From positions 496,001-560,000 of IMG/VR virus record IMGVR_UViG_3300050122_000263: 64,000 nucleotides of DNA. One strand, 5' to 3'. The notes below the pieces were generated by a model that had not been told where the DNA came from, did not search any database, and saw only the letters and a program-made list of their open reading frames with translations. Positions 1 through 64,000 of this stretch are shown one piece after another. The number at the start of each line of letters is the position of its first letter. Position 1 is the first letter of the stretch. Both the position numbers and the translations under genes were made by a program.

Positions 1-1140
1 GGCCCCACTGGCCCTTGCTGTGCGGGCCCAACCGGTCCAACTGGACCGGCAGGACTTATTGGATTGGCTGGCCCCACCGGCCCCACTGGTGACGTCCCCT
101 GTACCGATTCATTGGTGAAATATGAATTCTTCATTGCTGGTGAGAATCGCCCCGTTACTGGTCCTATCTCCTTCACTATCGGTGGAGTCGATATGCCTGC
201 TCAAGGTTGGGATAAGATCACAGGCCTGGTTGACAGTGCTTTATACACCAAGGATCAAGGTATCCTAGGTGAGCAAGGACTTGGATTTGCTGCACAAGCT
301 GCTCACGAGATCGATAATGCTCATTATATTCAGATCGATCTGGCTAACTTGATTGCCAACACTAAGCCCGGAACCACTCCCACCATTACTATTCAGAGTA
401 ATCAGACGAATGAAGGCTTTGAACTACTTGGCTCGGCCACATCGGGGGTGGGAGTGGGTGGATCCAATCTCACCTCGCTGGGTACCCACTCTGGCACCCT
501 TGTGATCACTGTACCTATTCCTAATTGGAGCGGCCCCGGCTCCTTTAATGACGGCACTTACCGTTATCTCTCAGTCATCGCTACTGGCACAGCGGCCCCT
601 CCTGCTCCTGATGTACTGCTGAATTCCATCCTCTTCACAGAGTGTGCTCAGCCGGTGACTAGTACCGATTTCCTCTGGACTTACAAGACTACCACTCAGA
701 ATGCCATCGCTGGACCAGCATTCGATAATATTCTTTTCGATCCTGCGGCTGGTGATCCAGAACTTGAGGGCTGGACTCACTCTATCACTGGGCCCTCTTC
801 CGGTCTTTTCGTCTGCCCAACATCAGGCAAATACAAAGTTGACTTCTCCGTTTCTGTTGCCAGTGATGGAGTAGCCGGTAGGATAGCCAGTGTGCGTGTA
901 GCTATTGATCGCGGATTTGGCCTGACTGAGATAATGGGTAGTGCTATCACAGAGAATCTCTCACCCACCGCTGCCACTCGTCTTGTGCTTGTCAACCCTA
1001 TTATCACTTTCTTACAAGCTGGTGATACACTTGCCCTGCAGTTTGCCGCCAGTTCCACCACAGTATCGATCGCACCCTCTGGACCATTGGCCGGTGAAAC
1101 TGCCACTGACGCATCTATCGTCATCATTCGTCTGCAATAA
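1..1140 (+). CDS. Collagen-like (Gly-X-Y) fibre protein with C-terminal beta-rich domains (BclA-C/C1q-like); 5' truncated by window
   Basis: Frame 1 is open from base 1: GPTGPCCAGPTGPTGPAGLIGLAGPTGPTG, followed by two beta-rich globular segments, the last resembling BclA-C/C1q-like heads. Confidence 0.8.
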   Translation, partial: GPTGPCCAGPTGPTGPAGLIGLAGPTGPTGDVPCTDSLVKYEFFIAGENRPVTGPISFTIGGVDMPAQGWDKITGLVDSALYTKDQGILGEQGLGFAAQAAHEIDNAHYIQIDLANLIANTKPGTTPTITIQSNQTNEGFELLGSATSGVGVGGSNLTSLGTHSGTLVITVPIPNWSGPGSFNDGTYRYLSVIATGTAAPPAPDVLLNSILFTECAQPVTSTDFLWTYKTTTQNAIAGPAFDNILFDPAAGDPELEGWTHSITGPSSGLFVCPTSGKYKVDFSVSVASDGVAGRIASVRVAIDRGFGLTEIMGSAITENLSPTAATRLVLVNPIITFLQAGDTLALQFAASSTTVSIAPSGPLAGETATDASIVIIRLQ

Positions 1141-1233
1141 CGTTCTTGCGATAATTTGAGCCTAGAGCTCATGAGTTTTTTAAAAAACTTGAACTGAACA
1201 TCTCCTGCGTTCTTGTGTGGAAGTTAAATAGTT

Positions 1234-1878
1234 ATGACATTAGGGCAGAGTAAGCTGACATCAGCCATGGCTGCACTTGCATGCAGCATTTATATTGTAA
1301 TTTGGTATTTTGAGTTCTGGGTTCCAAGTGAGCTGACTGAGATCTGCACAAGACCAGAGCAAATCTGGTGTCACCAGCTATTACAAGTCGTGTCCTCTAT
1401 GCGAGCTGCTTTATCTCTATATCTGCTGGTGTATGCTTTAGCTCTGCACTTCTATCAATACAGAGTTGAACGTCGAGTTAAGGAGAGTTTGATGCTGCAA
1501 GATGAACATGCTGATCTAAGTTTGAGAGATGTGTCTCCTCTACTGCTGAAGTTGCAGTGTGGCTTCATCATATCTATTATGTTCTTCTGTGTTGGTTTCG
1601 CTTTCACAGCCTACTTTACCTTCGGCTATCCAATGAATGTGGAAAATGATGATACCTGTTACACCAAGTACAGTTACCTCTATGATATGTACACCTGGTT
1701 GGAGATGAGCACAATTCCAATAAGTTTATCCTATGGCGGCGGCATTGCAGTGGTTATGTATCAAGACCATCACTATAAGACCTGTTGCTGTAGTAGTCAG
1801 ACTGAGAAATCTGAAGTCAAGCGGGAGAAACATGATAGAAGTGTCCCTGTGGAGGAGAGACCATTACTCATCAACTAA
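1234..1878 (+). CDS. Hypothetical multi-pass membrane protein
   Basis: 214 aa ORF with about 4 hydrophobic segments and a CCC cluster; followed by TAAAAAC. Confidence 0.75.
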   Translation: MTLGQSKLTSAMAALACSIYIVIWYFEFWVPSELTEICTRPEQIWCHQLLQVVSSMRAALSLYLLVYALALHFYQYRVERRVKESLMLQDEHADLSLRDVSPLLLKLQCGFIISIMFFCVGFAFTAYFTFGYPMNVENDDTCYTKYSYLYDMYTWLEMSTIPISLSYGGGIAVVMYQDHHYKTCCCSSQTEKSEVKREKHDRSVPVEERPLLIN

Positions 1879-2046
1879 AAACTCTGCTGTGCTGAGTTGC
1901 GGATTAAATTACATCTAAGTTAGATGTGATGATTGATTTTGGCTTGCATCCCTTGAAACCCCTAACAATAAAGATTAGTTCTGGCTGTTAAAATTCAAAC
2001 TCTCTATAACTGATTCAGAGATTACTGGAAAATCAACCGGGAAAGA

Positions 2047-2931
2047 ATGGAGTCAGCATCACAACCCGAGGTTGTTGAGATAAGTGATGAGTCAAGAGAG
2101 GCGAAGCCAGTGAATACTGATGACATTCCTCAAACAGACATAACAGCCCAAGTGGAAGAGGTATGTTCACCTTTTGAAGAAGTGGTTAAGCTGTTTCCAA
2201 TTCAGTACCGTCCGGGCCTCTTGACCATCAAGGCTATGCAGGACTGTTTCAACCAAGAGAGGCCAGTGCGAGAACCCTCTGGTTTGAGATCTAAGGATAT
2301 CTATTTCTCCCCTGTCTGTCTCAAGATCTGGCCCCCTCAGGATGAGCGAGAGGCTAAGTATCACCACTTCAGTAACAAGCTGGTTAAGGAGTGTGCTGGC
2401 CATGCTATCGACTTCACCATCCGCTTACATCATGTTGAGAGACTTAGACTTCTTGACCATTTTGTACTATCTGGTGCAAGCAACTGGTACTTAAGTCGAG
2501 GAGTTGATTTCCTTTTCTTCCTGGCCTTCCAACAGCCACATCGGCTCGATGCTCTGACACATCTCGAACATTGCGACCAGGAACAAGTCCGATTATTAAT
2601 TGAGGCCTATAGGGCCATGCTGAAGGATGTTGGCAGAGATGGTTTTATCTATGAGGATGAGCTGGGCCACTACAGGCTGCTTCACTTAGATGGCGATTTC
2701 AGTCAGATTAATGAGTCTAGCTCTTGCTATGAGTGTACTCTGACGCGCAGAAATCTATCAGTGCGAGATGTATTGGAGCGTCGCCCAATGGGTACATTAG
2801 GCATAGCCCACGCAGGCTTCGTAGAAGCAAGCTTGCAGCGCGTTCTATATGAGCGTCCTGAGTTGGTCACTCAAGCCAGCAGCTCATCCAGTCTGGATGA
2901 AGAGAGCCTAGAAGATAGTAGTCAGGACTAA
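2047..2931 (+). CDS. Hypothetical protein
   Basis: 294 aa ORF with acidic termini; ends at a shared hairpin. Confidence 0.75.
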   Translation: MESASQPEVVEISDESREAKPVNTDDIPQTDITAQVEEVCSPFEEVVKLFPIQYRPGLLTIKAMQDCFNQERPVREPSGLRSKDIYFSPVCLKIWPPQDEREAKYHHFSNKLVKECAGHAIDFTIRLHHVERLRLLDHFVLSGASNWYLSRGVDFLFFLAFQQPHRLDALTHLEHCDQEQVRLLIEAYRAMLKDVGRDGFIYEDELGHYRLLHLDGDFSQINESSSCYECTLTRRNLSVRDVLERRPMGTLGIAHAGFVEASLQRVLYERPELVTQASSSSSLDEESLEDSSQD

Positions 2932-2935
2932 ATAA

Positions 2936-2964
2936 TAAAAAACCTCAAGCTATGAGGTTTTTAA
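2936..2964. terminator. Bidirectional 3' hairpin between convergent genes
   Basis: AAAAACCTCA-agcta-TGAGGTTTTT (10-bp stem) flanked by TAAAAA and TTTTTAA. Confidence 0.7.
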
Positions 2965-2971
2965 CTAGCAA

Positions 2972-4291
2972 TCATTCAGAGCCATGTGCCTGACATGGTA
3001 GAATGGCCTGGAACTTGCAGAACATGTCAGAGGTTATCTCGAACACCGGCATAGGCATGCTCAGCTGTGACAGGCTATCATCATCGCAGTGATCGGACAA
3101 GATGTAGCGCGCTCGTAGCCCAAAGATTAAGGGCACTAGATAGGGTAGCCGTGGAACATAGTGGAGAGCGCTGACATGGAGATCCGACATAGATGAATTC
3201 TGCTTCAACATTAAACGGATGGGGCGCCAACCCAGCAGATCATAACAGATGGCCAGGGATTTGTTGCTTCTGTTATGTGAAACAGCTGGTAACACTGGAA
3301 TTGGCGGCGCATAAGGTGAGATGAACTGATCCGCCAACTCTGGATGAAAAGGGCCTGGCTCCCAGCTGATTTGAATCTCATTCATAACATGTGCAATCTG
3401 CTGGCACTGAGTCACATCATGGCCAGCTAAGGAGCGTGCCAAATAACAGACATGGTCGATAATCTGCTTGGACTCAGGACTGGTATCATCAGCTAGAGTG
3501 TCGACACGCGACAGAAAAGCGTGGAATAATTGCAGATTTTTCTCCGGCTGGTGAGGCTCATGAGGCAGGCCCTCAATTATCTCAGGTGTAGGTTCAAGGA
3601 TAGCCTGCAGTAACTTCTTCCTATTGCTGACAATGTGGTTGAGTCGACCGGCACGTACTGGTTCAGTAATGTATTGAGACTGGCCTTGTAACTGAGTCAG
3701 AGTGTAGAGGGTGCTGTAGCTGGGGTAATGGATCTTACGGAACAGATCCAACAGAGCTAGGGTTAGATCGTGCTTGTTCAGGACTGTGGAGGGTTCAATC
3801 TGAATTCTATGGATTGAGGTCAAGAAGCATCCGTTTTGTGAGAAGGGTTGAGCCAGCTTAAGTAGTGACTCCAGCCCTGTTGGTGGGAAGGTCATGAAAA
3901 CCATGAGATAGAGTGAGAGATGATGGGCGTGGGTCTGAGCCTTCAGGCCTTGGGAGAGAGCCTCTCGTTGGATGGTGTACCAGATCAACTCAGTCAAATA
4001 ACAGATGAGTTGGTAGACTGAGCTACGCAGTGCAAACTCAGTGTGATAGCGCCTATAGAGCTGGTAATGGGTTGTTACTTCAGAAGTCTCTGTATCTGTT
4101 AGGGCTGGTATCTTAATGGCTCTAACCCCATTGACTCTGTCACCAAAGTCGTGATACAATCTGATCTGCCAGAGCAGGGGAGCCTTCCAAACTTGATGGA
4201 ACTGCTTGCAAGTCTGGATCAAGCTGTTACAGTCCTTGAGTTTGAGGGGATGAAGGATGTGACAAAGCACATGAGGCGGAAGCGATTGCAT
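2972..4291 (-). CDS. F-box domain protein
   Basis: N-terminal LPPHVLCHILHPLKLKDCNSLIQTCKQFHQVWKAPLLW matches the F-box consensus. Confidence 0.85.
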   Translation of the reverse strand: MQSLPPHVLCHILHPLKLKDCNSLIQTCKQFHQVWKAPLLWQIRLYHDFGDRVNGVRAIKIPALTDTETSEVTTHYQLYRRYHTEFALRSSVYQLICYLTELIWYTIQREALSQGLKAQTHAHHLSLYLMVFMTFPPTGLESLLKLAQPFSQNGCFLTSIHRIQIEPSTVLNKHDLTLALLDLFRKIHYPSYSTLYTLTQLQGQSQYITEPVRAGRLNHIVSNRKKLLQAILEPTPEIIEGLPHEPHQPEKNLQLFHAFLSRVDTLADDTSPESKQIIDHVCYLARSLAGHDVTQCQQIAHVMNEIQISWEPGPFHPELADQFISPYAPPIPVLPAVSHNRSNKSLAICYDLLGWRPIRLMLKQNSSMSDLHVSALHYVPRLPYLVPLIFGLRARYILSDHCDDDSLSQLSMPMPVFEITSDMFCKFQAILPCQAHGSE

Positions 4292-4387
4292 CTTTCAAGA
4301 AGGAGGTTTTAGCTCAGGATTAGGACAATTATGAGATTATTTTCTTGATCTGTTGTTCTTTGTTTCTCTTGTTGTGCTGGGATAGTA

Positions 4388-4975
4388 ATGGAAGATGTTG
4401 TGAAATGTATTCGAAATCGTCAGTTTGTGATGGTAGGCTATAACCTTAACTACTGTGATGGAAATACTAAACGGTGCAGGATTTGGCAGAAAATATATTG
4501 GCTGATAAATGGCAAAAATAAATTAAAATTCTTGTTCCTCCATCTAACCAAAAGATTAGAAGATATGGAAGGGCAACAGACATTTAAGCCTCTTCAGTTC
4601 GTTATCACCGATCAGAGAGGTCCTAATAGAATTCTCGTTGATAAGGAAGATCAAGGTCTTCTCTCTTTGCCCTGGGAACTTAAGAGGAGAGGCTTTACGT
4701 GCGAAGCTTTAGTTACCAGATATGTCTGCGGTCAGGCTTTCAGTGATCTTTTTGAGAAAATCTGCAAGGAAAACAGGATAATTTATCTCGACCGGATTAT
4801 TGCAGAGCGAGCTTATGGCTGTTCTCGTCTGTCTGTTGAACATGTCAATGGAGATATAACAGATTGTACAAGAGATAATCTCCGTTACACAGAGATGCCC
4901 AAGCCGGGCCCCGATCGTCTCACATATATCATCGATACTGTAAATAAGAAGATTATTCTGATGGAACTGATGTAA
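4388..4975 (+). CDS. HNH_3-like endonuclease paralog 1 (true start possibly 4565)
   Basis: ILVDKEDQGLLSLPW...IIAERAYG...VEHVNGDITDCTRDNLRY resembles phage HNH_3 (VDHINGDxLDNRxxNLR). Confidence 0.7.
   Translation: MEDVVKCIRNRQFVMVGYNLNYCDGNTKRCRIWQKIYWLINGKNKLKFLFLHLTKRLEDMEGQQTFKPLQFVITDQRGPNRILVDKEDQGLLSLPWELKRRGFTCEALVTRYVCGQAFSDLFEKICKENRIIYLDRIIAERAYGCSRLSVEHVNGDITDCTRDNLRYTEMPKPGPDRLTYIIDTVNKKIILMELM
4436..4502 (+). repeat. About 65-bp repeated element, copy E1
   Basis: Shares CAGGATTTGGCAGAAAA (4477-4493 = 5527-5543) and flanking CCTTAACTA...AAATAC...ATATTGGC with E2. Confidence 0.8.
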
Positions 4976-5005
4976 AAACTCATACCACAATAAACCTGGT
5001 ATGAC

Positions 5006-5365
5006 TTAAGGAGATTTCGCTTCGAATATCTGCTTGATAACATAGCCAATGGGTGGCTTAGGACCCAAAGCCTTCGGCCATTCTGTGTAACGAAGATTGT
5101 TTCTTGTACAATCCATAAAGTTGCCGTTGATATATTCTACAAGCATCTTACTTTTACCATATGCTCTTCGCGCTATTAGGTCAGACAATAAGAATGTACA
5201 CCTCGCTTCCTTAATAAATTTCACCTCATCGGCATTCTTCTTGTATGTTTGATATGTAATTTCTGCTGTAATCTTTCCATCTTCAACCTCCCAATCAAAT
5301 ATGAATAGATCACGATCTATCTCATCAAGCTGTATGACATTAGCATACAAGTCGTAAGACTCCAT
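5006..5365 (-). CDS. HNH_3-like paralog 2, catalytic His replaced by Tyr
   Basis: IQLDEIDRDLFIFDW...LIARRAYG...VEYINGNFMDCTRNNLRY. First ATG is at 5365; the ORF track extends to a TTG at 5572. Confidence 0.7.
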   Translation of the reverse strand: MESYDLYANVIQLDEIDRDLFIFDWEVEDGKITAEITYQTYKKNADEVKFIKEARCTFLLSDLIARRAYGKSKMLVEYINGNFMDCTRNNLRYTEWPKALGPKPPIGYVIKQIFEAKSP

Positions 5366-5484
5366 TTGAAGTGAAGATTTTCCTCTTAAACGAGTTTGGC
5401 AGATTTGAGAGCTTCTCGTTAAATTCCGACTAGATTTAACGAGAAGCTCTTGATTGAGTCTGAAACTGTGATATTCGTAGTAGT

Positions 5485-5660
5485 ATCCTATATCCTTAAC
5501 TATCGACTTGAAAATACCTAATGGTACAGGATTTGGCAGAAAACAAAGTACATATTGGCCAGCAGAAAACAATGTTTATACACCAAAATACACAAACCCA
5601 TTTTCTGCCAATTCCTGTACCATTAGGTATTACTATTACGATAGTTAAAGATTGGGATAT
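5485..5660. repeat. Inverted repeat E2/E3 between divergent HNH genes
   Basis: 5513-5543 AATACCTAATGGTACAGGATTTGGCAGAAAA versus the reverse complement of 5601-5631: 31 bp with 1 mismatch and a 57-bp spacer; weaker similarity extends outward. Confidence 0.9.
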
Positions 5661-5805
5661 AAATAGTGTAGATGGAAATGCTAAACTCTGAAGCAGAAAT
5701 AATAATTTTTACACACGTAATTATGCGTGTAAGATGCGAAGAAAGCTATCTGCTAAAGGATACGAATTGTTTCAAAACAATTCAGATTGACGACTATTCT
5801 AAAGG

Positions 5806-6240
5806 ATGACAACTTATATGTATAGAGGAGGCATCTCATATGATGCATCTATGCAGAAAGATACTCCTATCTCAATCTTACTTGACCCGCAAGATATGGA
5901 TTTAGCATCGTTACCGTGGCAGCTTGTAGCTAACAAGCTTACATGCGAGGTCTATTATTCAAGACTAGAATTTGACGAAAGAACTGGAGAACAGTTAAAA
6001 GGGCTCTGGGAAAAGAAGTTAGCTGTGTTAGATAGAATTGTAATTGAGAGAGCATGTGGTCCCTCTAACATGATAGTGGAACATATTAATGACAATCCAT
6101 TTGATTGTTGTGGAACTAATCTTCGATATGTTGAAGATCCAGTGTCACGTCAACGTCGCGACCATGAGATAATTAGATTTCGTCATCGCCTTCGCAGTTT
6201 GGATGGAACAAGATCCTTGTTCACCGACGGAGGTGAATAA
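5806..6240 (+). CDS. HNH_3-like paralog 3
   Basis: ILLDPQDMDLASLPW...IVIERACG...VEHINDNPFDCCGTNLRY. Confidence 0.7.
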   Translation: MTTYMYRGGISYDASMQKDTPISILLDPQDMDLASLPWQLVANKLTCEVYYSRLEFDERTGEQLKGLWEKKLAVLDRIVIERACGPSNMIVEHINDNPFDCCGTNLRYVEDPVSRQRRDHEIIRFRHRLRSLDGTRSLFTDGGE

Positions 6241-6266
6241 AAACTTATCCTATACATATAGGATAA
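6238..6266. terminator. 3' hairpin between convergent HNH genes
   Basis: TAAAAAC then TTATCCTATA-ca-TATAGGATAA (6245-6266). Confidence 0.65.
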
Positions 6267-6277
6267 ACTTCGCTATG

Positions 6278-6649
6278 TCAAATAACTTCCAGAATTAAGG
6301 GAAGTCGTGCGGATTCGACAGCTTTATAGATCTCTCTGATTTTACATCTTGTTGATTTGTGACCATCTGGCCAAATGGTGTAACGAAGATTGTTCCGCCT
6401 GAAATCAAAACAGTCCCCATTAATATGCTGTACATACATGTGACTCTGACCAAAAGCCCTTTCGGCTATCACCTCTGCGAGAGGAACGGACTTAATTGAG
6501 GCATTTACATGATGTCCCTGTTGATTCAGAAAATATACCCAAATCTCGACGTTTACTTTTGTGCAGAAATGGTTTGGATCAGAGATCCAATTAAATATCA
6601 ACAAGTCACGGTCAACATCATCTATCTGTATTTCTCTTGGATTTTGCAT
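6278..6649 (-). CDS. HNH_3-like paralog 4
   Basis: IQIDDVDRDLLIFNW...VIAERAFG...VQHINGDCFDFRRNNLRY. Confidence 0.7.
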   Translation of the reverse strand: MQNPREIQIDDVDRDLLIFNWISDPNHFCTKVNVEIWVYFLNQQGHHVNASIKSVPLAEVIAERAFGQSHMYVQHINGDCFDFRRNNLRYTIWPDGHKSTRCKIREIYKAVESARLPLILEVI

Positions 6650-6821
6650 ATCTTTGTTTTAAAACAAAGATATCTTTATGGAGTTATTTATTTTCTTAAT
6701 AACGCCGGATATTGTGAGAGCGATTAGTATTTCATGAATAGATTCTACATCTGCCTGAATTCATAATTTCAGCCCGATTAAGCTGAAATTATGCGAAGAG
6801 CTTGGAGAAATTCGGAAGCTC

Positions 6822-7293
6822 TGGAGCTCCAGAGCGCTCAAGCCATTAAAGAGGCTGTACCAAAATTTTAACACTTAAGCTGAACTTTTTATTTTCACGA
6901 GTTCCCCTATTAAATTATTAATACATAGCGGATTGATACAGAAAAAGCCTTTCTGTCAAGTATAGAGACTAAAGCAAGAAAATTGCTCCGTGCTTGGGAA
7001 GAAGAAGATCACAGAGAGACGGTCTCTATATTGGACTATACAACACATTGTTACTAATAGTCTATAGTAGACAGTCATCGTCGTCCAGAGCACAGCGTCA
7101 GATGGTTAAAAATCTCCGAACATTTTTCGAAGGGCATGAGATCTTAAGGCTATATGATGAAATAGAACATAGAAAACAGATAATATATGTTGTGTTAACA
7201 TATATTAAGGCGAAATATATGTAAATAAAAAGTTCAGCTTAAGTGTTAAAATTTTGATACAGCACCTTTAACAGCTCAGCGCTCCAGAGCTTC
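6822..7293. mobile_element. MITE-like unit: about 70-bp terminal inverted repeats around a decayed ORF
   Basis: 6861-6894 is the exact reverse complement of 7223-7256 (34 bp), with imperfect extension to about 6822/7293. The interior has stop-interrupted frames. No target-site duplication was identified. Confidence 0.45.
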
Positions 7294-7599
7294 AACTCAG
7301 AGCTCAGAGCTCTCAAAACATGGATCCTATATTGTTCTATAGCACTGCTTAGAATTTCTAGACAATATAGAACTCAACTTCCAGGCTCCAGAAATACAGA
7401 TACATCTGTATTAAAATCGTATAGTTATGCTGGATTTCCTGAACATCATCCATTAATATACTCTCTAACATGATATCGGATATGAAATATGAGATAAAAC
7501 ACGCATTGTCAAGTTAGAGATAATACATATTGTGGATGAGAATAGAAATCTTATCAGATTTCTCATTTAGTTGTTCATTAGGGCTAAATCTTCAGGGAG

Positions 7600-7644
7600 A
7601 AAAAGTTCAGCTTAAGTGTTAAAATTTTGATACAGCACCTTTAA
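7600..7644 (+). repeat. Third copy of the repeat arm
   Basis: 45 bp identical to 7227-7271 (AAAAAGTTCAGCTTAAGTGTTAAAATTTTGATACAGCACCTTTAA). Confidence 0.9.
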
Positions 7645-7683
7645 TATTTTAGGCTCTGGGCAAAAGAACGTAGAACCGTTAAA

Positions 7684-9150
7684 ATGAATTATCTCAACGA
7701 ATTTGTAGAAAATATGTGTATATTAGATGCATCACAATGCACTGCCTGTAGAAACTTGCGCGATGCATACTTCTCTTACGTCCGTGAAAAATATAATATT
7801 GACCAATATGTTAGCGTGCCACTAATGCTCAAGTATATTCGAGTTATTTCCGCTGTATACCCCTCTATTACTATCCAGAAAAGAGTTGATGCTACATATT
7901 GTATGGGTATCGGACTCCAGGGTTATTCCATTGTTCCTAAGAGTCGAGATCTCCAGAAAATTAAGGAAAGAAAGATTCTTGTTAATATAGACGGCAGAAG
8001 TGTGGACGAAACCTATTATGATGGATATAATGAAGCCAAGCAAGAGGTCAAGAGACATCCTTATGCGAAAGACACTATCATGGCTGCCTGGACTGTTCGC
8101 AATCGTCTTGGTCTCAGCAAGGACGAGTTTAGTAAATGTCAGAAACTCAATTATTTTGAATGGATCTATGATAAATCAGGTAACATCGATGTTGAGCGAA
8201 CAATTGGGTCTTTAGCATTTAATATCAAGAGATATGGATTCAGGTTGCATAAACCTGAAGTCCAAAACCCTGAACATAAACTCCAAGAGGTTGAAAGTTT
8301 GTCAGAAATCACTATAGGTAGATTACTTGAGTCTAGTACTTCAATCAGATCGGTGGATGAAGAACCAATACCCATCGAGTCAGATTGGCGTTTTAATGCC
8401 AATGATGCCATCAGATTTGCCAGAGAAGCATATGCACGCACCATGATCGATGATGAAACAAATCGATTGGATAAAGTTCAAAAGTTGGTAGATCGGAGAC
8501 GGAGAAGAGCTAAAGGCTTGAAATCTAAGGTAAAGAGAGTTCCACGTCAAATTTATGCCGATCAGCCGAAAGCATTCGGACTTGTTTTCCAAATACTTCC
8601 ATCCTGGCAAATAGAAACAGGATTTGATGTTGTGCGGTTTTCATTCAAGTACATAGATCATCCAAAGGAGAAAGATTATGAGGAATCTAATTGGGGTCAC
8701 GATAAATTATGTATCAACGGTCATTCCCCGCTCAAAGATCAGAAATCAACATTAACAGAAGTCTGGACTCATTTTCGCCAGAATGATATCAGAGTCCGTA
8801 GACTTCGTATTTCTTGGAATATGCTTTCTACCCTTCCTATTATTAAGCTGATAGTTGAGTTGGATGATAAGGAAATAAATCTCATTCATGAGATTAGTGT
8901 AGAAATGGACTTTGGGAACAAAATGGAACCTCGTGACAGAGAAGAAGAATATGAGGAGGAGAAAGAACAAGAACATAATGAGGAAGCTGAAGATATTGAT
9001 GAATATGACAAGGAGCAAGAACGTGATGATGAGGAACAGTCAGAAATAATTGATTCTCTCAGAGCAATCTATTCACCGGCTCCAATCGCCAATTCACCCA
9101 GTTATATAACTTCTCGTCCCTCTCCCCTTATCTTCGAACTTATCGATTAG
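7684..9150 (+). CDS. Hypothetical protein with acidic C-terminal tract
   Basis: 488 aa ORF with AAAATG start context; no family recognised. Confidence 0.75.
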   Translation: MNYLNEFVENMCILDASQCTACRNLRDAYFSYVREKYNIDQYVSVPLMLKYIRVISAVYPSITIQKRVDATYCMGIGLQGYSIVPKSRDLQKIKERKILVNIDGRSVDETYYDGYNEAKQEVKRHPYAKDTIMAAWTVRNRLGLSKDEFSKCQKLNYFEWIYDKSGNIDVERTIGSLAFNIKRYGFRLHKPEVQNPEHKLQEVESLSEITIGRLLESSTSIRSVDEEPIPIESDWRFNANDAIRFAREAYARTMIDDETNRLDKVQKLVDRRRRRAKGLKSKVKRVPRQIYADQPKAFGLVFQILPSWQIETGFDVVRFSFKYIDHPKEKDYEESNWGHDKLCINGHSPLKDQKSTLTEVWTHFRQNDIRVRRLRISWNMLSTLPIIKLIVELDDKEINLIHEISVEMDFGNKMEPRDREEEYEEEKEQEHNEEAEDIDEYDKEQERDDEEQSEIIDSLRAIYSPAPIANSPSYITSRPSPLIFELID

Positions 9151-9183
9151 ATATCTGACATTATCAGATATCTCCATTTATAT

Positions 9184-9666
9184 TCACTTAACTTCTAAAT
9201 TACTAAGTAACTGTCTCATTTCAGAGATTTCCCGCTCTTGACTCTTAATAATTTCGTCCAGGATAGCAGTTAATCCAGGACTATTTTCCTTTGCCTTCTG
9301 ACGCTGAGCCATAGTAATAGCCATTTGGTGATGTTCAATCATGCCCAGCATAAACTGGCGCTGATCTATGCCAACTTGATCGACAATTAAGTATTCAGTA
9401 ACCAAGGCCAATAGTAGAAAGACAACAAATATCGTAAGATATTCAACTCCAACTTGGCGAGATAGCACCATATAACCACCCAGCTCGACCGCAACCATTA
9501 AGAAGGCCATCAATAGAGCACCGTATATTTTATTGAGATTATTGGTGCGATTGGTTGAAATCAACACAGACATAATAATATAGCCTATGATGAAGCTAGC
9601 CACAAACATAATAACAAGCATCCAGAGCAGATGCTGGGCTCCAGACATGCTGTGTGGCTCTTGCAT
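9184..9666 (-). CDS. DUF305-family (ferritin-like) membrane protein
   Basis: Three N-terminal TM segments, then FMLGMIEHHQMAITMA...IIKSQEREISEM, matching the DUF305 MIxHH...Q..EI..M pattern. Confidence 0.85.
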   Translation of the reverse strand: MQEPHSMSGAQHLLWMLVIMFVASFIIGYIIMSVLISTNRTNNLNKIYGALLMAFLMVAVELGGYMVLSRQVGVEYLTIFVVFLLLALVTEYLIVDQVGIDQRQFMLGMIEHHQMAITMAQRQKAKENSPGLTAILDEIIKSQEREISEMRQLLSNLEVK

Positions 9667-9733
9667 CTTTTACATTTTAATATATCTAACTAGATATATG
9701 TTACGGCTCCGGAGCACGTTCTGATGTATTAAC

Positions 9734-10252
9734 TCAAGCCTCTTCTTTATCCTTAGCGGCTGTATCAGAAACACCAACATTTCCAGCACTCTGTATTTGA
9801 GCCGGCTCAGCCTCTCGTATTATGCGCTGATAATCTTCATCGATGCGCCGACAGTAGCGCGCCAGATGTTTGCCGGCTTGTAGTAAGACATATGCTATCA
9901 ACGCCACTATAGCCAGAGCACAGCAGAACATGGCACCCACTAGCTCACACATAAACAGCTCATTCTTGGTGCATCCGGGATAGTTACCATGAGAGTCTTT
10001 GTCCCAGGTCTCCATAATCAACATGGACCAAAGTGCTCCAATCACAAACAAGATACCACAGATAAAGCCAGCTCCTAATATACCGCCTATAATCCATAGC
10101 AAATTACAGGCTAAACTACAACGAAAATCAGCACAATTGCACTCATCCAAGCAGACCCGCTTACAGGCGAAACAACAGCGAGCACAGCATTTCCGCGGTC
10201 TCGGCACAACAATGAGGTCCTCCTCATCCTGCAGCAGAGATACACTTTCCAT
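9734..10252 (-). CDS. Cys-rich two-TM membrane protein
   Basis: KCCARCCFACKRVCLDECNC precedes two hydrophobic helices. Confidence 0.75.
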   Translation of the reverse strand: MESVSLLQDEEDLIVVPRPRKCCARCCFACKRVCLDECNCADFRCSLACNLLWIIGGILGAGFICGILFVIGALWSMLIMETWDKDSHGNYPGCTKNELFMCELVGAMFCCALAIVALIAYVLLQAGKHLARYCRRIDEDYQRIIREAEPAQIQSAGNVGVSDTAAKDKEEA

Positions 10253-10322
10253 CTTTATTTACTCCCTGACAGGAAGTTTAAGCAACTCATTTCATTTTAC
10301 CCGAAGATCATGACTCTGGTAG

Positions 10323-10541
10323 TTATTTGGGGCAACCAACGCAGCCACCCTGTTTCTTAGTTTGATTGATATAGGCTACCCAGGCTAGAATGGCCAATAT
10401 GACCACAATGATCAACACGACGATGGCACCAACTCCGCTGCCTGTGTTGGCATCCTTTGGCCCCCTCTCTCCCGGCCCTTTCTCACCATTTGCAGGACTG
10501 CCTGTTTCTTTTGGCTTGTCACCACTGTTGCCTGCTTCCAT
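10323..10541 (-). CDS. Small single-TM protein with C-terminal GGCVGCPK
   Basis: ATG at 10541 gives 72 aa: polar N-terminus, AIVVLIIVVILAILAWVAY, CxxC tail. Confidence 0.65.
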   Translation of the reverse strand: MEAGNSGDKPKETGSPANGEKGPGERGPKDANTGSGVGAIVVLIIVVILAILAWVAYINQTKKQGGCVGCPK

Positions 10542-10611
10542 AGCCTTTATTTGTAAAAATAAAATCCAGAAACTGTAACTCAAGTTATACAAATCCAGAG
10601 CTGTAAAGGCA

Positions 10612-10983
10612 ATGATACAGAATAAATTACTACCCCGCGGCTCAACTCTGCAACTTAAGACTAGATTGGCCACACTGCAAGTTACACTGACTCAAGACAT
10701 TGATCTAAGCACAGATGTCTATAATGAGGAGGATTGGGGTGCTGGCTCTGATCTATGTATTAATAAAAGGATTAGCCTACCAGACGAGCAGTCTTTGTTG
10801 ACGCCCTTCTGGTGCTATTTCACCTGTTACAACCAAAACCCGCGTCGGCTACGCATCATCTGGTCAGAACGACATAACGAGCCCTGGCTCATAGCAGACC
10901 TACATGATATGGGCTGCTTTATTGCAGAATATCCATTACGTCTAATTCCAAACATCCCAGAGATTCCCGTTATCCCTACTTAA
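10612..10983 (+). CDS. Hypothetical protein
   Basis: 123 aa ATG ORF; does not overlap its neighbour if that gene starts at 10541. Confidence 0.55.
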   Translation: MIQNKLLPRGSTLQLKTRLATLQVTLTQDIDLSTDVYNEEDWGAGSDLCINKRISLPDEQSLLTPFWCYFTCYNQNPRRLRIIWSERHNEPWLIADLHDMGCFIAEYPLRLIPNIPEIPVIPT

Positions 10984-11008
10984 TCATCTAAATCTAGATG
11001 ATTAACAC

Positions 11009-11914
11009 TTAGTTGCGGCCATAGCTGTAGCCCGATCTTAGGCCGGAGTTGAAACCTGGGTTAAGACTCAGACTGCTGAGAGGCTCATTGAAGCTGGTGA
11101 GATTAGGAGTTCTGCGGATGGGTGTATTAGCTTCACTGCCGGAAATGCCGGTTCTAATTTCAGCTCCAATTCCGGTCCCAGCTCCAGGCCCAACCCCGCT
11201 AATAAAGCGATGCAGTGAGGCAATAGTTTCCTGGTTCTTAGCGATCTTATGGTACAACAGCTCCTCAAACACGATCTTCTGCTGATCTAGGATAAGAGCG
11301 ATGGCGCTAGATCGCCAGATATCGGCCCAAGCTTGTGTCTGATTGGGGCCAGTGCCTGTATCGTGCTGTAGCTTGGCAACAAACTTATCATTGAAACCAT
11401 ACCAGAGGGCCCAGCGCATCAAATCATTGGGTGACAGATATTCTGTCATTCCCTTAGTCAGGATGCCAGCCATCAGAAGGCCAACTTCGTAATGACCGAA
11501 GTTAACTTCATACAAGCTAACCTCAGCCTTGATGATGCGCCAGATGTAAGTGGATAAGTAATTCTTGTCCTGATTGCTAGCTTCAAACTCCTTACGCTCG
11601 GTTGGATGTGTGGAGGTGTAATTGGATACAATTGAGCGTAGAGTTTGATCCGAGAAAGCTTCAGGCTTCTGGGCCTTACCCACGCGCAGCTGCAAGATGT
11701 TACGACGCATTGTCTCAGCTTGTAGGCTAAGATATGAGTATTCTGGATCGGACTGCACTAATGCTGCTGTTGTGTCCATACGCCCGGCCATCCAGGGTGT
11801 CACCAGCTGCCAGTTCTGGAACAGCCAACTTTGCTCAACACTTCTCACTTCTACAACTGTCTCTTGCATAGGCGCGACTGTGGTTTGCTCTGCTTTATTA
11901 GACTCGTTACCCAT
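11009..11914 (-). CDS. Hypothetical protein (starts MGNESNK, possible myristoylation)
   Basis: First ATG at 11914; about 300 aa; Ser/Gly-rich tail. Confidence 0.7.
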   Translation of the reverse strand: MGNESNKAEQTTVAPMQETVVEVRSVEQSWLFQNWQLVTPWMAGRMDTTAALVQSDPEYSYLSLQAETMRRNILQLRVGKAQKPEAFSDQTLRSIVSNYTSTHPTERKEFEASNQDKNYLSTYIWRIIKAEVSLYEVNFGHYEVGLLMAGILTKGMTEYLSPNDLMRWALWYGFNDKFVAKLQHDTGTGPNQTQAWADIWRSSAIALILDQQKIVFEELLYHKIAKNQETIASLHRFISGVGPGAGTGIGAEIRTGISGSEANTPIRRTPNLTSFNEPLSSLSLNPGFNSGLRSGYSYGRN

Positions 11915-12058
11915 TTTAGTTTGCAATTTTTATTTTACAGCGTATTATTCATTCTAACCAGATTCAGCTCAGGTTAAGGTGGAGTTGTGATGCAAACAGT
12001 TACACAACTCCACCATCAATAGGTATGTCCAAGTTTAAGACAGCGCTTCTAAGTGGGT

Positions 12059-12084
12059 AAAACAGCAGATATGCTGTTTTTAAC
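12059..12084 (-). terminator. 3' hairpin
   Basis: AAAACAGCA-gata-TGCTGTTTT followed by TAAC, just downstream of the 12097 stop. Confidence 0.6.
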
Positions 12085-12096
12085 AATCATCCATGA

Positions 12097-12561
12097 TTAT
12101 TTACGGCGTTTCAGGCGCAGATGATAGCCACCAATAACGGTCTTGCCTGGCTGCCAGTCCCGTTCTGGGCTATGGAAACGAGTCAGGATGTCTTTCAGCT
12201 CAAACTCTGCAGTTTGCTCATCTCTGACATAGTAGATTTGGTTGTTGACGAAACCAGCCGCCTCCAACAGTATGGCCTTCAGTTCTGGCAGATCTGCGAT
12301 TGTCTTTAGTTCTCCAATTCTGTATCTATCGACCTCATGATAGAGGTGTCCTAGCTTGCTGCACATCTCATCAAGGCTGGGCGGTACAACTCCATATTCC
12401 TGCCGCCCCTTAACGATAGCTGACAGTAAACGATAGAAAAACTTGAGCACTGAGTAACCATTGAGTCGGTCACAGCCAGAGCCGATGTGGCAAACCCGTT
12501 TCTCCAAGTGTCTCCATCCATCATTAACTCTTATGTAAATGTAGTAGTCGCGTGAGCTCAT
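12097..12561 (-). CDS. Hypothetical protein
   Basis: 154 aa ATG ORF. Confidence 0.7.
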   Translation of the reverse strand: MSSRDYYIYIRVNDGWRHLEKRVCHIGSGCDRLNGYSVLKFFYRLLSAIVKGRQEYGVVPPSLDEMCSKLGHLYHEVDRYRIGELKTIADLPELKAILLEAAGFVNNQIYYVRDEQTAEFELKDILTRFHSPERDWQPGKTVIGGYHLRLKRRK

Positions 12562-12598
12562 TTCTCACGTAAAATTTGATGAGGTGATGATTCAGTTT

Positions 12599-13501
12599 TT
12601 AAGCTGGATGCCTAGCCACATCAGTTTTAACACCCGTGTTGAAGTAAGCCAGCCGCTTAGCTCTGGCTATCTCAGCTTGAGACTGAGGCCTTGCGGGCTG
12701 AGTTGCAGCTCTAATATGGTTGATTGCATATGTCTGAGTTACAGGAGCTGTTGCTATTTCATCGATATCCACCAGTTGCAGCGGTACAAAAACTCGGTTG
12801 AGAGGCTGTACTGTCATAGTGAAGATTTCCTCTCCATTCACCAGAGTTGGGCCAGTCACAGCAGGTTGTGAGGGAGCAGATCCCACCTGCTGAGTCTCCC
12901 CCAGACCAACCATCTTCAACCATTCATGCCGTTTAGTACTGCGGAAGGAGGCTAAACAGATAGATCCGTCCTTTGGACCTCGCTGCATCTTGGAGGAGAG
13001 TCGAGCACAGTTTGTCATAACCAGATGCTTGAGCCAAGGGCCAGTCCTAGCACAGAGCGCGTAGAAGGTGGAGAGGGTGGCCCAGGTTAATGATTTGGTC
13101 ACCTTGCGGCTCTTATTGTCTTGTCTATATTTGCATTGAATGGCTGTGAACTGTATGCTGTTGCTAAACCCGGAACTGGCTATCAGATCAATGCCAATAT
13201 CAGCCGTACCCAGGCGCAGATAGGCACGCAGCTCGGCAGGCACATCACGCAGCATCCAGACCTCCTGATAGCGGCCGGTTGCCAATAACCAATCTCGACA
13301 GAACTGCTCCCAAACTCGCCCCTTAGCAGTCTTATCATCGCGCTGCTTCATCTCTGCAATACTCTGCACGGGGCGGTGGAAATAGTCTTCCAGCTGCTGA
13401 AGCAACAAGTCAAAGACCGTGACTGTAGCTGGCAGAGTCTTGGATAACAACATGTGTATAATCTTTTCTGTCTCAAACAGAGGGGTAGTAGAGCCCTGCA
13501 T
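12599..13501 (-). CDS. Mrr-like / type IV restriction endonuclease-fold (PD-(D/E)xK) protein
   Basis: GRVWEQFC...YQEVW...ADIGIDLIA...AIQCKYR is the D-x-G-I-D...Q-C-K motif of Mrr_cat-type nucleases. First ATG at 13501. Confidence 0.75.
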   Translation of the reverse strand: MQGSTTPLFETEKIIHMLLSKTLPATVTVFDLLLQQLEDYFHRPVQSIAEMKQRDDKTAKGRVWEQFCRDWLLATGRYQEVWMLRDVPAELRAYLRLGTADIGIDLIASSGFSNSIQFTAIQCKYRQDNKSRKVTKSLTWATLSTFYALCARTGPWLKHLVMTNCARLSSKMQRGPKDGSICLASFRSTKRHEWLKMVGLGETQQVGSAPSQPAVTGPTLVNGEEIFTMTVQPLNRVFVPLQLVDIDEIATAPVTQTYAINHIRAATQPARPQSQAEIARAKRLAYFNTGVKTDVARHPA

Positions 13502-14005
13502 GTACACGAGGTTATTCAAGGTGTTTGTTGAGGCGCTATTTGCAATAGGCAGTGGCAAACGAGGCTAGTCACTTATATATTCAAGCTGTTTTTTCTTGCC
13601 TCTTATTCAGGGTGAAAATTAGAGTAAGAGAAGAGATCTGATCCCACCTGGTTATAGAAACCTGCTTGAAAGAAGGCCGTGTCAAAAGAAATAGCAACCA
13701 GCGCCGATGAATCAGCAATATCTTCTCGTCTGTGTAGGCGGCGAAATTAGATTGATGCGACCAATTGTGGGAGATATGTTTGCCCCTCGTTATGCCCAGA
13801 AAGGGACAATTGGAGCTATTCTACCTCTTCCTGAAGCGGAAGGGACTCAGACTAGCAGATCAGATGATTCAAGACATCATAGCAAATCAGCCACAATTCA
13901 TTAGGGAACTTAACCTAAAGTTTAAAAAATACAGCAACACTGCTGTATTTAGCCAAAATAGAAAATGTTTGTACAACTGCTGAGCTCAACATGTGAAAGT
14001 TGTAA

Positions 14006-16006
14006 ATGAAAGCTAAGATTAAGGAGGCCGCCGATGCCAATAGCACTCATATCTTACATCGATACAAGAATATTTGCCGTTTAATTGCGGCCCTCCATCC
14101 AGCAGCCTATCGCATGCTAGTTAGAATTTTACACTGGTTCTGGGAGGAGCTGCGCAGTGTAGGCTGTGACATGTATCCACTCTCCACAGAAGATGCTACT
14201 AAGAACCGAGGTCAGCGCGACTATTGGAAACGGCATTTCATGAGAGCTTACATGGAATCTGGGCCGTTAGATGAGATTCCCACCCAAGAAGGCAATCCAG
14301 TTGTCTTCCCCATTATTGGCAACATGGTGTTTGGCAATAAAGTATTTGCTGTAACTGGTATGTTTAGGGAAAGCATTATGTTTTTCAAGGGCAAGAAACA
14401 TGGCACGGATGAGATGAGTCGCTTTGGCAATCATAAGAAAGTGTTTACTATCTACTTCCTGGCTTCAGATCAGGGTCGATATTCACATAAAGAGTTTCCT
14501 GACTACGCTCTCGTCAACTGTGTCAGGGGTCAGCTCGTTGTTCACATCAACTCGCTCTACAACGTGCTGCCTAATAGATCGTATTATGGCACTGAGATAA
14601 GTCTTTGGGAGGGTCTGAAAGCTCACGGTATCCAATTCAGAATTCACGGGGAGACAAATAAAGTCGAGGAGTTCAAATATTCGATCACTCGAGTCAGAGA
14701 TAAACAGTTCCCGTTGGACCCTCATGATGAATATTGGCAGGATGAGTGTAATGTTCTTATTTCCAAACGCCGAACTCTAATCTCTGGTGGGAAACATGGA
14801 TCCTCTGTTCGCACTGAAGAACGCGGTAGAGAATGGGGCGACTTTCAGAATAACAAGCGAGAAGGCACATGGTATTGGCAGCCTAATATGATCATAAAAG
14901 ATGAGATGGGAGGAATTAGATATAAGCCTCCAGGTTCCCGGCCAGGGAACCAGGGGCTATGTCCAACTCTTACGTTGGGCGACGCTCCACCAGAACCCTT
15001 CACTCCAGACTCCCGTACTTATAAACAAGGTAAGTTACATGGTCCAGCCACTCTCTACAAACGACCCTCAACACATTGGGCTCGGCACTATAGGGGCAGA
15101 ATTGTCTTGGTTACTCGCTTAGGTCCTAAGGGCTATACATTGGGTCCTTTTTCAGATCGCACAGGGCCTTACTACCCAACTGAGCAGGAGACGCTTGAAG
15201 CCAAGGAGTATGGTATGAACCTCTATTATGAAGATAACGAGTTAACACAGTCCACCCACAAATATTTCTATGTGACGGGGCCTAAACAAGGCGTGCGTTT
15301 TGCCGAATTCAATTATCTCTACAACTCCAATCAGCAGCTCAAAGCTTGGTATCAAAGCGGGACACTCTTCTTAGATGAGATGATCAAGTTAGCAGCTTTC
15401 GGCCCCGTTGCCACTTTGTACCGAAGTGATGGGAGCATCGCAGCTCAATGGAGCCGCAGAGAGGGTAAATCCGAACGTTCAAATCATCTGGAGTTAGTGA
15501 CTCATCACCCTTGCGGTGCTAGAGGCATTCCTGGTGTGGCAGACAACACAACACGTCAACTACGTTTCCGTGGTAATGATATAGATGTTCTGCATGGAAG
15601 CTGTCGCATCTACATCGCTAACTCGCGTTGGTGTGCCACCTTCGCTCACAATGTGCTGAAGAAAGTAACGGTAACTGTCTGGCGTGAGCCGGCTCCTGTT
15701 GTTATTTACAAGATAACCCTTACAAGTAAGCAAAGCAAGGGAGATCCTGAAGACAAGATGATTACTCTGGTTAACCAGCTTTTCCGCAAATACTTCCAAC
15801 ATGAGATAGTAGACGCTCCCAGCATCGCTATGCTCAGTGAGTTCTATTATACCCTAAACAAGACCAGTTTGCTATTCCCCAAGAGCTATCCCTTCTGGGA
15901 GAACCTAATTTATGTGGGACGCTACACAGAGCACTGGCAAGCAGCTGATGATGCTTTATCCTTCATTAACGGGGCCCGTTCCCGAATAATAAGTTTGAAC
16001 TGTTGA
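14006..16006 (+). CDS. MORN-variant repeat-like protein
   Basis: Recurrent GKKHG, REGTWYWQPN, YKQGKLHGP and WYQSGTL segments, typical of MORN-variant proteins of large DNA viruses. Confidence 0.55.
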   Translation: MKAKIKEAADANSTHILHRYKNICRLIAALHPAAYRMLVRILHWFWEELRSVGCDMYPLSTEDATKNRGQRDYWKRHFMRAYMESGPLDEIPTQEGNPVVFPIIGNMVFGNKVFAVTGMFRESIMFFKGKKHGTDEMSRFGNHKKVFTIYFLASDQGRYSHKEFPDYALVNCVRGQLVVHINSLYNVLPNRSYYGTEISLWEGLKAHGIQFRIHGETNKVEEFKYSITRVRDKQFPLDPHDEYWQDECNVLISKRRTLISGGKHGSSVRTEERGREWGDFQNNKREGTWYWQPNMIIKDEMGGIRYKPPGSRPGNQGLCPTLTLGDAPPEPFTPDSRTYKQGKLHGPATLYKRPSTHWARHYRGRIVLVTRLGPKGYTLGPFSDRTGPYYPTEQETLEAKEYGMNLYYEDNELTQSTHKYFYVTGPKQGVRFAEFNYLYNSNQQLKAWYQSGTLFLDEMIKLAAFGPVATLYRSDGSIAAQWSRREGKSERSNHLELVTHHPCGARGIPGVADNTTRQLRFRGNDIDVLHGSCRIYIANSRWCATFAHNVLKKVTVTVWREPAPVVIYKITLTSKQSKGDPEDKMITLVNQLFRKYFQHEIVDAPSIAMLSEFYYTLNKTSLLFPKSYPFWENLIYVGRYTEHWQAADDALSFINGARSRIISLNC

Positions 16007-16017
16007 TTTTCAAAAAC

Positions 16018-16037
16018 TCAGCCTAAGTTTAGGCTGA
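16018..16037 (+). terminator. 3' hairpin
   Basis: CAAAAAC then TCAGCCTAA-gt-TTAGGCTGA. Confidence 0.6.
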
Positions 16038-16094
16038 ATTAATTCAAACAAGTGAGAATTGATCTCCACACGTCCATCCATTATCTCTACTCAA

Positions 16095-17201
16095 ATGGAG
16101 GGCACTCAGCATAACAAGCTTAACGGTAGCTTCTCCTTCCAAAGAGTGATATCGACTGAGACCCGTATTGTGGTGCAAGGCATTTGGCACACTGCCATCG
16201 AGGATATCCATGCTGTAGTCAAGTTCGAGTGGGAAACATCTCGCAACGCAGATGCTCTCTTGTATGAGCTACTAAAGGATCGAGGTCTACCTGTTGAGAA
16301 GTTGCTGTTCTCCTGCATCAATGCCGAGCAGATACAAGCCTGTATCAGTAATTATGATGAGCTAATCGCGGCTATTCGTGAGCATAGGGTGGCTCAGGCT
16401 GAAGCGGCTGTGGCTCGTTTCAATATGCCCTCTCAGATAGCCTACCAAGATGGGGCGGATCAAATCGTGGTTGATATGATAGTTGTTGATGAGGTTGTGG
16501 TACTGGTTGAGATGAATGTTTTCCAATTCATTGAAGGTATTAGCCTGCAGAAGTATCTACGACAATTGACGATAAATCATTTACAAATGCCTAGAGATAT
16601 CAGACATAATACTCTGCTGGCAATCAAGAAAGCGCTGTGCCATCAGATCCTGGCTACCTCAGAGCGCATCCATCGACTAGGCGTGGTTTGGGGTGACCTC
16701 TGCATGAAGAATATGATTGTCGGGCCTCTTATAGAGACCGATATAAGTGATGATCTACCCTGGATACCCGAGCAACCTACCTGTTTCATCTGCAACGCAG
16801 GTGTTCCGGAAGAGGAACATGATGTCTGTGTACAAGTCTACTTCATCGACTTTGCCAATGGTTGTACATCTCCCTATGCTCGCTTTGATCATGCATATCC
16901 CACCATTGCTCCTCCCGAAGGATGTGGCGATGATGCCAAGAGCTGGTTACATTTGGATGTTGATAATCTCTCTTCCCTGGTAATGGGTATCTTATACGAC
17001 CTACCTGCAAATCCTAGGAGAACTCCATATATCACAGAATGTATGGAGTTCTTTAACATGATGCAAGACTGCGAGAACTGCAAACGTTGTCGTAACCGTA
17101 AGAGCCCTGTAGAGCCGCTACCCATCACGCAGAAGTATTTAACCATTATGCAACTTATTGAGCCTGTTAGACCGGCTCGTAATGTTGAAATTCGTGAGTA
17201 A
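16095..17201 (+). CDS. Divergent protein kinase-like protein
   Basis: HRLGVVWGDLCMKNMIV (catalytic loop) and YFIDFANG (DFG-like); no Gly-rich loop seen. First ATG at 16095. Confidence 0.7.
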   Translation: MEGTQHNKLNGSFSFQRVISTETRIVVQGIWHTAIEDIHAVVKFEWETSRNADALLYELLKDRGLPVEKLLFSCINAEQIQACISNYDELIAAIREHRVAQAEAAVARFNMPSQIAYQDGADQIVVDMIVVDEVVVLVEMNVFQFIEGISLQKYLRQLTINHLQMPRDIRHNTLLAIKKALCHQILATSERIHRLGVVWGDLCMKNMIVGPLIETDISDDLPWIPEQPTCFICNAGVPEEEHDVCVQVYFIDFANGCTSPYARFDHAYPTIAPPEGCGDDAKSWLHLDVDNLSSLVMGILYDLPANPRRTPYITECMEFFNMMQDCENCKRCRNRKSPVEPLPITQKYLTIMQLIEPVRPARNVEIRE

Positions 17202-17251
17202 AAACTCTTTGTTAATTGATCTCTGTTCAGAGGTCAAGTTTTTGTAACTGC

Positions 17252-18022
17252 TCATTTGCGAACACTAATCCACATAGCTGTGTTAACACCAGGGAAGTTT
17301 AAGGCTGGATATTCTATTGATGCGAACTCAGGGCTATGCTCCATGAAGTTAACATTGAAGGTGCAGCCTCCTTCCTTTTCTCCAATAATGATCACATATT
17401 TGCCGCCTCTCTTGATGTAGCTGGCAACTACTGAGGCTGGACATTGACCCCAAGACAGAAAGAGAGCTGAGTCGGTCGGCACTTCATATGTTTCATCCAC
17501 CGTAACAATCTCACTGTAGTAATAGCGATAAGCGTGCGTGAAGTTATCCACAGCTACCACTTGGTAGCCAGCTATTTGTCTCAATACTTGAGCGATGAGA
17601 CCAGTTCCAGTGCCAAAGTCAATAATTGGTACATCTAGGGGCACTATCAGACGAATAGCGGCTAACATGTCGTGTGATAGTAGCGCCCAACCAAAGTATT
17701 TGTTATAGATGGGCTTTTCAAGTGCTACTCCTACCTGCATGAGTTTCTCTGCAGTGACTGCTTCATACTTGGGTAAGAAAGTACTAACAGTGAATTGTAG
17801 CAAACGCTCCAACTGCTCCTTACTGGTTGAAATTTGTTGTGAGCTTTCCACTGAGCTAAAAATGCCAAACTTGATGTGATGTTCTGGTTGAACTTTCTGA
17901 CTGAAAGGTAGGCCGACATACTCGATCCATTCGTCGAGTAGTGTGTCAAATGTGATTGCCGCTGACTCTGTGACTTGAGAGTCAGAACTTGTGACTGATA
18001 TAGGTGTTGATCTGTCCTGCAT
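17252..18022 (-). CDS. Class I SAM-dependent methyltransferase
   Basis: IIDFGTGTGLIAQVL (motif I), VVAVDN, ALFLSW, YVIIIGEKEGGCT. Confidence 0.8.
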   Translation of the reverse strand: MQDRSTPISVTSSDSQVTESAAITFDTLLDEWIEYVGLPFSQKVQPEHHIKFGIFSSVESSQQISTSKEQLERLLQFTVSTFLPKYEAVTAEKLMQVGVALEKPIYNKYFGWALLSHDMLAAIRLIVPLDVPIIDFGTGTGLIAQVLRQIAGYQVVAVDNFTHAYRYYYSEIVTVDETYEVPTDSALFLSWGQCPASVVASYIKRGGKYVIIIGEKEGGCTFNVNFMEHSPEFASIEYPALNFPGVNTAMWISVRK

Positions 18023-18116
18023 TTCCAGAAATTTAATAGAGCTTCTGACTTAATCATTTTCTCCAACGAGCTCTGAAATAACGTAATCTCTGATTAGGGA
18101 TCAAGTTTTTAACAGT

Positions 18117-18977
18117 CTATGCATAGCGCGCGATCAAGATGGGCATAGCAATGAGGGCAAACAAGCAGAGTAAGATGACTATAGCTATGCAGCAAGCTTT
18201 GCGGCCCTGTTTACTGTGTTTCTCGGCCATCACTAGTTCCCTGACGCCTGCTGCACTGTGCTCAACACTCTTGTTGACATGATGTTCGATGGAATCAATC
18301 ATATGCCCCTGTTCATTGACTAGAAGGGAGAGGTCAAGGAAAAGCTGATGTAGTGTCAGTATATCAGCTTCCAGCTCCTTAATCTCCTTGCTCCTTTGAG
18401 TGAGCTGTTGCAGGTTGTGGGATGCTCTAACATGGGTTGAATCAAGTAGTGATTTGGGTTCATGCTCCAGGAAAGCTCTCTCAAACACTTCATCTTGGCC
18501 CTCATCTTCGATCTCAAGCATTGTCTTAGCCTCGCTTGGTCTAATACCCTTGACTAGAGCTAACTCACGAGCGCGCCTGTCTCGAATCGTCTCAGATACT
18601 TGCTTCTCCATGCCGTAGAGATCTCTGACGGCATTATGCAGATCACGTAGCATCAGAGATTTTATGTTCTGCCAGTCCTTAGCATCATGGGTGAAGAGTC
18701 GATATATCTTGGCCTTGATATCAACAGCTAAATTACGGCTCTGTCTGCTAACTAGCATGATCTTCTTCTCTGCTTCATCATCAACAGCCACCAGCAGTTG
18801 ACCATGTAGTTGCTCAAGCAGAGTGGTCTGGCCATTCAGGGTTATGATGTTGCGACGCACCTCTGCTGTGTATAGCAGCAAGTTGTCATGATCAACCACC
18901 TCCCGGCGCTTAGTAGGCTTACCTGTTGGGCGACGCTCAAGAGGAATGCTAGTCATATCAGTTTCGAACTCTGTCAT
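18117..18977 (-). CDS. Syntaxin (Qa-SNARE)
   Basis: Habc-like helices, SNARE motif RSKEIKELEADILTLHQLFLDLSLLVNEQGHMIDSIEHHV with zero-layer Q, and a C-terminal TM anchor. Confidence 0.92.
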   Translation of the reverse strand: MTEFETDMTSIPLERRPTGKPTKRREVVDHDNLLLYTAEVRRNIITLNGQTTLLEQLHGQLLVAVDDEAEKKIMLVSRQSRNLAVDIKAKIYRLFTHDAKDWQNIKSLMLRDLHNAVRDLYGMEKQVSETIRDRRARELALVKGIRPSEAKTMLEIEDEGQDEVFERAFLEHEPKSLLDSTHVRASHNLQQLTQRSKEIKELEADILTLHQLFLDLSLLVNEQGHMIDSIEHHVNKSVEHSAAGVRELVMAEKHSKQGRKACCIAIVILLCLFALIAMPILIARYA

Positions 18978-19249
18978 AGTGATTCAGCAACTAGCTCCTT
19001 AGCTACTGTACCTGGTTTATATGTTAAAAAGCGATTAATCGGCAAGACAGTTGTGGTTTATTCTTCATTTATCGCTCTAATTAGAGCCGCTATCTTCTAC
19101 GAGAGCGATAATAAGTTCCCCGTCACTCTGATCGCAGGGTTATAAACTCAGAGTTATGGGTACGGACAGGAATTGCTTGCCATAGCTCTCGATGACAAAA
19201 ACTCGAAAATGATGTACGGACGATATCTGCTCATAGCCGATAAAGTAAG

Positions 19250-19969
19250 ATGAACGAAGCAAAAGAAACTATCGAAACAGTTCATGGATACCAAGTCTCA
19301 ATCCCTAACCTGGGAGGTGGCTATGCTGGAGTACTCCAGCTGAAACCAGCCATGCTCAAATTACTTGAGATCTTTGCCGCGAACAATGTGAAGGTCGACA
19401 GTATTGGTGTCGGTTTGGGAGAGGCTGGTTACTATGCCGCAAACGACGGGTGTTATGGCTGGATAGGCTATATTCCAGAAGAGCAGAGGAAAAACATAGG
19501 CTTCTTTCAAGATGGAGTAACAACTCTGTGGTGGTCTCAAACTACCGATTTTGACGTGCTCAAACAACAACCAGAGCTGTGTCAGCGTCTGCGAGATAAC
19601 CTGACCAAAGGTGGGCGCGGCAAGACGTATAGCCCCATCAATGTACGAGGAATTACCCAGAGAGAAATATCCAAAATCGGCATCTACAAACGCCCCAACT
19701 TTGATGAGGTGTACCAAGCATTGAAGAAGGTCTATCCTGATCTCAGCGCGGCTCAATGTGCTAAGATGGATTCGCGTTACGAACCGGACGAATATAATTA
19801 TGACCTGGTGATGGACCGCCCATATGACGGAGACATGGATCTGATAGATATAGAAGAAAGAACGAGTTACGAACCCACGGGTACATATACAACTTATTAC
19901 GGCATCCTCACTCCAGACATTGAGCCCAATCTGCAAACATTGCTGGAGCTGGTCACTGCCAAGAAGTAG
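19250..19969 (+). CDS. Hypothetical protein
   Basis: 239 aa ORF with AAGATG start and downstream AATAAAAA. Confidence 0.7.
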   Translation: MNEAKETIETVHGYQVSIPNLGGGYAGVLQLKPAMLKLLEIFAANNVKVDSIGVGLGEAGYYAANDGCYGWIGYIPEEQRKNIGFFQDGVTTLWWSQTTDFDVLKQQPELCQRLRDNLTKGGRGKTYSPINVRGITQREISKIGIYKRPNFDEVYQALKKVYPDLSAAQCAKMDSRYEPDEYNYDLVMDRPYDGDMDLIDIEERTSYEPTGTYTTYYGILTPDIEPNLQTLLELVTAKK

Positions 19970-20062
19970 CCGAGCCAGAAGGGGCTGAAATAAAAAACAA
20001 CTCACAACTAAGTTGTGAAGAGTTTCCAAAACTTCGAGGGTTTAATCTTGACATCGAGATAA

Positions 20063-20362
20063 ATGACCTCCACCCAAACCATCTCTGAGTACGAGGCTAT
20101 AGCTTTCAGCTTCTTGGGAAAGAATTTTGTACGAGGTGCCTCTATCAGACAAGGAGTAAGAACCATTCTACTGCAATGGCCCAAACGTGAGATCGGTTTA
20201 ATCCTGACAGAAACGGATTGGACCCTGTTTCGTTTCAAGCAGAATGAACAACTCAAGCACCGAGTGACTGGCTATCAGAGGACTGGAGTCTCGGTGGATG
20301 ATTTGAGTGAAGCTCTCACCCATATCAAAGAACAACTAGCCGCCAATGCTGAGAATTGTTAA
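20063..20362 (+). CDS. Hypothetical protein
   Basis: 99 aa ORF; its stop overlaps TTAAAAA, followed by a hairpin at 20364-20387. Confidence 0.65.
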   Translation: MTSTQTISEYEAIAFSFLGKNFVRGASIRQGVRTILLQWPKREIGLILTETDWTLFRFKQNEQLKHRVTGYQRTGVSVDDLSEALTHIKEQLAANAENC

Positions 20363-20527
20363 AAAGCACCTCTCATCAGAGATGCTTAATTTAATCATGT
20401 TACCTTCGATCAAGGGATGTAAGCTATAGCCGCTTCAATATATCCCATAGTTTAACCGCCATTAATTGGTGTAACTAGCACAAATGATCTACAGCAACTG
20501 TAGCGAGAGACAAAAACACAAGACACT

Positions 20528-21109
20528 ATGGAAGGTATCAAGAACTCTCCAGTTTCTGCCAAGAAGATGGAGTCTGTAGAAGTAGATATCTTTGACATCA
20601 AGCCCGTCTGTCTTCACTACGATCCACCCCACGAGTTCTTTTGCCCACGTCTCGCGATGACGGATGAGAATTACTGTCTTCGCCATATCCCTCAGGATCG
20701 CAAGCGCTTCCCTGCCCATCATCCCGAAGAGATCTGCTCATCTGACAACCCTAGGCATAAGGCTGATATTGAAGCTGTTATGCAAGACACTGATTGCACT
20801 ATATTGACAGCTGTAGCGGCTCTGCGCCGTTATTGGGGCAACCCGTTTCTAGCTATCGACGCTGTCAATGAGAAGCTAGAGCTTTATTATGCAGATGAGT
20901 CTCACAGCACCAAGTTCACAAGAGAGGATATTGAATGTGTGAGTCTCATTGTGGACATCAACAAGGAGTGTGCTGAAGTAGCGCTTGAGCGTCAGCACGG
21001 CAATGTTGATGAAGCTATACTGGATATCCTCAATACCACTAAGCCAGAGCGTGCTCGTAAGTTTGTGGTTGCGCGGACTGAGAAGCGCCGTAAGAAGAAC
21101 GGTATGTGA
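20528..21109 (+). CDS. C3H Zn-finger plus two UBA-like (NAC-alpha/HYPK-type) domains
   Basis: C..(FFC)...YCLRH, then DIEAVMQDTDCTILTAVAALRRYWGNPFLAI and DIECVSLIVDINKECAEVALERQHGNVDEAI. Confidence 0.7.
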   Translation: MEGIKNSPVSAKKMESVEVDIFDIKPVCLHYDPPHEFFCPRLAMTDENYCLRHIPQDRKRFPAHHPEEICSSDNPRHKADIEAVMQDTDCTILTAVAALRRYWGNPFLAIDAVNEKLELYYADESHSTKFTREDIECVSLIVDINKECAEVALERQHGNVDEAILDILNTTKPERARKFVVARTEKRRKKNGM

Positions 21110-21115
21110 GATTGT

Positions 21116-21145
21116 TAAAAAGCATAATCACTGATCAGTGATTAT
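21116..21145 (+). terminator. 3' palindrome
   Basis: TTAAAAAGC then a perfect 22-bp palindrome ATAATCACTGATCAGTGATTAT (21124-21145). Confidence 0.65.
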
Positions 21146-21200
21146 ACCGATATAAACCTGAAACATCAGGGCTGAGTTTTTAATCATACATCTCCAAGTT

Positions 21201-22178
21201 TCAGCGCCCGAAAGGCTCAGCACACTCAACAGCCTGATCGATCCTGCCTGGCCTAACCAGGGCTTCCATATTAGGAGCTGTCAGGAATTCTCTCACATTG
21301 CTGGTCAAGATAACGAGACAGCGGGTGGGAAGGCGTGACGGTCCATCTATGGCACTTAGGATACCTCCGATGGAGACCCGTTTCGGCTTATCAACCAACT
21401 GTTTGTCAATCTCGTCAAAGACGACGATAGAGGAGGGAGGAATAGAGTTGATGAGATTGGTTAGAGCGCTGTCACACATCTTCTCGTGATTGAGAGTGAT
21501 ACAGTAGACGGACATGTTGTACATAGCAGCGATAATGCCGGGTAATGCCGACTTGCCAGTGCCTGGGGGACCATATAGGAAATAGCCCCGGCGATAGGGT
21601 CTACCTGTCACTAGGTATCTATTGGCACTACCCATGAATTCGGCCACATCAGTCAGCACATGTCTCATGCTGACCGTGTGAGTGGCTGGATTAAGAGCCA
21701 GCACTGGACGAGGCGCTGGGAAGGCCCAAGCATCTCCATTGGACATGTAGTAATAGAGTAGCTGAGCAGCATTATTACTCTGTCCATAGATATGGGTAAC
21801 AGCATTGCGCAGAAATAGTCTCTTTGAGGCAGTCTGAAAAGGTCCCTTCCAGATCCAGATTATGATTTTCTCTGCTTCAAGCTTGATGTGCAATGTTACC
21901 CCTTGATGCTTGACTGTGTAGCGACCAAGTCCAAAAGTGAAGTTAGGCGCATCCCCGTTGCCGTCCTGGATATCTGTTGCCTGATTGGGAATCTCCCTCT
22001 TCAAGAAATTCAAGATAGCATAAACTGTCTTGGGGTTCTGTGCTATAATGCATGAATATTCTACAGTGAAGAGACTAGCTATTAAGTCCAACAATCTCTG
22101 AAATATGTTCTTGGCTTGATCACCGCCAACGGTGAGAGCTGCCGAAGCACCTATCGCCACTGCCACTGCGCCACTCAT
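21201..22178 (-). CDS. BCS1-like AAA+ ATPase
   Basis: PYRRGYFLYGPPGTGKS (Walker A), SIVVFDEID (Walker B), GILSAIDG, ILTSN, ALVRPGRID. Confidence 0.92.
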   Translation of the reverse strand: MSGAVAVAIGASAALTVGGDQAKNIFQRLLDLIASLFTVEYSCIIAQNPKTVYAILNFLKREIPNQATDIQDGNGDAPNFTFGLGRYTVKHQGVTLHIKLEAEKIIIWIWKGPFQTASKRLFLRNAVTHIYGQSNNAAQLLYYYMSNGDAWAFPAPRPVLALNPATHTVSMRHVLTDVAEFMGSANRYLVTGRPYRRGYFLYGPPGTGKSALPGIIAAMYNMSVYCITLNHEKMCDSALTNLINSIPPSSIVVFDEIDKQLVDKPKRVSIGGILSAIDGPSRLPTRCLVILTSNVREFLTAPNMEALVRPGRIDQAVECAEPFGR

Positions 22179-22228
22179 TTCCCAGGTTGCGAAAATGATC
22201 CAGGAAAATCATTTTTCCATAGCGATAA

Positions 22229-22627
22229 ATGAAGAGCGATACATCATTAGCTCGTGCTCAGAGAATGGTACCAATCGGTCCTGGCATCCCATCTATTCCA
22301 TTTGGGCCAACTACAGACAATCCATACCACTGGTTAGGCCAAGGCAATGCATCAGTCCAACCAGTGCAAAGCATGTCAGTGGAAGCACGAAAACCGACCA
22401 AACCAGGTCAGGTACCTCCCGGACAGAAGATGTGTCCGGCATGTTCCGGCAAAGGCAGCTATCAGGAGATGGGTGAGGAAAAGTGCGGCCCCTGTATGGG
22501 AACTGGGCGAGATCTGAAAGAGGATCTATGGGCAGCGCCTTGCCGTACTTGCAATGGTCGTGGAAAGATCACCTACTGTCGCAGGGTTACCTGTGGACGT
22601 TGTCATGGTAATGGCTGGATCTTTTAG
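22229..22627 (+). CDS. DnaJ-type Cys-rich Zn-finger protein (no J domain)
   Basis: Four CxxCxGxG repeats: CPACSGKG, CGPCMGTG, CRTCNGRG, CGRCHGNG. Confidence 0.85.
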   Translation: MKSDTSLARAQRMVPIGPGIPSIPFGPTTDNPYHWLGQGNASVQPVQSMSVEARKPTKPGQVPPGQKMCPACSGKGSYQEMGEEKCGPCMGTGRDLKEDLWAAPCRTCNGRGKITYCRRVTCGRCHGNGWIF

Positions 22628-22882
22628 CGCTCTCCTCTAACACCCTCCTCTACACCTTCCTCTCATCACTGTTTGTACAAACATCCCAGCACCCACACTT
22701 TGTAATATAAAAATTCTCATTTTAAACTCATAGATTTCATAGCAGAAATAGCTAATATATTAGCTATCTTTACCCGGCCCATCTTATCAGCTTATTTTCA
22801 TGGAAGTAATTTCACCACTTCTGACCTCAGCATCTGAAAATGAGAGTTAATTTTTGCTCCATAACTTTGCCAAACCGTTCTG

Positions 22883-24229
22883 ATGGAGGTGCGCGCTTTC
22901 ACATGTCAGGACCCTGGTAAGGCCAAGGTTATTGGCTTGGATATTTCTTCCACTCGTGATGTGAAATTCTTCCAGAAGAAGGAGATCATCTTTTGTGTTG
23001 ATCTGTCTGGTTCCATGCGCTCGGCTTTGCCCGATGTTAAGGCCAGTCTCATGGCTTTCAGAGATGTTCTGCTCGGCATTACCCCTGCCGACTTAGATGG
23101 ACAGCTGACTGGAACAATGTTGGAGAAGCGCCTGCGTGACAACATCACTATTAAGATCGTGGGTTATAGCAGTGACTCTTGGCTCATCTATTCCACGCAA
23201 GCTGAAGATTATCAGCGTTTTTCTCCCTTCAACAGTGAAACCCCTTCTGAGCCAGAACTGTCGATGTATGGAGTGGAATACAGGCAGTGCTATGCTTCTA
23301 CTCCTGCCCAGAGCTTTGAGCAGGCTGTGTCCAATATGCGTATCTACACCGAGACCAATATCGGCGCTGGAGTAGAGCTATGTTACAAACTGGTTGATAC
23401 CAGGAAGATGTCTTGGATCGTACTGCTCAGTGATGGAGATGCCAGTATCGGTACTTACCAAGCGCCAAATAGTTTCATCGTGTTGAAACAGAAAGCACCA
23501 CCCTTAACTCGCATCATCACGCTGGGCTACGGAGATAACTTCTCCGTCGAGACTCTAACAAATCTGGGAGATTTTACCTATGTCTCAGACAGTAGCGCTA
23601 TTCCCAACGTCTTTGGCAGTCTCATCAGTGAAGTGGGAGGCACCCATATCTTCAACCTCTCCATCACCGCTCCAATTAAAGCAGCTGTTATGAGGCCTAT
23701 CATTGGAAATACAGATATTGGCTGTATCTATGCCGGACGAGAGTACACAATAGCTTATTCTTGCAATGAGCTGGCATATTCCACTCTCAAGCCTTTCACT
23801 GTCTCTTATTATGACGCTGTTTTGGAGAAAGATGTCACGTTTGAAGTAGTGCCTGAGAGGCGTTGTCTACCCTCTCCTGAGTCATTGCGTGTCAAGTATT
23901 ATGCGGCAGCCACTGGCCGCCGTATGCTCTTAATTTACCGGGCTATCAGAGAAGGTGATAATATACAGACCTTCTGCCTGAAAATGAAGAAAGAGTTGCA
24001 AGCCTGGACTGAGCCCTGTGCTCAGCAGTTTAAGGATCGCTTATTCAGCTTCCTTGACTCCGTAGAAGGGGTAACTGGAGAGCGTGACATAATCGGTTTC
24101 TCCCATCAAGCAGCTCAGCTCTCAGCCGAGACAATGACTCAGACTTCTATGCTGACAGCTTCACCTCGCAGCCAGGCCAGTGTAGACAGCATGCGCAAGA
24201 TAGCAGGTTATTACTCTGCTCGTAAGTGA
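22883..24229 (+). CDS. von Willebrand factor A domain protein
   Basis: MIDAS motif IIFCVDLSGSM, TNIGAG, IVLLSDG, TLGYG. Confidence 0.9.
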   Translation: MEVRAFTCQDPGKAKVIGLDISSTRDVKFFQKKEIIFCVDLSGSMRSALPDVKASLMAFRDVLLGITPADLDGQLTGTMLEKRLRDNITIKIVGYSSDSWLIYSTQAEDYQRFSPFNSETPSEPELSMYGVEYRQCYASTPAQSFEQAVSNMRIYTETNIGAGVELCYKLVDTRKMSWIVLLSDGDASIGTYQAPNSFIVLKQKAPPLTRIITLGYGDNFSVETLTNLGDFTYVSDSSAIPNVFGSLISEVGGTHIFNLSITAPIKAAVMRPIIGNTDIGCIYAGREYTIAYSCNELAYSTLKPFTVSYYDAVLEKDVTFEVVPERRCLPSPESLRVKYYAAATGRRMLLIYRAIREGDNIQTFCLKMKKELQAWTEPCAQQFKDRLFSFLDSVEGVTGERDIIGFSHQAAQLSAETMTQTSMLTASPRSQASVDSMRKIAGYYSARK

Positions 24230-24270
24230 AGAGTTAAAAACCTTAAACTGGTCTTTTCTAATATAAAGAG

Positions 24271-24630
24271 ATGTCCAAGTTACCGCGCGATTCCACCTGG
24301 CAGCTCAACTTTTATCAGGGCCCTATTGTTTCTGTAGATGCTACCAGTAAAGTGACTTTCACCACTCCTCATGAGATTGATCTTACTAAAGGGCCATATG
24401 TTGAGCAGGATTATGGCAATAATGGTCTTCACATTATGTTCGGTCCAGCTCAGCGCGACTGTTTCACTTGCTTGGAAGGTATCTGGAAGCACGTTAAGGC
24501 CAAATATCCAGCTATCAGTGGATTACGCATAGATCGAGATCTGATTGATGGTAAATTCTATCTTGCTACCGAGGATGGTGGTTGTGGCGTATGGCGTGGT
24601 AAGTTCTTGCTAGAACAGATTTCTATCTGA
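24271..24630 (+). CDS. Hypothetical protein
   Basis: 119 aa ORF followed by a 13-bp hairpin. Confidence 0.65.
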   Translation: MSKLPRDSTWQLNFYQGPIVSVDATSKVTFTTPHEIDLTKGPYVEQDYGNNGLHIMFGPAQRDCFTCLEGIWKHVKAKYPAISGLRIDRDLIDGKFYLATEDGGCGVWRGKFLLEQISI

Positions 24631-24637
24631 AGTTATG

Positions 24638-24666
24638 AAAAATATCTCATCATGAGATATTTTTAA
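24638..24666. terminator. 3' hairpin
   Basis: AAAAATATCTCAT-c-ATGAGATATTTTT. Confidence 0.7.
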
Positions 24667-24924
24667 TGTGTGCCCTTACTAAGACCAAGATCATTATGAA
24701 TGGTTAACCACCTCCTCCGTCCCATTTCGAGCCCATTTCGGGGAAAGTTGCATCTTTATTGCCACATACATAGCGGTCATAGAGATATATCGATGTGGGA
24801 AAGCTCATAAAAAGCGCAAGAGAGATCACTGCGACAAGCAGCGGCGGGACCATGTTTTGCTTTGTCTTTCGCGTACGAGTAATATTTCTATATCACTTTT
24901 AATATCATATTATTTCCCTAATTG

Positions 24925-26355
24925 TTATGGGGCTATATAGACCAAGCTGTCGAAGCTGGTAGTTCTATCTCTCACATCCACCAGCTCTGTGACTATTTGG
25001 TGGGAACCTGGCATGTGAGTGAAAACAATAATGTCATATCCCAATTCTTTGCCTAACAGACATAGATCCCTGTCAAAACTATCTTCACTCGCGTAGAAAC
25101 CCAATAACTGCCCCATATAACGCTTGCGTTGTGGCAGACGAGCTATCTCCTCCTCTGTGAAAGATCTATTATAAAGCTGGAGTGGCCCACTGATCTTGTG
25201 TAACTTGTTATGACGATCCATCTCCTTAGTGTAAGCTGCCACTTCTAGAGGTGTCATCATCAGATCATCTGGCAGCCGTGGTAGCTGGCTCAGCTTCTTG
25301 CCGGCTGCGAAATCTCGGTAACCAAGACTGTAGGCTAGAAAGCTTTCATCAAATCCGTGAATAATGTGTTCCTCCTCGGATGGTGCTGTAACTCCTTCAA
25401 TATAGGTTTTGTGACGCCCCAACATAGCTTCCATCTGCAACATAGCGACCAGTTTAGTGCGAGCAATTAGAGCGCGCCGGAAAGCTAGGTAGGTGCTAGA
25501 CTCTGACTCCAAGTTCCCGGTTAGGGAACTAGGGGCTTCCCCAGACATATACGTCGGGGGAAGCTCCACATAATAAAAGGTGCCACAGAAACTTCCGCCA
25601 GATTGAGATGGACCATGATAGAGACCCCGACTCATACCTGCAGCATAACGGGTGACGGGAACCAGTTGCCATTCCATCCCATTCAACTCAGCCTTGAAAT
25701 AAATGTCTGTGGGAATGATCTGTGTAGAATTAATAACCGAAGCCCCTGGAGTGCGGAAAATAGACATATCGGTGACAGGGCGCTTGCTCCGCTTATATAC
25801 ACGGTCTGGCGCAAATAATAGCAAAGGCAGTGAATTAGCTGTCTCGCCAGCTTCTCGGATAAGTTCGGCTACAGTACAATAGCGCCATCTGGGCCACTGT
25901 CGCAAAGTGAGGCTCTCATCGCTATCTGGGTCACTTAGGTCAGGTAATGTGGGAGCAAATGTGTACCAGAACTTTATCTCCTCTCTTGTCAATCCATTGA
26001 GGCGATCCTCTAGATAGAGCGTATTGAGTTCGGCTATAGTGGTTACGCCTTCTCCATAGCTCGGTAAGTAATCGTTACTCTCCTCCTCGGTGGGAAGTTC
26101 TGGTAAGAAACCGGCTCTCACAAAGGCCACAGCATCGGGAATTGAGCGCACGTTAAACAATAGGCATTGTTTAGCATCGCTAAGTTGTTGAGCTAGCAGA
26201 GCTCGGATCTGCTCTGCAAAGGCTGGAATGTCTGTGATGTCTCCATAATAATGACGCCCCTCTGCATCAATGGTGCCGATGGGAATCAACGGTTTAGATG
26301 TCAGCTCCTCTTCTTCCTCCTCAAAAGAGACAGATTCATTGAAAGACTCTTGCAT
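24925..26355 (-). CDS. Paralog family A member 1 (PVTRY...GTFYY...GYD...QIVTE; putative ART-like fold)
   Basis: Clear colinear similarity to 36026-37132 and 47871-49058. Confidence 0.8.
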   Translation of the reverse strand: MQESFNESVSFEEEEEELTSKPLIPIGTIDAEGRHYYGDITDIPAFAEQIRALLAQQLSDAKQCLLFNVRSIPDAVAFVRAGFLPELPTEEESNDYLPSYGEGVTTIAELNTLYLEDRLNGLTREEIKFWYTFAPTLPDLSDPDSDESLTLRQWPRWRYCTVAELIREAGETANSLPLLLFAPDRVYKRSKRPVTDMSIFRTPGASVINSTQIIPTDIYFKAELNGMEWQLVPVTRYAAGMSRGLYHGPSQSGGSFCGTFYYVELPPTYMSGEAPSSLTGNLESESSTYLAFRRALIARTKLVAMLQMEAMLGRHKTYIEGVTAPSEEEHIIHGFDESFLAYSLGYRDFAAGKKLSQLPRLPDDLMMTPLEVAAYTKEMDRHNKLHKISGPLQLYNRSFTEEEIARLPQRKRYMGQLLGFYASEDSFDRDLCLLGKELGYDIIVFTHMPGSHQIVTELVDVRDRTTSFDSLVYIAP

Positions 26356-26422
26356 CTCGCTCCTTTCCTTGAGTTCGATAATAAATTGTCGCAGAGTTAT
26401 AAATTGTTCTTTTCATATCTAA

Positions 26423-27631
26423 ATGGAGGCTTCGATCGGAGGCATCAAATACAACTTTGCGATTCCAGGTACAGGGATTGAGATAAAACTCTTTGAAGTA
26501 TCACGATACTTCTCAGATTATGGCAATACTAATTTCAATCTATCACTACTCAATTTAGGCAATGGCTATTATTTGGCAGCTTGTAACAGCTTCCGTCGTT
26601 ATGCTGAGGGTGCTCTTCCCCGCAGTCTGATTGCTGATACTCTGAATAATCCCAACCATCCTTGGTTAGGCGGTAAAGGTTCAACTACTTGGTGGAAAAT
26701 AACAGCAAAAGGTACCGATGGTTCAATTATCATGGTTTTGGACGGTAACTTTCGAGTGCTGGGTATCCCCGTGCTTATCAGTACTGTCAATGATACCAGA
26801 TTGTTCCGCAATGCAGCAGGGGAGATAATCGCTACCACTTCCGCAGGAGTTCTTCGCCAGCAGATCGGTGAGGACAGGGAGAAATATGGGCTTCCCAAGG
26901 ATGAAGCCCGTCTTAAGTGCGGTAATGTCTGCGGCCTAATAAATGAGTATGTTATCGGCTCACCAGTAAAAGTAGGAAGAGAATGGGAGATGACGGTACA
27001 AGACAGGGGACCACTTTGTGCTAATCTCTCCGTACATGGGGAGAAGAACTGGTCGCTCTGGAGTTATAACGGCCGAGACTTTATTTCCTACTGGTTGGCA
27101 CCCAAACATACAGTCTTCATAATGGAAGGCAACATCTCACGCTGTGCTGCTAAGATGGAACAGGAGATTAATATCTTCCAGCAAGTGGAGCAGTTCTATG
27201 CGCGGAAAGTTATCTTTTCTCTATCCACTCCAGCCTTGCCTTTAGGAGATGGCACCATGCTGGCAGTTGGTCACCTGAAAATTCACCTCGATGGACTGAG
27301 GACCGATACGCCTGCTCATCGCTTTGTTACAGCGGTTGCCGATTTACCTCATCACCCCTTTGAGGTCATCTATCTTATGTATCTGTATACCTTCAATCCA
27401 GAGACTTTCAGCTTGCTACAGATCAGTAATGCTTTCTTGCCACCAGCTGCTAAATACGCTCTGGTCTTTCCGGAGGGATTAACACACTCAGATGATGGTC
27501 GTTTCTTGATCTCCTATGGAGAAGGTGATGTATTAATGAAAATCATGGCTATTAACTTAGAGACAGTCAGATCACTGCTTTATTCTGTGGAGAATGTTAA
27601 TCCGGCTGATTTCAACTTCTACAAGTTATAA
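26423..27631 (+). CDS. GH130-like five-bladed beta-propeller glycosidase
   Basis: EKNWSLW, SLSTPA...LAVGH, YLMYLYTF...ISNAF, LVFPEGL...LISYGEGD match this propeller family. Confidence 0.6.
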   Translation: MEASIGGIKYNFAIPGTGIEIKLFEVSRYFSDYGNTNFNLSLLNLGNGYYLAACNSFRRYAEGALPRSLIADTLNNPNHPWLGGKGSTTWWKITAKGTDGSIIMVLDGNFRVLGIPVLISTVNDTRLFRNAAGEIIATTSAGVLRQQIGEDREKYGLPKDEARLKCGNVCGLINEYVIGSPVKVGREWEMTVQDRGPLCANLSVHGEKNWSLWSYNGRDFISYWLAPKHTVFIMEGNISRCAAKMEQEINIFQQVEQFYARKVIFSLSTPALPLGDGTMLAVGHLKIHLDGLRTDTPAHRFVTAVADLPHHPFEVIYLMYLYTFNPETFSLLQISNAFLPPAAKYALVFPEGLTHSDDGRFLISYGEGDVLMKIMAINLETVRSLLYSVENVNPADFNFYKL

Positions 27632-27678
27632 GCCTCAACCTTCAGACTAGATGTCAAAAATCTCTCAACAGAGATTTT

Positions 27679-27966
27679 TTATACTCGGGGCAAGAAACAG
27701 CCCGCCGAGGCAAGCAGAATCGCACTGTTTGTCCATATAAAATATATGGTATCATCACCGGGAAACTTGTAAAAGACGATGTATTTGTCCCATCCTTGCT
27801 CTTTAGCGTATTTAGCGGCACTTTCAGCAGTGCTGGTGCCGTAACAACTTCCCGCACCAGAAATATTCCACATATAAATTCCCTGTGGTATCTCTTCTAG
27901 ATCTTTTGAGTCCGGAGCTGACATATCCTCTCTGTTAGGTATCCTCCCCACCGTTCTTCCTGCCAT
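27679..27966 (-). CDS. Hypothetical protein
   Basis: 95 aa ATG ORF. Confidence 0.55.
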   Translation of the reverse strand: MAGRTVGRIPNREDMSAPDSKDLEEIPQGIYMWNISGAGSCYGTSTAESAAKYAKEQGWDKYIVFYKFPGDDTIYFIWTNSAILLASAGCFLPRV

Positions 27967-27998
27967 TTTTCTGGCTATGAGATGAGATTATTTACAAT

Positions 27999-28020
27999 CA
28001 TTCCAGAAATTTCTGGAATG
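27999..28020. promoter_or_regulatory. Perfect 22-bp palindrome in a divergent intergenic region
   Basis: CATTCCAGAAATTTCTGGAATG; it sits between two 5' ends and lacks the TAAAAA flank. Confidence 0.4.
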
Positions 28021-28232
28021 ACTTGCTCGACAGGGTAGGGTTATCTGTTACCTCTCGTTTTAATGGAGTATATAACATATTCTGCTGTTTTAGCTTACCG
28101 TCTTTTAACCCTTATCTTGAAAATATTTGCTCCGAAACATTACGCTGAGGGGAAGCATCATTCTGGCCGGAGAAATTAAGTGTCTGCAACTGTAAATGAC
28201 AGGTGCAAATTCCTTTTTAGCAGAGCAAAGCG

Positions 28233-29219
28233 ATGGCGGAGGCCGACGCGAAAGGTAAAGAGGAAACCCCATCGCTAAAACGCCCTCTTGTTAAGTGGAA
28301 ACTTGGTGGCACTTTTATCCCTAAAGTGGCTGTCAAAGTTGAACCAGAAGAACCGGAGGATCCTCCTGTAGTGGTGCTTCCTACTGTCCCTGATGACACC
28401 CCGCCAGAAATACCGGCGAAACCAAATCTACCTCTCAAACGCTCGGTTAGGGAGGTCGAGCGTGTGGCTGCTCTGCGGGACAAATTCACACTGCGAGATG
28501 TTCTGGCCCAGCATCAAGTCGCTCTTATGGGCAACTGTCCTTATCGAACTGTCATTAACATGGAGCGAAAGTTGTTAGTTAGATTGTGGTATAATACCTG
28601 GCCAGAGGATCTTCAGAGTTTTTGTCATTCTTTCCTACTGCGGGAGGAGAAGTTTATACGCCTACTACCAGCAGGAAAGGGAGACTATGGAAAAGGCAGA
28701 CGGGCCATTGTTGGTTGGCTTGTAAATACAGGAAGAACGGATGTCTTGAGTGGCAATAATTATGCAATTCCGATAAATCGAATAAAGAAGAACCCTACTA
28801 TAAAGGTGGTGATTGTGGTGGATGGTGACAACCTATGGCAAGTTGTGCCTGTCATAGGTAAATTTAATACAAAACACATACATGCTATCGTGTATGCCAA
28901 CACGGAGGTTCTGACCAGCAATCCTGTGCTGTATGCGAGAGGTAGGCCCTGGCTAAACATTATCCACAATTTCAACACTCAGAATGATGCCACTGATTTG
29001 CATGTGACAATGGCCGTGACGGCCTGTAACATGTTGTTAGATGACCATCTTGTTCTGCTTGTTGTTAGTGGAGATCATTTCGCCCGAAGCACTGTAGAAT
29101 ATCAACGCGAAATCCGTGAATTTTTGTATCCCAAACAGCGGTCAGTGCACTGGGTACAAAGTGTAAAGCAGATGGAGGCTATTTTGCAAGATTTGGCTCC
29201 ACTGCCCAGTAGAAAATAA
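28233..29219 (+). CDS. NYN/PIN-like nuclease domain protein with upstream HTH-like segment
   Basis: VIVVDGDN...NDATDLHVTM...LVVSGDHFA; paralog of 46837-47781. Confidence 0.65.
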   Translation: MAEADAKGKEETPSLKRPLVKWKLGGTFIPKVAVKVEPEEPEDPPVVVLPTVPDDTPPEIPAKPNLPLKRSVREVERVAALRDKFTLRDVLAQHQVALMGNCPYRTVINMERKLLVRLWYNTWPEDLQSFCHSFLLREEKFIRLLPAGKGDYGKGRRAIVGWLVNTGRTDVLSGNNYAIPINRIKKNPTIKVVIVVDGDNLWQVVPVIGKFNTKHIHAIVYANTEVLTSNPVLYARGRPWLNIIHNFNTQNDATDLHVTMAVTACNMLLDDHLVLLVVSGDHFARSTVEYQREIREFLYPKQRSVHWVQSVKQMEAILQDLAPLPSRK

Positions 29220-29946
29220 AAAATTCTATAGGAGTAATATTTTCGTTAAAAACATCACAGGAGTGATGTTTTGTTTCCCTGAGTTGCGGCGTTGGGTGGA
29301 GTCGATAACGCGGCAGCTCCGCTCCAGAGCTCTCACAGTGATATTCAGAGTATTATCATTATTATAACTTGATGTTTGAATTCTTACAATTACAACAGTC
29401 TGTATAGATATTAGGTTAGCAGTGCTAGAACATGTATAACTTGATATATCCTAAGATATCACACTGGTAACAGCTAGGTTATGGAGCTACTGTTGTAGAC
29501 CGCAGATTCAATAAGACACATTAAACTCAGTTATCTTCTAGAGCATAATGGGAATATATAAGTAATGATATCTCTAATTCCTCATATCAACATTGATAAG
29601 CTAATACATATACAACAGTCTGTATATGTAAGAATTCATTGACTTGGCCTTAATAATAGAGCTACCTTGAATATTATCGCAGGGCATCACTGAGCGAGCT
29701 CAGTGATTGATGCTGGAGTTGTTGGGTTCTAGACCATCTCTCCAGCTGTTCAGCGTTATATCTGCCACAATCTTCTGAGCAGATGGTTAAAGCTTAGGAA
29801 ATGCTAATTCGCAGTATATGAGACTTATTGAAGAAACCTGTTATGTACAGATTTTTTTGAACGATTCAGAGCTAAGAGCCCTGGTTATTAGGGTGTGTTT
29901 GAGAGTTATAGTTGGTCACTGTGACATGTCAGCTGAGCCAGACCGA

Positions 29947-31344
29947 CTATGCCTCTCTAGCTGTAACTGGTAAGATCTTACCACTGAAGGCATCGATGAC
30001 AATCTGAGGCTGTTTGGCACGAGGCTTGGCACCTGGGCGATTGAGCTGACGGTACATCTCACTGCCGAAGTAAAGTAGTTCAACCTCCTGCTGGCTGAAT
30101 TGGTAGGGGTCAGTACCAGCCAGCACTTGATCAAGCAGATTGTCGATCTTGTCAGATGTAAAGCCGCGTTCAAAGAGGAATTTGGCAATCTTGTCCGTCA
30201 TCTGCAAGATGAGAAGCAGCTCAGGCTTAGGCATAGCATTGCCGATCTCACGGGTACCGTCTGATTCAAGCACTCCACTATCCTTATGTTTAGAATCAGA
30301 TGTATTGGAGACACCCAAACCCTCGATGAGATAATTCCTCTGAGAGCGGACACACTGAGCATTTGGCCCGAAGCGTTCAGATATAAACTGAGGGTTCATT
30401 TGAACCAGCTCCCGAACAGAGATATTGCGATAGTCCAAGATCTGGAGAGACTGAGCATCCAACACATTGTTTATGCGTGTATCATTCGGCACGAGGATGG
30501 TCCAGCCTCGCTCCTGTAACTTGGTTACCTGATATCCAAGTCGTTTTGGATCAGCATCAGCTCTGATGAAGGTGATCTTATTGCGAATAGCTCGTAACTG
30601 TGCTTCAATTGAATCCCATTTATGCTTCGCGGGACCTGGTGCTTCATTCAGGGAAAACCAACCTGGCCCACATTCGAGATCAGGGTAGGCCTCAGAGGGG
30701 CCATCGTAGACGAGACGATCGATAGCCAGGCCACTGGTCGGGGGTTCAGAGGCCACATAAACATTGACGACGAATAGAGCAGTGCGGCCAGCTGGACAGG
30801 CATAGAGGAATTGAGCTATGCGAGATGCAAACGGTAATTTCTTGAGCCCAGCCACCATCTGCCCTACCAAGTGGGATAGGGAAACGGCATTGCCACAATA
30901 AGTTTTGATGAACTGTGTAGCTTCAGTGTCATTAGTGAACCAGACGTCCACATCCGAGAACTCAAGTTCTGAAAGAGGGCGATTGTGAATGAGAGCGGGC
31001 ACGATGAAATCCCTCACAACACCCCCAAAGGCATAGCCGTGGTGATCGGCGGCTCCCTTAAGCAGTCGCAGCACATAACCCAGGATCTGATAGTCGAATT
31101 TGTGATCGGTGGATAGCACACCCTTGAATGATCGTTCTTTGGGCGCTAGGGCCTTAACCTGTTTGGCGATTTTGACGGAGAGTCCTTGCAATTGACGTGA
31201 GTAATCTAACTCAGAGCATTGCTTCAATAATGAAGATAATCTGCCAGAGGAAGCTTGCGCCTTTTGGGCAAGTTCCTCCAACTGTGCGATCGATGACGCG
31301 AGGTTATCGGTCGTGCTGATTGTCTTCTCTGAAGTGGACTCCAT
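29947..31344 (-). CDS. Nucleotidyltransferase-fold protein (poly(A) polymerase/CCA head-like)
   Basis: HGYAFGGVVRDF...FSDVDVWF retains the GG and DxD motifs; N-terminal coiled coil. First ATG at 31344. Confidence 0.6.
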   Translation of the reverse strand: MESTSEKTISTTDNLASSIAQLEELAQKAQASSGRLSSLLKQCSELDYSRQLQGLSVKIAKQVKALAPKERSFKGVLSTDHKFDYQILGYVLRLLKGAADHHGYAFGGVVRDFIVPALIHNRPLSELEFSDVDVWFTNDTEATQFIKTYCGNAVSLSHLVGQMVAGLKKLPFASRIAQFLYACPAGRTALFVVNVYVASEPPTSGLAIDRLVYDGPSEAYPDLECGPGWFSLNEAPGPAKHKWDSIEAQLRAIRNKITFIRADADPKRLGYQVTKLQERGWTILVPNDTRINNVLDAQSLQILDYRNISVRELVQMNPQFISERFGPNAQCVRSQRNYLIEGLGVSNTSDSKHKDSGVLESDGTREIGNAMPKPELLLILQMTDKIAKFLFERGFTSDKIDNLLDQVLAGTDPYQFSQQEVELLYFGSEMYRQLNRPGAKPRAKQPQIVIDAFSGKILPVTAREA

Positions 31345-31514
31345 GTTCTTGCTTTGGATCTCCCCAATAATTACATCCAAGAAATCAATTTCAGCGCTAG
31401 AGGGCTGAGAACAACTTCTTCATTATCTCAGCCTTTGTTAAGGCTAATCATCCAGAAACTTAACTTAAAACATCTATAATCTCATGATAGATATTCTTAT
31501 CTCACAGTGTGTAA

Positions 31515-32096
31515 CTAGGAACCACAACACACATTCTCCAGCAGATTGAAGCGGCACCCAAACTCCTGGAAGAATGCGGCTAAGTAGCCCGGCTCTTTAC
31601 GGTAGAAGTGGAATTTTGTTCTGGTTTCATCCTCCAACTCAAGTTCATCCATATGGGTTAAGTATCCAGTGACTGTGGTCCAAAATGCTGGAAAATTCTT
31701 GCAGCTCTGTTGAGGCTGGCGGCCAAAGTCAATAGCAAAGAAACCAGCACCGAAGCTAATAGCGATATCAGTCCAAGGCTGCTCCTCCACAATCATAGTG
31801 ACATCAGCTGTCCAACCTTTCATAATCAACCACTCGATTTGCGTCAGAGACAACTTCCTCAGGGCTACAGGCGTTAGGAAGAGAGCGCCAGATTCTGTGA
31901 TCTCAAGACCTCCCTCAAATAGAGGCATCACTTTGCAAACATTAATCTCCGTGACGGTAGATGCAATTTCACCATCTGTTTCTGGAAAGACTTTGTGTGT
32001 AACACTGATGTCATTAGTTCGATGACGCCACTTGACATCAGCCCTTAACTCTTTGCGTCTTAATTCATAATCTTCGCTCTCCTCAGTATCCTCCAT
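31515..32096 (-). CDS. Hypothetical protein
   Basis: 193 aa ORF with AAAGATG start. Confidence 0.7.
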   Translation of the reverse strand: MEDTEESEDYELRRKELRADVKWRHRTNDISVTHKVFPETDGEIASTVTEINVCKVMPLFEGGLEITESGALFLTPVALRKLSLTQIEWLIMKGWTADVTMIVEEQPWTDIAISFGAGFFAIDFGRQPQQSCKNFPAFWTTVTGYLTHMDELELEDETRTKFHFYRKEPGYLAAFFQEFGCRFNLLENVCCGS

Positions 32097-32154
32097 CTTT
32101 GTTATAGCGATGAGAATTTTAAATTAGTCTGCTCCGTTTGAGCTCTCTTTACAG

Positions 32155-32700
32155 TTAGTAGAAGATCAAACTCAGGTCGTAGTGATCATCTCCATGGTAG
32201 GTGATCTGCTCAAAATTGAGGTCTGCTTCCATCAGGTCAGCCCAGAGCACTTCTCGCTTCTCTTCCAAGTTCCTCCTTAATCTATCTACAACATCTTCAT
32301 CGGGCCAATCACAGTTAGCTAGAACTTTCAGATCATCCGCTGTTAGGGCTGAGCAGTAGAATTTGTTGATTGTAGTGAATATATCGAGAGGAGTCACTCC
32401 AGAGGGGTTCTCTATGGTGATGGCTCTAGTCTCTGACATATTGGAGGAGACAGGACAGTTCACTACAAACTTAGTACGGATGGAATTGTTGAAAAGCATA
32501 GCTCGTTGTAGCGGCTCTAGATCAGCCGGTACAAGTTGGCCATCGAAAGGAGTCATAACCACACTATCCCTGTTGCCAAACCTAAAGCGCAGAGGATGGA
32601 AATCCTGAAGAGTGTATGCTCTAGTTGGCCCGGCTTCGACTGGTTGATCTGGTCGGATGATTGCTTGACACTGTTCCACAACGACCAAAAACTTCTGCAT
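32155..32700 (-). CDS. Paralog family D (DUF6699-like) member 1
   Basis: ITIENPSGVTPLDIFTTINKFYCSALT...LWADLM; tandem paralog of 32732-33358. Confidence 0.65.
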   Translation of the reverse strand: MQKFLVVVEQCQAIIRPDQPVEAGPTRAYTLQDFHPLRFRFGNRDSVVMTPFDGQLVPADLEPLQRAMLFNNSIRTKFVVNCPVSSNMSETRAITIENPSGVTPLDIFTTINKFYCSALTADDLKVLANCDWPDEDVVDRLRRNLEEKREVLWADLMEADLNFEQITYHGDDHYDLSLIFY

Positions 32701-32731
32701 TTTATGGTTGAAGTGCCTTATTGGGAAGTTT

Positions 32732-33358
32732 TTAACGAGGCTGTGGTAGGCAATGCAGCCGATTCATTAGTCTTAACAGGAAGCATTGTCCGTTGCAATA
32801 GTAAATATTATCGTAATAGAGACAATCTCCCATTAAATCGGCCCAGACAGCTGTTCCTCTCTCCGCTAGCGTGCTGGCTTTCTCCACGTGAAGTTGGTAT
32901 TCCTCCCTATAATCTTCATCACCTTCCTCTACGCCCTCATCCTGTTCGTCAAATGCTTTAACTCCTTCCTCCGTCAAAGGTGAAAGATAAAACTCGTTAA
33001 CAGCGGTGAGAATGTCCATCGGAGTGACGCCTCTTGCATTCTCCACTTCTATCGTAAAGGTGGGTATTTGCTCATTGAAGGGAGCGATAGGACATTCCAC
33101 TGTAATCTTGGTATTGTCGAAGGAGTGACACCAAGGATATACCATTTTTCTAAAGTCAATGGGGAGATGTAAATTTTCATCGTCGTCCTGTCCGAGATGT
33201 GCCAGTTTATAGTCAACGATTTTGTGGATTAAATTATCTTTAGTGCCGAACTTAAAACAGAGCTTATTAAGCTGTAACTGCGAATATTTCTTCTCTTCTT
33301 GCTTTTGCTCTAAGAGTTCAGGCTCTACAACCTGAATTTCAACCGGCTGATCTTCCAT
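32732..33358 (-). CDS. Paralog family D (DUF6699-like) member 2
   Basis: IEVENARGVTPMDILTAVNEFYLSPLT...VWADLMGD. Confidence 0.65.
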   Translation of the reverse strand: MEDQPVEIQVVEPELLEQKQEEKKYSQLQLNKLCFKFGTKDNLIHKIVDYKLAHLGQDDDENLHLPIDFRKMVYPWCHSFDNTKITVECPIAPFNEQIPTFTIEVENARGVTPMDILTAVNEFYLSPLTEEGVKAFDEQDEGVEEGDEDYREEYQLHVEKASTLAERGTAVWADLMGDCLYYDNIYYCNGQCFLLRLMNRLHCLPQPR

Positions 33359-33444
33359 CTTTTCGCATGATTAAGACTCAGCGATCTAAAACTCAGATTT
33401 GTATTTTGAGTTTCTACATCATATTAATTTATTGCTCTGAAAGG

Positions 33445-33849
33445 ATGGAAGCTCTCATTCTGCAACATGTTACTCAGTTGCTTGACAAGAAGACCAGGAA
33501 ATATATGCGTCATATGGCTCAGCTACAAACTAGAAAGGCTATAGTTGAGGGTACTAGGCAGGCCAAAATGACACTGACTACTACCCTCAATGGCTCAGGG
33601 CACTCTATTAATGTAGTGGCTCATCTCACAGAAGATGGTGATCTCTACATTTATTATAGTAAGAACCTCAATAAGCTGAAAGTGTTTCGCAGGAAGAATG
33701 TGGAGAAGATCTGGCTTACAACTGATGGCATTCGGGGGATGTATAAGGATCATTGGTGCTTCTCTCTTGCCCTAAATAATAGCGGATCTGGCGGGCAACT
33801 TATCTTCACCATGCTCAGAAAGATGAGCAGTCTTTCTGATGAAAATTAG
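33445..33849 (+). CDS. Hypothetical protein
   Basis: Likely start MEALILQH at 33445 (AAGGATG context). Confidence 0.6.
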   Translation: MEALILQHVTQLLDKKTRKYMRHMAQLQTRKAIVEGTRQAKMTLTTTLNGSGHSINVVAHLTEDGDLYIYYSKNLNKLKVFRRKNVEKIWLTTDGIRGMYKDHWCFSLALNNSGSGGQLIFTMLRKMSSLSDEN

Positions 33850-33992
33850 GATTATGAAATAACTGTGATCTATCTGCAACATTTTGCCCCATAAACTGAG
33901 ACAAATATCTATGATGTGTGGGAAAATGAATGATTTGTGTTCTTTCAAAACATGAGAAAGAAAGGGCTTTACCTAACAACAATACTTACACG

Positions 33993-34304
33993 ATGACAAC
34001 TTGGGCAGAGAGCGTAGCTGAGATGAAGAGTCTTGAAGATAACTGGTTAGATGGTTCAGGCCACAAGCCAAGCGAGAAAGCTCTGGCTAAATTGGAGCTC
34101 ATGTCTCAGGAACTGCAACGTTTTGAGGTACCCATTCTCTTCCCAATGGATGACGGTGGTGTGGAAGTAACATGGCCACACAAGCTGTATCTGTTTGTTG
34201 ATGCAGTTGGCAATGTGAATCACTGGGACGCCGACAAAGAGAAGTTCCTGCAAGTGGAGACAATCCCGACAGATGCTCTCAACCCGAAAGATTCCGGTCA
34301 TTGA
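33993..34304 (+). CDS. Hypothetical protein of a bacterial-type family (L..NW.G.G..P...P..DGGV..TW)
   Basis: KSLEDNWLDGSGHKPSEKAL...PILFPMDDGGVEVTW. Confidence 0.6.
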   Translation: MTTWAESVAEMKSLEDNWLDGSGHKPSEKALAKLELMSQELQRFEVPILFPMDDGGVEVTWPHKLYLFVDAVGNVNHWDADKEKFLQVETIPTDALNPKDSGH

Positions 34305-34356
34305 GGCGGAGACTGGAGTGTATAGAATATAATAAAAAATCTGTACTATACAGATT

Positions 34357-35865
34357 TTACTTGAAGTGATAGAGCTGAGGTGGTATAAATTTCCCTGCAG
34401 GAGAGGGTTGTACTTGTTCGAGCCTGTAGGCTGGCTTATTTCTAGAAGGAGAACGGGCTGTCATCACCATCTGTGGTATGAACCTTCTGCTTGGATCAGT
34501 GGCTGGTTGAGGTGTGGGTTGAAATGTGGGCTGAACAGGCTGAACAGGCTGAACAGGCTGAGTGACTGGTAAGACAGGGGGTTGAAGAGGACGGACTATA
34601 GGTGAAGGTATCAGCATAGGAGTGAAGGGTTGAAGAGGACGGATCATAGGTGAAGGCGTAGGCAAAGGCATTATCATAGGAGTGAAGGGCTGAAGAGGAC
34701 GGACTATAGGTGTAGGTGAAGGTATCAGTGCCGGAGTGAAGGGTTGAATTGGAGGTGTTTGAGGTGCAGGAGGTAAGATGGGATCCCCATAAGCCCCAAG
34801 TAGGGTTAACCCAGTGGGGTAAGTGGTAAACATTTGCGAGAGCTGTTTAACCACAGGGACATCAGCCACATACTGGAAAGTGTATTCCGCAGGTGGCCGG
34901 AGAAGATAGTCGAGACTTTGTTGGAAAAGTTGACCTATCAACTCATTAGGGCTAGCCCATTCACTAAGCACAGATATTAGACCATTTGCGGTGCTTTCTA
35001 GATATCCGGGAACATCCATAACAAAGCCCGGGTTACGGCGAATGGGGCGAACATCCTCATAATCAATCCAGGCCGCTCTCATTCCCAGAGTTGGCACATA
35101 GTAGCTCACACCAAGAATTTGGTAAGCAAAGAATCCATTGGAGTCAATCGGGAAGATAACTGCATTTTCCGACTTGGGATCGAGATGCTCATAATCAACC
35201 CCAAGCAATGCATCCTGCCCTTGCCAAAGTTGAAGGAACAAGGTTAGCTCCTGCTGAACGGTAGTTTGTGTAGCTTGCAGCCAAGTTCGAACATTTGATC
35301 CACCCTTCTCAGATAGAACATAAGTGTAACCAGCTATTTCATGGAAAATCTGTTCTTCAATCGCCTGGTCGGGGAGCGGTGCACCAAATTGCATCGATTG
35401 TTCTCGGATCTGTCGATAATAGTCCTTCTGACCCTGTCGCCACTGTTCGCGAGGTGGCACGAATCGCTCAGGCCGATCCAAAGGGCAATGCAACACTGCA
35501 TAAACATAAGTTAAATGTGCTGTCTTGTTAGTTTCAATTAACTTGTTGATCGTGGCGTAAAGATTGTCGAGATCACTGTAACGGCCACTTTGTTCCAAAT
35601 GAAGCTCGCGGTCAACACGCTTCACAGCATAACCATATTGACAGATTTCGTCTTCACAAGCGGCAAACACTGTTGCATAGCCTCCTTCACCTAACTTACG
35701 AACCTCCGGGTTAGCAAAGATGATTGAAGCAGGGAAATCTCGAGCTGTTGCATTACAAGTTAACCCTTGTAGACGGCTCTTAACATAATTAATCTTTTCC
35801 TCTTCTCCACGCAACCAAACCCCTGAGACTGGGGTAGTTTGCACAGTAAGTGGTCCGCCTTCCAT
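34357..35865 (-). CDS. Ser/Thr protein kinase-like protein with Pro/Gln-rich repetitive tail
   Basis: LGEGGYATVF, YAVKRV, HLDPKSEN, WIDYE. Confidence 0.85.
   Translation of the reverse strand: MEGGPLTVQTTPVSGVWLRGEEEKINYVKSRLQGLTCNATARDFPASIIFANPEVRKLGEGGYATVFAACEDEICQYGYAVKRVDRELHLEQSGRYSDLDNLYATINKLIETNKTAHLTYVYAVLHCPLDRPERFVPPREQWRQGQKDYYRQIREQSMQFGAPLPDQAIEEQIFHEIAGYTYVLSEKGGSNVRTWLQATQTTVQQELTLFLQLWQGQDALLGVDYEHLDPKSENAVIFPIDSNGFFAYQILGVSYYVPTLGMRAAWIDYEDVRPIRRNPGFVMDVPGYLESTANGLISVLSEWASPNELIGQLFQQSLDYLLRPPAEYTFQYVADVPVVKQLSQMFTTYPTGLTLLGAYGDPILPPAPQTPPIQPFTPALIPSPTPIVRPLQPFTPMIMPLPTPSPMIRPLQPFTPMLIPSPIVRPLQPPVLPVTQPVQPVQPVQPTFQPTPQPATDPSRRFIPQMVMTARSPSRNKPAYRLEQVQPSPAGKFIPPQLYHFK
34527..34748. 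repeat. Coding tandem repeats in the kinase tail
   Basis: Imperfect 48-60 bp units (GGGTTGAAGAGGACGGACTATAGG..., encoding RPLQPFTP) plus CTGAACAGG x3 (QPV). Confidence 0.85.
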
Positions 35866-36025
35866 TTACCCTTGGCTAATAATTTTTAAGTTTCTCAATT
35901 GATAACCTAATATATCGAAGGAAGATCTGATTATCTTCTCTAATATTATGGGTTAAATTAAGGCTTCCAATAAATTTCTACTCTAAACTGAAATCCTGAA
36001 AGTTCTTCTTTTATCCAGCTCAAAG

Positions 36026-37132
36026 ATGGAGTGTAATCCAGAACAAACAGATGTTATTGTGTCTGAACAGACCACTGAGACAGTTTTACAGGTCACAGAT
36101 ATAGAGCAGTTTAAGCAAACTCAGAAACAGCTGGACGAATTGGGGAAATCTTCAATTATTGTCGAAGTTAAGTTGAAGGCACCCTGGAGAGAGTTTATTA
36201 AGGCCGGGTTTCTTCCACTAATCGGTCACGGGGAATTCACTGAATGTAGCGGTATGGCTCTACAAGCTTGCAATGTTGGATTAACTGCAAGAATGGCTCT
36301 AGGGTATTTGCTATCTGGCTATACTGAACCGGAAATGGATTTCTACATCGGAGATCATTGGCGTGAAGTGGCTGATTTCCAACAATGGGGTCGCTGGCAG
36401 TTCTGCGCGCTAGAAAGCTGGTATGCCCAAGCTATGACCGATTGCCAATCCCTCCCAATCATTCTGTATGGAAGGGCTGGGGATCTCTACACTAAATCTC
36501 AGCGGCCTCGTACTGATATGTCTCTCTTTCTACCATTGACCCTTTCTACACCCCCCTCTTACAAGCAGGAGGAAGATTGGCAGTTAGTTCCAGTCACTCG
36601 TTACGCTTCAGGAATGAGTAGAGGCCTCTTCCATGAGGAAGACAATACTAGGCAATTTGGTACTTATTACTACAAAGAAGAGGAATCAACTATCTTCTTG
36701 CGCTATAAGCGAGCTCTGATTGCCAAGAACAAATATGAAGCAGCTAAACAACTGGGCGTAGAAGCAGAGAGGTATTTGAACGGAGAGAAAACAGCCAAAG
36801 CTTGGTATCGAGGAGAAATTCCAACACCAGCCGATCTAATGATGACTCCGATAGAGATGTATGATTGCACTCTAACACAAGACAGGGATATCCTAGGAAA
36901 CTGTAACGAGCTCTGCAAGCAAATTTCCCAAGATAAGCGATATGCTGGTCTCTTCTTGGGTCTCTATGCTGCGGAGGATGATCTGGATGGAATTTTGTAT
37001 GATCGGGCTAAGAAGGCCGGTTACGATATAGTCATATTCTCAGCAATTGGCTCTCATCAAGTTGTTGAGGAAGTATTGGATGTACGACCTCGAGCAGAAT
37101 CCTTCTCTCATCTAGTCAGATGCTCAGAATAA
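36026..37132 (+). CDS. Paralog family A member 2 (putative ART-like)
   Basis: VPVTRYASGMSRGL...FGTYYYKEEES...GYDIVIFSAIGSHQVVEEVLDVR. Confidence 0.8.
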   Translation: MECNPEQTDVIVSEQTTETVLQVTDIEQFKQTQKQLDELGKSSIIVEVKLKAPWREFIKAGFLPLIGHGEFTECSGMALQACNVGLTARMALGYLLSGYTEPEMDFYIGDHWREVADFQQWGRWQFCALESWYAQAMTDCQSLPIILYGRAGDLYTKSQRPRTDMSLFLPLTLSTPPSYKQEEDWQLVPVTRYASGMSRGLFHEEDNTRQFGTYYYKEEESTIFLRYKRALIAKNKYEAAKQLGVEAERYLNGEKTAKAWYRGEIPTPADLMMTPIEMYDCTLTQDRDILGNCNELCKQISQDKRYAGLFLGLYAAEDDLDGILYDRAKKAGYDIVIFSAIGSHQVVEEVLDVRPRAESFSHLVRCSE

Positions 37133-37191
37133 ACGCCTAAGTGAGTAAAAAACTATTATCTCTAGGCAGAGATAATCGGTCCTTGTAAAGA

Positions 37192-37896
37192 ATGGAAGAT
37201 GCTGCTCGCAACCTTTCACAAGCCCCTCTATCTCCAGAGTGTCAGAAACAGCTGTGGGCCAGTGTCACTAATTTCTTACAATTACAAGCAGCCGCTGCCC
37301 TCAATATTCAGGGCAATGCCATATCTGGTCCTATCTATGGTAGTCGTTTGAATGAGGAATCTGAAATTATTCTAACTCAGCTAACCAAGCTTAATCTCTA
37401 TGGCTGCTTCACAACAGATTCTCAGCCATATCAGCGTTTCACTCTCTTTGAGGATCAGAACCAAGATGTCATTCAGCGTCCTTTTCTCATGTTCTGGACT
37501 AGAACTGCCTTAGCAGCCTCCTTTCTAGGTCGATTCCTTCAACTTCATCCCCAGGCTTTGATTAGTGTGACTCATAACGGGCAGATGGTGCCTGAGACAT
37601 ATGGAGTCAACAATTTCACTTTTGCTCAACATACTAACCCAACTACCAATGAGACAAATTATCTTGTTGCAGCTCACATGGTACGCCCGGTTAACGATCC
37701 TAATGCAGCTTGGCAAGAGAACTACAACACCACCTTCACACTCCATCAAAACATCTATGATGTTGAGAGGGCTAGCGTACAGAGTGTTGAGCCCGTCTCA
37801 CTCTTCATTGTGCTCAGCGCTGAGCAGTCCAACAGACTATTTGATGACTGCCTCAGGTCTATTATCTATGCAATTGGAGTGGAAGAAGGTGTATAA
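37192..37896 (+). CDS. Stand-alone MTHFR C-terminal (SAM-binding regulatory)/DUF6919-like domain, copy 1
   Basis: RLNEESEIILTQLTKLNLYGCFTTDSQPY...VIQRPFLMFW. Confidence 0.65.
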   Translation: MEDAARNLSQAPLSPECQKQLWASVTNFLQLQAAAALNIQGNAISGPIYGSRLNEESEIILTQLTKLNLYGCFTTDSQPYQRFTLFEDQNQDVIQRPFLMFWTRTALAASFLGRFLQLHPQALISVTHNGQMVPETYGVNNFTFAQHTNPTTNETNYLVAAHMVRPVNDPNAAWQENYNTTFTLHQNIYDVERASVQSVEPVSLFIVLSAEQSNRLFDDCLRSIIYAIGVEEGV

Positions 37897-37984
37897 CCTG
37901 AATTTAGGACTTATCTCCCAAGATAAATCTGGAGGAAATTATAAACTGTTTCACTTAAAAAGGTCATTTAATTGGTCAAACAAG

Positions 37985-39007
37985 ATGGCGAACAAGGAAC
38001 TGGCTTCTCTTATCACTGTGTTGAGCGAAGTGGCTGAAACTTATTCTAAGCAAGTGATTGAAACTGTGAAGGTTAATATTGATTGCATTAACAAGATCCG
38101 ATCGGCCATCTCAGTACTTGAGAAGCTTACCATTCCTGCCTCGGAAACCGGAACTCCGAAGCTAGAGCAGGCTGTGAAAGATGTTGAGCAGCCTCAGCCT
38201 CAACAGACCGAAGTTTGTGAAATTAAAGCAGAAGTTAAGGAATCACTGACAATCACCCCATCTACTACCCCAAGTCCTGTCATTGCTGTTGAAACTGTCG
38301 TGCCTGAAACTATCCCCGCTCATCCACCCTCTCCCGTCTGCAGTAGATATCACCAGTCTGATTTCGAGCGCTTCCTGCGCCAGCACGATCTACCTTCTAA
38401 ATTCATGGAGCAGTTCCTCAAAGCTGTCTGTGAGCATAAGGGCAAGCTGTACGGCAGCTACCTCATGCGGGCTATGATGCTGGTTACCATGCAACAGGCC
38501 CACAAGCCTAATTGGCTGGTTGATCCCCACACTGTTCGCTTCTGGTTCACCAGTGAAGAGGATAAAGCGGCAGCTTTCAAGGTTCTGTCGTGCGGACAAG
38601 ATTACCGTCTCCTTAAGAACATAGGAGACGCTGACAAGTATAACTTACACTTCATCAGTCGCAAGGGAGGTTTTAAGCTGCTGCCACTCACTGTCTATCT
38701 GGTGGTCTCTCCTGTCTTCCCGGAAAAGACCTTCCTACAAGCCATGGTGGTTTATGATTTCAAAGGTAGCATGGGATCCTACCCTCCCTTGGCTCCAGTT
38801 CTCAGAGATCTCATATTCCGCTTCAATGCGGGAGCTGGCTACATGAAACATGCTGAATTCATGCGCGCTCGTTGCAACTACAACGAGCGAGAAATCAAGG
38901 CTGCCCGGGATAGCGAACAGGAACAACTCACTCACGGCTTCGTCGTAGATCGCACCTTTATTGTGCGAGATGATGGCACTCTCACTACATTTGAGCCTCC
39001 CAAATAA
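37985..39007 (+). CDS. Degenerate NTase-fold paralog of 29947-31344
   Basis: Start at AAGATG 37985; the ORF-track extension overlaps the upstream gene. Coiled coil, then KGKLYGSYLMR...HTVRFWFTS without the catalytic Asp pair. Confidence 0.6.
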   Translation: MANKELASLITVLSEVAETYSKQVIETVKVNIDCINKIRSAISVLEKLTIPASETGTPKLEQAVKDVEQPQPQQTEVCEIKAEVKESLTITPSTTPSPVIAVETVVPETIPAHPPSPVCSRYHQSDFERFLRQHDLPSKFMEQFLKAVCEHKGKLYGSYLMRAMMLVTMQQAHKPNWLVDPHTVRFWFTSEEDKAAAFKVLSCGQDYRLLKNIGDADKYNLHFISRKGGFKLLPLTVYLVVSPVFPEKTFLQAMVVYDFKGSMGSYPPLAPVLRDLIFRFNAGAGYMKHAEFMRARCNYNEREIKAARDSEQEQLTHGFVVDRTFIVRDDGTLTTFEPPK

Positions 39008-39031
39008 TGACCGTTAACTAACACAAGTAAA

Positions 39032-39056
39032 TTAAAAACTCATAACTTATGAGTTT
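39032..39056 (+). terminator. 3' hairpin
   Basis: TTAA then AAACTCATAA-c-TTATGAGTTT. Confidence 0.65.
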
Positions 39057-39154
39057 CGACATAGATCGAGGTAAATAATGCTGAACTTGGCAGAGATAAT
39101 TGATAATCTGATTTGACAGCATTTCAGTGTTTTGCATGAAAGCTAACAGGAAAC

Positions 39155-40213
39155 ATGCAAGAACCGGTTATTGTAACAAGCGATCATGGACGAGGCCCAG
39201 CTAATGAGGGTCTCCAGCGTTTAGTGAGAGAAGAGGAGTTGCACGAGCACTTCAAGACTTTGTATGGAGAGATGGAGGCACAGCAGATAAGAGAGATGTG
39301 CTACAGTTTTGAGCCTGAAGCCAGTAAAACCCCACCTTACTACTGGGTCTTCCTAGAGCGTGGTTCAACAGAGTTGAACTCAGCCCTTACTCACTCCACG
39401 GGAGTGAGTTTAGAGCGTCGCTCGGAAGACATTCCAAGCATAGCCCCTGCTCACTCCACAGAGATGAGCTCGGATCATAGTTCAACAGAGTTAAACTCGA
39501 CTCCTCACCCTGAGGCGAATAAGGATCGCAGCACAATTTTCCATGAGGTTTTTCCCAAGCACTATCAGATCAGCTGGAAGGATGAGCCCCATGAATTGGA
39601 GACTGTCACCTGTTACCATACAGTGGCAACTATCACCAACAACTCTCTTCCAGCCACTCATGCTGCAATGACTGAGGCAGAGTACAGTGCTATTCTGCTC
39701 GGAGTTAAGAAGCACTTCATCAATGATGGCGTGGAAGAGATGTCTCAATCTCTCTACAGCAGGAGCAGTGGGCGCCATGTCACAGTTGATCTTCCCCATC
39801 GAGAAGCCATGTTCCGCGACTTCTTCGGCGACAACTACGAAATAATCTTCACACTGGAGAATAACATGATCGATGGACATCCGTTCCAGTATAACACCCT
39901 CCTGATTAGGCGCAAAGAAGGAGCAGATGCAGCTCTACCCATACGCCAAGAGTTCGCTGTTAAGACCGAGTTCCTGGGTTGGCTGCACAAGAAGCGAGCT
40001 GAAATGACGAGACTAGGCCGCTGCACCTTGACTATGTCTGGGGATCAAGCAGATGTCTTCTTAGTCATTAGCTTGGCTAGCCGAGACAAACTGGTGCATA
40101 CCGCTTTTGGTAAGCGCTGCCGCATAGAATGGGCTGAGGAGCAGAGAGTGCTGTATGGCCAGACCTACCATTACACTACCCTCTATGTGGCTATGCCCAT
40201 CACCGGCCGCTAA
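39155..40213 (+). CDS. Hypothetical protein with internal duplicated modules and a palindromic in-frame segment
   Basis: 352 aa; repeated F..xF.++Y.I.W...Y.T modules; STELNS occurs twice. Confidence 0.75.
   Translation: MQEPVIVTSDHGRGPANEGLQRLVREEELHEHFKTLYGEMEAQQIREMCYSFEPEASKTPPYYWVFLERGSTELNSALTHSTGVSLERRSEDIPSIAPAHSTEMSSDHSSTELNSTPHPEANKDRSTIFHEVFPKHYQISWKDEPHELETVTCYHTVATITNNSLPATHAAMTEAEYSAILLGVKKHFINDGVEEMSQSLYSRSSGRHVTVDLPHREAMFRDFFGDNYEIIFTLENNMIDGHPFQYNTLLIRRKEGADAALPIRQEFAVKTEFLGWLHKKRAEMTRLGRCTLTMSGDQADVFLVISLASRDKLVHTAFGKRCRIEWAEEQRVLYGQTYHYTTLYVAMPITGR
39363..39498. repeat. Cluster of DNA hairpins inside a CDS
   Basis: GTTCAAC-aga-GTTGAAC (39363-79), ACTCACTCC-acg-GGAGTGAGT (39389-409), and degenerate second copies at about 39449 and 39480. 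Confidence 0.75.
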
Positions 40214-40287
40214 TATGTTAAAAAGCCAAAATATATACCTAAATATGATAGGTATATCTACTTCATCAATCCTGTTAAAGTGAGGCT

Positions 40288-40890
40288 ATGCAAGCTGTTG
40301 TTTCAGACTATCAGAGCTGGTTGCAGCGTTATCAATCATTCTGCTCAATTCTGACCCCTGACTTCTCTATTGACGGTAACTTCTCTCTGGCACAGGGTGA
40401 CCTCGCACAGGTATTGTGTGAGATGTCACTAAACTCAGCTGAGTGGTTATGCTGTTTGTCCAGACATCTGAGGGCTTACCGCCTAGACATCTGCGATTAT
40501 ATCGTGCGGCAAACAGAAGGCATAAGCACTTCAAACCGGGGCAAGTTGGATAAAGTCACTGTCGATGATGGCAAAGCAGTTATAATGGAGAATCTGAGAC
40601 ATGATCTGGATCTAATTCATCGCTTATTGGCTGTAGTGCAAGCAATGGAGAGAGCTGGTACTATCACAGTATTTGGTTTGCCTATTAATTCCAGTTATCT
40701 AAACGCAGCAGCTGAGTTGCGACAGATTGCTCAAGATACAGTTTCAGAGCAATTGGCCCCAGATGAGGAGTCCGAGGAAGATGACAGATCAGTCAGATTT
40801 TCAACAGCTCAGCCTGAGCAGGGCAGATCTCATTTACCATTCTGTATCTTGGTTATTGCTATCGTAGCAGCCTCTTTTTATATGCATTGA
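40288..40890 (+). CDS. Hypothetical tail-anchored protein
   Basis: 200 aa, helical, with a C-terminal hydrophobic segment. Confidence 0.7.
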   Translation: MQAVVSDYQSWLQRYQSFCSILTPDFSIDGNFSLAQGDLAQVLCEMSLNSAEWLCCLSRHLRAYRLDICDYIVRQTEGISTSNRGKLDKVTVDDGKAVIMENLRHDLDLIHRLLAVVQAMERAGTITVFGLPINSSYLNAAAELRQIAQDTVSEQLAPDEESEEDDRSVRFSTAQPEQGRSHLPFCILVIAIVAASFYMH

Positions 40891-40956
40891 CTGCAAAAAC
40901 TCTTCAAAAATTGAGCTACACACTTCTCAGTGTAGAGTTTGCAAACACAAGCGGGA

Positions 40957-41496
40957 ATGAGTGGTACAGGCGATGAAGTTACTAATTCTAAATCAGAGGT
41001 AGTTCAAAGCAGTGACCCTGTAGCGGAGGCGGAAGTAGTGGTCAAACCAGCAGAGCCAACTATAACCCCAGCCCCAACCTCAATTCCAGCAGCATCTCAA
41101 CAAGAAACAATACAGCCTCAACAGCCGGCAGCTATAACCTCACAGTCCTCTCAAAAGGTAACTCAGCCCTCTAAACCTCAATCCAAACAAGCGACAGCGG
41201 CCAAGGCGCCTCAGAAACACTCAGCCAAAGTTGGCAAGCAGAAACAGAAAGAGCCCATCGATCCTTATACAGCAAATACCAATGATGTGATCAATCTAAC
41301 GCCTGAAGAAGTAGCTGATCTGTTACTGCGATTCAATGTGGAGAAAGCTCATGTACTTCCCTTCATTAAGGAGCGGATTAATGGGCTGGCTTTCCTGCTG
41401 CTGGAGAGTTATGAGCTCAATCACCTTAACTTGCCTCTAGGGCCGAGGAAAGTGATCTTCTACTTGATTCAGCAGATTCGCCAGCGCAATAGTTGA
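40957..41496 (+). CDS. SAM (sterile alpha motif) domain protein
   Basis: LTPEEVADLLLRFNV...FIKERINGLAFLLLESYELNHLNLPLGPRKVIFYLI; disordered P/Q/K-rich N-terminus. ATG at 40957. Confidence 0.85.
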   Translation: MSGTGDEVTNSKSEVVQSSDPVAEAEVVVKPAEPTITPAPTSIPAASQQETIQPQQPAAITSQSSQKVTQPSKPQSKQATAAKAPQKHSAKVGKQKQKEPIDPYTANTNDVINLTPEEVADLLLRFNVEKAHVLPFIKERINGLAFLLLESYELNHLNLPLGPRKVIFYLIQQIRQRNS

Positions 41497-41757
41497 TGGC
41501 TGAGATTAATAAAAACAATATAGGACTATGTTGTTTCACTTGATAAGCTCGACTTAACACTGAGGTATTGTGGCATGATCATTAAAATGCTCTGTGTTAA
41601 CTGCCCTATTCTTCAGGCATAGGTTGTGAATTCTGATTTACAATGCTCTAACGCCTGTGTGAGCGCGCTCAAAGGCTCAGATTAAATAATCACAGTTGTA
41701 GATTGATTTATTGGGTTACTCATTAGTGGTAATAAACACAACTTCACACAGTTAGAT

Positions 41758-42573
41758 ATGCAAGGAACAGATGAGCAAGTAGCACACAACACCATAAGTG
41801 GTGATGAGGATTTATCTCAAGATCAAACACCCGAAGGCTCTGAAGAAGAGGAAGTAGTAGATGTGTTTTCTCTAGCCTCAGCTCCAAAGGGATCGGACGA
41901 TAATGCAACGGCTAAAATCGTGTCCCACGCATCTATCTCCTATCAAGCAGGGGAAGATTTGTGGCAGACAATAGCCAACTTCGAGCAATTGCAAGCTGTT
42001 TTTGCTCTCAACATCCAGGGAAATGTATTGGAGAGCCCATCCCATATTGGTCGCCTAGATGAGGAAACTGAGGTTATTATACCTCAGCTGACTAAGCTTA
42101 ATCTATATGGCTGTGTTACTGTCAACTCTCAACCCTATGGTAAGTTTGTTTCACCACTGACCAACAGTTGGGCTATCCAACGGCCTTATCTCTGTTGTTG
42201 GTTGCGCTCTGAGGAGGCCTTCGCTTTCATCGCCACTTTACGAGAGATAGATGAAAGATATGCCGTCACATGTGTTGACGATGAAGTCATGACTCCGGAG
42301 ACCTTCGGCCTGAAGCACTTCATCCTGGACAACGGTGCTATAGCAGGGTATAAGACACTGACTATCACAGGGGAAGGCGAGGTTTGGGTTGAGGATTACC
42401 ATCATTGCCTTCCTATGACGGAGAACAATTATGTAGATGAGCAAATACGACTTAACATAGTTGGTGAGAAGATGACCTTGATCACAATTGTCAGTGATCA
42501 ACAGAACAATGATATCTTCGATGACTGTGTTAAGGCCATGGCCAAGGTGGTCTATCACAGGGAGTGGCCCTAA
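41758..42573 (+). CDS. Stand-alone MTHFR C-terminal/DUF6919-like domain, copy 2
   Basis: RLDEETEVIIPQLTKLNLYGCVTVNSQPY...AIQRPYLCCW; paralog of 37192-37896. Confidence 0.65.
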   Translation: MQGTDEQVAHNTISGDEDLSQDQTPEGSEEEEVVDVFSLASAPKGSDDNATAKIVSHASISYQAGEDLWQTIANFEQLQAVFALNIQGNVLESPSHIGRLDEETEVIIPQLTKLNLYGCVTVNSQPYGKFVSPLTNSWAIQRPYLCCWLRSEEAFAFIATLREIDERYAVTCVDDEVMTPETFGLKHFILDNGAIAGYKTLTITGEGEVWVEDYHHCLPMTENNYVDEQIRLNIVGEKMTLITIVSDQQNNDIFDDCVKAMAKVVYHREWP

Positions 42574-42720
42574 TTAATAGATAGTTAAAAAGGGTGTGTA
42601 AAAATTTCCCATATGGATGGGAAATCTTGCATAAGAGTATAAGGGATAATAGTGGCAGAATGTGAATAACACTAACAGAATTATAAACGGAGAGTTTCAA
42701 GAAATTTAGGCAGAGCAAAG

Positions 42721-45426
42721 ATGCAAGCTGCCACAGCTCCTGAGCATGTCACACTCAATTTCGCCGGTCAGCAGTTGAAACTGCCTCTCCCCATTGCTCA
42801 ACAAGCAGGCACTCTAAAGCAGCTACTCGAATTCAACCGCAAGTACGGAGCTCAAAATTACAACTTCACCCTTGCTTTAGAGGAGCTACCGGAGGATATC
42901 AGAAATAATCCGACCGTGCAAGAGCAGCTCTTAATTCGCCTACGCCAGATTTTCTTTGATGAAGCGTTCTTTGTGCCAGAAGACCCGGCCACATTACTGA
43001 ATCTGTTAGCCTTGATGCAACGACTGGAGCTCACCAAGTCTCCATATCTGGAGAACATAGCTACCAGATACTTCTCGTTGTTACCATTTGGCGAGTTGCC
43101 ACCCCAAGAGACGCTGCTCTGGATATTCACACATCAACCCATTCCAGTTGCTCGGTTCTTGAAGCAACTCTCTAACAGACTGCATCAGGAGGATGGTTTC
43201 AACACAGCCATCATACGCTATTACCAAGAGCTGATTCGAGCTGATCAGCAGATCGCTTATGCGCTACAACCTCATAGCTATCCTTTTGTCCATCCAGACA
43301 GGGTAGACCGGATCTCACCAAATCTCTTCCTACTGAATCCATTAGATAATACCCGTCCCTTGATATCAGATTATATGCAAGCTGGACTGGCTGTAGCCAT
43401 CCATCGTAAGAGCTTCCTGGTGCCACCACCTCAATGGATTGAGAATGTGGAGATCAAGTTTCCAACTCAGGCTGTTTTTATCGGAAGGTTGGTACAGCTC
43501 TTCCCCGGTTTGATCAAATTTGTGGAGGATATAGCGAGAGAAGTCACGGAGATGTTTCCACCTGTTGATAACCGACCAGTAGCGGGCTGTCTACTAGCAG
43601 GGCCTTTTCTACCAATTTGTCTGGACGACTGGTTATTTCAGCGTTTACGTCACAAAGCCTCGATCGAGATTCTGATCTATGGTAGTAGCCCTGCAGTGCG
43701 AGAACGAGTCTTTGACTTAATACTAGGTTGGTTCCGCGAATACTTCGATGATCAGGAAGGAGATGTGACCACCAGATATTACGAGGATAGTTGGGTTTTC
43801 GTCAATCCCACTCAGCGTGTCAGGTTACGACCTCTCTTATTCAACACAGCTATGGCGGCCCTGTCACAACAACGCCTCTCACACTCACAAATTGGTTACG
43901 ACATCCATTATGGACTGCTTGCTACTCCCCTCTTCTCATTATATTGGCGCCGACGTGAATCTATTATCGCCTGGTATGGAGTCAGAGGTGAGGAGTTGAT
44001 AGGAGCAGCTTATTTCGGCTTCGCCATTAAGCTGATCGCTCCATATGCTCATATACTGAGGGAATCAGCTATCCATATTTTCGAAGATGGTCGCCCCACT
44101 GCCGAGGTCTACTATGAAAGCACTCCAAATTTCACCCTAATTAAAGGAACCCCTAATCTTGTCTTAGAAAATGCAGGGAAGAGACCAGTTCTGGCAGTCG
44201 ATTATGCTGGGCCAAGAGCTTCCCCTCGTTTGGAAGCATTTCCTCAGGACTTTTTGCCGGGGGACAGGGGTAGTTATGGCCTTATAACCATATTTGGAGG
44301 AGTGAGTTCTATTGTAGAAACCACGCCTTGGGAGACCGAAGTCTTGTTCAGAAGAGATTTCCGTGATAATATGCATGTTAACTTCGAAGTTAACGCTTTG
44401 TTTGCCAATCCAAGTATCAGATCAGGTCTCAACCCCGGGGCTGATACTACAATTGAAGGTGTTATGTTCACACCGCGGAGCTTCTATCATGCTCACCGCG
44501 ATGTTGGTACTGATCTACTTTGGGGAAGCCCTATTGAACTAGCAGCCGGGCCTGGCTCCTTTGGTAGCTATTTCTGGTTACGTCAATGTTCTTTCAAACG
44601 CTCCCCTGTCTACCGCTTCCCTCGTGGCATCATTCCACAAGAGGGACATTACCGGACCTTCGATGCCCTACGAGGTTATGTCGTTGAGAATTCTCGTCCA
44701 CCCATAGCGGACACATTTCAACTGATAGACGAAAATGTGGTGAAATATCCTATCCCACTCAGAGATGCTGATCAAGGATACATAGTGTTTACAGAGCTGC
44801 CGCAACCGGCTGATCCCAGACACCTTGAGTTACTGAAGCCTGGTAAAGCAGAGTGGCCAATCACTGTCACTGCTGTGCTACAACTCAGGACTTTTGGCGG
44901 GCAACAACGACCAGTTACTCCAGAACTCTATCGTGAATCTCTACAGCTTAATGAGGAGCAGATTGCAGCACTGCCTCTAGTGACTGCTGAGCAACTGCCC
45001 GCCCTACTTTACCAGGCTGATCCTCAGTTCAGAGCCCAAGCAGAAGCATATCGTGAGAATGCTGCAACGATCCAAGAGCTGAAGGAAGATGAAGAGATCG
45101 ACGATGAAAACGAAGAGGAGCCAGGTTATATACCTAGACTTGCAGAGGGTGAGATGGAGAACTTTAAACAAGTCTACCGAAATCGAATCGCTGAACTGAC
45201 TCTGGACTTTGAACGTGAAGCTCAACAGCTCCCCCTCTATGTTCGGGTAACAATAGATGTAATGGTTGATAGATGGTTCTTCATTGATGGGGCCAACTGG
45301 CTGATGCCTTTTGATGAGTTGTTTAACAACCAGTTCAATTGCTCTATCAGGATAGACTCAGCTGATGAGAATGGTGAAGAGAGACGTTATCCGTACATTA
45401 TGCGAGGTTACAAAGTGTATCCCTAG
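42721..45426 (+). CDS. Large protein with BTB/Skp1-like N-terminus and degenerate NTase-like segment
   Basis: VTLNFAGQQLKLPLPIAQQAGTLKQLL resembles a BTB/Skp1 start; GCLLAGPF...SIEILIYG resembles the NTase head without the Asp residues. Confidence 0.5.
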   Translation: MQAATAPEHVTLNFAGQQLKLPLPIAQQAGTLKQLLEFNRKYGAQNYNFTLALEELPEDIRNNPTVQEQLLIRLRQIFFDEAFFVPEDPATLLNLLALMQRLELTKSPYLENIATRYFSLLPFGELPPQETLLWIFTHQPIPVARFLKQLSNRLHQEDGFNTAIIRYYQELIRADQQIAYALQPHSYPFVHPDRVDRISPNLFLLNPLDNTRPLISDYMQAGLAVAIHRKSFLVPPPQWIENVEIKFPTQAVFIGRLVQLFPGLIKFVEDIAREVTEMFPPVDNRPVAGCLLAGPFLPICLDDWLFQRLRHKASIEILIYGSSPAVRERVFDLILGWFREYFDDQEGDVTTRYYEDSWVFVNPTQRVRLRPLLFNTAMAALSQQRLSHSQIGYDIHYGLLATPLFSLYWRRRESIIAWYGVRGEELIGAAYFGFAIKLIAPYAHILRESAIHIFEDGRPTAEVYYESTPNFTLIKGTPNLVLENAGKRPVLAVDYAGPRASPRLEAFPQDFLPGDRGSYGLITIFGGVSSIVETTPWETEVLFRRDFRDNMHVNFEVNALFANPSIRSGLNPGADTTIEGVMFTPRSFYHAHRDVGTDLLWGSPIELAAGPGSFGSYFWLRQCSFKRSPVYRFPRGIIPQEGHYRTFDALRGYVVENSRPPIADTFQLIDENVVKYPIPLRDADQGYIVFTELPQPADPRHLELLKPGKAEWPITVTAVLQLRTFGGQQRPVTPELYRESLQLNEEQIAALPLVTAEQLPALLYQADPQFRAQAEAYRENAATIQELKEDEEIDDENEEEPGYIPRLAEGEMENFKQVYRNRIAELTLDFEREAQQLPLYVRVTIDVMVDRWFFIDGANWLMPFDELFNNQFNCSIRIDSADENGEERRYPYIMRGYKVYP

Positions 45427-45554
45427 ACCTTGACAGCGGAGATAAAAACTTGTCATGACTGACAAGTTGAGAGTTTAAATCACTGAAGACAGAGAAATTC
45501 TGTGGTGAGATGAGATGTAAAGTGTCTGAAAATTAAGATTCTTTTCTCAGGAAA

Positions 45555-46754
45555 ATGCAAGGTCAGACACCTATACTTCCCGGTGCATTTGGCAATCGAG
45601 CCATAGAAGGAGTGCCATATGTTGAGAAGATGTCAACAACTGGCTTTGGTGTTGAACCTCCAACTCCATTAGAGGAGGTATGGCTGCATCGACAACAGGT
45701 TGCTACAGCTCAACAGGAGTTAGAACAGGCACTGCAGCGTGCTCAGCGTGCTGGAGCCACTCCCATTCAACTGACTCAAAATCAACCTTACTTTGCAAGG
45801 ATGTCTGCAACCACCTTTGGAGTTGAACCGCCAACTGCATTAGAGGCTCTTCAGATAAAGAGAGATCGACTTGCGCGAGTACAACAGTACTTGGTACAGG
45901 CGCAACAACGTGCAGCACAATATCTGGCAACACAACCTCAGCCCTTCCAGCCCCAACGTGCCGTTCAACCATTCCAACCCACTCAACAAGTCACACGGCC
46001 CTTCCGTCCCGCTCAGATCGCTCCACCACAACCATTTCAGCCAACTCAGCAGCCATTTGCCTTGACTCAGAAACAGATTTTCCGTGCACCCCGCTCACCA
46101 CGTCAACCCACCCAAGGACCATTCAAGCCCATTCCTCTGCCTACTCAACCTTTTCAGCCCATTCCTCTGCCTACTCAACCTTTTCAGCCCATTCCTCTGC
46201 CTACTCAACCTTTTCAGCCCATTCCTCTGCCTACTCAACCTATTAGGCCTCTTAGCCCAAGGGCTGTGCTAACTGGATCTCCTCCACGCTCACCGCCAAG
46301 ATCTCCAATCTTCCAGCTTCAACTTCAGCAGCCAACACAACAGATTCAGCGATTCACTCAGCAGCCCCGGGCCCTTCAACCCGTTGTTCAAGCTCAACAA
46401 TTCACTCAAGCTCAACAACTTCCCCCTAGGCGTGTAATTTTGGAGGAGATCTCCTGGACTGTGGGTGATCGTCCTGAACAAGCCAGATTGGCTGTGGGAG
46501 CTCCCACCATTATTCTGACTCTGAGTAGAGATGTCTTTGGTGTTGCAGATTATTCCGTCCGTATTGACGAGCCCGTGCCTGGCAACGGCATTCCAGTCAG
46601 TGCCATTTTTGAAGGCATTAACCGCATTCCTGCCTTGCAGAACCCTGTTGACCGTGGCGATCGTGTCTTTTTCGAAGGAATTGAACAATTTTTCCCCCAG
46701 GGACCTCAGGTTATCCCGGGAGTGGAATATTACGAGGTCCAACTTGGCAACTAG
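45555..46754 (+). CDS. Pro/Gln-rich repeat protein with C-terminal family D (DUF6699-like) domain
   Basis: 57-aa N-terminal duplication (PY..+MS.T.FGVEPPT.LE), QPFQP repeats, C-terminal VRIDEP..GIPVSAIF...GDRVFFEGI...YEVQLG. Confidence 0.75.
   Translation: MQGQTPILPGAFGNRAIEGVPYVEKMSTTGFGVEPPTPLEEVWLHRQQVATAQQELEQALQRAQRAGATPIQLTQNQPYFARMSATTFGVEPPTALEALQIKRDRLARVQQYLVQAQQRAAQYLATQPQPFQPQRAVQPFQPTQQVTRPFRPAQIAPPQPFQPTQQPFALTQKQIFRAPRSPRQPTQGPFKPIPLPTQPFQPIPLPTQPFQPIPLPTQPFQPIPLPTQPIRPLSPRAVLTGSPPRSPPRSPIFQLQLQQPTQQIQRFTQQPRALQPVVQAQQFTQAQQLPPRRVILEEISWTVGDRPEQARLAVGAPTIILTLSRDVFGVADYSVRIDEPVPGNGIPVSAIFEGINRIPALQNPVDRGDRVFFEGIEQFFPQGPQVIPGVEYYEVQLGN
46126..46241 (+). repeat. Perfect 30-bp coding tandem repeat, about 3.9 copies
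   Basis: Unit AGCCCATTCCTCTGCCTACTCAACCTTTTC, encoding (QPIPLPTQPF)n. Confidence 0.95.
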
Positions 46755-46792
46755 GATTCTGACCTCCATCTATAGAGTCTTACAGAAACAAC

Positions 46793-46820
46793 TAAAAACT
46801 CATTATCAATGAGTTTTTAA
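46793..46820. terminator. Bidirectional 3' hairpin
   Basis: T-AAAAACTCATT-atc-AATGAGTTTTT-AA between convergent genes. Confidence 0.7.
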
Positions 46821-46836
46821 CATCTATCCTCTATGG

Positions 46837-47781
46837 TCAATAACTTAACCATCTCCCCACAGCTGCCTCAACACTAGGCACATGATTACCAGCTAGCCAT
46901 CTCTCCACAGCTGTAGTCTTAACAGCCCAGCGCTGGCCAAAGGCTTGTGGTGTATCTTTCCACAAGAAGAGCCAAACATCTCTCCATAAATAAGGGCGAT
47001 CAAGATAGAGAGCACAGATGATATGAGCAGGCACTATAGCCCGCACTGCCACTCGTGTTAAGGGTTGCATCTCAGCTACAGAAATCTTGGCAAAATGGTC
47101 ATAGGAAACTAGTAGCAATGACTTGAGGTTGGGTAAACTCATTGTTATATACATAGCTTGAATAGTAATACTTAGGTCGGCGGCATCTCTTTCATTGGAA
47201 CCAGAGTGTACAATAGTCAACCAACCACGGGGTGGATTCAATAGTTCATTCAGAGCCTGGGAGCGCTTTCCTTTGGCCAGAGTCACTACAACATGTATAT
47301 CAGACAGTAACATACTGTTTGTGGGTGCCTTATATGCATCTATCTCTGCAGCAACACGAGCACAAGAATCACCATCTATCAGGACAACAGTGCTCAAACC
47401 ATTTTGTATAGCAGCTAACTTGAAACAAACTTGTGCTGTGCTAAGAGACGGCAGTTCACAAGATACAGCCACATCGCTGGTATCCTCCATCTTACAGTCC
47501 AGTTCCTCCTCTGCTTTGGAGCGATTGGCTTCAATTACCACTTCAGACATCTTGGTCTTAATCTGGGGAGGTGGATGATGAGATAGAAATCGCCTAATCG
47601 CATTAGCAGCAGAGGGCATACTCCTTCTTCCCTGTAGCCAGCGTGAGAAATTTCCCTGATTCAAGAGCCAAGTCTTACTAAAGGCGGATTGTGTACCCAT
47701 CCACTCCGTCTTCCAAGCTACAATTAACTGGTTGTCTGTCAGGTTCAGGAAGTGAGTTGGAATCTTAAGTTCATCTTGCAT
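46837..47781 (-). CDS. HTH - NYN/PIN-like - HTH protein
   Basis: QSAFSKTWLLNQGNFSRWLQG; VLIDGDS...ERDAADLSI...LLVSYDHFA; PQAFGQRWAVKTTAVERWLAG. Confidence 0.65.
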   Translation of the reverse strand: MQDELKIPTHFLNLTDNQLIVAWKTEWMGTQSAFSKTWLLNQGNFSRWLQGRRSMPSAANAIRRFLSHHPPPQIKTKMSEVVIEANRSKAEEELDCKMEDTSDVAVSCELPSLSTAQVCFKLAAIQNGLSTVVLIDGDSCARVAAEIDAYKAPTNSMLLSDIHVVVTLAKGKRSQALNELLNPPRGWLTIVHSGSNERDAADLSITIQAMYITMSLPNLKSLLLVSYDHFAKISVAEMQPLTRVAVRAIVPAHIICALYLDRPYLWRDVWLFLWKDTPQAFGQRWAVKTTAVERWLAGNHVPSVEAAVGRWLSY

Positions 47782-47840
47782 CTCTGTTCACCTTCACTGT
47801 TGACTGCAAGTAAAACAGAATAACACTATATCAAATCTAC

Positions 47841-47869
47841 CTTGCTTATCTCAATAAGCAAGTTTTTAA
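47841..47869 (-). terminator. 3' hairpin
   Basis: CTTGCTTAT-ctca-ATAAGCAAG followed by TTTTTAAC (TTAAAAA on the sense strand). Confidence 0.65.
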
Positions 47870-47870
47870 C

Positions 47871-49058
47871 TTAAGCGATGTACAGTAAGCACCGGAAGCT
47901 CTCGTCTCGTGGCCTCGCATCCAAAACCTCTGTCACTATTTGGTGAGACCCCACCATATGAGTCAGAATGAGAATATGCAGCCCAGCCTCCTCGGCCATA
48001 ACCGCGAGGCTTTGGTCGAATTCATCTTCCTGCGCAAATAAGCCCAGCAGCATGCCGGCATAGCGAGCTGTGGTTGCAATACGTGGCACTAATTGCCGCT
48101 TGCTCTCAGGGAAGTTAACTCCTTTGTATGTCTGGATCTGCTCTGGTGTCATAATCAAATCCTCAGGCATTCCAACCATGTGTTTCTCATGTGCCATCTC
48201 ATCATCCAGCTTGTCCATGGCTGTCTCCTTGTTGCGGAAGGTTCTGGCTCGCTGATAGAGTAGGAAGGTGGTCGATTCTGGCTCGTAATAATAGAATGTC
48301 CCTTTGAAGTCGTCTACATTCTCATTAAAATAAAGACCTCGGTTCAGAGCGCTGGCATAGCGAGTGACAGGGATACAGAAGCATGTTTCAGCTTGTGGTC
48401 CGTTCAAAGTCACAATGTATTCGTATTGATTGATTTGAGTGAGTTGCTCTCGCTTGGCTGTTAGTGAGTTGATAGTTCGGAACATAGCCATATCGTTTCT
48501 AGGTCGCCGACTGCCTGTGTAAACAAGCTCAGGGGCATACATTAACAGAGGTAGTGAGTCAGCCGTTCTTAGAGCATGTTGCCGCCAATATTCAACAGTG
48601 GCGAAGATCCAAACCTTACTACAAAGGGCCAACTTCTTAGGATCCCCATACCAGAAAATGTTCTCCTCCTCCGTCATGCCATGCAGAATAAGCCCTTCAA
48701 TCACATCACTGTTCTTTTCCGGTAGGAAACCAGCCCTGGCCATCTCCAGATTATTATCTACATAGAAGTTGGTTGTGTGACAGCGTATCATCACCAGTTT
48801 GTGTTGCTGCATAAGAGCCCCAACCTCCGTGAAGAGCCTTTGCACATTGAGCTGTGCAAAGAGAACAGGGTAACAAAAGGTATCGTCCTGCCGGATAAGG
48901 TGACTGTCGACATCATAAGCAACAGTCAAATCAATGGTACCGATGCTGGGCGATGTGGCATCCACCACGATTTCGCTCATTGTGTGAGGTTCTGTGGTCA
49001 CAATGTTGAGAAATAAGGCAGCTGCAGTTCGAGCTCGTTTGTTAGACATATTTTTCAT
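47871..49058 (-). CDS. Paralog family A member 3 (putative ART-like)
   Basis: IPVTRYASALNRGLY...FKGTFYYYEPES...THMVGSHQIVTEVLDAR. Confidence 0.8.
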   Translation of the reverse strand: MKNMSNKRARTAAALFLNIVTTEPHTMSEIVVDATSPSIGTIDLTVAYDVDSHLIRQDDTFCYPVLFAQLNVQRLFTEVGALMQQHKLVMIRCHTTNFYVDNNLEMARAGFLPEKNSDVIEGLILHGMTEEENIFWYGDPKKLALCSKVWIFATVEYWRQHALRTADSLPLLMYAPELVYTGSRRPRNDMAMFRTINSLTAKREQLTQINQYEYIVTLNGPQAETCFCIPVTRYASALNRGLYFNENVDDFKGTFYYYEPESTTFLLYQRARTFRNKETAMDKLDDEMAHEKHMVGMPEDLIMTPEQIQTYKGVNFPESKRQLVPRIATTARYAGMLLGLFAQEDEFDQSLAVMAEEAGLHILILTHMVGSHQIVTEVLDARPRDESFRCLLYIA

Positions 49059-49209
49059 CCGCTTTGGTGGCGCTTAGACTTCGAGCACTCAGATCAATTA
49101 ACTCCTGGTAACGTATTTTTGCGCCGTGCGACACTGAGGAGAATTACCACAACCCTGTTAAAATGATTTGCCACTTATCCATAATTAGAGCTCCAAAGCA
49201 AAGGCAACA

Positions 49210-49698
49210 ATGAGTAGCGCGATCTTCTTCAAGAACACTTCCATGCCAGATGAGAACACTAAGGTGAAGACAATTGATGTGGAGTATTTCAACACTAGTT
49301 CCGATCCACTGTTTGGGCGACTCAAGGCTCTCTTCGAGATGGCATATGAAGATGAGAGCTCCATTAGCCTCTTCGACGGGGCTGAGGATCAGCTGGATCA
49401 GCTCTGGCTGTCTGCCGATGATTGTGATATGACAGATAAGGGACGCATTCCGATCTGGAGCATCACATCCTACAACATGAAGGATCGTCATAACATTCAT
49501 CGCTTCTTTGAGGTGTCGGAGTTAACGCATGACAAAGATGGTTGCCATATCTGGGACGTCAGCCCAAAGGGCAGAACTCAGGCTGAGAAGATTGAATCAT
49601 TGATCTTCTACACAGTAGCCGAGAATTTGAGACTCAAAGCGGGTACAGTCATCATCCACAAACCCACTGATCCCACTAAGTACTTCGAGCTGAAATAA
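49210..49698 (+). CDS. Hypothetical protein
   Basis: 162 aa ORF followed by TAAAAA and an 11-bp hairpin. Confidence 0.75.
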   Translation: MSSAIFFKNTSMPDENTKVKTIDVEYFNTSSDPLFGRLKALFEMAYEDESSISLFDGAEDQLDQLWLSADDCDMTDKGRIPIWSITSYNMKDRHNIHRFFEVSELTHDKDGCHIWDVSPKGRTQAEKIESLIFYTVAENLRLKAGTVIIHKPTDPTKYFELK

Positions 49699-49731
49699 AA
49701 AACACAATTTACCCCACTTATGGGGTAAATT
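49696..49731 (+). terminator. 3' hairpin
   Basis: TAAAAAAC..AATTTACCCCA-ctta-TGGGGTAAATT. Confidence 0.65.
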
Positions 49732-49929
49732 TAACCTAATGATTTGACAGGCAACAGTTACATTAATATTACTGAACTCTCTATTTCTATTAGACAGTTT
49801 GAGAATTACCTCTACCTTATACTATGTCTCTGAATAACACCAGTGCTAAATACTCATCCACAGAGAACAACGGCTACAACTGATAATCCACTCTCTCATC
49901 AAACTCAGTCCAAATAAAGACAGACAAGC

Positions 49930-50568
49930 ATGGACAACCAGAAGAAGAACTTACTCGCTAACGGCATCTTCCTTAACCTGAGACGCGAGATATTGCTGAA
50001 ATCTGAAGCATACGAGGAAGAGCATCTCCTTGCCCGTGAAGAAGAGTCTAGTTGGAAATGGAAAGGTCGCTTCAGCACCCTTGGCTTTGTTATCTCAGCT
50101 GTTGGTGGTTCTGTTTGGATGCATCGGCGCCCAAACCTTGGCGTTAAGAGCCTGTGTCTACTGGCTATTGGTTCAAGCATCGCCAGCTTCGTCTACTCCT
50201 ATTACAAGGTCTGGTTGGCTGAAGACAAAGTGATGAGTGCCTATATGACCAAGGAGGACTGGCTGAGTCTGCGTTGGCAATGCAATGATTTGCTCAAGCG
50301 CCTGCACGAGGGCACTAATGGAGTGCCCACGACAGTAGAGCAGATCACAGGAATCCTCACCACACTGGTTTCTCAAAGAGATGGTGTCGAAGATCCCAAT
50401 GAGGAAGGACAAACTGCCAATATGCCAGCTAAGTTCGGCACTCTCTCAACACAGGCATATTTAATAGGTGCTGCAAAGCTGAAGCAGTTTGATCAGGAAG
50501 AAACAGCACTTTACCAGACATGGGGTTGGCAACGTCCAGAGGACTTGTCAGTCTTCAACGTGCAATAA
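49930..50568 (+). CDS. Two-TM protein, SLATT-like
   Basis: Helix - TM (FSTLGFVISAVGGSV) - TM (LCLLAIGSSIASFVYSYY) - AEDKVMSAY...WLSLRWQCNDLL...EDP follows the SLATT layout. Confidence 0.45.
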   Translation: MDNQKKNLLANGIFLNLRREILLKSEAYEEEHLLAREEESSWKWKGRFSTLGFVISAVGGSVWMHRRPNLGVKSLCLLAIGSSIASFVYSYYKVWLAEDKVMSAYMTKEDWLSLRWQCNDLLKRLHEGTNGVPTTVEQITGILTTLVSQRDGVEDPNEEGQTANMPAKFGTLSTQAYLIGAAKLKQFDQEETALYQTWGWQRPEDLSVFNVQ

Positions 50569-50572
50569 CTTC

Positions 50573-50598
50573 AAAAAACACCAAATGTGGTGTTTTTA
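50573..50598. terminator. Bidirectional 3' hairpin
   Basis: AAAAACACCA-aatg-TGGTGTTTTT between convergent genes. Confidence 0.65.
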
Positions 50599-50647
50599 CA
50601 GCTTCAGCATTATCTCCTCAGAGTTAAGTTGCCATTTATTTCAACTA

Positions 50648-50998
50648 TCAGAGCAGAGTACAGGTGCCTGCTCCGCTGAAAGCAATGCAGACAACAACTT
50701 CTCTCTCAATTGTATTCAAAGAGACTCTACACTCTCTACCGAAGGAGGTGTTCTGGGCTTTCACAAACAGATTGTTATCAGCTGCTAGACGGGTCACCTC
50801 TTTGAGGTCAACAGATTCAGGCAGTTGTGATTGTTGCCTAACCTCTAATATTCTACATTTGAAGGACTGGCCTGCCTTGATGCATCTGTCGGCTACAGCC
50901 CAAGAGCGATGCCCGTGATTGAACTGAGTGCCTAAGTCGATAAGCCAACGACTCACGGCCAAAGTATAGGGATCTAATGAGGTTTCCTCCTGCATCAT
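50648..50998 (-). CDS. Hypothetical protein
   Basis: 116 aa ATG ORF. Confidence 0.6.
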   Translation of the reverse strand: MMQEETSLDPYTLAVSRWLIDLGTQFNHGHRSWAVADRCIKAGQSFKCRILEVRQQSQLPESVDLKEVTRLAADNNLFVKAQNTSFGRECRVSLNTIEREVVVCIAFSGAGTCTLL

Positions 50999-51068
50999 TT
51001 TCCCGACTTATAGGCTACACTGTTTTTATCATTTACATTTTCTTACTCAACTTCAAGCTTCAGCGCCG

Positions 51069-52046
51069 TTAGCGTGAGTTGAAGGTGAAAGAAACATCTT
51101 GTTTGTTATTGATGTACTTGAAGCGGCCACCCACCCAAATAGGAGTTCCTTCCACTTTGATCTGCATGGCCTTTAGGAAGTCTAGGATTGAGCGAATGAA
51201 GTTGAAGGTATAGATGTTGCCAGGACACTGTACTCCTGTCGGACCAAATGCCTTGTTGTTAGCGTTGTTAACTAGATCTCGATTACGATGCATAAAGACC
51301 AGCTGGCCATCAGATCCTCCTGTGTGGAAGATGGAGAATTGGGCCACCGCGATCAGGAAGTCGTTCTCCTCCAGACCAGCCATATCGCCCTTCCTATTGA
51401 GGATGGCTTTGGTAAAGTTATCCAACAAAGCCAGTTGTGGCACAAAGACCAGGAAACGCAGGTGACCTGGCAGGGAGCGAATAATACTCGACAGCCTGAA
51501 GACATTGCCAATATTACGGAAGAACACAGAAATACCAGTGATGAAGTCACCACGTAACACCGTCACTATACCACGCAGCACGACCAGGAGTTGGATCATT
51601 TCCTTCTCTACCTCATTGTCAACGATACCAAAGGCTCGATTCGTCTCGATCAGGATGGATTTGGATAGGAAATCCTCAAACTCCTCAATAGTGAGCTTCT
51701 TCTCATTGATATCGTGGAAGTAGTGACGCATATCAATACCTTTAGCTTTCTCTCCCTGCACGCGAAGTAGATCTTTCCTGACTTTATCTGGTAGTACGAT
51801 GCCCATACCAGAGAAGAGCTTGAACATCTCAATGAAGAAGCCAGAGGTGTAGATGTAGGTCTCATCCCGATCTGTCACCCAGTCGCGATCATCCTTGTAG
51901 CCTATGCCGAAGAAGGCAGCAGCCTTAGGGTGCTTATACAGATAGTCGAAGCCAAAACTCAGAATATAGAAGCGAAAGGGCTTGTAGAAGGCATACAGAG
52001 TAAGAAAAGCCACCACACTTGCTAGAAACCAGGTTAGCAGGGACAT
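51069..52046 (-). CDS. Short, divergent cytochrome P450-like protein
   Basis: N-terminal TM anchor; C-terminal AFGPTGVQCPGNIYT resembles the FxxGxxxCxG heme-thiolate motif at the expected position; no ExxR motif; only 325 aa. Confidence 0.6.
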   Translation of the reverse strand: MSLLTWFLASVVAFLTLYAFYKPFRFYILSFGFDYLYKHPKAAAFFGIGYKDDRDWVTDRDETYIYTSGFFIEMFKLFSGMGIVLPDKVRKDLLRVQGEKAKGIDMRHYFHDINEKKLTIEEFEDFLSKSILIETNRAFGIVDNEVEKEMIQLLVVLRGIVTVLRGDFITGISVFFRNIGNVFRLSSIIRSLPGHLRFLVFVPQLALLDNFTKAILNRKGDMAGLEENDFLIAVAQFSIFHTGGSDGQLVFMHRNRDLVNNANNKAFGPTGVQCPGNIYTFNFIRSILDFLKAMQIKVEGTPIWVGGRFKYINNKQDVSFTFNSR

Positions 52047-52179
52047 CTTAAATGTGTGGGAGATACTTTATCTCGTGAGCGACCCAACGAGTCAGATCAC
52101 TTTCCCAGTGAAAATATTCACAACAAGAGTCTATTAACCCTGAACAGGGATAATCGGTTTTTACAATTTCTCTCCCTCT

Positions 52180-53223
52180 TTACACATGAACTTGCCCAGT
52201 CTCTAACGAGATCATATCAACTGCGGAGTTCGATTCAGTCAAGGTCTCATATGGTTCCTTACGCTCTCCCTTGATCCAAAGCGCCACACTCAGCAAACTA
52301 GCCACCAACGCGGGGATCATAATGTAGAGCGGATAATCAAGCCCTGGGTTAAGGTCTGGGAAGACAGAGTAGAAGATAGCAGTGGAGGGATTGACGATCG
52401 AGGTTGAGATCATGTTATAGTTGGTACTGATGGCATTGAGATAGACAGCTGCCACGAATAAACAGATGTAGGAAGCAGTGAATATCTCAAGCAGCAATGT
52501 AGGTACCAGTTTATGTACAAAGATGTCGCCACTGTCCCTGAAGGCTATTATAATATTGTCGGAGTAGCCGAAGAAGATATCAAGCCAGGAGAAGGCTACC
52601 ACTACCACGAACTGTACCAGACGGATGTAGAAGACTAGGCGTATCATGTTAAGGAAGCTGCCATCTCGGGTGTCAGTGATGTATTTCTCCTGCATCACAT
52701 TATGCCCGCTGCGGAAGGTGGTACCTATGGTGAAGATAGCAATCCAAAGGATGGAGGATGGGCTCCAATGAGAATAGATGGGAATAATTGAGATACCTAC
52801 GGAGGTGAACAGAAAAATTAGGCTCGGCACTATATACCACTTCTCATAGAAGACATTCTTCTTCAAAATATATTTAGTCATAATGATACTGGGGATGACA
52901 GCCAAGCCAGGTAGGATAGATTGCACCACAGCAGGGGTACGGATCGGATTAGCCGCATATAATGTGAAGATGCCGGCAAATGCATTACAGAGCCCTGCTA
53001 TCAATATAGTCTTCTTCTCTGGGACTCGCAACAGCTTCCAATCCTTGCGAGCCAAGAACAAGAGAATAAGGCCGAAGACAATACAGAAATGCGCCCCAGA
53101 GACTAGGATAACGAAGATCATGGATGGAAACATCTGCGCCAGAAATGTTACAATAATGCGCTGTGTAGCCCCAGTGATGCTGACGGCGAAAACCAGAAAT
53201 GCAATTCTGCGAGTTGCATCCAT
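52180..53223 (-). CDS. CRT-like (chloroquine-resistance-transporter family, DMT superfamily) transporter 1
   Basis: About 10 TM; AGLCNAF...YAANPIRTPAVVQSIL...IPSIIMTKYILKK...VMQEKY. Confidence 0.8.
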   Translation of the reverse strand: MDATRRIAFLVFAVSITGATQRIIVTFLAQMFPSMIFVILVSGAHFCIVFGLILLFLARKDWKLLRVPEKKTILIAGLCNAFAGIFTLYAANPIRTPAVVQSILPGLAVIPSIIMTKYILKKNVFYEKWYIVPSLIFLFTSVGISIIPIYSHWSPSSILWIAIFTIGTTFRSGHNVMQEKYITDTRDGSFLNMIRLVFYIRLVQFVVVVAFSWLDIFFGYSDNIIIAFRDSGDIFVHKLVPTLLLEIFTASYICLFVAAVYLNAISTNYNMISTSIVNPSTAIFYSVFPDLNPGLDYPLYIMIPALVASLLSVALWIKGERKEPYETLTESNSAVDMISLETGQVHV

Positions 53224-53294
53224 ATTTACGCGGTACTAATATACAAGATTGTTTAAAAGTGAAGCTGGCTCAAATTTTCTTGTCACTTTTAAAG

Positions 53295-54119
53295 ATGCAC
53301 ACAGATTACATTGCTGACGCAGTAGTCAAGAGCCGCGTCTATCCGGTGTCACTCAGCATTCTCTTTATCGGCCAGTTTCTGATCTTTGCTGGTGCACTTT
53401 GGGTCGCTGATGTTTTGCTAACCACTGTTTTCCACGGTCTGGATGGCTATAATGGACGCATGTATTCTTATCTGCTGATTCATATTCCCTTCATCTTTGT
53501 CGTGAGTGGTGTGAGGCAATGGGCTTGGTACTTGCTGACCTTTGTTCACGGTATCGCCCACGTAACCCACCCTGCCCTTTTTGGTGTAGTCTTCAACACC
53601 AATTATACACCTCTGTATGACTACATCGTGCATGCAGCACAATGTCTTTGTGTGTGGTACTGGAACCAGGACCATTTCCCCATCGGCGTGATGACCAGCC
53701 AACTCATGCTAACCGGTGCTGCTATCGCCCATGTGCACCAACCCTTTTTGCAGACATTCCTCTGGATTGTTATCTCTGGCTTTGGCGTTTATGGTACCCA
53801 ATACCATATGCAGCTTCTCAATGTCAAGAAACATCATCATATCTTCGTCTGTGGTTGGATCATCTGGCTGTCACCCTACCTCGGCTATCTTGTGCCAGGT
53901 CGCCTGCCTGAGTGGGACGCTGTCACCAACTACATCGGCCTATTTCGTGTTTGGTTTGTTGCCTTTTACCTGACCATGATCTCGGTTGGACAACATGATC
54001 CACTTGATGAAGCCAGAGAGGATCAGAGTATGCAGATTCAGCAGGGCAAGCGTGTAATCAGTTTCATCCAAACAGACACAGCCCCTGTTGAGGGTGACAG
54101 CAAGATCAAGGCAAATTAA
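53295..54119 (+). CDS. His-rich polytopic membrane protein of unknown family
   Basis: AAAGATG start at 53295; about 7 TM; HGIAHVTH, DYIVHAAQ, AHVH, QYH, HHH. Confidence 0.75.
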   Translation: MHTDYIADAVVKSRVYPVSLSILFIGQFLIFAGALWVADVLLTTVFHGLDGYNGRMYSYLLIHIPFIFVVSGVRQWAWYLLTFVHGIAHVTHPALFGVVFNTNYTPLYDYIVHAAQCLCVWYWNQDHFPIGVMTSQLMLTGAAIAHVHQPFLQTFLWIVISGFGVYGTQYHMQLLNVKKHHHIFVCGWIIWLSPYLGYLVPGRLPEWDAVTNYIGLFRVWFVAFYLTMISVGQHDPLDEAREDQSMQIQQGKRVISFIQTDTAPVEGDSKIKAN

Positions 54120-54124
54120 CCCCG

Positions 54125-54210
54125 GGCTCAACTGGAGTTGAGCCACACCTAGTGTTCTGATATGTATATATGTAAGCCGTGTAAATATTTCGCTACTTCA
54201 AGCGAAATAT
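54125..54210. terminator. Two hairpins between His-rich gene and CRT-like 2
   Basis: GGCTCAACT-gg-AGTTGAGCC (54125-44) and ATATTTCGCT-acttca-AGCGAAATAT (54185-210). Confidence 0.5.
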
Positions 54211-54275
54211 CCCCTATAATAGTGCAGAGAGTGGAAATGTTAAATCACTCTGCTTGTTTCTGAGCAAAAATTGTA

Positions 54276-55391
54276 ATGACTGCTGAAGTTGATGTGAAGT
54301 CCGGCCAGTTTGTGGCCTTGGCTATTGCCGTCATTACCCTCAATATGTTTCAGAGCATTGTTATCCCATTAGCAGCTCAATACTATACATGTCTCTACTT
54401 TATTTGTTTGATCACAGCTGTTGAGTTCTGTATAGTTATGTTTGTTGTTTTTATTTCGGTTAGACGTTACAATACTGGTAGCTGGACATTAGGGCCGATG
54501 CGAGCCAGGAAGACAGTTATCCTCTCCGGTATTTTTAATGCCTTAATGTCTATTATACTAGTGTATTGCTCAAATCCAGCGCGTACTCCTGTTATCATCC
54601 AATCTATCTTCACAGGCTTGGTTATTCTGCCCAGTGTTCTTTTCACCCGCATTGTGCTTAAGAAACAGGTCGTCTATGACAAACGCTTTATTATACCTAG
54701 CCTACTACTTTTAGCTGCCTCAATCGCCATCCCAATCGCGGGCATGGGAGCTGAAGGAACCTGGGCATCCTCCAATATCTACTGGAGCTCAGCCTATCTG
54801 TTTGGAGTAGTCTGCCGCAGTTACTTCAGCATCCTTCAGGAGAAGTATTTTGTTGAGACACAGGATGGCAGCATTGAGAATAAGCTCTCCTTAACTTTCT
54901 ATACTAGATTGGTGCAGCTTGTTGTTGTACTGGCTTGTTGCTGGCTAGAGTGGGTGGTTGGCTACACCGATCATCCCATCACCGCTTTCGGCGAGAGTTT
55001 TATGGCCATGTGGACTCAAGCGATAGGAGCTGCTCTGCTACAAGGCTTCATTGCTGCCTATCTCATTAACTATGTGTTGTCTATCTACCTCAATGCCATC
55101 AGCACCAACTACAGCATGATTATCTCAACGGCAGTGACGCCTGCTCTTGCTCTTTTCTTCGTTATCATACCAAGCCTCAATAATGGGCCTAAATGCAGCG
55201 TCGCTTTTGTTCTTCCAGCTCTGGCATGCTCCATTACTAGTGCTGTACTCTGGATTCTGGGTGAGAAGAAGACAGGCTACCAGATCATTGATAACAAAGG
55301 CATCAGTCCACCGGCCTCATTTGAAGGGACAATCGATCATATGAGTAAGATCTCAATTAACACAACATCTATTAGGAATGAGTCTGCCTGA
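54276..55391 (+). CDS. CRT-like transporter 2
   Basis: SGIFNAL...YCSNPARTPVIIQSIF...LPSVLFTRIVLKK...ILQEKY...YLNAISTNY; paralog of 52180-53223. Confidence 0.8.
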   Translation: MTAEVDVKSGQFVALAIAVITLNMFQSIVIPLAAQYYTCLYFICLITAVEFCIVMFVVFISVRRYNTGSWTLGPMRARKTVILSGIFNALMSIILVYCSNPARTPVIIQSIFTGLVILPSVLFTRIVLKKQVVYDKRFIIPSLLLLAASIAIPIAGMGAEGTWASSNIYWSSAYLFGVVCRSYFSILQEKYFVETQDGSIENKLSLTFYTRLVQLVVVLACCWLEWVVGYTDHPITAFGESFMAMWTQAIGAALLQGFIAAYLINYVLSIYLNAISTNYSMIISTAVTPALALFFVIIPSLNNGPKCSVAFVLPALACSITSAVLWILGEKKTGYQIIDNKGISPPASFEGTIDHMSKISINTTSIRNESA

Positions 55392-55462
55392 TGTTCAATT
55401 TAAAAACATCATCTGTGGTGTTTTTTCTCCTTATATACAACGATTCTCATCTCTGCATATGG

Positions 55463-56971
55463 TTAATAGAGATAAGGGATGAGACGGTAGGGAACTGTCT
55501 CACAGTATTTGTGCCAAGAGAGGCCATACTTCTTGGCACAACGGGCTTCATCACGGTAACAACGGATGACTAGCAAGATGATCATGTAGATACAGTAGAA
55601 ATAAGGGATGATGCTGTCTGAGCCACAGGCTAAGCAATAGGCTGTTGACAGGATAATATCCCCTGTGTAGTTCATGTGACGGGCTACGCCCCATAGACCC
55701 TCAACCAGGAGTTTGCTCTCGTGGCAGCCAGACTCAGTTGTGTAGCTACACAGTACATGCTGCTGTCTGGCCTGTTCCTGCGGAGTTGAACGTCTGAAAC
55801 AGTCCTTCTGGCTATTGGCGACTCGGAAGATGACGTAACCCAGCAGTCCCAACAGTAGGATGGAAAAGAACTTAGAGTTACCGAGCGTGACTGGATGGTA
55901 GCTGAGATACTGAGCCTGTATAGTATAGGTGAAGGGCAACCAGACACAGTCTCCCCAAGCTAGCACCCAACCAAAGTGGTCATGGGCGATATCAATAGTG
56001 CGCAGATACCAATTCTCATTGAAGAAAAAGTCAAGCACATAGATAGCCTGTAATATATTAACCAGAACCATGGAGTCTGAGACATAACCGTAGCGCTTAG
56101 CTTGGGCTGCTGCAAAGGAGATGTTGATGAGAGTCCAGGCGATAATACCTGGTCGCCCGTTGAAAAAGAGCTTGAAATCCAAGTTGCCAATACGCGGGTT
56201 AAACTCGACGCCCATAATGAAATCATACACAAAGCTGCCTGAGTATTTATTATCACGTGGATGAGTTGGGGCATAATGGGCTTTTAGGTAAGACATAATG
56301 GACAACAAAAGACCGGTGATATTAGCTACAAGGAAGAGAGCCATCCAATTGTCCGCGATCCAAGTCACAGACAAGATACTGTAATAGCAGAGCATGACGA
56401 AGGTGATGTGAGTGATGAGCCAAGCCTGCAGCCCGTTAATATTGTAATAGAGCAGATGACCGGCAGGAGTTAACTGCCCCTGTTTGTGACCACCAACATA
56501 GCTAGGCGTCAGCTTATGTAAGCCATCAGGCAGCACAGCCAATAGAGTTTGCCAGGCAAACCAGCCAATTAGGGTGATTGTGACTGAGCCTATAGTATCT
56601 CTGATGTGAACGATGTCCAGGTAGCTGAGATTGTCTGAATTGGAGAGTTGGCTGTTCTCTGTAACAGCTACGAGGTGATCACCTCGCGACGATCCTGGGC
56701 TCAGGCCCAGGATCGGTACGAAATTCAACAGATTCTCGGCGAATGGCAGGAGATGATCATTTACACAGAGCATGATAAGACACAGGGCCAAGCCAGGCAC
56801 CCAAATGAACATAAGTAATACACCGCGTACAGTCAGCTTGCTTGGGCTATCGCAGCGGCCCCACGTCTTCTTCCCTATAGCATTAGTATTGCCTGTGGCT
56901 GGGGTAATATTGATATTCGAGCGAGAAGTGAAGTCTCCAGCACAGTCGCTATATGGAACATTAATGGACAT
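55463..56971 (-). CDS. DHCR7: 7-dehydrocholesterol (sterol delta-7) reductase, ERG4/ERG24 family
   Basis: GVEFNPR...DFKLFFNGRPGIIAWTLIN...DFFFNENWYLRTIDIAHDHFGWVLAWGDCVWLP...WGVARHMNYTGD...RDEARCAKKYG...VPYRLIP. The RTIDIxHDHFGW signature is DHCR7-type. First ATG at 56971. Confidence 0.95.
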   Translation of the reverse strand: MSINVPYSDCAGDFTSRSNINITPATGNTNAIGKKTWGRCDSPSKLTVRGVLLMFIWVPGLALCLIMLCVNDHLLPFAENLLNFVPILGLSPGSSRGDHLVAVTENSQLSNSDNLSYLDIVHIRDTIGSVTITLIGWFAWQTLLAVLPDGLHKLTPSYVGGHKQGQLTPAGHLLYYNINGLQAWLITHITFVMLCYYSILSVTWIADNWMALFLVANITGLLLSIMSYLKAHYAPTHPRDNKYSGSFVYDFIMGVEFNPRIGNLDFKLFFNGRPGIIAWTLINISFAAAQAKRYGYVSDSMVLVNILQAIYVLDFFFNENWYLRTIDIAHDHFGWVLAWGDCVWLPFTYTIQAQYLSYHPVTLGNSKFFSILLLGLLGYVIFRVANSQKDCFRRSTPQEQARQQHVLCSYTTESGCHESKLLVEGLWGVARHMNYTGDIILSTAYCLACGSDSIIPYFYCIYMIILLVIRCYRDEARCAKKYGLSWHKYCETVPYRLIPYLY

Positions 56972-57124
56972 TGCAGCTGTTTGCAACTTTCTTACGATCT
57001 CTCCACTACAATTGGCTGATCAGTTCTCGCTTCTTTCGCTGTTGTCATAGAATTAGCACTATGATTATGACTGATATAAAGTTATATCAGTCAGATTAAA
57101 GTCGTACTAGAAACAACCTAGATA

Positions 57125-57481
57125 ATGCAACTTGTATTGGATGCTGAGTCATGGCTTTGTCTCTTTGGTATTATGCTGCTACTGAGTAGATTGTCTTTCT
57201 CATCTGTTTTATATAGTTACCTCTTTGCTAGTGCTTGTCTAAGACGATATCGACAATATTCGCGTACTGGTAAAAGCTTGTGTAGTCAACTGCTAGAGTT
57301 CTCCGCCATGACAATTATCTTCTTCAACCTCATCTTCATCAGTCTAGCTAGCCAAGACTATACAATTCATGATGTATTCCAACGTAGTTATCAATACTTC
57401 AGCAGTATTGTGCCAGCTCCTGTTGTGATAGCGGTATATGTAGTGATCGTCTACATCAGCTATCTCTGGGCGGCCCATTGA
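57125..57481 (+). CDS. Small three-TM membrane protein
   Basis: 118 aa, mostly hydrophobic, divergent from DHCR7. Confidence 0.6.
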   Translation: MQLVLDAESWLCLFGIMLLLSRLSFSSVLYSYLFASACLRRYRQYSRTGKSLCSQLLEFSAMTIIFFNLIFISLASQDYTIHDVFQRSYQYFSSIVPAPVVIAVYVVIVYISYLWAAH

Positions 57482-57596
57482 TTTATTCAAATAAAGAGGA
57501 TGAGAGTTACAAGATCTGCCATAACAACCTCTATGATGACAGATTTTATCTGTAAAATGATAGTACACCTCCAGCTAAAATTCTGGGAAATTCACG

Positions 57597-57875
57597 ATGA
57601 ATAAGGGGCAAGAACAGGAACAAGAAGGGAAGCAACAGGTCATTGACCGTCTGAATGAGCATGCCAAGCAGCAGGGTAGTGATAAGACTGTTATCTATAT
57701 GTCTCATGTTAGTCTACCTGAAACAACTACAACATGTGCCAAATGCTCTGCCCCACCGACCCACCTAGCCCACTTCACCGGCAAGGAGAAGAGACTTTGT
57801 GGCGTCTGTGCCCTCAAGTTTCGAATTAAGAATGGTGGCTTACCAGCAGATCTCTGGTTCTGCAGGCCGCTCTAA
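57597..57875 (+). CDS. Small Zn-finger protein
   Basis: CAKC...H...CGVC. Confidence 0.65.
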   Translation: MNKGQEQEQEGKQQVIDRLNEHAKQQGSDKTVIYMSHVSLPETTTTCAKCSAPPTHLAHFTGKEKRLCGVCALKFRIKNGGLPADLWFCRPL

Positions 57876-57904
57876 CCTTGAGCTAAGATTAAGGCTGCTT
57901 ATCG

Positions 57905-57932
57905 TTAAAAACTTATTACAATAAGTTTTTTA
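57905..57932. terminator. Bidirectional 3' hairpin
   Basis: TT-AAAAACTTATT-ac-AATAAGTTTTT-TA. Confidence 0.7.
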
Positions 57933-57955
57933 TTTGAACTAGAGTACATGGCTGA

Positions 57956-59395
57956 TTAATTGTAAGTGTATTTCTCGAGCTTCCAACCGCTAACCAACAG
58001 CTCTGAGCTCTGCAACATGATGTTAGGAAGTGCTATTTTCGGCTCTTCCCGGGGCAGAAATGAGCCATAGATATGAACTGGATTGTTGCGAAGATACGGC
58101 TCATTTTCCTCTTGAGGTAATAGCTGTAAAGTTCCATAATCCCCATCATCGATTCTATATATTTTAGGATCTGGACACCATGATGATGTTACTTGTAATA
58201 TATCACTAGGTCTCTCGATAACTCTTACCCTATTATCCCAACATCGCAGATGGTGGGAGAGAGCCGTACAACCACCAATATTAGGAGGCATCAATTGAGG
58301 TAGAGTACCAACCATAACATATAACGGGCGCTCATGATACTCAGGCTTTTCAGGGAGTGGAAGATTGAGATATGTCACCTGAGCCTCCTCTTCTGCCTTA
58401 CGGACCGACAGGTTACGTATGACTAGCTCTGGTTGATCATCAAGCCAACCAAAGATTATGTTCATATCGAGTTGCACTCTATTGCTCTCCCAGGCGAGAC
58501 GCTGTTCATCATACATGATGCGGACTGGCAACTGACACCATCCATTCCAAAAATTTTGACTTATCTGTTGGCATGTCTTACAAAGACGCCTGAAGCGAGC
58601 AAGCTCGTGTATAGAAAGGTAGCCGAGGATCTCAGCGATGATAGGTTTGAGCAACAACATCCAGAGCTCATTTCGAGCATTCAGTTGATTGCGTAGATAA
58701 TATCTTGCAGTCCATCCCTCAGGCGTAGCTTGGGTATCATTACATGTGAAATTGGGAAGTTGTAGCAATTCTTCAACACATGGGGTAAGATCAGCATGTA
58801 TAACTCGCATGGCAAAACTAGGTACATTGCAAGACCTCCCGGTAAAAAGGGTCTTAATTGGAATAGTTGCATCGATATCCCCTTCTGTATACATTTTCAC
58901 TATCTGAACAGGCTCTGTCTTGGTTATCATCTTTACCACTCTTATTTGATTAACGGTGATAGAGTCGCGAGTTACACGACATTGATGATATGTTTGTATA
59001 AAATCATCAGTTATCACGGTTTCATAGCGCTGTAACCCCGCACGATAGAATTGAGGAAGGGTACCCTCAATGACCGACAGATTATGCGCTTTATCATTGA
59101 AGATGTCCATATTCCAGTAGCGCTTGATAAGCTCCATTTTGTTCGGGCTCCAACCATAGACAAGCAGAGTAGTGTCATAATACAACCAGTTAAAACTGGG
59201 AATTGTGAGCCAATAATAAATGCGGACGGGAAGAATCTGCCATTGCTGCCATAAGGTCTGAGCCTGTTGGCAGAACCATTTACATGTTTTTCTTAGATTA
59301 GCTAGATGGTATGGCCCAAGTTGTGACAGCAGATGTTGAACAGTCTTCTCCTCAAAGTTGGCCCATAACAGAGGAATGATTATCCCTGCGTCCAT
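57956..59395 (-). CDS. Tandemly duplicated F-box-like protein
   Basis: LLSQLGPYHLANLRKTCKWF...WQILPVRIYY and ILGYLSIHELARFRRLCKTC...WCQLPVRIMY. First ATG at 59395. Confidence 0.7.
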   Translation of the reverse strand: MDAGIIIPLLWANFEEKTVQHLLSQLGPYHLANLRKTCKWFCQQAQTLWQQWQILPVRIYYWLTIPSFNWLYYDTTLLVYGWSPNKMELIKRYWNMDIFNDKAHNLSVIEGTLPQFYRAGLQRYETVITDDFIQTYHQCRVTRDSITVNQIRVVKMITKTEPVQIVKMYTEGDIDATIPIKTLFTGRSCNVPSFAMRVIHADLTPCVEELLQLPNFTCNDTQATPEGWTARYYLRNQLNARNELWMLLLKPIIAEILGYLSIHELARFRRLCKTCQQISQNFWNGWCQLPVRIMYDEQRLAWESNRVQLDMNIIFGWLDDQPELVIRNLSVRKAEEEAQVTYLNLPLPEKPEYHERPLYVMVGTLPQLMPPNIGGCTALSHHLRCWDNRVRVIERPSDILQVTSSWCPDPKIYRIDDGDYGTLQLLPQEENEPYLRNNPVHIYGSFLPREEPKIALPNIMLQSSELLVSGWKLEKYTYN

Positions 59396-59555
59396 CACAA
59401 CTTTCACAACACTTCGTTCACAACATGTTAATCATTGTCCTCTACTCAACACATTTATCTACCTACAAATAGAGTCAAACTTAAACAGGAGACTTAATCA
59501 ATCGATACTTCATAACATTACCTATTGCGAAGATACGCCATATATGGTGCATTTT

Positions 59556-60392
59556 TTAGGCTGTCTTGTAAATCTCAACATGATTGGGGAAGGTCACAAA
59601 GATTTGATCCTGGTGTAGAAATACATCCTTCACCTCCTTCTCAAAGGCCAAGGTATATTTGAGTTTGAACCTCAAGTCATGACACTTCAACTGCTTACCA
59701 CTAATCACAAAGATTTGGCCTTGCTCGATTTTGACGCGATCATAAACATCCAAGAACTGGAGCCGGTGCACAAAGATGGGCGATGTCTCTAACTCATAAC
59801 ACCACAAAGAGATGTTATCATAACCGCGATCCTCAAGCGTAAACATCATTCCGCCTGCTAACCAGATACGCCTAGGAATGACTCTCATCTCTTTCAACTC
59901 AATCTTCTTCAGTGGTGTCTTGAGGGTAAAGCAGTCTTCATACTCGGTCTGGTCAAGGGTTAGCTCATAGTCCTCTTTGATGGGGATGGTAGTTTTACGG
60001 GCCATAACCTCATGTTTGTCAGCATAACAGATGAGATGGCCATCGCCCATGTAAGCGAGGCGTGTATCTTGAGTTGAGATCATCAGCGCTTCATCTGAGA
60101 TCATACGCAGCGCATAGCCCGTATCGATGGGAATAGAGATTTCATTGCGGATATTACTTCTGAGATCAAAACAGATCAACTGGTTATCTGCTATATAATG
60201 AATGCCGCCGTCAAAGATAACCCAACCATTAGCGTAATGTGTCGCATAAACTTGCTCACTTCCGCTGGAGCCCGGTACAATGCGAATAAATCGATTTGGT
60301 CCTATACTTCGCTCAATTGTGTAGATTTGCCCATCGATGACGGCGATCACACCGGGACAGGGGAAATTACCCGTCGGTTGAGGTTGCTGCAT
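59556..60392 (-). CDS. Hypothetical beta-propeller-like protein
   Basis: Repeated short beta-strand blocks (LICFDL, LWCYEL, LKCHDL). Confidence 0.55.
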   Translation of the reverse strand: MQQPQPTGNFPCPGVIAVIDGQIYTIERSIGPNRFIRIVPGSSGSEQVYATHYANGWVIFDGGIHYIADNQLICFDLRSNIRNEISIPIDTGYALRMISDEALMISTQDTRLAYMGDGHLICYADKHEVMARKTTIPIKEDYELTLDQTEYEDCFTLKTPLKKIELKEMRVIPRRIWLAGGMMFTLEDRGYDNISLWCYELETSPIFVHRLQFLDVYDRVKIEQGQIFVISGKQLKCHDLRFKLKYTLAFEKEVKDVFLHQDQIFVTFPNHVEIYKTA

Positions 60393-60590
60393 TGCTTTCG
60401 TGGAAATTAGTGGAGTGCTCTGAAATCAGTTCAAATTGCTTGCTTATTGTATTTGGGTCTAGACTGGATCTCCTGTACAAATGATATCTGTGTGATCTGT
60501 ATTATAGAACTGAGGGATTAAATTCTCAAGTCTATAACAATGTCTGTGACAATCCACAGATCAGAATACAGCTCTTATAAAGCTTGAGTC

Positions 60591-60618
60591 AAAACATCTC
60601 ATATGAGATGTTTTTTAA
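60591..60618 (-). terminator. 3' palindrome
   Basis: Perfect 24-bp palindrome AAAACATCTCATATGAGATGTTTT followed by TTAA. Confidence 0.75.
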
Positions 60619-60630
60619 TTTGGTAGCCGG

Positions 60631-62862
60631 CTAAACTGACTCAACCAAAAGCTCCTTGTCGAACTTGCCTAGCTGCAAGTTATTCAGCTTAATCCACTCA
60701 ATGTCAGCGACATCTTCGATTGGCACCACCTCTCCACTTGGCAGCCGCTTACCAAGAGCATATGTTATGCCGTTATCTTGGGCTACAATGAAGCCGTGAC
60801 TTGTCTCCTCAAATAGCCGTTTAGCTGTATTGAACTTCTTGACGTGTAAGCGAGTGGGTTCTAGGGTGGGTGCTCCAGGCACGAAAGTTCCAGCCGTCGG
60901 AGCTGCACCACCCTTGTTCTGGGGTGCAATTTCCATGCCCTTTGCATAAGCGAAGGCCAAGTCCTCGGCTTCAAGTGGCACCAACTTACCGTTCTTCCAC
61001 TTGCCCTTGACTCGCAGCTGGCCAGCCTTGTCATGCTCAACTACCAGTTGTTGTTGCTCTGTGATGAACAGATCGTCATAGGGCTCGTGATCGCGTATAA
61101 CCAGGTCACGAGCTGGATGCTCGAGTGCCCCATAACTAGGCAGAACTGGCGGCAGATAACGTAATCCATGTATGCGACTCCGTGCCATGTCCTCTGGACG
61201 CAGAGACAGGATGTCGCCATCTTCTCCCTTATAGCCAATGACTCGCCAGCCAAATCGGCTAACATGGAGAATCAGACCATCTCCCTCTATCTCATAGAGC
61301 TGAAGCTCCAGATTGAAGGGTCGAAGCAATATGTTGTGAATCTCGGTGCCATGAGCACCCAAGGGCACAGTATCGATATCGCGTAGATTACCTTCCTTGA
61401 TGGTGTTCAGACAAGAGTGGCAGATATAACAGTCACCCTCGCCCATCAAGCCGATGTAGAAGGCCGGATTGCCACAGTGCTCCTTACCCCTCATGTTTCC
61501 GGGGTAAGTGCAAAGTCGCATCTTGTTGACCTCCCAGCCCACTTTGGCAGCCTCGTTATGTTGCACCACTTTCTTATGCAGTACACAATGATCTAGGCCA
61601 GGCATCACAGGTTTCTCACAAGGTTGTCCCTTCTTCGATCCTCGCACGATCACGTAAATACAGCCCGTGTTGATGGGGACAGCTCTCTTCAAGCCATTGT
61701 GCACAACACAGAAGAGTCTATTGCCTGATGCAAGAGGTTTGGCACAATATTGTCCCTTTCCAACACCTCGCTGGAACATATGCTGACACAAGTTCTTGGG
61801 TGGCTCTGGAACCTCATCTTCCACTTCTACCTCAACTTCCTCCTCGAAGTCTTGCTCTCCCGGTTGAGTTTGCTCAGACGGTGATGGGATGAAACTGGGT
61901 GCAAAACCACCCATGACAGATGGAAGTGCTGGAACGAAAGAAGGAGTAAAAGCTGGGGTAGCAACAGGGTCAGGTCTAGAAGACGTCTGATTGCTCAGGA
62001 TAGGCATTTGCATGGTGAATCTCGGTTGATCAACAGTAACAGGCTTCTTGACCGGCCTGACCGGTTGCTTGAGCTTGCCTCCGTATACAGTCACATGATG
62101 TTTGCCACAGTAGCCTAGCCCGTCGGTACGTAGTCTCTCGCAGCGAAGTCCCATACAGGGGCCCTTTGGATATTTGAAGGTACAACGCAATTCTACCGGC
62201 ACAGGCTCCGGTAGCGGCTCAGTCAAGAAAGCAGGTAGAACAACGCCGGGTATCTCTGGCATAGATATGTATCTAGCTACGATTGATCTGGCAAACATCA
62301 CAGCATGCTGCTCGCGCCAGATCTTGCGATGCTCCACGCAATGTAACGACCCATCTACACGGGGCTCTTTGCAGATTCGACTTCTGGACTCCTTCGGAAA
62401 ATCATAGGTGCAGCTCTCCGGGGTATGAGCATCACATCGAACCCTTCCTTGCAATCCTTCCTCACCTGACCAAGTGACTTCACAGAGTCCCTCGGGAGTG
62501 CGCGTGCAGCAACGAGTAGGACACGAGTATTGACGCAGCGGTACGTTGCTCTCAGCTAACAGCTTAGTCACGTACTCGACCCTTTGATCGCGAACCTGCT
62601 TCTTGTGGGGTTTGCAATAGTCTGACTCGAATGCACAGGGCTTATTGCAGGGAAGTTCATTGTCACTGTCGGTGAAGCTGCATCCGATTGGCTCAGTCTC
62701 AACCGGGGCGATGTCAGATACGATCTGGGTGAAAAGCTCTGCCGCATGTTCGGTGCAGGCAAAGTGCTTGCTGCCCTCGATTTGAGAACAACGGTTGTTG
62801 CATTGGCGCCCGGTTGAGAAGCCGCGTTGAAAGATGTACTCACAGAATCCGCTCGTGTTCAT
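60631..62862 (-). CDS. C3H Zn-finger array protein (DUF5763-like) with C-terminal repeated modules
   Basis: About 8 units of C-x-x-(IF)-x-RG-x-x-x-G-x-x-C-x-x-P-x(4-6)-C-x-x-H; three C-terminal (V/I)G(K/Y)....PL..ED modules. Confidence 0.8.
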   Translation of the reverse strand: MNTSGFCEYIFQRGFSTGRQCNNRCSQIEGSKHFACTEHAAELFTQIVSDIAPVETEPIGCSFTDSDNELPCNKPCAFESDYCKPHKKQVRDQRVEYVTKLLAESNVPLRQYSCPTRCCTRTPEGLCEVTWSGEEGLQGRVRCDAHTPESCTYDFPKESRSRICKEPRVDGSLHCVEHRKIWREQHAVMFARSIVARYISMPEIPGVVLPAFLTEPLPEPVPVELRCTFKYPKGPCMGLRCERLRTDGLGYCGKHHVTVYGGKLKQPVRPVKKPVTVDQPRFTMQMPILSNQTSSRPDPVATPAFTPSFVPALPSVMGGFAPSFIPSPSEQTQPGEQDFEEEVEVEVEDEVPEPPKNLCQHMFQRGVGKGQYCAKPLASGNRLFCVVHNGLKRAVPINTGCIYVIVRGSKKGQPCEKPVMPGLDHCVLHKKVVQHNEAAKVGWEVNKMRLCTYPGNMRGKEHCGNPAFYIGLMGEGDCYICHSCLNTIKEGNLRDIDTVPLGAHGTEIHNILLRPFNLELQLYEIEGDGLILHVSRFGWRVIGYKGEDGDILSLRPEDMARSRIHGLRYLPPVLPSYGALEHPARDLVIRDHEPYDDLFITEQQQLVVEHDKAGQLRVKGKWKNGKLVPLEAEDLAFAYAKGMEIAPQNKGGAAPTAGTFVPGAPTLEPTRLHVKKFNTAKRLFEETSHGFIVAQDNGITYALGKRLPSGEVVPIEDVADIEWIKLNNLQLGKFDKELLVESV

Positions 62863-63246
62863 TGTTTTGTCTTGATTTGATACATGTTTTCAGGATTGTT
62901 GGGATTTCAAATCGCGTCCACAGCTCTTAATTTTCTCTGTTTAAATCGCTACACGTAGTGATGAGATTTGCAGCGAGTGTCTCTAATAATCTATCAACTC
63001 TGTTGGACAGAGTATGAGATGAGAACCTATGTTATGACATATCTCCCAGATGCTTCCTAAGAATCTCTTGTTAAATAAGTCCTATAGTAGGGAACACAGT
63101 CAAAGATAGAGTTATTATATCCCTGATGCCTAGAATAATAAAGTAACTAAAACCAAACATCTAAATCTTAGCATTAGATCCTCAAGACTCTGTCGCATGA
63201 TGAAATAAGCTTCATCACAAAGCAGCATATCTATAAGGCTCAAGTC

Positions 63247-63275
63247 AAAATACCTTGTGTAAGGTATTTTTTTAA
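63247..63275 (-). terminator. 3' hairpin homologous to 60591-60618
   Basis: AAAATACCTT-gtgt-AAGGTATTTT followed by TTTAA. Confidence 0.75.
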
Positions 63276-63295
63276 TTAGTCACCACTGACTGCGG

Positions 63296-64000
63296 CTAGT
63301 CAAATCGCTTCTTGTCGAACTTGACCAATAATATGTTGTGCTGCTTAATCCACTTGATGTCCTCAGAATCCTCAATTGGCACCACAACATTGGACAGCTT
63401 CTTGCCAACTGCAAGTGTTGAGTTAGCTCCCTGAGTCACAATGATATCGCGCTCAGTGGTTAAGAACAGTCCTCTCGCCACGTCGAACTTCGTGACTTGC
63501 AAGCTTCTTACGTGGGGCTCATCGCATCTGGATATCTGAGGAGTGGGGCCAGGAACGAAGGGTATCTGAGATACAGGTGGAATTAAGGCTGGCATTGAAG
63601 GTGATGTGGATCTGATCTGAGGAATGAATGTTAGTAGGCCAGGTACAGGCCTGACATGAGCTGCGATCTCCAGTCCATTCTTATAGGCGAAGGCCAAATC
63701 GTCCTTGTCTAAGGGTTCAACATCCACGTCTACCAGCTTGCCTATCACACGTGGCTGATTGGGCTTGCTGTGTTCAACCAGTAGGTTGTGTTCCTCAGTC
63801 AGGAATAGACTATCTACGGGCTCGTATAATTGCACATCAACTGAGCCGGCTGGATGATCAACAGCGCCGTAACTGGGCTCAATCGGACGCAGAAAAGATA
63901 AGAATAGCTCACTGGCTTGCACGACATCCTCCTCACGCAGAGGCAGGATGGCATCTGTTTCTCCCTTACGTCCAATGACCTTGGGTCTATCATGGTTCAT
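63296..64000 (-). CDS. Paralog of 60631-62862, C-terminal part; probably 5' truncated by window
   Basis: VIGKLVDVDVEPLDKDDLAFAYKNGLEIA versus VKGKWKNGKLVPLEAEDLAFAYAKGMEIA; VPIEDSEDIKWIK versus VPIEDVADIEWIK. Confidence 0.8.
   Translation of the reverse strand: MNHDRPKVIGRKGETDAILPLREEDVVQASELFLSFLRPIEPSYGAVDHPAGSVDVQLYEPVDSLFLTEEHNLLVEHSKPNQPRVIGKLVDVDVEPLDKDDLAFAYKNGLEIAAHVRPVPGLLTFIPQIRSTSPSMPALIPPVSQIPFVPGPTPQISRCDEPHVRSLQVTKFDVARGLFLTTERDIIVTQGANSTLAVGKKLSNVVVPIEDSEDIKWIKQHNILLVKFDKKRFD

What the first reader, a model, noticed from the sequence alone, without database searches (positions are those of the whole stretch)
52180..55391. Two CRT-like transporters in a virus
Seen: paralogous 10-TM proteins with NP.RTP..+QSI and QEKY, facing outward around the His-rich gene. 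Known: the family includes PfCRT (vacuolar peptide/drug export), plant CLTs (glutathione/gamma-EC) and amoebozoan CRT-like proteins. I know of no characterised viral member. Inference: control of phagosome/vacuole solutes or thiol redox, possibly as a heterodimer.
Basis: partly seen in the sequence, partly recalled or inferred. Interest (0 to 1): 0.62.

Follow-up and report, generated by a model that had tools for sequence, protein, structure and literature searches.

The report
Giant-virus CRT-like transporter pair
Two intact membrane-transporter genes in an uncultured giant virus from peat belong to a virus-associated sister branch of the chloroquine-resistance-transporter (CRT-like) family, and they sit in a gene cluster, repeated in other giant-virus-like contigs, with a histidine-rich membrane protein, a possible P450-like protein and a sterol reductase, so their job may be tied to membrane-lipid chemistry and not to the vacuolar peptide or thiol export first proposed.

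Summary
Window 52180-53223(-) and 54276-55391(+) are intact paralogues (347 and 371 aa, 39% identity, E 2e-78). They are transcribed away from each other around a His-rich membrane-protein gene, on a 582-kb giant-virus record that carries an NCLDV capsid gene.

Deeper methods do support CRT kinship:
- A profile of the family hits proteins that pass PF08627 at E 1e-20 to 1e-31.
- Profile-profile comparison gives E 4e-53 over 338 columns.
- CRT-like is the only specific Pfam family among 112 relatives.
- PfCRT is the top Foldseek match.

The pair nevertheless falls in a separate clade of 82 of the 118 sequences in the tree. That clade lacks the conserved loop cysteine of canonical CRTs. Every one of its members whose contig I examined lies in dense, giant-virus-like DNA. 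Unannotated relatives exist in Fadolivirus, Tupanvirus and others.

New here: the transporters recur next to the His-rich protein (11 of 40 transporter-led loci, about 27 of them informative), a roughly 320-aa possible P450-like protein, and an ERG4/ERG24 sterol reductase.

Substrate, location and expression remain untested. The heterodimer idea has no support. I rate it a new variant of a known kind, of moderate interest.

The parts
52180..53223 (-). CRT-like DMT transporter, paralogue A (347 aa)
   Evidence: Intact ORF. 39% identical to B. Keeps 29 of 30 signature positions of the virus-associated clade. Groups with the L011 plus-strand copy in both trees.
54276..55391 (+). CRT-like DMT transporter, paralogue B (371 aa)
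   Evidence: Intact ORF. AF2 ten-TM DMT fold. The family profile reaches PF08627-positive proteins at E 1e-20 to 1e-31. hhalign against the canonical CRT clade gives E 4e-53. Keeps 28 of 30 signature positions.
53199..54119 (+). His-rich polytopic membrane protein of unknown family. The true start is probably downstream, at the ATG at 53295 (Met33); the stored gene-call version is 286 aa, which would put its start near 53259.
   Evidence: HGxAHxxHP with an invariant H..H core, D..VH..QCLC, an invariant H at the usual YH and a conserved WD. No Pfam or PDB match. Adjacent to the transporter in the 12 loci listed in the report text. Single copy in the record.
51069..52046 (-). 'X': 325-aa protein with an N-terminal membrane anchor, possibly a very divergent, shortened cytochrome P450
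   Evidence: E[TS]NR and FGPxGxxCPG motifs. In the ESM Atlas, 29 of 30 feature hits are P450 (score 0.91) and its own model matches a P450 at TM 0.60. The P450 HMM, the Pfam scan and the PDB profile search all find nothing. hhalign aligns only the Cys loop, E 0.11. Recurs in the module. Single copy in the record.
55463..56986 (-). ERG4/ERG24-family sterol reductase (507 aa from the TTG start; an ATG lies at 56971), with an N-terminal extension of about 130-160 aa
   Evidence: PF01222 E 2.4e-100. Best solved relative is the delta(14)-sterol reductase 4quv, E 4.6e-72. 61% identical to the reductase next to the transporter in L004. Also adjacent in L008, L015 and L025.

Best explanation
A and B are two functional, single-chain, ten-helix secondary carriers of the drug/metabolite-transporter (DMT) fold. 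They belong to a clade that is sister to the canonical CRT-like family (PfCRT, plant CLTs, protist CRT-like proteins); every member whose contig I examined lies in giant-virus-like DNA. Each would work by alternating access between its two five-helix halves. The substrate cavity would be lined by the family's conserved polar residues: R-T-P...Q at the TM3-TM4 junction, Q-E-K-Y at the end of TM6, and N..S.N-Y at the TM8-TM9 junction. They are components of a recurrent giant-virus gene module: transporter (one or two copies), a His-rich polytopic membrane protein (probably metal-binding), a membrane-anchored P450-like protein, and often a delta-14-type sterol reductase. My best guess is that during infection they sit in ER-derived or other internal membranes of the protist host. 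There they would move a small amphipathic or charged organic metabolite (substrate, product or cofactor) that serves those linked oxidoreductases in remodelling sterols or other membrane lipids. Shown here: gene integrity, paralogy, fold, CRT kinship, the separate clade, and the conserved neighbourhood. Inferred: transport activity, monomeric mechanism, membrane location, and the link to lipid or sterol chemistry. The substrate is unknown.
For: Integrity and paralogy. Fold: AF2 pTM 0.77; Foldseek top hit PfCRT 6ukj at E 4e-6; VIA-align TPT Z 27.8, PfCRT Z 26.1. CRT kinship: the profile search found 432 cluster representatives. Of 112 full-length hits, 21 match PF08627, best E 1.6e-36. PF08627-positive P0133, P0126, P0103 and P0107 were hit at E 1.4e-20, 3.3e-22, 1e-31 and 1.3e-29. 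hhalign A1 against A6 gives probability 100, E 4e-53. P0133 matches PfCRT at E 2.5e-9. About 20 signature positions are shared by both clades. Separate clade: a split with SH-aLRT 100; only 3 of 74 top-tier relatives are seen by PF08627. Module: gene orders in 13 loci and 30 more. Module-linked transporters lie on all deep branches of the clade, including the earliest. The flanking genes otherwise differ. Giant viruses are already reported to carry P450s and steroid reductases (PMC9270025, PMC11814380).
Against: Pfam's own CRT-like model does not recognise A or B. Fold alone cannot separate CRT from TPT or SLC35. No RNA data exist for this virus, so expression is unknown. The P450 reading of X rests on language-model features, a moderate structural match and a motif; HMM methods see nothing. 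The His-rich protein could not be folded or classified. About 60% of informative transporter loci lack the module, and some sit next to glycosyltransferases. Conserved neighbourhood among related viruses can partly reflect shared ancestry and not shared function. No DMT transporter is known to me to act in sterol metabolism.
Confidence: 0.5

Rival explanations
1. One reading: the pair acts like PfCRT or plant CLTs, exporting peptides, glutathione or gamma-EC, or cationic amphipaths across the phagosome, lysosome or vacuole membrane to control its solutes or thiol redox.
For: Closest characterised relatives by sequence profile and fold are CRT-like proteins. The R-T-P...Q and Q-E motifs align with PfCRT's R-T...Q-S and R-E. 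Relatives occur in isolates grown on amoebae, namely Fadolivirus on Vermamoeba (PMC8490762) and, from my own knowledge, Tupanvirus on Acanthamoeba and Vermamoeba; such viruses enter by phagocytosis (own knowledge).
Against: The clade is a deep sister to canonical CRTs, with about 19% identity between the profiles. It lacks the conserved loop cysteine. No thiol, peptidase or vacuolar genes are linked to it. The conserved neighbours are an ER-type reductase, a P450-like protein and a His-rich membrane protein.
Confidence: 0.2
2. They are nucleotide-sugar or sugar-phosphate type carriers that supply the virus's own glycosylation machinery.
For: TPT is the top VIA-align match at Z 27.8, followed by SLC35 and Vrg4. 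Glycosyltransferase genes lie near the transporter in L004, L007 and L008 (GT92, LicD, chitin synthase) and in L021 (a GT cluster with an epimerase).
Against: No TPT, NST or UAA Pfam match in A, B or any of 112 relatives, while 21 match CRT-like. The glycosyltransferase neighbours are not conserved across loci, whereas the His-rich and X genes are.
Confidence: 0.08
3. A and B form an obligatory heterodimer, or a complex with the His-rich protein.
For: Two divergent copies flank the His-rich gene here and in L011. Two copies also lie in tandem in L034 and about 5 kb apart in L020.
Against: Each protein has the full ten-TM inverted-repeat fold. Most loci have one copy. The pairs in the window and in L011 are not the same two subtypes.
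Confidence: 0.07
4. The genes are inert passengers, either recent host captures or host DNA on a mis-binned or 'provirus' contig.
For: IMG/VR flags the record as provirus. There is no expression evidence.
Against: Both copies keep 28-29 of 30 clade signature positions despite sharing only 39% identity. Coding is dense and read here as uninterrupted ORFs, with short spacers. The capsid gene lies on the same contig. The same module appears in many other virus-like contigs, including a 1.6-Mb record deposited as 'uncultured virus'. Homologues occur in isolated viruses.
Confidence: 0.03

Closest known systems
PfCRT, Plasmodium falciparum chloroquine resistance transporter (PDB 6UKJ)
   Same: Ten-TM DMT fold. 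Best Foldseek match (E 4e-6, TM 0.63/0.66) and VIA-align Z 26.1 over 309 residues. Linked by sequence through P0133. The R-T...Q-S and (Q/R)-E motifs align.
   Different: Only 12-13% identity. No direct HMM hit. The viral proteins have a shorter TM7-TM8 loop without the conserved cysteine. The genomic context is different. PfCRT's vacuolar location and its peptide and drug substrates (my own knowledge) are untested here.
Canonical CRT-like proteins, Pfam PF08627 (for example Hemimastix P0133; plant CLT1-3, which PMC8464934 mentions together with glutathione)
   Same: hhalign probability 100, E 4e-53 over 338 columns. About 20 shared signature positions: G85, Y97, R103-T104-P105, Q109, Y134, W170, Q188-E189, G229, N273, S276, N278, W326, E330.
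   Different: Sister clade, not nested. PF08627 does not detect A or B. The loop cysteine, present in 91% of the canonical clade, is absent. The clade has its own conserved residues: P101, K130, S142, K190-Y191.
Uncharacterised proteins of isolated or assembled Mimiviridae: Fadolivirus A0A7D3UWB8, Faunusvirus A0A3G4ZWR7, Tupanvirus A0A6N1NU95
   Same: Same fold and probably the same family: 38% identity, TM 0.84/0.87, E 3e-21 for Fadolivirus; 20-21% identity, TM 0.71-0.89 for the other two.
   Different: They are deposited as 'uncharacterized protein'. I could not read their genomes, so I do not know whether they carry the same module.
Triose-phosphate/phosphate translocator and SLC35 nucleotide-sugar transporters (5Y78, 9I20, 9S36, 6OH3)
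   Same: Same ten-TM DMT fold, Z 20-28.
   Different: No sequence-level family match in A, B or 112 relatives. The similarity is at superfamily level only.

Membership tests
CRT-like (Pfam PF08627; DMT superfamily) | Match to the PF08627 model above its gathering score (26.9 bits) | tested here: not met
   No hit for A or B even at E<=10, and none in the six-frame search of the whole record. Only 3 of 74 close relatives match at E<=0.01.
CRT-like (Pfam PF08627; DMT superfamily) | Significant full-length homology to proteins that do pass PF08627 | tested here: met
   The A1 profile hits P0133 (PF08627, 126 bits), P0126, P0103 and P0107 at E 1.4e-20 to 1e-31 over about 280-315 profile positions. 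hhalign A1 against A6 gives E 4e-53.
CRT-like (Pfam PF08627; DMT superfamily) | Ten-TM DMT fold resembling PfCRT | tested here: met
   AF2 model. PfCRT is the top Foldseek hit and scores Z 26.1. The fold is shared with other DMT families, so this feature does not discriminate.
CRT-like (Pfam PF08627; DMT superfamily) | Family signature residues (Y..S-P-x-R-T-P-x3-Q; N-V-x-Q-E; L-N-x-x-S-x-N; W and E in TM10) | tested here: met
   Column conservation in the canonical clade (35 sequences) and the virus-associated clade (77 sequences). Both A and B carry these residues.
CRT-like (Pfam PF08627; DMT superfamily) | Conserved cysteine-containing loop between TM7 and TM8 | tested here: not met
   Cys is present in 91% of the canonical clade and absent from the virus-associated clade, whose commonest residue there is Ile at 18%. 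The loop is shorter in A and B.
CRT-like (Pfam PF08627; DMT superfamily) | Phylogenetic position inside the canonical clade | tested here: not met
   There is a split with SH-aLRT 100. All rows I had labelled as PF08627 matches fall in the 36-row clade, and the further rows scanned later fall there too. A, B and all virus-context rows fall in the 82-row clade. The same split appears in the 43-row tree at 97. No outgroup from another DMT family was included, so sister versus nested depends on the root.
CRT-like (Pfam PF08627; DMT superfamily) | Transport of peptides, thiols or cationic drugs at an acidic vacuole | not testable with these tools
   Needs an expression and transport assay, plus localisation.
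Nucleotide-sugar / triose-phosphate transporters (PF03151, PF04142, PF08449) | Match to any of these Pfam models in the proteins or their relatives | tested here: not met
   None among A, B or the 112 relatives at E<=0.01.
EamA (PF00892) | EamA domain match stronger than any other family | tested here: not met
   7 of 112 relatives match. Both matches traced to a named protein are weaker co-hits on CRT-like proteins: P0122 has CRT 5.5e-15 against EamA 2.8e-8, and P0126 has 6.6e-25 against 9.5e-4.
Nucleocytoviricota genome | NCLDV double-jelly-roll major capsid protein on the same contig | tested here: met
   PF04451 over its cut-off at C1:262667. The 491-aa protein carries PF16903 plus PF04451 and has 182 relatives, some on Mb-scale contigs.
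Cytochrome P450 (for neighbour X) | PF00067 match, or a heme-thiolate Cys loop with an ExxR motif | tested here: inconclusive
   No HMM match. E[TS]NR and FGPxGxxCPG motifs are present. ESM Atlas gives 29 of 30 P450 feature hits and TM 0.60. hhalign aligns the Cys loop only, E 0.11.

The most novel reading that the evidence does not exclude
The transporter, the His-rich protein, the P450-like protein and the sterol reductase form a virus-encoded membrane pathway that rewrites host sterols or another membrane lipid. In it, CRT-family carriers have been recruited to move a lipid-pathway intermediate, heme or iron, or a redox cofactor across ER-derived membranes. That role is not known for any DMT or CRT protein, and it could shed light on the still-debated native function of the CRT family.
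Probability: 0.2. Interest if true: 0.8.

Novelty: new variant of a known kind. Interest (0 to 1): 0.55.

Why it matters
CRT-like proteins are known mainly through malaria drug resistance and plant glutathione export, and their native roles in most protists remain unclear. This analysis points to three things.

1. There is a sizeable unannotated branch of the family: 82 of the 118 sequences in the tree, most of them representatives of clusters at 50% identity. Every member whose contig I examined lies in giant-virus-like DNA. The standard Pfam model misses this branch.

2. The branch is genetically tied to a rare His-rich membrane protein, a P450-like protein and a sterol reductase. That gives a concrete, testable hypothesis about what such carriers serve.

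3. Homologues exist in cultivable viruses: Fadolivirus on Vermamoeba, and Tupanvirus on Acanthamoeba and Vermamoeba. Experiments are therefore feasible.

For annotation, it shows that PF08627 under-calls this clade. For giant-virus biology, it adds a membrane-transport component to the reported viral P450 and steroid-reductase repertoire.

Tried and rejected
- Pfam on A and B at E<=10 returned only noise (CrcB, MscL).
- phmmer and a profile hmmsearch of A1 against PDB sequences found no DMT hit. The canonical-clade profile A6 also missed PfCRT; only the single protein P0133 reached it.
- The word-index search found just four close relatives. I therefore used the costly exhaustive profile search, because the family scans had left the protein unassigned.
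- The AF2 model of the His-rich protein was unusable (pLDDT 47), so I ran no fold search on it. Its Atlas hits were below the lead level.
- Complex prediction of B with the His-rich protein returned no verdict. It counts neither for nor against binding.
- The P450 HMM against the whole record, the PDB profile search and the Pfam scan of seven X members all found nothing.
- IMG/VR scans found only the same virus plus one GVMAG contig. The broad alignment A3 was too diverse to make search patterns.
- No RNA runs hold the region, so expression could not be examined. Laying contigs showed only identity across peat samples.
- The AU test did not reject A and B as sister genes (p 0.10). The claim that the duplication is ancient rests on tree topology and identity values only.
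- I inspected the intergenic sequences by eye for a shared promoter motif and saw nothing convincing.
Full report
**1. What is there**

The window is bases 496001-560000 of a 582,007-bp IMG/VR virus record. The record is flagged 'provirus', and CheckV estimates it 61% complete.

The record encodes a genuine NCLDV major capsid protein. PF04451 passes its cut-off. The 491-aa protein carries PF16903 plus PF04451 and has 182 relatives, several on contigs of 1.1-1.6 Mb.

The window is densely coded on both strands and reads as uninterrupted ORFs. Most ORFs have no family match, and there are a few F-box proteins. This is typical of the accessory end of a giant-virus genome.

The 6-kb stretch around the finding is present, letter for letter, in contigs of several peat metagenomes. 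One is a single 34-kb contig, and an independent sample holds it in pieces. No RNA run holds it.

**2. The observation**

- ORF A is 52180-53223 on the minus strand, 347 aa. ORF B is 54276-55391 on the plus strand, 371 aa. Both are intact.
- They share 39% identity over 311 residues, E 2e-78.
- They are transcribed away from each other around a 306-aa ORF (53199-54119, plus strand) with 16 histidines.
- The quoted motifs are present in both: NP-x-RTP-x3-QSI and QEKY.
- These two are the only copies in the record.

**3. Fold**

An AlphaFold2 model of B was built on a five-sequence alignment. It scored pLDDT 75 and pTM 0.77, and shows ten long helices plus a short helix in the TM7-TM8 loop.

- Foldseek against the PDB puts PfCRT (6ukj) first (E 4e-6), followed by Vrg4, the triose-phosphate translocator and the CMP-sialic acid transporter.
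- VIA-align gives TPT Z 27.8, PfCRT Z 26.1, SLC35B1 about 24, LicB about 23 and Vrg4 about 22. It then drops to Z below 8 for unrelated transporters.
- The ESM Atlas shape search returns EamA and TPT clusters.

The fold is therefore the ten-TM DMT fold. Fold alone does not say which DMT family.

**4. Family**

PF08627 does not match A or B even at E<=10, and it does not match anywhere in the record. HMMER against PDB sequences also finds nothing.

The word-index search found only four close relatives, plus one 513-aa protein (P0005, E 1e-4). That protein is itself a sub-threshold PF08627 match. Because this left the protein unassigned, I ran the exhaustive profile search with alignment A1.

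- It found 432 cluster representatives at E<=1e-3, of which 99 were at E<=1e-30.
- I scanned 112 full-length hits with Pfam. The only families matched by more than one protein were CRT-like (21 proteins, best E 1.6e-36) and EamA (7).
- The two EamA matches I traced to named proteins are weaker co-hits on CRT-like proteins.
- Proteins that clearly pass PF08627 are hit by the viral profile over nearly full length. Examples are Hemimastix P0133 at 126 bits, and P0126, P0103, P0107, P0134, P0122 and P0150. Their E-values with the viral profile run from about 1e-17 to 1e-31.
- Profile-profile comparison of A1 with a 36-sequence alignment of that clade gives probability 100, E 4e-53 over 338 columns.
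- P0133 in turn matches PfCRT at E 2.5e-9.
- About 20 positions are conserved in both clades. They include R103-T104-P105, Q109, Q188-E189, N273, S276, N278, W326 and E330 in B's numbering.
- PfCRT aligns R-T...Q-S and R-E at the first two of these motifs.

**5. A distinct branch, not an ordinary member**

In a 118-sequence tree, a branch with SH-aLRT 100 separates two clades. One has 36 rows and holds every PF08627-positive row I had identified. The other has 82 rows and holds A, B and every protein whose contig I examined.

- Only 3 of 74 top-tier relatives are seen by PF08627, against 18 of 38 in the lower tier.
- The canonical clade has a cysteine in the TM7-TM8 loop in 91% of sequences. 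The virus-associated clade lacks it and has a shorter loop.
- The virus-associated clade has its own conserved residues: P101, K130, S142 and K190-Y191.
- No outgroup from another DMT family was included. 'Sister' therefore holds only if the root lies between the two clades.

Every contig I examined for the 82-row clade looks viral. Coding is dense and read as uninterrupted ORFs, many ORFs have no family, and giant-virus-type genes occur here and there, such as an Evr1/Alr thiol oxidase and F-box or FNIP proteins. A D5-type primase gene lies on L013, a locus reached through the His-rich gene that has no transporter.

BFVD shows same-fold, probably same-family proteins in several giant viruses, all deposited as uncharacterised:
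- Fadolivirus: 38% identity, TM 0.84/0.87.
- Faunusvirus and Tupanvirus: 20-21% identity.
- Bodo saltans virus, and a Yasminevirus fragment.

Paper searches pairing the CRT name with giant viruses found nothing. One search returned no paper, and none of the 15 papers listed held the CRT term.

**6. The two copies**

Both copies keep almost all of the 30 positions that are at least 80% conserved in the other 75 clade members. A keeps 29 and B keeps 28. Both look functional.

B is closer to proteins from other contigs than to A: 62% to P0002 and 46-47% to P0003 and P0004, against 39% to A.

In both trees A groups with the plus-strand copy of locus L011, and B groups with the L004, L008 and L025 copies. 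An AU test does not reject A plus B as sisters (p 0.10). The duplication is therefore old, but its exact placement is not settled.

**7. Conserved neighbourhood (new here)**

The gene order in the window is:
- X (51069-52046, minus strand)
- A (minus strand)
- His-rich protein (plus strand)
- B (plus strand)
- ERG4/ERG24 reductase (55463-56986, minus strand)

I scanned the ORFs of 42 other loci with profiles of each family. The orders found were:

| Locus | Order |
|---|---|
| L004, L008 | His-T-ERG |
| L011 | X-T-His-T |
| L012 | His-T-X |
| L015 | ERG-His-T-X |
| L022 | X-T-His |
| L025 | His-X-T-ERG |
| L026 | His-X-X-T |
| L024, L032, L042 | His-T |
| L028 | X-T |
| L010 | T, a true P450, X, X |
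| L013, L017 | His-X, no transporter |

- Forty loci were found through the transporter. By my count from the locus lengths, about 27 have enough flank to judge.
- Among the 40, the His-rich gene is adjacent in 11, X in 8 and the reductase in 4.
- Of the 14 distinct loci that carry the His-rich gene, 12 have the transporter next to it and 9 have X.
- The His-rich family is rare. The word search found 13 proteins.
- X and the His-rich gene are single-copy in this record, and both lie in this cluster.
- Order and orientation vary, and the other neighbours differ. Module-linked transporters lie on every deep branch of the clade, including the earliest, L015.
- The linkage is therefore old and has been maintained. 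It is not universal: L020, L021, L023, L027, L029 and others lack it. L021 and L004 have glycosyltransferase neighbours.

**8. What the partners are**

*The reductase.* It is a clear ERG4/ERG24 member (E 2.4e-100). Its nearest solved relative is the delta(14)-sterol reductase 4quv (E 4.6e-72).

*X.* It has an N-terminal hydrophobic anchor, an E[TS]NR motif and an invariant FGPxGxxCPG motif.
- For a P450 reading: the ESM Atlas returns P450 for 29 of 30 feature hits (score 0.91), and its own model matches a P450 at TM 0.60.
- Against it: the P450 HMM, the Pfam scan and the PDB profile search find nothing. hhalign aligns only the Cys loop, E 0.11.
- I treat 'divergent, shortened P450' as a lead and not a finding.

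*The His-rich protein.* It has about seven or eight predicted helices. Across 16 sequences it has invariant H97, H101, D121, H125, Q128-C129 and H183. The third His of the HGxAHxxHP motif is invariant only in the five-sequence set. This pattern suggests a metal or heme site. It has no detectable relatives in Pfam or the PDB and could not be folded.

Reviews already note P450s and steroid reductases in giant viruses, and propose that they modulate sterols or lipids (PMC9270025, PMC11814380).

**9. Mechanism**

*Shown:* two intact DMT-fold genes of CRT lineage in a conserved module.

*Inferred:*
- Each protein is a self-sufficient alternating-access carrier.
- The conserved polar residues at the TM3-TM4 junction, at the end of TM6 and at the TM8-TM9 junction line the substrate path. 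The first and third lie at equivalent spots in the two halves of the protein.
- The membrane is ER-derived or another internal membrane, which is where anchored P450s and ERG4/24 reductases work in eukaryotes (general knowledge).
- The cargo is a small amphipathic or charged metabolite used or produced by the linked enzymes.

I put about 0.5 on this package. Most of the uncertainty lies in the last two steps. A nucleotide-sugar role gets about 0.08, and an obligate heterodimer about 0.07.

**10. Limits**

- There are no expression data, no substrate test and no rooted outgroup tree.
- The trees used the 'quick' method.
- The His-rich and X families are unclassified.
- I could not read the named giant-virus genomes to check for the module.
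- I followed the operators' size limit for read laying (6,000 bases).

Noticed in passing
window 51069-52046 (-): A 325-aa protein ('X') with an N-terminal anchor and E[TS]NR and FGPxGxxCPG motifs. ESM Atlas features and structure point to cytochrome P450, but no HMM sees it. It may be a very divergent, shortened viral P450. It recurs beside the transporter and the His-rich gene in many contigs.
   Followed up: partly
window 53199-54119 (+): A rare His-rich polytopic membrane-protein family with motifs HGxAHxxHP, D..VH..QCLC, YH and WD. It has no Pfam or PDB relative and could not be folded by AF2. It is almost always next to the transporter and/or X. The first ATG overlaps A's start by 25 bases, so the real start is probably further downstream: Met33 at 53295, or the start of the stored 286-aa gene-call version near 53259.
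   Followed up: partly
window 55463-56986 (-): An ERG4/ERG24 sterol reductase, closest to delta-14 reductases. It has an N-terminal extension of about 130-160 aa that the 431-aa homologue in L004 lacks. The start codon is ambiguous: TTG at 56986 or ATG at 56971.
   Followed up: partly
window 54783-54815 (B residues 170-180): The database representative P0001 is 99% identical to B. It differs only at four clustered positions in TM6, written window-to-P0001: W170R, A173D, Y174N and C180F. W170 is 91-97% conserved across the family. This could be a strain variant or an assembly error in the other record.
   Followed up: no
L010 9596-12693: In an NCBI-deposited contig, the transporter is followed by a bona fide Pfam P450 and then two tandem X copies, one of them partial.
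   Followed up: no
L034 2494-4779; L020 2322-9628; L011 2737-6014: Several contigs carry two transporter copies. They are often of different subclades (L034, L011) and sometimes recent duplicates (L020). Multi-copy sets are therefore common in this clade.
   Followed up: partly
window 57956-59407 (-) and 2972-4291 (-): F-box domain proteins; the first has two F-box-like stretches. They are typical of accessory gene families in giant viruses that infect amoebae.
   Followed up: no
G000:C1:287448-287867 (outside the window): The record also encodes a fatty-acid-hydroxylase or sterol-desaturase superfamily protein (PF04116, E 4e-13, 176-aa frame), far from the cluster.
   Followed up: no
L004 1-7200; L021 2567-7368: Some transporter loci lie near glycosylation genes: chitin synthase, LicD, GT92, GT1/GT4, GT25 and an epimerase. 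This keeps a sugar-related role possible for part of the clade.
   Followed up: no
whole record G000: IMG/VR flags the 582-kb record as 'provirus', and CheckV puts it at 61% complete. A second record, IMGVR_UViG_3300050123_000192 (391 kb), holds B's gene at 99-100% identity.
   Followed up: no
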